Assembly (NCBI RefSeq): GCF_004010195.1 | Contig: NC_057718.1 | Span: forward strand, 73,554,234-73,577,690 | DNA length: 23,457 bases | From: Chiloscyllium plagiosum | Lineage: Eukaryota | Direction of reading: 5' to 3' | Notes under the pieces: generated by a model | What the model was told of the DNA's origin: nothing | The model's input: the letters and a program-made list of their open reading frames with translations, nothing else | The model's database searches: none | Part shown: positions 1 through 23,457 of the stretch, piece after piece | How positions within the stretch are numbered: position 1 is the stretch's first letter | How the letters are laid out: each line of letters starts with the position of its first letter | Translations under genes and position numbers: made by a program

Positions 1-1396
1 TTCTGCCACTAGAAGATTACATTCTGATTTTAAAATTTCTGATCACTGCTGACAATATCAAACTGTGGAAGAATAATATTCACATCCTGGCAAAACTAAA
101 ACAGCCGATGATGATGGAGAAACAAAAGGGCCACCACAACCAGAATTGATACCTTTCTGGACCTGATAAGGCCAGATTATCAATGTGGATGTCATATTAT
201 TATGGGGAGCAATAGTGATTGGCCAGAGCAAAGGTCACTGCCAGAAACTAGCAGAACTCCACCAGGGTCATCCAGGGGTTTCCAAAATGTAGATATTCAT
301 GACAGGTTATGTCTGGTGGCCAGAATTGGATGCCAACTTAGTTGTGTTTATGCAGTCGGACACAGAATGTCAACAAGGACAAAGATTACCAACAGCAGCT
401 CCCTGATACTCATGAGAATGGCCGGGCAAACCTCAGTTACAAATCGGCTATGCTGGTCCTTTCATGGGCTCAATGTTCTTGACCATTGTGTACGCCCATC
501 CAAAGTGGTTGAGTGTACATATAATTCATTCATCAAGTATGGGGATGATGATTGAAACGTTGCAAGCACCTTTTCAATACATGGCCTCCGGAGATGTTGG
601 TCACAGAAAATGGGTAACATTTATCAATAGGGAATTCGAGTATTTCCTAAAGTTGAATGTCATTCAGTATGTAAGGATAGCCCTGTACCATCCATCGTCC
701 AATGGTCTGGCGGAGAGAGCAGTCCAAACTTTGAAAGCAGGCTTAAAGAAACAGCCTATAGTTTTACTTGTGACAAGACTGTCCTACTTCCTGTTTCTTT
801 GTAGGATCACCCCCCAACAGGGATAGCTCCAGCAGAGTTACGAATGGGAAGAGATTAAACTTGATCTTCCTGCATCAGGTTAAACTAGATCTTCCTGGAC
901 CTGGGAGTGGGGAGAGAGTGAAATGGCTTCAGGAACGTCAATACCGGACATGACTCCTCTAAGCAAGAGAGACACTTTACTTCAGAGGACAAAGTTTGTG
1001 TCGAAAACAGAGTTGGCTCTGTATGGATAACAGGTATTGTTGGCACAAGATCAGCTCCCATGGCATACAAATTTCAGGTAAGAGAGGTGGTCCTGAGCAA
1101 ACATATCAACCACTTGAAAGCATATCCAGCAAGGTGTCAGAACCTATGGGTTCTCCCCTTCCACTTGCATCGAAGAAACTTCTGAGGACGAGATGGACAT
1201 GAGAGATGTCATAGTCTCAATGCCATTACTGCCTGAAGAAGAAGAGGAATTTCTTCCAAGACACTTCAGACACAAGAAGCGGGCTATGGTCTGATATACG
1301 CCACAGCATGTGAGGCAGAGTTGGAGGAAACAGACCTAGCGTGAAAACGCCCAAGGGAAGTTACTGGAAAAAGAATGGACCTATATCCTATCATTT
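1..1396 (+). mobile_element. Gypsy/Ty3 LTR retrotransposon pol remnant (integrase region), frameshifted, runs off the window start
   Basis: ORF 464-826 contains YHPSSNGLAERAVQTLK (Gypsy integrase core). Broken-frame zinc-finger remnants (LHQGHPG, YVWWP) at ~255-325. Followed by a PPT and TG. Confidence 0.9.
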
Positions 1397-1520
1397 AGAG
1401 CAGGAGGGATGTAGTGATTGGAATAAGTTCAACCAGGTAGACTGCATAGAATATGATTACTCTGATTGGGCAGTTAACCTGGTCCAATCAGGGAGTCCTG
1501 ACTGACAGGTACAAACAAAT
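1397..1520 (+). mobile_element. Polypurine tract and truncated 3' LTR of the Gypsy element
   Basis: Purine-rich agagcaggaggga (1397-1409) directly followed by TGtagtg (1410). Inverted CCAAT pair ctgattgg (1462-1469) / ccaatcag (1484-1491). No CA terminus identified, so the right boundary is approximate. Confidence 0.65.
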
Positions 1521-1972
1521 AGTTAACCACTTTTATAAAGGTTAATGTGGTCAAAAAACCACAAAATCTAACAAAACTATCAGACTGTTTGTCCTCCTTC
1601 CAGTACAGGAACAGGAATTTACTACAAGAATGAAGTCATTGCCTTCAGTTGCTGTGACAATTTTGTTCCCTATTTAGTAACTCTTTTTAGTCCTTGGAAA
1701 CTACAAGGCCAAACTGTACTGTTGACAACCCTAGTGCCATATTTGACTGAGATGAGATACTGACATATTCATATTAAGATTTTCACATTCATTATATCAC
1801 CTGCTTCACATCAAGTGCTATCAAGAGTTCACAGCCAAACCTCTGTCACAACTAGACTTGATTATTCTATTATTCTCTTGGCCATCATCACACTTAAAAA
1901 CTTAAGGTCATCTAAATTTTGCTATGCGTGTCCTTAATGTACCAAGTCACATTCACCTAATACCCCTAAACT

Positions 1973-2202
1973 ACATCGATTTCCAATCAAGCAGCTTCTT
2001 GGTTTTAGAATTTTCATCCTTGTTCTTAAATGTTCCACATCGCTCCAATATTCTGCAGTCTTCCAACCCTTAGAGTATTCATGCTTATCTTTGTGGTTGT
2101 TATGACATCGATTTCCAATCAAGCAGCTTCTTGGTTTTAGAATTTTCATCCTTGTTCTTAAATGTCCCACATCGCTCCAATATTCTGCAGTCTTCCAACC
2201 CT
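1973..2202 (+). repeat. 98-bp direct duplication with 34-bp spacer
   Basis: 1973-2070 and 2105-2202 differ at one base (tgttcc vs tgtccc). Followed by (CTAAT)5 at 2201-2225. Confidence 0.95.
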
Positions 2203-2310
2203 AATCTAATCTAATCTAATCTAATTCTAGGACTAAAATTATCTAATTAGTATCATCTAATTTTTTTTCACTCAATGGCCGTGCATTCAGCTGCCTGGCC
2301 AAAAACTCTG

Positions 2311-2500
2311 CAATAAAATCAAGAACTGTGGATGCTCGAGGTTTCTTAAACAAAAGCAGAAATTGCTGGAGAAACCCAGCAGGTCTGGCATCATCTGCAG
2401 AAGAAAGCAGAGTTCATATTTTGAGGCTGATGACTCTTCATCAGAACCACAGATGTTGTCTGACCTGCTGAGTTTCTCCAGCAATTTCTGTTTTTGGTTT
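2311..2500. mobile_element. Short Penelope-like terminal fragment in inverted-repeat configuration, with a degenerate hammerhead on the minus strand
   Basis: Arms 2357-2398 and 2449-2490 are reverse complements. Homologous to 17540-17672. Minus strand 2412-2447 reads gtt CTGATGA a gagtc atca gcctc aaaa tatg aac (GAAA decayed). Confidence 0.75.
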
Positions 2501-2765
2501 CCTAAACCTGGAGTTCCCTGCCTAAACATCTTGATCTTCTCTACTCACTTTCCCCTTTAAAGCATTCCTTAAACGTACCTTTACAACCAGCTTATGACTA
2601 TCTGCTTGAAAATCTCCTTAAATGGCTTCATATCTAATTTTGCATTTTAAAACTTCTACAAAGCACATTGGGAGATTATATTAAATGTACTGTAAAGTAA
2701 AGTTAGTATCTTCAGATTGTTTATTACATTTGTTAAAAACTAGCAGTTTAGATATGATGTTTGAA

Positions 2766-4732
2766 CACGGGTGAGGTACCAGAGGACTGAAGAATTGCTA
2801 ATGTTGTTCCCTTGTTTAAGAAGGGTAGCAGGGATAATCCAGGTAATTACAGACTGGTGAGCCTGACATCAATGGTAGGGAAGCTGCTGGAGAAGATAAA
2901 ACATAGAACATAGAACGTTACAGCACAGTACAGGCTCTTCAGCCCTTAATGTTGCGCCAACCTGTGGAACCAATCTGAAGCTCATCCAATCTACACTATT
3001 CCATTCTTGTCCATATGCCTATCCAATGACTATTTAAATGCCCTTAAAGTTGGTAAGTTTATTACTGTTGCAGGCAGTGCATTCCACATCCCTACTATTC
3101 TCTGAGCAAAGAAACTAACTCTGACATCTGATCTATATCTATCACCCCTCACTTTAAAGATATGTCTCCTCATTCTAGCCATCTCCATCCAAGGAAAAAG
3201 GTTTTCATTGTCCAACCTATCTAACCCTCTGATTATCTTACATGTCTCAATTAAGTCGCCTCTCAACCGTTTTGTGCCTCACGAAAACAGTATCAAGTCC
3301 CTCAGCCTTTCCTCGTAAGACTTTCCCTCCATACCAGGCAACATCCTAGTAAATGTCATCTGTACCCTCTCCTAAGCTTCCACATCCTTCCTTTCATGTG
3401 GTGATCAGATACTGAGGGATAGGATCTATTCCCATTTGGAGAAAAATGGGCTTATCAGTGATAGGCAACATTGTTTTGTGCAGGGAAGGTCATATCTTAC
3501 CAATGTAATAGAATTCTTTGAGGAAGTGACTAAGTTGATTGATGAGGGAAGGGTTGTAGATGTGATATACATGGACTTCAGAAAAGCATTTGATAAGGCT
3601 CCCCATAATAGGCTTATCGAGAAAGTGAAGTCGCATGGGATCCAGGATGTACTAGCTAGATGGATAAAGAACTGCCTAGCCAACAGGTGAGAGAGAGAGA
3701 GAGTAGTAGTGGAAGGGAGTTTCTCAAAATGGAGAACTGTGACCAGGTGTTTCACAGGGATCTGTGCTGGGACTACTCTTGTTTGTGATATACATAAATG
3801 ATCTGGAGGAAGGTATAGGTGGTCTGATTAGCAAATTCGCAGATGACACTAAGCAGATAGTGAAGGGGACCGTCAGACAATGCAGCAGAATATAGCTGGA
3901 TTGGAGAGTTGGGCAGAGAAATGGCAGATGGAGTTCACTCCAAGCAAATGCAAGGTGATGCATTTTGGAAGATTCAATTCAAGAGTGAACTATGCAGTAA
4001 ATGGAAAAGTCCTGGGAAAATTGATGTACAGAGAGATCTGGGTGTTCAGGTCCATTGTTCCCTGAAGGTGGAAATGCATGTCAGTCGAATAGTCAAGAAG
4101 GCATGCGGCATGTTTTCCTTCATCAAACCGGGTATTGAGTACAAGAGTTGAGCAGGTCATGTTACAGTTGCATAAGACTTTGGTTTGGCCACATTTGGAA
4201 TACAGTATAGAGGTCTGGTCACCACATTACCAAAAGGATGTGGATGCTTTGGAAAGGGTTCAGAGGAAGTTCACCAGGAAGTTGCCTGGTATGAAGGGCA
4301 CTAGCTATGAAGAGAGGTTGAGTAGATTAGGATTATTTTCAATAGAAAGACAAAGGTTGAGGACCTGATTGAGGTCTACAAAATCATGAGAGGTGTAGAT
4401 GCAAGAAGCTTTTTCCCAGAGTGGGGACTCATTTACTAAGGGTTATGAGTTCAGGGTGAGTGGGTAAAAGTTTAGGGGAGATGTGCATGGAAGGTTCTTT
4501 ACGCAGAGGGTGGTAGGTGCCTCTAATGCATTACCAGCAGAGGTGGTAAAGGCGGGCACTATAGTGTCATTTAAGATGTATCTAGACAGATACATGAATG
4601 GATAGGGAGCAGAGGGATGCAGAACCTTAGAAAATAGGTGACTGGTTTAGATAGTGGATCTGGATTGGCACAGGCTTGGAGGGCTGAAGGGCCTGCTTCT
4701 GTGCTGAGATTTTCTTTGTTCTTTGTTCTTTG
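2766..4732 (+). mobile_element. CR1 (HER1-like) LINE, 5'-truncated RT and 3' tail, decayed
   Basis: ORF fragments QHCFVQGRSYLTN, VDVIYMDFRKAFDKAPH, KFADDTK (~3833), WSPHYQKDVDALERVQR. (TTCTTTG)n tail 4712-4732. Confidence 0.95.
2899..3406 (-). mobile_element. CR1 3' fragment nested antisense inside the CR1 above
   Basis: ORF 3030-3266 (RGDLIETCKII...FFAQRIVGMWNALP). (CATAGAA)n tail at ~2902-2915. Flanking agata at 2894-2898 and 3407-3411; the host CR1 resumes after it. Confidence 0.9.
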
Positions 4733-5444
4733 ACTAATTAGACAAAATCTTGGCACCTCTTCGGAGTACCTTCTCAGGAGAAAATAGTTAGCAAGCAAGT
4801 AGGATTTTCTCTGAGGAAACCTTATCAATAATGAAAATGAGGTCACAAGAAGGAAAGAGAGAGTGCGTGTGTCATTTTGCAATAGAGAATAGAGAAATAA
4901 CCCACAGTCTTCTGAAATACTCAGAAATCCTGCTCTCAGGATCCAACTTAACAAGTTCTGATTAGTGAGCATCAATCTGTGGAGAAAGTGGAGGGCTGTG
5001 ATGCATAGAGTTGAGTTGAATGGACAAGTTCATATTTGAAAGGTGATGGCTCTGAGGCTACACTTTCACGTATATTGTTCTGTGAAAGAGACCATGCAGT
5101 AGATCCAATGCTTTTTACTGTTCAAGCTGATCTCTTGTGTTGTTAATCACAGTAATATTATCGATAAAAGATGGGGATGAAGTGAATTTGGACTGTTTGT
5201 TTTTCACAATTGCCACACAAAATGTATCTTGCTTCCACTTAGGCATGTGTTGACCTTTACCACCATTATCCTACTTTGGCTGCCCCTATTATTTTATTTA
5301 TTTTATCCCAATAACTTTGCCTATTGTTTCAATATATGAAACTGATCACCGAAAACGCCTGTTACATATCTTTTCCATTTAATGCTCTTTTAAAAGATGT
5401 TCTGGCTCATCCATGAGTTAATATTTCAAACAATTTGGCAGGAA

Positions 5445-5590
5445 GTCTTATAGCCCATGTCTGCCTCTGAGATGGAAGCACTAGGTTCATGATCCAATCT
5501 TGGATTTGATGCCCAAGGATCATGTATTTATACATGCCTAATCAACATACTGCAGATACCAGGCAGTGAGAGAGGAAGATATTTCTAGTC
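5445..5590 (+). mobile_element. Possible decayed tRNA-derived SINE head
   Basis: gcctctgag followed by B-box-like ggttcatgatcc at ~5484-5495; weak resemblance only. Confidence 0.3.
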
Positions 5591-5599
5591 ATCCATATA

Positions 5600-5880
5600 T
5601 GAACAAGGAACAAGACTAGGCCACTTATCCCTTTGATCCTGCTCTGCCATTCAATACAATAATGGTTGATCTGATTTTAACCTCAAATCTACATTGGTGT
5701 ATACTCTCGATAATCTTTCATACCCTTGGTAGTAAAGAAACTGTTACTTCTGTCTAGAAAAAAGTTTAAAGATACTACATCCACTGCCCTTTGATGAGGA
5801 AAGTTCTGCAGATTCTCAGCTCGCTGTCTTAATTGGCACCCCTTATGAAGTGATGGAAAGAAATTGGATTCTCTATCCTC
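5600..5880 (-). mobile_element. Older CR1 3' end fragment
   Basis: Minus-strand translation resembles the CR1 C-terminus (QRAENLQNFPHQRAVDVVSLNFF...TKGMKDY). CR1-type 3' UTR at 5600-5700. Confidence 0.7.
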
Positions 5881-6189
5881 ACTGGCTGTAAAACTCCCCA
5901 ATTGTGGGGATGTTGGCTCAGTTTGCTGAAAGAGTGGTATGGATCATATTAGTAACACATAGTAGAATAATAAAATTGTATTGTAATGGTGCATAGACTG
6001 AAACCAACCCATACTTCTGCATCATGTCACATACTGTAGATAATGAAAAAGAGGTGATTGTTTAACTGTAGGCAGTTGGATATGAACACAAAAGTTGTCA
6101 ATATTCTAAAAGTATATTGTAGCTTTTCCAAGCACTGTCCTAAGGCACAAAAAGGGATTGACATAATAAATTTGCATGTGCGAAATGTA

Positions 6190-6420
6190 ATGCGTGAACA
6201 ATGATGAAAATGCTAAAGTTTAAAGATGTCAGCCAAATTGGAGGTTCTACAAGTAAGTTTGAGAAGCAAAATAAACTCCAAAGAGATATTATTAAGTTGT
6301 CAGAATGGCTGAAAAATTGCATTTGAAGTAATTTTACATTGGTATAGTTTGATAATAAAAATGTGAGCTAGAAAGACCAGAATGATTTATAGAGTCAAGA
6401 TCCCAAACAATTAAGAGCAG
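6190..6420 (+). mobile_element. Highly decayed CR1-like RT fragment
   Basis: MLKFKDVSQIGG...KLQRDIIKLSEWLK resembles KFADDTKIGG...LQRDLDRLSEWA. Confidence 0.5.
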
Positions 6421-6526
6421 TGGATAAATAGGTGAGGCACTGGTGGTAATGTCATTGTACTAAAATCAGAGGTAAAGCTCTTAAAATGGTTCATATCCCA
6501 ACTTGACAGCTGTTGAAATTTGAATT

Positions 6527-6884
6527 TTTTTAAATCATTCACAGGGTGAGGACTTCACTGGCTAGGCCAACATTTATTGCCCTTCCCTAGTTACCCAAAG
6601 GGCAATAAAAGTCAACTACATTGTTGTAGGTCTGGAGTCACATGTAGGCCAGACCAGGGAAGAATGGCAGTTTACTTTCCTAAAGGATATCAGTAAACCA
6701 GATGGATTTTTCCTGACAAGCAACAGTGATTTAATGGTCATTATTAGACTCTTAATTCCATATTTTTATTGTATTCAAATTTCACCATTTGCCATGGCAG
6801 GATTTGAACCTACATCTCCATACCCTTACCTATGTTTCTGGACTAACAGTTCAGCAACAACACCACTAGGCTATTACCTACCCC
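6527..6884 (-). mobile_element. Full-length tRNA-derived SINE sharing head and body with the LINE-B 5' end and tail with the LINE-B 3' end
   Basis: A box tagcctagtgg (6863-6873 rc) and B box ggttcaaatcc (6800-6810 rc). Body 6600-6710 is homologous to 7083-7190; tail 6532-6596 is homologous to 16441-16506. Confidence 0.85.
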
Positions 6885-6940
6885 TAGTTCAGTAAATTAA
6901 ACAAACGATGTGGAATTTAAAGCTAGTCTAATGAAGCCAA

Positions 6941-7056
6941 GGGCTCTTGTCCAAAATGTCGATTCTCCTGCTCCTCAGATGCTGCCTGACCTGCTGTGCT
7001 TTTCCAGCACCACACTCTCAACTCTGATCTCCAGCATCTGCAGTCCTCACTTTCTC
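6941..7056 (+). mobile_element. Short Penelope-like 3' terminal fragment with 13-bp TSD
   Basis: TSD ctaatgaagccaa at 6928-6940 and 7057-7069. Homologous to 19105-19221. Begins inside a decayed hammerhead stem II (gggc tctt gtcc aaaatgtc). Confidence 0.85.
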
Positions 7057-7556
7057 CTAATGAAGCCAATGTCATTTGGCTTAAAAATCCAGTCCCCTTT
7101 AGGGAAGGAAATCCATTGCCGTTACCTACAATGGCCTACATGTAATGCCAAGCCAAGATTATGTGGTTAATTCTTGAATGCTGTCTGAGGTGGTCCAGCG
7201 AGCCATGTTGTTCCATTAAACTGCTATGCAGAATGAGGTCAGCCAGTTGATTTAGGCACTTGAAATAGCAATGGCAAGCCCAGCCTTATCTATCCTGAAA
7301 AGTTTTCCTTCCTAACATCTTTTGCTTGTGCTAAAACTGAGAGAACTGCCTCACAGACTACTCAAGCTATAATGTAACATTGTTCTACCCATTGAATCAT
7401 GTCTTATAATGTGCTAGACTGCACTGTTAACATTCTTGGGTCTGTCCTGCAGACACACCCACTGGAGGTGTTGACATAGTGCTGTACAGTCAGGTGGGAG
7501 TTGCTGCGGGAACTCTCAACAGTGATTCTGGATTCTATGACGTCTCATTTGGTCAA

Positions 7557-7829
7557 ATTAGATTAGATTAGATTACTTCAGCCCAACATGTCCACACCGA
7601 CCCACCAAACCGCAACCCACCCAGACCCATTCCCCTACATTTAACCCCTTCACCTAACACTATGGGTAATTTAGCATGGCCAATTCACCTAACTTGCACA
7701 TTTTTGGATTGTGGGAGGAAACCGGAGCACCCGGAGGAAACCCACACAGACACGGGGAGAATGTGCAAACTCCACACAGAGAGTTGCCTGAGGCGGGAAT
7801 TGAACCCGGGTCTCTGGCGCTGTGAGGCA
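7557..7829 (-). mobile_element. HE1-type SINE, 5'-truncated
   Basis: B box gggttcaattccc (7795-7807 rc). Body ggagtttgcacattctccccgtgtctg...ccggtttcctcccac. (CTAAT)n tail 7557-7575. Confidence 0.9.
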
Positions 7830-8356
7830 AGGAAACCAAGAAACCTCCTACTGATTATCAACCACTGCTCCACCCCCACCACTACTCTCCCATCTCGATG
7901 TCCATTGTCAAGGGCAGACAATAGAATCATGACTGACCAAACTGGCCTTGTCCTGTTAGACTGGGTCTGCACCAGGTCTTAAAGGAACCAACAAGACAAA
8001 AATATGTACTTGACCTCGTCCTCATTAACTGGCACGTTGCAGATGCATGATTCCATGGTAGTATCATTAAAGCAAGTACTGCACAGCCCTTGAGACAATG
8101 TTCCATGTTCACATTTAGGGTACCCTCCATTGTGTTAGTTATAGAGGCCTACAATAGAGAAAAGGCTCTTCAGCCCATAGAGTTTGTACCAGTCAGAAAC
8201 TATATACATGTGTTCTAAGATCGATCTCAAACAAATCTAATAATTCAAGACTGGACATCCAAGAGGCACTATCGACCAGAATAAACATTAGAATTATATT
8301 TAACCACAATCTGTAATCTCATGGCCTGGTATATTCCCCTCTACTATTACATTTTC

Positions 8357-11081
8357 GAAGCTGATGAGGATGTTAGTATCTCAGAGGAGTGCAGTCAGAG
8401 CTAAGCTTCTGGCATCTCAAGTAACTTGACTGCAGGGGGGAGGAATAAAAAAGAATGAGCTGTTATGTTAAGGGATTCTTTAGTCAGGGAGCAGCTCAGC
8501 ATTTCTGTGGCCAAAGACATGAACTCGGTTTGGTGTGTTGCCTCACTGGTGTCAAGGTCAGGGCACCTTGAAAGGCAAGGATAATGAGTTAGAGATTGTG
8601 GTACATGTTTACACCAATGATATGGGCAAAGTAAGCAATGAGGTCCTGTAATAAGAATTCAGGGAGCTAGGCAGTAGTTTAAACCTTGACTTCAATGGTT
8701 GTGATCTCTGGATTACTCCTAGCGCCACATACTAGCAAGTATTGAAATAAGAAAATAGGGCCAATGAATGCATGGCTTATTCCTGGATCATTGGTATCGT
8801 TTTTGTGGAAAGATGGACGTGTACTAACCGAATGGTCTGCACCTGAACCACACTGGGGTAAATTCCTTGCAGATAGATTTGCTCGTGCGGGACTGAGACG
8901 ATTTTAAACTAGTCTGACAGTTGCAGGGGGCGGGGGGCGCACAGAATATTGCTGAAATGAAGACAGTTCATGCTGCAACAAAGGAAGCAAGTCAGAGTGA
9001 GTTCATCTATGTTGAATGTCAGGGAAGTAAGACAAGGCTGGATGATCTTTAAATTAACGCTAGAGTGTAATAGGTAAGACTGATGAGTTCAAAGTGTGGA
9101 TTGACACGAGTGTGATATTGTTGCTATCACAGAAACATTGTTGAGGGAAGGGCACGATTGGCAACTCAACATTCTGGGCTATAGAATCTTTAGGCAAGAC
9201 AGAGGAGGATGTAAAATGGGTGGAGGAGTAACACTATTAATTAAGGAGTAAACTACTGCAATAAGGAGAAATGATATCTTGAAAGGGTCTTCAAATGAGG
9301 TTTTGTGGTTAGAACTTAGGAATGCTAAGGGGAGTGCATTATAGTGCCCCAAAGAGTTGGCAGGAAACAGAGGTGTATAAATGTAATATTTGGGTGTAAT
9401 ACTGGGGAATTTCAACTTTCCTAACATAAATGGTAATAGTTAAGGGTTTAGAAGGGGTGGATTCCTTGAAATGCGTTCAGGAAGTTTTTTAGTATCAATA
9501 TGCAGAATCCCAACAAGGGATGGCACAGTCCTGGATCTGGTTCTGTGGAATGAAACCGTTCAACTTTTCAATGTGGCAATGGGGGATTATTTTAGCGATA
9601 ATGACCGCAATATGGTATGGTTCAAATTTGTTCTGGACAAGGAGAAAAATGGCCTGCAAAAGATGATTTTGGATAGCGAGAAGGCAGATTTTATTAAAAT
9701 AAAGCAGGATCTGGCCAAAGTTGACTGAGAAAAGCTCCTTGTGGGTAAATCTATGATGGCACCAGTCAGAAGCATTCAAAAAAACAAGTGGGGAGAATAC
9801 AGGTCCAATATGTACCCTCTAGGCGGATGTAAAGATGCAATAAGTTCAGGGAAACCAGGATATCTAGGACAATTCAGGACAGGATGAAGAAGGAAAGGGC
9901 TTTTAGCAAGTCCAAAGGGAGCAATTCAATTGAGGCCTCAAAGAATATAGGCAGTGCAAGAGGAACTTAAGAAAGCAATTGGAAGAGCATAAAAGGGGCA
10001 TGATTTATGAATAAGATTAAGGAGAATCCTAAGATATTTCATACATACATTAAAGGGAAGAGGTTAATCAGAGAAAGAATAGGACCCCATTAGGGATGCA
10101 GGCAATAATCTGTGTGAAGCCACAGGATATTGGACGTGAATGCTTCTCTTTGGTTTTCAATGTAGAAAGGGAGAATATAGGTATGGAATTCAGGAAATGG
10201 GACTGAAAGGAACTTGCACAGTTTGACTTAGGAAATGGGGATGTATTGGAAGCTCTGATGGGACTAAAAATGGAAAACTCCCCTGGCCCAGATGAATTGG
10301 ATCCCAAACTGCTGTGGAAGTTGAGGCAGGAAATTGCAGATGCTCTGATGCAAGTTTTTAATTCCTCTCTGGCCAGAGGACTGGAGAACAGCTAATGTGT
10401 TTCCACTTTTTAAGAAAGGTGGCAGAGATGAATCAGGAAATTTACAAACTGGTGAGTCTCATGCTAGTGTTAGGAAAACTATTAAAATTCTGAAGGGAAG
10501 AATTAATTCCCACTCAAAAAGGCACAGATTAACCTTGTCTCAGTCAAATCCATCATGAACTCGGATTTCACCAGTTTCCTCATTTCCCCTCCCCCCACCT
10601 TGTCTCAGTCAAATCCATCAACCAACCCAACCACCCTGTGGCTCAACACTTTAACTCCCCTTCCCACTCCACCAAGGATATGCAGGTCTTTGGACTCCTC
10701 CATCGCCAGACCACAACAACATGACGGTTGGAGGAAGAGCGCCTCATCTTCCACCTAGGAACCCTCCAACCACAAGGGATGAACTCGGATTTCACCAGTT
10801 TCCTCATTTCCCCGCTCCCCACCTTGTCTCAGTCAAATCCATCTCTCAAACAGATTAATTAAGGATAGGCAACATGTCTTTGTCAGAGGGAGGTCATGCC
10901 TAACAAATTTGCTAGAATGTTTGAAAATGTCATCAAGAGTGTGGATGTTGAAAGTTCAGTTGATGTAGTTTATATGAATTTTAGCAAAGCTTTTGACAAG
11001 GTACCATATGGGAGATTGATTGAGAAGGATAAAGCACATGGAATTCAGAGGAATATGGCAAGATGAATCAGAAATTGACTG
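8357..11081 (+). mobile_element. CR1 LINE with ORF1 SGNH/GDSL-esterase remnant and ORF2 APE + N-terminal RT, heavily decayed
   Basis: ORF1-like motifs DSLVR, LVCCLTG, VVHVYTND, VISGLL, GLHLN (8470-8880). APE motifs DIVAITET, GYRIFRQDR...GGGV, PTRDGTVLDLVL. RT motifs SPGPDE (~10279) and VDVVYMNFSKAFDKVP (~10959). Confidence 0.9.
10533..10849 (+). mobile_element. Penelope-like insertion: three 3'-coterminal copies of an endonuclease C-terminal segment, 9-bp TSD
   Basis: Translation NQPNHPVAQHFNSPSHS...LEEERLIFHLGTLQPQGMNSDF resembles the PLE GIY-YIG C-terminus. acagattaa at 10524-10532 and 10850-10858. Confidence 0.85.
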
Positions 11082-11700
11082 GGTGCTGAACATTGTGCAA
11101 TCACTAGGGAATACCCCCACTTTTGAACTTATGATTGAAGAATAGTCATTGATGAAGTAGCTGAAGACAACTGATCCAAGTGCACAACCCTGAGGGACTC
11201 CTGCAGTGATATGTTGAAACTGAGCTGATTGACTTCCATGTTTGGCATCCAACAACTGCAATAATCAATCTTTGTGCTAGTTAAGACTCCAACCAATGGA
11301 AAGTTTTCAACCTGATTCCCGACTCCAGTTTCGCTAGTGCTCTTTTATGCAAAACTTGGCTGAAAAATGCCTTAATGTCAAGGGCATTCACTGACATTAT
11401 CTCTGGAATTTATTTCTTTTGTCTACGTTTGGGCAAGGGATGTAATGAGGTCAGAATCCAAGTGGCCCTCATGGAACAAGCTTCAGCATCATTGAGCAGG
11501 TTATTGCTAAGCAAGCAACACTCAGCGGCACTGTTGACAACCATCTCTATAATTTAAATGATCGAGAATAGATTGATGAGGCAGCAATTAGCAGAACTGG
11601 ACTTTTCACACCTTTTGTCGAGAGGTCAAAGCTATGTGATTTTCTCCATTACCTGAAGATGTAGCTGATTTAGAACAGCTTGACTACAAATGTGGCAAGT
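11082..11700 (-). mobile_element. LINE-B RT fragment
   Basis: ORF 10956-11261 contains ITAGVPQGCALGSVVFSYFIND...DCTMFST. Homologous to ~17330-17870. Confidence 0.8.
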
Positions 11701-12958
11701 TCTGAACAAGCAAAGAACAAAGAATCTCGCAGCACAGGAACACGCCCTTTGGCCCTCCAAGCCTGTACCAATCCATATCCTCTGGCTAAACCTGTCACCT
11801 ATTTTCTAAGAATCTGTATCCCTTTGCTCCCTGCCCATTCATGTATCTGTCTAGATACATCTTAAATGATGCTATCTTTCCTGCCCCTACCACCTCTGCT
11901 AGCAATGCCTTCCAGACACCCATCACCCTCTGCGTGAAGAACTTTCCACACATATTTCCCCTAAATGTTTTCTCTCTCACTTTGAACTCGTGGCTCTTAG
12001 TAATTGAGTCCTCCACTCTGGGGGAAAAGCTGCTTGCTATCCACCTGTCTATGCCTCTCATGATTTTGTAGGCCTCAATCAGGTCCACCCTCAACGTCCT
12101 TCTTTCCAATGAAAATAATCCTAATCTACTCAACATCTCCTCATAGCTTGTACCCTCCGTACCAGGCAACATCCTGGTGAACCTCCTCTGCACTCTCTCC
12201 AAAGTATCCACATCTTTTTGGTAATGCAACCAGAACTTGTACGCAGTATTCCAAATGTGGCCAAACCAAAGTCTTATACAACCCTAACTTGAACTGCCAA
12301 CTCTTGTACCCAATACCCTTGTCCGATGAAGGAAAACATGCCGTGTACCTTCTTGACCACTCTTTTGACCTGCGTTGCCACCTTCAGGGAACAATGGACC
12401 TGAACACCCAAATATCTCTGCACATCAATTTTCCCCAGGACTTTTCCATTTACTACACAATTCGCTCTTGGATTGGATCTTCCAAAATGTATCACTCGCA
12501 TTTGTCCAGGTTGAACTCCATCTGCTTTTTCTCTGCCCAACTCTCCAATCTATCTATATTCTACTGTAATCTCTGACAGTCCCCTTCACTCTCTGCTACT
12601 CCACCGATCCTAGTGTCATCTACAAACTTGCTAATGAGGCAACCTACACCTTCTTCAAATCATTTATGTATATCACAAACAACAGTGGTCCCAGCCCGGA
12701 TCCCTGTGGGACACCACTGGTCACAGGTGTCCATTTTGAGAAGCTCCCTTCCTCTACTACTCTCTGTCTCCTGTTGCCCAACCAGCTGTCTATCCATCTA
12801 GCTAGAACACCCTGGACACCATGCGACTTCACTTTCTTCATCAGCCTACCATGGGGAACCTTATCAAACACCTTACTAAAGTCCATGTATATGACATCTC
12901 CATCCCTTCATCAAGCAACTTTGTTGTGGTTCTGTTCGCCGAGCTGGGAATTTGTGTT

Positions 12959-12998
12959 GCAGATGTTTCATCCCCTGTCTAGGTGACATCCTCAGTGC
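12959..12998 (-). ncRNA. Hammerhead ribozyme motif, CpG-decayed copy (sense to the PLE ORF)
   Basis: Reverse complement reads gca CTGAGGA t gtc a cct agac agg g gat GAAA c atc tgc. It differs from the 14249 copy by two CpG-type transitions. Confidence 0.7.
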
Positions 12999-13228
12999 TT
13001 GGGAGCCTCCTGTGAAGCACTTCTGTGATGTTTCCTCCGGCATTTATAGTGGTTTGTCTCTGCCGCTTCCGGTTGTCAGTTCCAGCTTTCCACTGCAGTG
13101 GCCGGTATATTGGGTCCAGGTCGATGTGCTTGTTAATAGAATCAGTGGATGAGTGCCATGCCTCTAGGAATTCCCTGGCTGTTCTCTGTTTGGCTTGTCC
13201 TATAATAGTAGTGTACACTACGTTGGAT

Positions 13229-14167
13229 TTACTCATGCTGGGTATCGGGTCCTTTGTCCTGGTGAGTTGTTGTCTGAGTGAAATTGCAGGGGTATCCGTT
13301 TTTGGCGAATACATTGTAGAGGTGTTCTTCTTCCTCTTTTTGCAGTTCTGGTGTGCTGCAGTGTGTTGTGGCCCTTTTGAACAGTGTCTTTATGCAACTT
13401 CTTTTGTGTGTGTTGGGGTGGTTGCTTTCGTAGTTCAGGACTTGGTCTGTGTGTGTGGTTTTCCTGTATACCTTTGTGGTGAATTCTCCATTCGGTATTC
13501 TCTGTCCTATCATGTCTAGGAATGGAAGTTGGTTGTCCTTTTCTTCCTCTCCAGTGAATCTGATTCCTGTGAGTGTGGCATTGATGATCCAGTGTGCATT
13601 TTCTATTTCTGTGTTTTTAATTATTACAAAGGTGTCATCTACATATCTGACCCAGAGTTTGGGTTGAATTTGCGCTAAGACTGTTTGTTCCAATCTTTGC
13701 ATTGCCGCTTCTGCTATGAGTCCAGAGATGGGTGAGCCGTTGATTTGTTCATATATTTGGTTGTTGAATGTGAAGTGTGTTGTGAGGCTCCGGTCCAGTA
13801 GTTTGAGTATGCAGTCTTTGTTGATAGGTTCCTCGTCTTGTTGTCTGTTCTGTATGCCCAGCAGGTTGGCTACTGTTTCTCTGGCTAGGGTTTTGTCAAT
13901 AGAGGTGAACAGTGCCGTTACATCGAATGAGACCATAGCTTCTTCCTTGTCTATATGTATATTTCTAATGATGTCCAAGAATTCCTGTGTTGACTGTATA
14001 GAGTGTCTGGATCCGCTGATCAGGTGTTTCAGTTTCTGTTGTAGTTCTTTAGCCAGTTTGTGTGATGGTGTCCCTGGTAGCGATACGATGGGTCTGAGTG
14101 GGATGTCTGGTTTGTGCACTTTAGGTAGTCCATAGAATCTGGGGGTGGTGTTATTTTCAGGTTTCAT
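13229..14167 (-). pseudogene. Penelope-type reverse transcriptase, 312-aa open fragment with internal deletions
   Basis: PRFYGLPKVHK, PLRPIVS, SFDVTALFTSI, WVRYVDDTF, LPFLD, VYRKTTHTDQVLNYESNHP. Motif B shortened (QINGSPIS, lacking the usual TPMG). GIY-YIG core missing downstream. Confidence 0.9.
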
Positions 14168-14248
14168 TCTCTGCAGGTCATTCTCTGTCGGAGGGAACTA
14201 TAAATGCCGGATGAAACATCACAGAAGTGCTTCACAGGAGGCTCCCAA

Positions 14249-14288
14249 GCACTGAGGATGTCACCTAGACAGGGGACGAAACGTCTGC
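14249..14288 (+). ncRNA. Minimal type I hammerhead ribozyme, intact core
   Basis: Stem I gca/tgc; CTGAGGA 14252-14258; extra T; stem II gtc-a-cct(agac)agg-g-gac; GAAA 14278-14281; palindromic ACGT stem III; GUC cleavage triplet ending at 14285. Confidence 0.85.
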
Positions 14289-14604
14289 AACACAAATTCC
14301 CAGCTCGGCGAACAGAACCACAACAACAAGCACCCGAGCTACAAATCTTCTCACAAACTTTGATCTACCAATTTGTTACCTCTTCAAAGAATTCTATAAG
14401 ACATAACCTTCCCTTCTGGATTAAGTGTCTTCAGTAAAATTGCCAGACTGTTGTCAGAAGCCACCATCTTTGCAGTATTACCTGGCTTTAGCAGTTCCTT
14501 GATGAAATGTGGAGTTAATCAAATTGACTGAAGACTGGCAACTATGGAATAGGGCAAGTTGGATTATTCATTTGTCACTTCTGATGGATATAAATGCTTC
14601 AACC

Positions 14605-14715
14605 TTGTTTGATTTGATTTATTGTAGTCATGCGTACCTAAGTACAGTGAAAAGCTTTGTTTGCGAGCAATACAGGCAGATCATAGAAAGGAAGGACATA
14701 CAAGTCAAAGTGAGG
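14605..14715 (-). mobile_element. Probable 3' UTR fragment of another LINE family
   Basis: (TTTGA)n-like tail followed by tttatt (AATAAA on the minus strand); clade not assignable. Confidence 0.35.
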
Positions 14716-14726
14716 CTAACTGCACA

Positions 14727-14930
14727 GGGTTAAAAATCCCACAACACCAGGTAAAAGTCCAACAGGTTTAATTGGAAGCACACTAGCTTTCGGAGCGCCG
14801 CTCCTTCATCAAGTGGTTGTGGAGGAAACAATTGTAAGGCACAGAATTAATAGCAAAAGTTTACAGTGTGATGTAACTGAAATTATACATTGAAAAATAC
14901 CTTGATTGTTTGTTGAGTCTTTCATCTGTT
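14727..14930 (-). mobile_element. Penelope-like 3' terminal fragment (further family)
   Basis: Contains a hammerhead motif at 14781-14815 followed by attaaa on the minus strand; same layout as the other PLE termini. Confidence 0.7.
14781..14815 (-). ncRNA. Minimal hammerhead ribozyme motif with C3>U change
   Basis: Reverse complement reads cac TTGATGA a ggagc ggc gctcc GAAA gcta gtg. Stem I cac/gtg, 5-bp stem II, palindromic AGCT stem III, CUA triplet. Confidence 0.75.
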
Positions 14931-15187
14931 CTAATAAAGACTTAGGACTTGGTGCCTGAATTCTGTGGCACCATGCTGCCAATTTATAACCATTTTGAGA
15001 AGTTTCCATTATGTTCAATTCTCTGTTCCCTCTCTTCTCTTTACTTTTAATCTAATTTGCAATCTTAATTTTGTTTCTATATCCCTTAAATCTCTAATAA
15101 TCTCCTTATCTGATACCTTATCCAAGTCTTCCTGACCTTCTTACCTGAAATCTATCTTGACCTGCTCTTATTTAAGAGCAATGCAAT

Positions 15188-16280
15188 TAGAGTCATAGTG
15201 TCATAGAGATGTACAGCATGGAAACAGACCCTTCAGTCCAACCGTCCATCCCGACCAGATATCCCAACCCACCTGCCAGCACCCAGCCCATATCCCTCCA
15301 AACCCTCTGTGTGAAAAAGTTGCCCCTTAGGTCTCTTTTATATCTTTCCCCTCTCACCCTAAACCTATGCCCTCTAGTTCTGGACTCCCTGACCCCAGGG
15401 AAAACACTTTGCCTATTTACCCTATCCATGCCCCTCATGATTTCGTAAACCTCGATAAAGTCACCCCTCAACCTCCGACGCTCCAGGGAAAACAGTCCCA
15501 GCCTGTTCAGCCTCTCTCTACAGCTCAAATCCTCTAACCTGGCAAAATCCTTGTAAATCTTTTCTGAACCCTTTCAAGTTTCACAACATCTTTCCGATAG
15601 GAAGGAGACCAGAATTGCACACAATATTCCAACAGTGACCTAACCAATGTCCTGTACAGCTGCAACATGACCTCCCAACTCCTGTACTCAATACTCTGAT
15701 CAATAAAGGAAAGCATACCAAATGCCTCCTTCACTATCCTATCTATTTGCAACTCCACTTTCAAGGAGCTATGAACATGCATTCTAGGATCTCTTTGTTC
15801 AGCAACACTCCCTAGGACCTTACCATTAAGTGTATAAATCCTGCTAAGATTTGCATTTCCAAAATGCAGCATATCTCATTTATCTGAATTAAACTCCATC
15901 TGCCACTTCTCAGCCCATTGGCCCATCTGATCAAGATCCTGTTGTAATCTGAGGTAACCTTCTTCGCTGTCCAGTACACCTCCAATTTTGGTGTCATCTG
16001 CAAACTTACTAACTATACCTCTTATGCTTACATCCAAATCATTTATGTAAATGACAAAAAGTACAGGACCCAGCACCTTGTGGTACTCCACTGGTCACAG
16101 GCCTCCAGTCTGAAAAACAACCCTCCACCACCACCACCCTCTGTCTTCTACCTTTGAGCCAGTTCTGTATCCAATAGCTAGTTCTCCCTGTATTCCGTGA
16201 GATCTAACCTTGCTAACCAGTGTCCCATAGGGAACCTCGTCGAACGCCTTACTGAAGTCCATATACATCACATCTACTGG
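15188..16280 (-). mobile_element. CR1 LINE 3' fragment, relatively young
   Basis: [46 protein letters not shown]. (GAGTCATA)-type tail at 15188-15210. Confidence 0.95.
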
Positions 16281-16284
16281 CTAC

Positions 16285-16430
16285 TGTTTATTTCTCAACC
16301 AACATCACTAAAATAGAATATCTGAGCAGTTACTGCTGTTGTGCAACCTTGCTTTGAACAAATTGGTTACCTCATTTCACACACTACAACGGTATGAATG
16401 CACTTAAATCATATAGGGACTTCCTGAGAG
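16285..16430 (+). mobile_element. Decayed DeuSINE-like (SacSINE1/AmnSINE1-like) 3' fragment
   Basis: ctcaaccaacatcactaaaa...tgctgttgtg...cttgct...aaattgg...ctacaac matches my recollection of this SINE body; not verified by search. Confidence 0.5.
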
Positions 16431-17092
16431 AGATTATTTTAAATTCATTCATGGGATGTTGACGTTGTCAGATAGACCAACATGTATTGACCATCCCTAA
16501 TTGCCCTGGAGAAGGTGATGATGAGCCACCTTTTTGAACTGCTGCATTCTTGATGTGTAGTGACACCAACAGGTCTGTTAGTAAGGAAGATTTTTATCCA
16601 GCAACAGTCCAGTAACGGTATTCCAGCTCCAAGTCAGGATGGTGTTTGACTTGGAGGCAAACTTACAGATGGTGGTACCCCCGTGCATCTACTGCCCTGT
16701 TCTTCTAGATAGTTGAGGTCATGGACTTGGAAGGTGCTATCAGGCGAGCCTTGGTGAGTTACTAGAATGAATCTTGTAAATGTTGTACATTGCTGCCACT
16801 GTGTGATAGTGCTTTGTCCTGGATGGTGTCAAGTTTCTTGACTGTGTTGAAGCTGCACTCATCCAGGCTAGTGGAGAGCACATTCCTGAATTCTGCCATG
16901 TGGACAGACTTTGGGGAAACTGGAGTTTAGTTAATTGCTGCAGAATTCCTAACTGCTGACCTGCTCTTGTCATTACAGTATTGATATGGCTGATCCAGTT
17001 CAGTTCTTGATCAGTGGTAACCCAGAATGTTGACACTGGAGGATTTAGTGGTAGCAATGCCATTGAGCATAACGGAGTGATGGTTAGATTCT

Positions 17093-17206
17093 CCGGGTGC
17101 TGGCAGGTGGGACTAGATTGATTTGGGATATCTGGTCAGCATGGATGTGTTGGCCCAAAGGGTCTGTTTCCATGCTGTACATTTCTATGACTTTATGACT
17201 CTATGA
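17093..17206 (+). mobile_element. CR1 3' UTR/tail fragment inserted in LINE-B
   Basis: Near reverse complement of 20940-21050; ends in (TATGACTC)n. Confidence 0.9.
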
Positions 17207-17539
17207 TCAATGCCTGGCACTTGTGCAGTGTGAATGTTACTTACCAATTATCAGCCCAAGTCTGGATGTTGTCCAAGTTTAGCTGCATATGAACGTGGAC
17301 TACTTCATTATCTGAATTGTCATAAGTGGTGCTGAACAATTCAGTGAGCATCTTCTATTCTGAGTTCATTATGGAAGGAAGGTTATTGATAAATCAACCA
17401 AACTTTGTAGGGCATACCACACTAAGTTGAGGAACACCTGCCAACCACAGTCATTGTCTCTGCTAGTTGAAATTGTATTGAGCACAGAGAGTTTTTGCCT
17501 GACTCTGATTGAGTTCAGTTTGCTAGGGCTCCTTGATAT

Positions 17540-17672
17540 TCGGAAGAAGGGTCAGTGGACCTGAACTGTTAACTTTGCTTTCTCTCCACAGATGTTGCCA
17601 GACCTGCTGAATTTTCCTAGCACTTTTTGTTTTTGTTTCTGATTTTCAGCCTCTGCAGTACTTTGTTTTTTT
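17540..17672 (+). mobile_element. Short Penelope-like 3' terminal fragment with 11-bp TSD and decayed hammerhead
   Basis: TSD ctccttgatat at 17529-17539 and 17673-17683. Starts tcggaagaagggtcagtggacctgaactgttaac (decayed core around a ggtc/gacc stem). Confidence 0.8.
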
Positions 17673-18371
17673 CTCCTTGATATCATACTTGATGATATGC
17701 TGGCTTGATGCTTGGAAGGACTGTTGACAATCTTTGACACCAATTAGCTGATAGGACAATCATTGGCTAGGCTGGATCTGTCCTGATTTTTGTGCACAAG
17801 ACATATCTGAGCATTTTGTCACATTGTTGGGTAGATGCTAGTGTTGTAGCTCTACTAGTATAGCTTGGTGAGTGACTCAGCTGATTCTTTAATAGAGCAC
17901 AAGTCTTCAATGCTTTTGCCGGATTTTTGTCAGAGTCCATAGGCTTTGTAGTATCCAGTGCATTCAGCCATTTTTGATATCAAATGAAGTGAATCAGCTT
18001 GGCTGCGACCTGGCATCTTTCCTTCTAGTGGTCTTATGTAGAAACCAAGGTAGATCATTCACTCAATACGTTTGGCTGAAAATGGTTTCAAATACTTAAT
18101 ACGTTTGCACTGTTGTGGTTGGTCCACCATAATTGAGGTATAGGATATTTGCGAAACCTCCACTTTTTAGTTGCTTGATTGTCCAATATAGTTCATGACC
18201 AGATGTGGCAGGACTCAGAGCTTAAATCTGATCCATTTAATTATATGATTACTCAGCCTTGTCTATTGCTTGCTGCTTCCACTGTTTGACAAGTAAACAG
18301 TATTGTAGCTTCACTGGTTTAGAATGTCTGGTTCTGCCTCTACAGACCCTCATGAACTTTTTAGTTTGAGT

Positions 18372-19078
18372 TGTTATGGAGGTGTAAGGGGTACTGTACC
18401 TTTAAGAAAGTTGAAATTTAGCAAGGACTTAGACAAGCACACAGGGTGCTGAAGAATTTATGATGTAACTTTTGGTTCAGAACAGCTAGCACTGGCTAGG
18501 TTGCCTGGAGACAAAAACAAATTCAAATTTGGCCAATTAGTTTAAATTATACCCCAAAATACCAACCTCCAATCAAGTTTGAATTTAAGATATTAACAAT
18601 ATTAAAGCCAATGAAATGATCTGATGCTTTGGGGTATAAGACTGGGAAGAATTAAACACTTGAAGGGAGAACTGTCAAGCCACCAGCATGTACAGACTGC
18701 CCAACATACGACTTTCTTAAAGGTACCTTTATTTATCAATAGCCTGTGAAACAGAAATCCCTAAGAAGAAGAAAATCTACAGAGGGAGATACCGTGGGAA
18801 GATTCAACAGCTGCCTGGTTTTGAAATTTGAGTTTTTGCTAAATCTTACTCAGGGGTTTTATTGGACTTGTATTATAGAAGGGAAAGTAGGTTAGAGGAA
18901 GGAGTTGTGAATAGTTATTAGTTAATTATCCTCTGTTGTACTTTAAGTAATAAAGTTGTTAATTTTTACCTTAAATAGTTCTTGGCTTCTTGAATTTTAA
19001 TAGATTACCACACAGGGTAAATTTTTTCTGTGTTGCTGGTTTAAGTTAGCAGGGGAGGGTTTACCCTGTGTCATAACA
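18372..19078 (+). mobile_element. Solo LTR (707 bp), probably Gypsy-type
   Basis: Inverted termini TGTTATG...CATAACA. 4-bp flanks gagt (18368-18371) / aagt (19230-19233, after the duplicated terminus). CCAAT at 18533, 18569 and 18608; TATAAG at 18635; AATAAA at 18949. Confidence 0.85.
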
Positions 19079-19080
19079 AA

Positions 19081-19221
19081 CACTCTCTGCTCATTCCTGA
19101 GGAAGGGCATGTGCCCGAAACGTCGAATCTCCTTTTCCCTAGATGCTGTCTGACCTGCTGTGCTGTTCCAGCAATAAAGTTTCAGCTTTGATCTCCAGCG
19201 TCTGCAGACCTCACTTTCTCC
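19081..19221 (+). mobile_element. Short Penelope-like 3' terminal fragment with 10-bp TSD
   Basis: TSD tcataacaaa at 19071-19080 and 19222-19231. Homologous to 6941-7056 with the same 3' end (cctcactttctc). Internal AATAAA. Confidence 0.88.
19093..19128 (+). ncRNA. Minimal type I hammerhead ribozyme, intact core
   Basis: Stem I attc/gaat; CTGAGGA 19097-19103; extra A; stem II gggc(atgt)gccc; GAAA 19117-19120; palindromic ACGT stem III; GUC ending at 19124. Confidence 0.87.
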
Positions 19222-19414
19222 TCATAACAAAGTCTATCCGTTTAACATAGTGGTGATAGTGTAATTAATCCTTAGTTTGAAGAGGAGTCTTTGTCGCAAC
19301 GAGGACTTTGTGGTGGTCACAAAGGTAGATTGGTCAGGACGATCAAGAGCTACAAGTTCCTAAAAATTGAAGTCCTACATACAGAGTACATTTTGTACCC
19401 TTTCCATCCTCAAA

Positions 19415-19697
19415 GGTGGTTCGTGGTTAGCACTGCTACCTCACAGCACCAGGAACCTGGATTCAATTCTATCCTCTGGCAACTGTTTGTTTGTATTTTC
19501 ACATTCTCCTCATGTCTGCATGGATTTCGTCTGGGTGCTCTGGTTTCCTCCCACAGTCCAAAGAAGTGTAGGCAAGGTAGAATAGCCATGGGAAATGCAG
19601 GGTTGTAGGGATAGGGTGGGATGCTCTTCAGAGCGCCAGTGTCGACTTGATGGTCTGAATGGTCTATTTCCACACTGGAGGGATTCTGTGATTCATG
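19415..19697 (+). mobile_element. HE1-type SINE
   Basis: Head gtggttagcactgctacctcacagcaccagg, B-box-like ggattcaattc, body ggtttcctcccacagtccaaaga, CR1-like tail tttccacactggagggattctgtgatt. Confidence 0.88.
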
Positions 19698-20698
19698 TTT
19701 CCTCCAAGTGTGTTGTTTAACATGGAGAAGTACAGATTCTTCAGCCAAGGCGGAGCAGTTTAGGTGGTAATGAACAGGAGATTTCCTTGTCCATCTATGA
19801 CCCACTGTCATGAGATTTCATGCCAGAGTCTATGTTGAGGACTCCAAGGACAATTCCTTTGTGAGTATATATCACTGTGATGCCACTTGAAATAGAACTG
19901 CCCTGCCAGTGGGACAGTGTCTGACAGGGATGATTCTGAGTATGATTATGCCAGGCTGTTACCTGAATAGTCTGCAGGACAGTTCTCCCAATCAATTTTA
20001 ACGTAAGTCCCCAGATGGTAGTAGGAAGCTTTTCCAAGGTCAACTTGATTATGTGTTGTCATTTCTGATGCATAGTCTGTTGTCAGGTGGTCCACCTGGT
20101 TTCATTCCCTTCATTACAACTGAAATAGTTTGACATGACTGGGCGGCTTGCCAGACCATTACACAGATAGTTATGAGTCAACCACATTGATCAATGTGGT
20201 TCACTATTTTTTAATGACAACTATTTTGACCACTCTCGAGTTTACTGGTATACATCAGCTCATTGACGAACTTTCCAGAACCTCTACAATTTCATCCTTT
20301 CTTTATATCAGAATCTTTAGATTTGTTTTGGTCACAGTTCCACCTTTAGCTAAACAAACTACTTCAGTACTTTCATTTCATGTATTGTGTATGAGGTCAG
20401 AATTAGTCTTTTCCCCAATAAATATTATTTTAGTTATTAATAAAATGAAGTGTTTGTTACATAACTTTGCCAACTTCTCTTTCCCTTCCAACATCATTAT
20501 TCTTTTTTCCCCCAAGGTTCAACTGCATGTTCAATAAATCCTTTTACTAACAAATGCAAATAATATCTTGCTAATCTTAATTTGTCTCAGTCTCACATAC
20601 TATCTCTTAATATCTTGTCCATCTCAAATTTAATTCTATCGTAGTATTCCTACGGCGTGTGGACACAGGCCATTCAGCCCGTCAAGTCCACACTGACA

Positions 20699-20939
20699 CT
20701 CCAAAGAGCAACCGACCATGTCCTATCCCTGTCACCCTGTATTTCCCGAGGCTAACCCATCTAGCCTACATATCCTACATATCAAGGGTAATTTAGCATG
20801 GCTAATCCACCTTCACATCTCCAAAGAGCAACCGACCATGTCCTATCCCTGTCACCCTGTATTTCCCGAGGCTAACCCATCTAGCCTACATATCCATAGA
20901 TTTCAAGGGTAATTTAGCATGGCTAATCCACCTTCACAT
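20699..20939 (+). repeat. Tandem duplication, 120/121-bp units
   Basis: 20699-20818 and 20819-20939 are identical except a short patch (tacata vs atagatt). Confidence 0.95.
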
Positions 20940-21560
20940 AGAGTCATAGAATCCTAGAGATGTACAGCATAGAAACAGACCCTTCGGTCCAACCTGTCCA
21001 TGCCGACCAGATATCCCAACCCAATCTAGTCCCACCTGCCAGCACCCGGCCCATATCCCTCCAAACCCTTCCTATGCCTCTTAAATGTTGCAATTGTACC
21101 AGCCTCCACCACATTCTCTGGCAGCTCATTCCATACACATACCACCCTCTGTGTGAAAAAGTTGCCCCTTAGGTCTCTTTTATATATTTCCCCTCTCACC
21201 CTAAACCTATGCCCTCTAGTTCTGGACTCCCCAACCCCAGGGAAAAGACTTTGTCTATTTATCCTAAGCTTGCCCCTCATAATTTTGTAAACCTCTAAAG
21301 CAAATCTTAGCAGGACTTATACACTTAATGGTAAGGTCCTAGGGAGTGTTGCTGAACAAAGAGACCTTGGAGTGCAGGTTCATAGCTCCTTGAAAGTGGA
21401 GTCGCAGGTAGATAGGATAGTGAAGAAGGCATTTGGTATGCTTTCCTTTATTGGTCAGAGTACTGAGTACAGGAGTTGGGAGGTCATGTTGCGGCTGTAC
21501 AGGACATTGGTTAGGCCACTGTTGGAATATTGCGTGCAATTCTGGTCTCCTTCCTATTGG
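20940..21560. mobile_element. CR1 insertion with 5' inversion
   Basis: 20940-21297 is the CR1 3' end on the minus strand; 21298-21560 is an upstream CR1 segment on the plus strand (LEYCVQFWSPSY). Confidence 0.88.
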
Positions 21561-21753
21561 GATTTTGGCAGGAAACCAGAACACCTGCAGGAACAGACAC
21601 AGGGAGAATGTTCAAACTCCACACAGTCTCCCCGACGGTGGGATTGAACCCGGGTCCCTGGCGCTGTTGGCTTTTCACTTTTTCTTATTTTAATCGTACC
21701 AAAGGACCATTTCTATTTTAATTGATTTCAAACTTGTAGTTCTGTATGTCTAT

Positions 21754-22054
21754 CATGGTGGCTCAGTGGTTAGCACTGCTGTCTCACTGCACCAGGGACC
21801 TGGGTTTAATTCTACCCTGAGTTGACTGTCTGTGGGGAGTTTGCACACTCCCCCCGTGCCTGGGTGGGTTTCCTCCGTGAGTCTAAAGATGTGTGGGTAA
21901 CGTAGACTGGCCATGCTAAATTGCCCATAGTCTTCAGAGATATGCAGACTAGGTGGATTAGAAATGGGAAATGGAGGGTTACAGAGATAGGGGATGCTCA
22001 TCAGAGGGTTGTTGCAGACTCGATGGGCTGAATAGCCTGATTCCACATTCTAGG
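21754..22054 (+). mobile_element. HE1-type SINE, near full length
   Basis: A box tggctcagtgg, B-box-like gggtttaattc, body ggagtttgcacactcccccgtg...ggccatgctaaattgccc. Confidence 0.9.
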
Positions 22055-22469
22055 CAACCTGAAATTGGATATTGTTTTTCATAGTACATCAATACAAACC
22101 TGGAACTTCTGCCAGGACTGTTCAGGATTTGGGATATGCAGCAGAGTGGACTTTCTCACACCTACAAATACCACAGAAAAACTTTAGGAAAAACAGACAG
22201 AAAATAAAGAGGAAGCATGACTGGGGCTTCAAATGAAGCTAAATTAGACAACAATACCATAGTCTATGCAGCTAAGCCCCTTCTCCTCCACCACCCACCA
22301 ACTATTCAGGCCAGATTCCAGCCTCATAGCAATTTGGAATCTTAGCTTATTACTGGAAACTATAGTGTCTGTCCACATTTTCAGCTCAGAGCCAATACTG
22401 TGCTCACCATTGCTTGAAGCAACATATTTTCACTTGGACCTTGGATCCTGGCTGAAGCAGAAATGGATC

Positions 22470-23457
22470 AATGAAAAGGAGAATATTGTAGAGGAGAAGA
22501 ATGAGGTACGAGATATTAGACTAGAAAGCATCGAGGTTGGTTACGCACAGGTGTTACCAATTCAAGAAGGAGTGAAAGTAGACAAGTCCCCTGGGCCGGA
22601 TGGGATTTATCCGAGGATTCTCTGGGAAGCTAGGGAGGAGATAGCAGTGCCTTTGGCTTTGATATTTGAGTCGTCATTGTCTACAGGTTTAGTACCTGAG
22701 GACTGGAGGATTGCAAATGTTGTGCCCTTGTTGAAGAAGGGCAGCTGAGATGACCCAGGTAATTACAGACCAGTGAGCCTTACTTCTGCTGTAGGAAGGT
22801 TTTGGAAAGGATTGTGAGAGATAAGATTTATAATCATCTAGCAAGCAACAATTTGATTTCAGATAGTCAACATGGTTTCGTCAAGGGCAGGTCATGTCTC
22901 TCAAACCTCATTGAGTTTTTTGAGAAGGTGACCAAGCATGTAGATGAGGGTAGGGCAGTTGACGTGGTATACTTGGACTTCAGTAAAGCCTTTGATAACG
23001 TTCCACATGGTAGGCTGATGGAGAAAATACAGAGGCATGGAATTGAAGGTGATTTAGCAGTTTGGAATACAAACTGGCTTTCTGGAAGGAGCCAGCGAGT
23101 GGTGGTTGATGGCAAACATCAGTCTGGAGTCCAGTAACTAGTGGTGTGGCACAAGGATCTGTTTTGGGACCACTGCTGTTTGTCATTTTTATAAATGGCT
23201 TAGACGCAGGCATAAGTGGATGGATTAGTAAATTTGCAGACGACACTAAAGTCGGTGGAGTAGTGGACAGTTTGGAAGAATGTCACAGGTTGCAGGGGGA
23301 CTTGGATAAACTGCAGAATTGGGCTGAGAGGTGACAAATGGAGTTCAATGCAGCTAAATGTGAGTTAATGCACTTTGGGAAGAATAACAGGATGGCAGAG
23401 TACTTGGTCAATGGAAAGATTCTTGTTAGTGTGGATGTGCAGAGGGATCTTGGAGTC
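22470..23457 (+). mobile_element. CR1 LINE RT region, decayed, runs off the window end
   Basis: [65 protein letters not shown]; contains in-frame stops. Confidence 0.95.

Follow-up and report, generated by a model that had tools for sequence, protein, structure and literature searches.

A tRNA-like head forms the 5′ end of an old single-ORF LINE family in a shark genome

The division between LINEs and SINEs rests on the rule that the former are mRNAs made by Pol II and that elements transcribed by Pol III do not encode protein. A locus on contig NC_057718.1 of Chiloscyllium plagiosum raises the question of whether a coding LINE can begin with the head and body of a SINE. The locus lies in a window of 23,457 nucleotides, which is the whole stretch of DNA analyzed here. 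An initial annotation, made from the letters alone, had read it as a LINE whose 5′ end is a tRNA-SINE head and body, apparently without ORF1, and had proposed a SINE-LINE chimera that propagated as a family.

The stretch at 6430–8350 is the decayed 5′ 1.27 kb of an abundant LINE family of 3.28 kb. It contains a tRNA-like head, a SINE body, a linker, and an endonuclease, which are interrupted by four younger inserts (Table 1). After removal of the inserts, the copy is collinear with positions 5–1265 of the family consensus and 71–75% identical to it. The endonuclease is broken. Alignment of 7060–7548 to consensus 153–691 gives 74% identity (score 320 versus 34 for shuffled sequence), and alignment of 7892–8350 to consensus 842–1265 gives 75% (score 235 versus 35). 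This layout agrees with much of the initial annotation. The B box reported at 6488–6499 is present in decayed form, the body reported at 7083–7190 extends over about 7060–7187, and the endonuclease, placed at about 7300 after about 110 bp, has codons beginning near 7299 past a linker of about 110 nt. Two points require amendment. The head and the body are both present, but are separated here by an antisense SINE at 6522–6885 and a mini-repeat at 6941–7056. The stretch is LINE sequence by its head, body, linker, and endonuclease, but RT was absent from its plus strand and the copy stops at 8350. The mini-repeat is 81% like 19103–19225 in the same window.

Table 1. Features of the two LINE copies in the window and of the inserts in the first copy. 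Consensus positions refer to the family consensus.
Feature	Position	Strand	Remarks
tRNA-like head, consensus 5–112	6430–6526	+	69/97 identical; score 51.5 versus shuffle maximum 33
A-box remnant	6436–6446	+	Within the head
Decayed B box	6488–6499	+	Within the head
Full partner SINE (the LINE's head, body, and 3′ tail)	6522–6885	−	Inserted in the A-rich stretch past the head
LINE 5′ region resumed, consensus 114–150	6895–6934	+	30/36 identical; score 30 versus shuffle maximum 26, weak alone
Younger mini-repeat	6941–7056		Flanked by 13-bp target-site duplication 6928–6940 / 7057–7069
SINE-type body of the LINE, consensus 153–293	about 7060–7187	+	Alignment to consensus
Body-to-endonuclease linker, ~110 nt	7188–7298	+	Alignment to consensus
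N-terminal part of APE endonuclease, with stops and frameshifts	7299–7548	+	PF14529 found on sister copy L076
Younger unrelated tRNA-type SINE, antisense insert	7557–7829	−	Kin at 19439–19596, 21557–21667, 21780–21934
Endonuclease remainder and next region, consensus 712–782 and 842–1265	7837–8350	+	Alignment to consensus
Insert of ~90 nt	8137–8226		Within 7837–8350
3′ part of the second copy with RT, C-terminus, and poly(A) tail; consensus about 1389–3282	16423–18337	−	
Second copy, 5′ part: body end, linker, endonuclease, consensus about 265–1079	19230–20192	−	SINE inserted

The second copy in the window, cited by the initial annotation as an independent instance of the junction on the opposite strand, extends from 20192 down to 16423 and includes the RT and the 3′ tail. 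The body-to-endonuclease junction is common to both copies (66% over 438 aligned nt; score 146.5 versus a shuffle maximum of 86), but no tRNA head is present in the second. Its 5′ end falls within the body, near consensus 265, and this copy therefore supports the junction of body and endonuclease, not the head. Further RT-region fragments of the same family lie at 11082–11706 and 14414–14608 (minus strand).

Several other repeats share the window. A young Penelope-like element occupies 12921–14326 and contains a 322-residue RT frame (13229–14197, minus strand, PF00078); it is bounded by inverted end segments of 130 bp with 97.7% identity to each other. An insert in the second LINE copy, at about 18380–19075, has TG...CA-type ends and looks like a solo LTR. 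A broken, integrase-like remnant of an LTR element lies at 115–1185 and matches rve_3 weakly (E 0.004). Another tRNA-type SINE, perhaps HE1-like, is present in several copies, at 7557–7829, 19415–19674, 20657–20940, and 21557–22047.

The head-first architecture is real and family-wide, and the head is the family's own 5′ end. A junction query yielded 40 scored matches in the genome. The body lies directly upstream of the endonuclease, in the same orientation, at 21 of 29 other loci, and the junction thus recurs beyond the two copies in the window. Head, body, endonuclease, RT, and tail are collinear in 18 of the 40 stretches fetched, a set selected on its 5′ match; 14 of the 18 were called by script and four were read from a table, and the copy L233 is uninterrupted over 3.2 kb. 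A query centered on the endonuclease (consensus 392–1140) was used against selection for the head, and 30 of its 41 matches were examined. The 5′ ends of these 30 copies lie in the head (18), the body (10), or the linker (2). Four of the 18 reach the head across a later insert or gap, and two represent one duplicated locus. No alternative upstream sequence shared at the junction was found among the 30 copies. A 3′ query gave 42 matches, from which 20 RT-selected copies were picked. Fourteen are truncated inside the ORF, one runs past the edge of the fetched stretch, one is ambiguous, and the remaining four reach the start of the endonuclease, all of which run on into the head or body. The junction of body, linker, and endonuclease is identical in 58 of 58 aligned 5′ regions, save for decay in individual copies and indels of 3 and 6 nt between subfamilies. 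Contigs of two other organisms likewise break off at this 5′ start (185 and 746 records) and at the SINE junction.

These copies belong to an old elasmobranch non-LTR retrotransposon family, whose spread proceeded by target-primed reverse transcription that often left copies truncated at the 5′ end. The examined copies are dead and lie 7–24% from the consensus. Pieces of the LINE protein are 80% identical to a Heptranchias protein over 314 residues and 85% identical to a Mobula protein over 119 residues. Target-site duplications, sought around 14 full-length LINEs and 26 SINEs, did not emerge, as the scores did not exceed those obtained with flanks swapped. The copies are old, and retrotransposon insertion without target-site duplication is known (PMC4494074). 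The flanks of the copies are unrelated, except in the pair L117/L118. This pair sits on separate contigs and shares at least 1.2 kb of flank at 99.7% identity, as either a segmental duplication or an assembly duplicate.

The majority consensus of 18 fetched copies, to which all consensus positions refer, is 3,282 nt long; a separate CpG-restored 5′ consensus was derived from 58 copies. The element consists of the head, a body extending to position 293, a linker of ~140 nt, an EN-RT frame, a 3′ UTR of ~45 nt, and poly(A). A single stop-free frame of 978 codons (295–3228) contains EN and RT motifs and has Pfam matches to both. No ORF1 was found in the consensus, and the roughly 435 nt on the 5′ side of the endonuclease hold no long ORF. 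The suspected lack of ORF1 is thus confirmed by the 18-copy consensus with its one EN-RT frame, but it is not an unusual trait, being normal for the CR1-Zenon group as described in the available text of PMC13343379. Within the linker lie a short AUG uORF and an in-frame extension of basic character. The AUG at consensus 350 opens a 35-codon frame that overlaps the start of the endonuclease and is kept in 38 of 64 copies. No in-frame AUG precedes the endonuclease in the consensus. Full-length invertebrate relatives, 36–40% identical, mostly have a Met shortly before the endonuclease.

At the 3′ end, AATAAA motifs occur at consensus 3240 and 3271, and both LINE and SINE copies terminate in A-rich tracts. 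A variable run of 1–5 T lies 3′ of AATAAA, between the conserved end and the A tail. A T run of at least two is present in 20 of 38 tails versus 12 of 65 internal A-runs (P = 4e-4). In mammalian T+ SINEs, as portrayed in the accessible part of PMC8466645, AATAAA likewise precedes a T run of variable length that leads into the A tail, but these elements are short and non-coding, and the family consensus here has a single T at that spot. The same source reports that T runs of T+ SINEs lengthen in old genomic copies. The tail T run is therefore weak evidence and may reflect age-related drift.

The head of the CpG-restored consensus contains an A box at 11–21 and a canonical B box at 74–84. ARAGORN made no tRNA call on the head, and two LINE heads gave no match to the Rfam tRNA model. 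The partner SINE matched this model weakly at 6797–6873 (15.5 bits, E 8.6), below the cut-off of 29. The predicted fold of the head is unremarkable (z = −1.17). A tRNA origin of the head is suggested only by the A and B boxes.

The family comprises two subfamilies, A (79 copies) and B (15 copies), which were compared over 94 distinct copies at supported non-CpG sites. Their ORFs differ by 56 synonymous and 31 non-synonymous changes, with a dN/dS of 0.17. In the head plus body, only 7 of 277 non-CpG sites separate the two subfamilies, and none lies in the boxes, versus 8.7% of synonymous sites (P = 4e-5). Both subfamilies are headed, both lack runs of four T (T4), and the head variants sort with the ORF subfamily. 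The low dN/dS and the conserved head in A and B indicate that both master lineages coded a selected protein and that the head was constrained. Sequence exchange with the abundant SINE could be an alternative cause of the low divergence of the head. Among dead copies, the boxes are conserved at 0.84 and 0.78, no better than the ORF at 0.88. Collinear copies, a sole 5′ end, and the dN/dS together support the initial proposal of an autonomous element with one EN-RT ORF and a Pol III-type head, propagated as a family.

If Pol III reads the whole element, the sense strand should be free of oligo-T, and the consensus fits this expectation. Runs of at least four number 0 for T, 13 for A, 11 for C, and 8 for G over the 3,282 nt. 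The five occurrences of TTT fall short of the 29.1 predicted by base content (P = 5e-8) and of the 14.7 under a first-order model (P = 0.003). The ratio of observed to expected is 0.17 for TTT, and 0.91, 0.83, and 1.36 for AAA, CCC, and GGG, respectively. None of 46 NTT codons is followed by T, versus 6.2 expected, and phenylalanine is encoded by 15 TTC and 2 TTT codons. No non-canonical terminator of the TVTTT type was found in the consensus. The absence of T4 alone is not significant under fixed protein and codon usage (P = 0.13 and 0.07); the signal resides in TTT and codon choice.

Natural copies of the family contain 0.76 T4 per kb (observed/expected 0.37 over 145 kb), versus 4.9 per kb (1.47 over 21 kb) in other LINE-type coding fragments at the same loci. 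The same-genome controls are CR1-type LINEs and LINE-type fragments, with no ORF1-less low-T LINE among them. A CR1 consensus has 6 T4 in 961 nt. A Penelope-like control (16% T, 1.1 kb) has no T4 either, with fewer than one expected. Among 80 metagenome relatives, all 49 long N-free ORFs carry 3–49 T4 runs, including three at 21–24% T. In the closest relative with DNA, L141 (36.6% identical), an in-frame Met and 20 T4 runs are present, and no B box lies within 700 nt. The oligo-T logic has been used in reverse to exclude Pol III for SINEU (PMC4494074).

On these sequence features, Pol III transcription of the autonomous LINE appears reasonably likely. The head would act as an internal Pol III promoter of type 2 that drives the entire element, and the sense strand would have been purged of oligo-T terminators under Pol III transcription. 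The RNA would end at or after the A-tail, and the EN-RT protein would be translated from an RNA without a normal cap. Since no in-frame AUG precedes the endonuclease, translation would need a non-AUG start or a −1 shift from the 35-codon AUG uORF, which is speculative. For a −1 frameshift near consensus 389–395, four of five subfamily differences fit and pooled variants did not. The fuller proposal has, in our judgment, a slightly better than even chance. It holds that a coding LINE is read end to end (3.3 kb) by Pol III and translated without a normal cap or in-frame AUG, as an "autonomous SINE" whose internal deletions would be ordinary SINEs.

The human L1 promoter was reportedly claimed in 1995 to be Pol III-dependent; to our knowledge, this claim is not generally accepted. 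Of two runs on the same sample, one, a poly(A) single-cell run, contained 1,854 family reads (at 80% identity) distributed across 30 of 30 bins, and the other contained none. The reads derive from many copies, 98% continue into unlike sequence, and they do not discriminate between polymerases. Two points of background weigh against the Pol III reading: RNAs made by Pol III are widely regarded as poor substrates for translation, and Pol II can also be recruited by some Pol III promoters (PMC6023835, available text).

The headed 5′ end could also be genuine and yet be transcribed by Pol II, either as a SINE captured as a 5′ UTR or through recruitment of Pol II by the head. This account is possible, though we consider it less likely than not. 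LINEs do swap 5′ ends, SINE-like 5′ UTRs have precedents in Ingi-3_AC and RTE-1_DAn as mentioned in the accessible text of PMC5786205, and the AUG uORF and both AATAAA motifs would suit an ordinary mRNA. The depletion of T runs would then stem from another pressure, such as avoidance of U-rich processing or decay signals, or codon bias of the lineage. Base-composition biases are common in LINE ORFs according to the available part of 10.1101/788562, and codon-aware nulls leave the T4 absence by itself at P 0.07–0.13. Such pressures fit less well with a depletion that is specific to T runs of the sense strand, as judged from the four homotrinucleotide ratios, and that is absent from CR1-type LINEs of the same genome and from the 49 relatives. 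Nor does Pol II transcription account readily for A and B boxes that are unchanged between subfamilies.

Very unlikely, and already largely refuted, is repeated fusion at insertion, whereby reverse transcription switches from LINE RNA to SINE RNA and the master LINE has some other 5′ end. The partner SINE is abundant enough to provide templates (9,455 first-look candidates), and template switching is a proposed route of head addition in SINE evolution in the text available from PMC5786205. The junction, however, is the same in all 58 aligned 5′ regions and bears no SINE tail, the head variants follow the ORF subfamily, and no other 5′ end was seen among EN-selected and RT-selected copies. Chance adjacency or local duplication, with a SINE landing 5′ of a truncated LINE, has a negligible probability and is refuted by the EN-selected, 5′-selected, and RT-selected copy sets: nested repeats do fill the window and a SINE of the same family did insert in the 6430–8350 copy, but the arrangement recurs on many contigs (21 of 29 other loci) with flanks unrelated save in L117/L118. 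Even taken together, these last two explanations are improbable.

The partner SINE, from 29 copies, consists of LINE 1–293, at about 93% identity, joined to 3222–end, the last ~60 nt. A second short family, exemplified by L228:5501–5584 and 39 other matches, joins LINE position about 318 to about 3218. Its breakpoint differs from that of the main SINE, and the LINE thus has at least two short non-coding derivatives made of its two ends. The SINE may be an internal deletion of the LINE rather than the donor of its 5′ end. The description as a SINE-LINE chimera fits a full coding LINE with a Pol III-type head, but it implies a direction of origin, which may have run the other way. Deu, Meta, and UCON3 domains were not matched in the body, either by eye against the alignments in the supplement of PMC7245038, as far as that supplement was available, or in two motif searches on one SINE locus. 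A body motif is absent from the metagenome contigs.

The family is probably CR1-Zenon. This assignment follows from the absence of ORF1, the poly(A), the 3.3-kb size, and the elasmobranch host, which fit the description in the accessible text of PMC13343379. CR1-Zenon of elasmobranchs (Stuart et al. 2026, PMC13343379) and lepidopterans (PMC6740152) likewise has no ORF1, one APE-RT frame, and poly(A), as given in the available parts of both papers. It is likewise about 3.3 kb long and found in sharks and rays, as stated in the portion of PMC13343379 at hand. In RT trees built without the CR1 RT of the same genome and with no labeled Zenon reference, the family falls among unnamed single-ORF proteins with weak support (0.54–0.73), and its placement shifts between runs. 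Its RT is 45–49% identical to those proteins and 27–45% to the CR1-type fragments of the window. The nearest relatives are invertebrate single-ORF elements. A PDB search returned distant L1 and R2 matches only.

Two other assignments were rejected. Canonical vertebrate CR1 has an esterase ORF1, or descends from elements with one, and a non-poly(A) tail (PMC13343379, available text), whereas the family has no ORF1 and a poly(A) tail. A short non-coding SINE2 does not fit the size of 3.28 kb or an ORF under purifying selection.

The family also differs from the described Zenon elements. The word tRNA does not occur in the main text on Zenon in Stuart et al. (PMC13343379), as available, whereas the family here starts with A and B boxes. 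Its endonuclease is not preceded by an AUG in frame, and its sequence avoids T runs. Persaeus, a short element derived from Zenon, has no tRNA homology or Pol III promoter according to the same text. CR1-Zenon-like LINEs are mentioned for the whale shark in the available part of 10.1101/443036, and CR1-Zenon tails are known partners of bivalve SINEs in that of PMC11481361. No published description of a tRNA-headed or Pol III-driven Zenon was found in a search that covered sources other than Dfam, Repbase, and most subscription papers. The tRNA-like head on a coding, probably Zenon-type LINE may be new, and the absence of ORF1 in elasmobranch CR1-Zenon is already known.

Among SINEs, Bov-tA, SINE2-1_ACar, and others likewise have a tRNA head on LINE-derived sequence and are short elements made from a LINE's ends (PMC5786205, available text). 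These are non-coding, with the head added to a deleted LINE, whereas here a full coding LINE is headed. In the available text of the same survey, the LINE 5′ parts identified in SINE bodies belong to RTE and Vingi alone, and SINEs are described as unable to encode protein. RTE-1_DAn and related elements, known from a brief mention there, are likewise LINEs containing tRNA-like sequence, but belong to a different clade. SacSINE1 and the Deu-SINEs of cartilaginous fishes are likewise tRNA-headed SINEs of sharks with a LINE-derived tail (PMC5499810, accessible part). SacSINE1, compared by its description and not by its sequence, differs in having a Deu domain and an L2-2_CM-type tail.

If Pol III transcription is correct, the rule that divides LINEs from SINEs would be broken by a family present in many copies in sharks and rays, which combines a promoter for Pol III with an ORF of 3 kb that is free of terminators. 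It would represent a natural mRNA made by Pol III, and translation of such an RNA would become testable. The LINE is a direct counterpart for a whole SINE, head and body, and bears on the question of where SINE bodies originate. Even under Pol II transcription, annotation of shark repeats needs care, as the SINE and the LINE have their first 293 nt in common. Pieces of the LINE ORF are contained in the predicted shark proteins P0032, P0033, P0043, P0051, and P0280, including an anoctamin-7-like and an aldo-keto reductase-like protein, by exonization or annotation error.

Follow-up and report, generated by a model that had tools for sequence, protein, structure and literature searches.

Where the bodies of SINEs come from is an open question. 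Ruminant BovB carries SINE pieces at its 5′ end, a point of background that our literature search did not confirm. In a Repbase-wide comparison, as far as its account of SINE bodies extends, LINE 5′ parts in these bodies came from RTE and Vingi elements only, and conserved bodies stood without a LINE source (PMC5786205). The bipartite SINEs described there (Bov-tA, WALLSI2 and CoeSINE4) combine a body from the 5′ region of an RTE or Vingi LINE with a tail from the 3′ end of the same LINE. In Lepidoptera, Persaeus joins the 5′ UTR and ORF start of a CR1-group LINE, its partner Zenon, to the ORF end and 3′ UTR; it is classed as a SIDE, a term that in the description given denotes elements with neither a small-RNA head nor a Pol III promoter (PMC6740152).

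The window analyzed here, a 23,457-nt stretch of Chiloscyllium plagiosum, is repeat-dense vertebrate DNA. At 6527–6884, on the minus strand, it contains a 358-bp SINE-like element made of head, body and tail, which lies antisense in the head region of copy 1 of a LINE that we refer to as LINE-B. The whole SINE, head included, maps to the two ends of this one LINE, which we take to be of the CR1 group. We consider it probable that the SINE arose from LINE-B by an internal deletion, which joined the head, the 5′ UTR and about eight first codons to the last two to three codons, the stop codon and the 3′ UTR.

The tRNA-like head of the SINE (6790–6884) carries an A box at 6873–6863 and a B box at 6810–6800, each with no mismatch to the consensus boxes. 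Rfam returned a weak tRNA match for 6797–6873 (15.5 bits, E 8.6), ARAGORN predicted no tRNA in the head, and neither the head alone nor the tail alone folds better than shuffled sequence. The body (6598–6789) is homologous to the LINE-B 5′ region and closes with a triplet at 6621–6619 that corresponds to the candidate ATG of the LINE, followed by about eight codons. The tail (6527–6596) corresponds to the last 7 coding bases of LINE-B, its stop codon and roughly 60 nt of 3′ UTR, and the element has an A-rich end. Short, non-coding and ending in a 3′ tail common to LINE-B, the 358-bp element has the structural features of a tRNA-derived SINE (SINE2). An earlier note on this DNA had described a head-body-tail element inserted antisense into a LINE-B head, a description borne out by the perfect boxes and by a match to the host LINE that none of 500 shuffles equaled. 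If insertion of the SINE left a target duplication, no more than a degenerate remnant of 5–6 nt survives, possibly at 6885–6889. The nesting, which dates copies and not families, shows that the SINE copy came later than the LINE copy with a head that it interrupts. Because the window holds this single copy, we infer, rather than observe there, that the element belongs to a SINE family.

Copy 1 of LINE-B (plus strand) starts with a tRNA-like head at 6431–6526, in which the B box (6488–6498) has one mismatch and the A box is decayed (two to three mismatches). Beyond the SINE, the body continues at 6885–6938, is split by a second, unrelated insertion at 6939–7067 (129 bp, counting one of the two units of a 12-nt direct repeat at 6928–6939 and 7057–7068), and resumes at 7068–7298, where a candidate ATG (7161) opens a leader that keeps one reading frame, with three decay stops in it, up to the first endonuclease motif. 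A decayed endonuclease region and linker follow at 7299–8365 in pieces (7299–7558, 7830–8150 and 8215–8365) with other repeats between them, and the copy is 3′-truncated; a match to protein P0152 lies at 8264–8401. The LINE-B 5′ end would consist of a tRNA-derived head with A and B boxes and a body of about 170 nt. The distance from the head start to the first endonuclease motif in copy 1 is 376 nt, and because endonuclease-like sequence lies so close to its start, LINE-B would have no space for an ORF1.

Copy 2 (16433–20200, minus strand) starts in the last part of the shared body, with a candidate ATG at 20187, and runs through the endonuclease and reverse transcriptase (RT) to a stop codon at 16499–16497 and the tail. 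It comprises about 2419 LINE bases in five colinear pieces with insertions between them; the head is absent and the body match is short. Two fragments on the minus strand complete the set, one from the RT (11080–11700; Pfam RVT_1, E 6e-4), which supplied the query for the protein search, and one from the linker (14410–14605; P0152, 48% over 48 aa). The two copies agree through the endonuclease region at 588 of 912 positions with lenient gaps (0/2000 shuffles), and their body-end motif is matched by 9 of 500 shuffles. A scan with a pattern designed from these same body-end sites found five matches against 0.44 expected, three of them at the predicted places. The junctions, together with the colinear order of linker, RT, stop codon and tail, tie the head to the endonuclease in copy 1 and the body end to the tail in copy 2.

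Both copies lie among other repeats. A family of about 125 bp (6939–7067, 19103–19225, 17571–17638 and 2348–2499) accounts for three insertions into LINE-B copies and is presumably similar to Penelope-type ends. At 12921–14326, a 322-aa open RT frame (13229–14197, minus strand; RVT_1, E 3e-7) is flanked by two 130-bp repeats that are 97.7% identical, an arrangement that we take to be a young Penelope-like element. Copy 2 is interrupted at 18380–19080 by an insertion of about 700 bp whose ends look TG...CA-like by eye; of several inverted repeats inside it, one has 16-nt arms that pair perfectly, and the insertion is a candidate solo LTR or non-autonomous DNA element. Directly after copy 1, at 8366–11080 on the plus strand, lies a CR1-type LINE with an endonuclease and an ORF1 that appears esterase-like by eye; more CR1 pieces occupy 3330–4725, 11711–12924, 15302–16277 and 22300–23457. 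An integrase-core fragment at 416–826 on the plus strand (Pfam rve_3, E 0.004) is a decayed piece of an LTR retrotransposon.

The RT domain of LINE-B is of the non-LTR type (Pfam RVT_1). For the endonuclease, one motif block matched the endonuclease of the window's CR1 (1/1000 shuffles), and the other three of four pieces were not significant. The open endonuclease frame had no Pfam match and drew only unrelated weak matches in Atlas, and the PDB search returned LINE-1 ORF2p alone, at E 0.68. LINE-B is distinct from the window's CR1 with the esterase ORF1 (27–35% vs 47–50% to P0151), and its assignment to the CR1 group is our presumption from motifs compared by eye. In the best explanation, which as a whole, with the origin of the SINE by deletion, we hold with somewhat better than even confidence, LINE-B would be an old CR1-group LINE with one ORF, present across sharks, with a putative APE endonuclease and an RT.

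We then compared the SINE with both LINE ends. With the two insertions removed from copy 1, the SINE head and body aligned to the host LINE with a score of 99 (shuffles 23.9 ± 3.7; 0/500 reached 99) and an overall 5′ identity of 69–71%. By segment, 48 of 70 aligned bases are identical in the head (1/500 shuffles), 40 of 45 in the first part of the body, with 19 gap columns (1/500), and 55 of 77 in the second part (0/500). The earlier note had placed the head and body match at 6431–6525 and 7083–7190; these intervals do match, but the list was incomplete, as the homology also runs through 6890–6938 and 7068–7082. The end of the SINE body matches copy 2 as well (13 of 14 bases; 5/2000 shuffles). 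At the other end, the tail aligned to 16433–16506 (minus strand) of copy 2 with 54 of 73 bases identical (z 20; 0/500 shuffles), in agreement with the proposal that 6532–6596 corresponds to the LINE-B 3′ terminus at 16441–16506. Identities at the 5′ and 3′ ends are thus alike (69–74%). A split-point scan detected no SINE-private segment longer than about 10 nt between the LINE-5′ and LINE-3′ matches. With three homologies beyond chance, the claim that every part of the SINE is shared with LINE-B is supported. The 5′ part is homologous to the 5′ end of the partner LINE and the 3′ part to its 3′ end, as in a SIDE.

The earlier note had allowed that the head and body might be no closer to LINE-B than to other tRNA-SINEs, and that the tail might come from a different LINE. 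Within the window, neither was the case. The best match of the SINE head among four other candidate SINE heads was a 15-column B-box alignment (7/500 shuffles), in a comparison for which the control coordinates, chosen by eye, are possibly off; and none of four CR1 3′ regions matched the tail significantly, which leaves it as a LINE-B tail. A window-wide scan found this tail twice only, in the SINE and in copy 2.

SacSINE1, a Deu-SINE and an initial candidate label for this element, was compared by published motifs, not by the SacSINE1 consensus, and was rejected. Two Deu motifs taken from a published alignment had no match in the SINE at up to three mismatches, and one chance-level match elsewhere. 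After the head, no Meta domain (up to three mismatches) or UCON3 domain was found, and the published V-SINE primer motif differed from the SINE at 10 of 20 positions. With a body lacking Deu, Meta, UCON3 and V motifs, the SINE is not SacSINE1. For CORE, of which the 7-mer alone was used, the best match (one mismatch) falls at the body-tail join and not after the head. Pieces of a possible other shark SINE occur at 16280–16432 and 5430–5570 (both plus strand); they may be of Deu type, and the Deu motif scans gave no match there.

The best body-tail join lies at 6597/6596, with a score that is flat (81–83) over about 15 nt, from about 6607 to 6593. On its 5′ side, the join falls about 25 nt past an ATG whose frame, in copy 1 (7161) as in copy 2 (20187), is that of the first endonuclease motif; this agreement has a chance probability of about 1 in 9 for two copies, is interrupted by decay stops and requires compensating indels in copy 2. 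On its 3′ side, it falls 7 nt upstream of the LINE stop codon at 16499–16497. The earlier note had pointed to gccc/gggc microhomology near this join; the two motifs are reverse complements and form an inverted repeat, not direct microhomology. Direct microhomology at the join amounts to at most 1–3 imperfect bases and was rejected, as was a more extended match of the body end to the LINE sequence that precedes the tail (627/2000 and 1827/2000 shuffles). A splicing origin was likewise rejected: a splice-acceptor-like pyrimidine run and AG precede the LINE 3′ breakpoint (16506–16520, minus strand), but no matching donor GT was seen at the corresponding 5′ position of either LINE copy.

The inverted repeat forms a hairpin across the join (6570–6612, minus strand), with arms at 6612–6598 and 6584–6570 and the join in its loop. 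Its 15-nt arms form 14 Watson-Crick pairs of 15 (0/300 shuffles; z −3.0), and it is stronger in the SINE than in either LINE copy. Between LINE sequences, the two breakpoint regions of copy 2 pair with each other (−19.2 kcal/mol, P 0.012), copy 1 pairs weakly with the copy 2 tail, at P 0.059 and in 35th place among 312 windows, and no pairing was found between copy 1 and the SINE tail (P 0.25). These tests were made after the hairpin had been seen, and we therefore treat the pairing as a lead.

For the origin of the SINE, we propose three steps. A LINE lineage would first have gained a tRNA-derived head through a template switch or a SINE fusion. The ORF would then have been lost in one event, possibly by the RT jumping over looped-out RNA in which the start-codon region was paired with the tail. 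The short product could, by established SINE biology, have retrotransposed in trans at once, since its Pol III promoter and a tail recognized by the LINE's RT were in place from the outset. The earlier note had offered two alternatives, deletion of the ORF from the LINE or capture of the SINE's 5′ end by the LINE. Deletion is favored, and the either/or was probably too narrow, because capture of a head by the LINE is needed before the deletion. Deletion after head capture is the most likely order and direction, as read from one SINE copy and two decayed LINE copies, because the 5′ match stops where the 3′ match starts and the join connects the ORF start to the ORF end. Furthermore, a template switch at a random point in a SINE would seldom yield a gapless junction, and the anatomy is the same as in the CR1-derived SIDE Persaeus, as described in PMC6740152. 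Several findings count against a deletion: the comparison involves a single SINE and a single LINE copy with a head, copy 2 being headless with a short body match and an ATG frame that needs compensating indels; the join is flat over about 15 nt; copy 1 pairs weakly with one tail and not with the other; the head and tail alone fold no better than shuffled sequence; the host A box is decayed; and the endonuclease fragment has no Pfam match and only unrelated weak Atlas matches, with three of four endonuclease pieces not significant against CR1. Inversion of the host's own 5′ end was excluded, because the antisense piece bears a tail and has diverged by about 30%.

The same homologies could have arisen in the opposite direction. 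In that case the SINE would be older, a tRNA SINE of the usual kind that ends in a LINE-B tail. A template switch close to where body and tail meet would have brought its head and body into LINE-B, which would have taken its ATG from the body, with no deletion involved. tRNA heads derive from small RNAs and template switching exchanges SINE modules, according to the passages on module exchange in PMC5499810 and PMC4824008; the SINE boxes are perfect where the host A box is decayed, and the hairpin could have acted as a stall point favoring a switch exactly there. Box decay is, however, also explained by the host copy simply being older, and to leave no SINE-private sequence the switch must have fallen within about 10–15 nt of the tail start. 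In both LINE copies the reading frame of the final body codons continues into the endonuclease. The body has no match to any widespread SINE domain that was tested, so that there is no sign of a body predating the LINE. We consider a SINE-first origin possible but unlikely.

Deletion from LINE-B, our preferred origin, could also have occurred without founding a family, leaving the 358-bp element as a one-off LINE-B copy shortened either in the course of a single insertion or afterwards at the DNA level. The single copy in 23 kb would fit, as would the lack of outside DNA copies in prokaryote, viral and metagenome collections, where shark DNA is not expected. Yet the intact A and B boxes, the near-perfect join hairpin and the A-rich end resemble a selected unit, and we regard a one-off event as improbable. 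Least probable of all is that the head and body at 6431–7185 are a second SINE lying, by chance or by targeted LINE insertion, before a 5′-truncated LINE of a headless family: the full head is present in copy 1 only and the region is densely nested with repeats, but copy 2 has the same junction between body end and endonuclease, the sequence past the body is unlike the tail in both LINE copies (994/2000 and 1660/2000 shuffles), and a LINE inserted into a SINE should have left the SINE tail behind, yet the window has only the two tails.

A more far-reaching version of the deletion origin is that LINE-B itself is driven by its own tRNA-derived Pol III promoter and that its start-codon region pairs with its stop and tail region, so that one template jump would yield a finished SINE. 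We regard this combination as speculative and rather unlikely. Runs of four or more T are Pol III stops. On the coding strand, such runs number 8 in 4205 LINE-B bases (10 pieces with bounds set by eye) and 35 in 6879 CR1 bases (5 pieces), a difference with P 0.005; LINE-B has fewer than base shuffles (P 0.012), and against dinucleotide shuffles P is 0.10. This scarcity is no more than suggestive of Pol III transcription of LINE-B. In the account given in PMC10886601, LINEs count as Pol II transcripts. Whether a coding LINE can run on a Pol III promoter is thus a second, testable question raised by this locus.

To place LINE-B outside the window, its RT fragment (11076–11264, minus strand) was searched against 1.84 billion proteins. 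Six of the ten matches looked up were shark-named (four Rhincodon typus, one Heterodontus, one Mustelus) and four were unnamed; follow-up searches added relatives from Heptranchias, Scyliorhinus and Pristiophorus. Shark relatives are 47–57% identical to LINE-B pieces. Judged from such matches, LINE-B appears to be spread across shark orders, and for that reason the family matters for the repeat annotation of shark genomes. The protein searches recovered no full-length LINE-B protein, and the C-terminal frame as a query gave none among 62 candidates. No match to exact patterns was found in viral, genome or metagenome contigs, and protein-guided scans of outside contigs gave 5, 80 and 99 pattern matches, none of them confirmed. 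In sequencing runs, 20 of 24 rows contain part of 5800–8400, with no RNA run among the matches listed. Several shark gene models (proteins P0033 and P0153–P0157) hold pieces of the LINE-B ORF as internal or terminal exons, probably as annotation artefacts or through exonisation.

The literature search found no description of a tRNA-headed shark LINE, of this SINE-LINE pair or of this route to a SINE, and the window motifs are absent from the main texts and from the supplement of PMC5786205; the family may be in Repbase or Dfam. Among described shark elements, the V-SINE HE1 and its partner LINE HER1/CR1 form a SINE-LINE pair of sharks and rays (PMC3747384, from its account of the pair), and the window contains both a V-type element and CR1 copies. 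The V-SINE-like family lies at 7559–7829, 19415–19674, 20657–20940 and 21757–22047; its copy at 7559–7829 matches the published V-SINE primer at 19 of 20 positions and has a TTAGA microsatellite at its end. HE1 differs from the 358-bp SINE in body and tail, as the latter lacks the V motif and has a tail without a match to CR1 3′ regions. SacSINE1 and LmeSINE1, Deu-SINEs with an L2 tail, resemble it in being tRNA-headed, in their link to cartilaginous fishes and in their LINE-derived tail (PMC5499810). However, SacSINE1 is 463 bp long (PMC2746220), contains a Deu domain and, in the comparison presented, shares only its tail with L2-2_CM (PMC5499810). For LINE-B, the hagfish element CR1-7_EBu is similar by eye only, in its RT motifs and C-terminal codons; its consensus, as printed, has no tRNA-like head, and its partner SINEs are of Meta type (PMC7245038).

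The closest parallels remain the bipartite SINEs and Persaeus. In Bov-tA, WALLSI2 and CoeSINE4, as presented in PMC5786205, the LINE is headless and the tRNA head was added after the deletion, whereas the shark LINE is, on our assignment, of the CR1 group and bears the head itself. Confirmed at the family level, this would amount to a one-step route from LINE to SINE. Persaeus, in the description given in PMC6740152, has no tRNA homology, no Pol III promoter and a variable central region, whereas the shark SINE has a head with A and B boxes and no private center. The presence of these boxes sets the shark element apart from a SIDE in the strict sense; we would describe it as SIDE-like in build, with the addition of a Pol III promoter predicted from its boxes.
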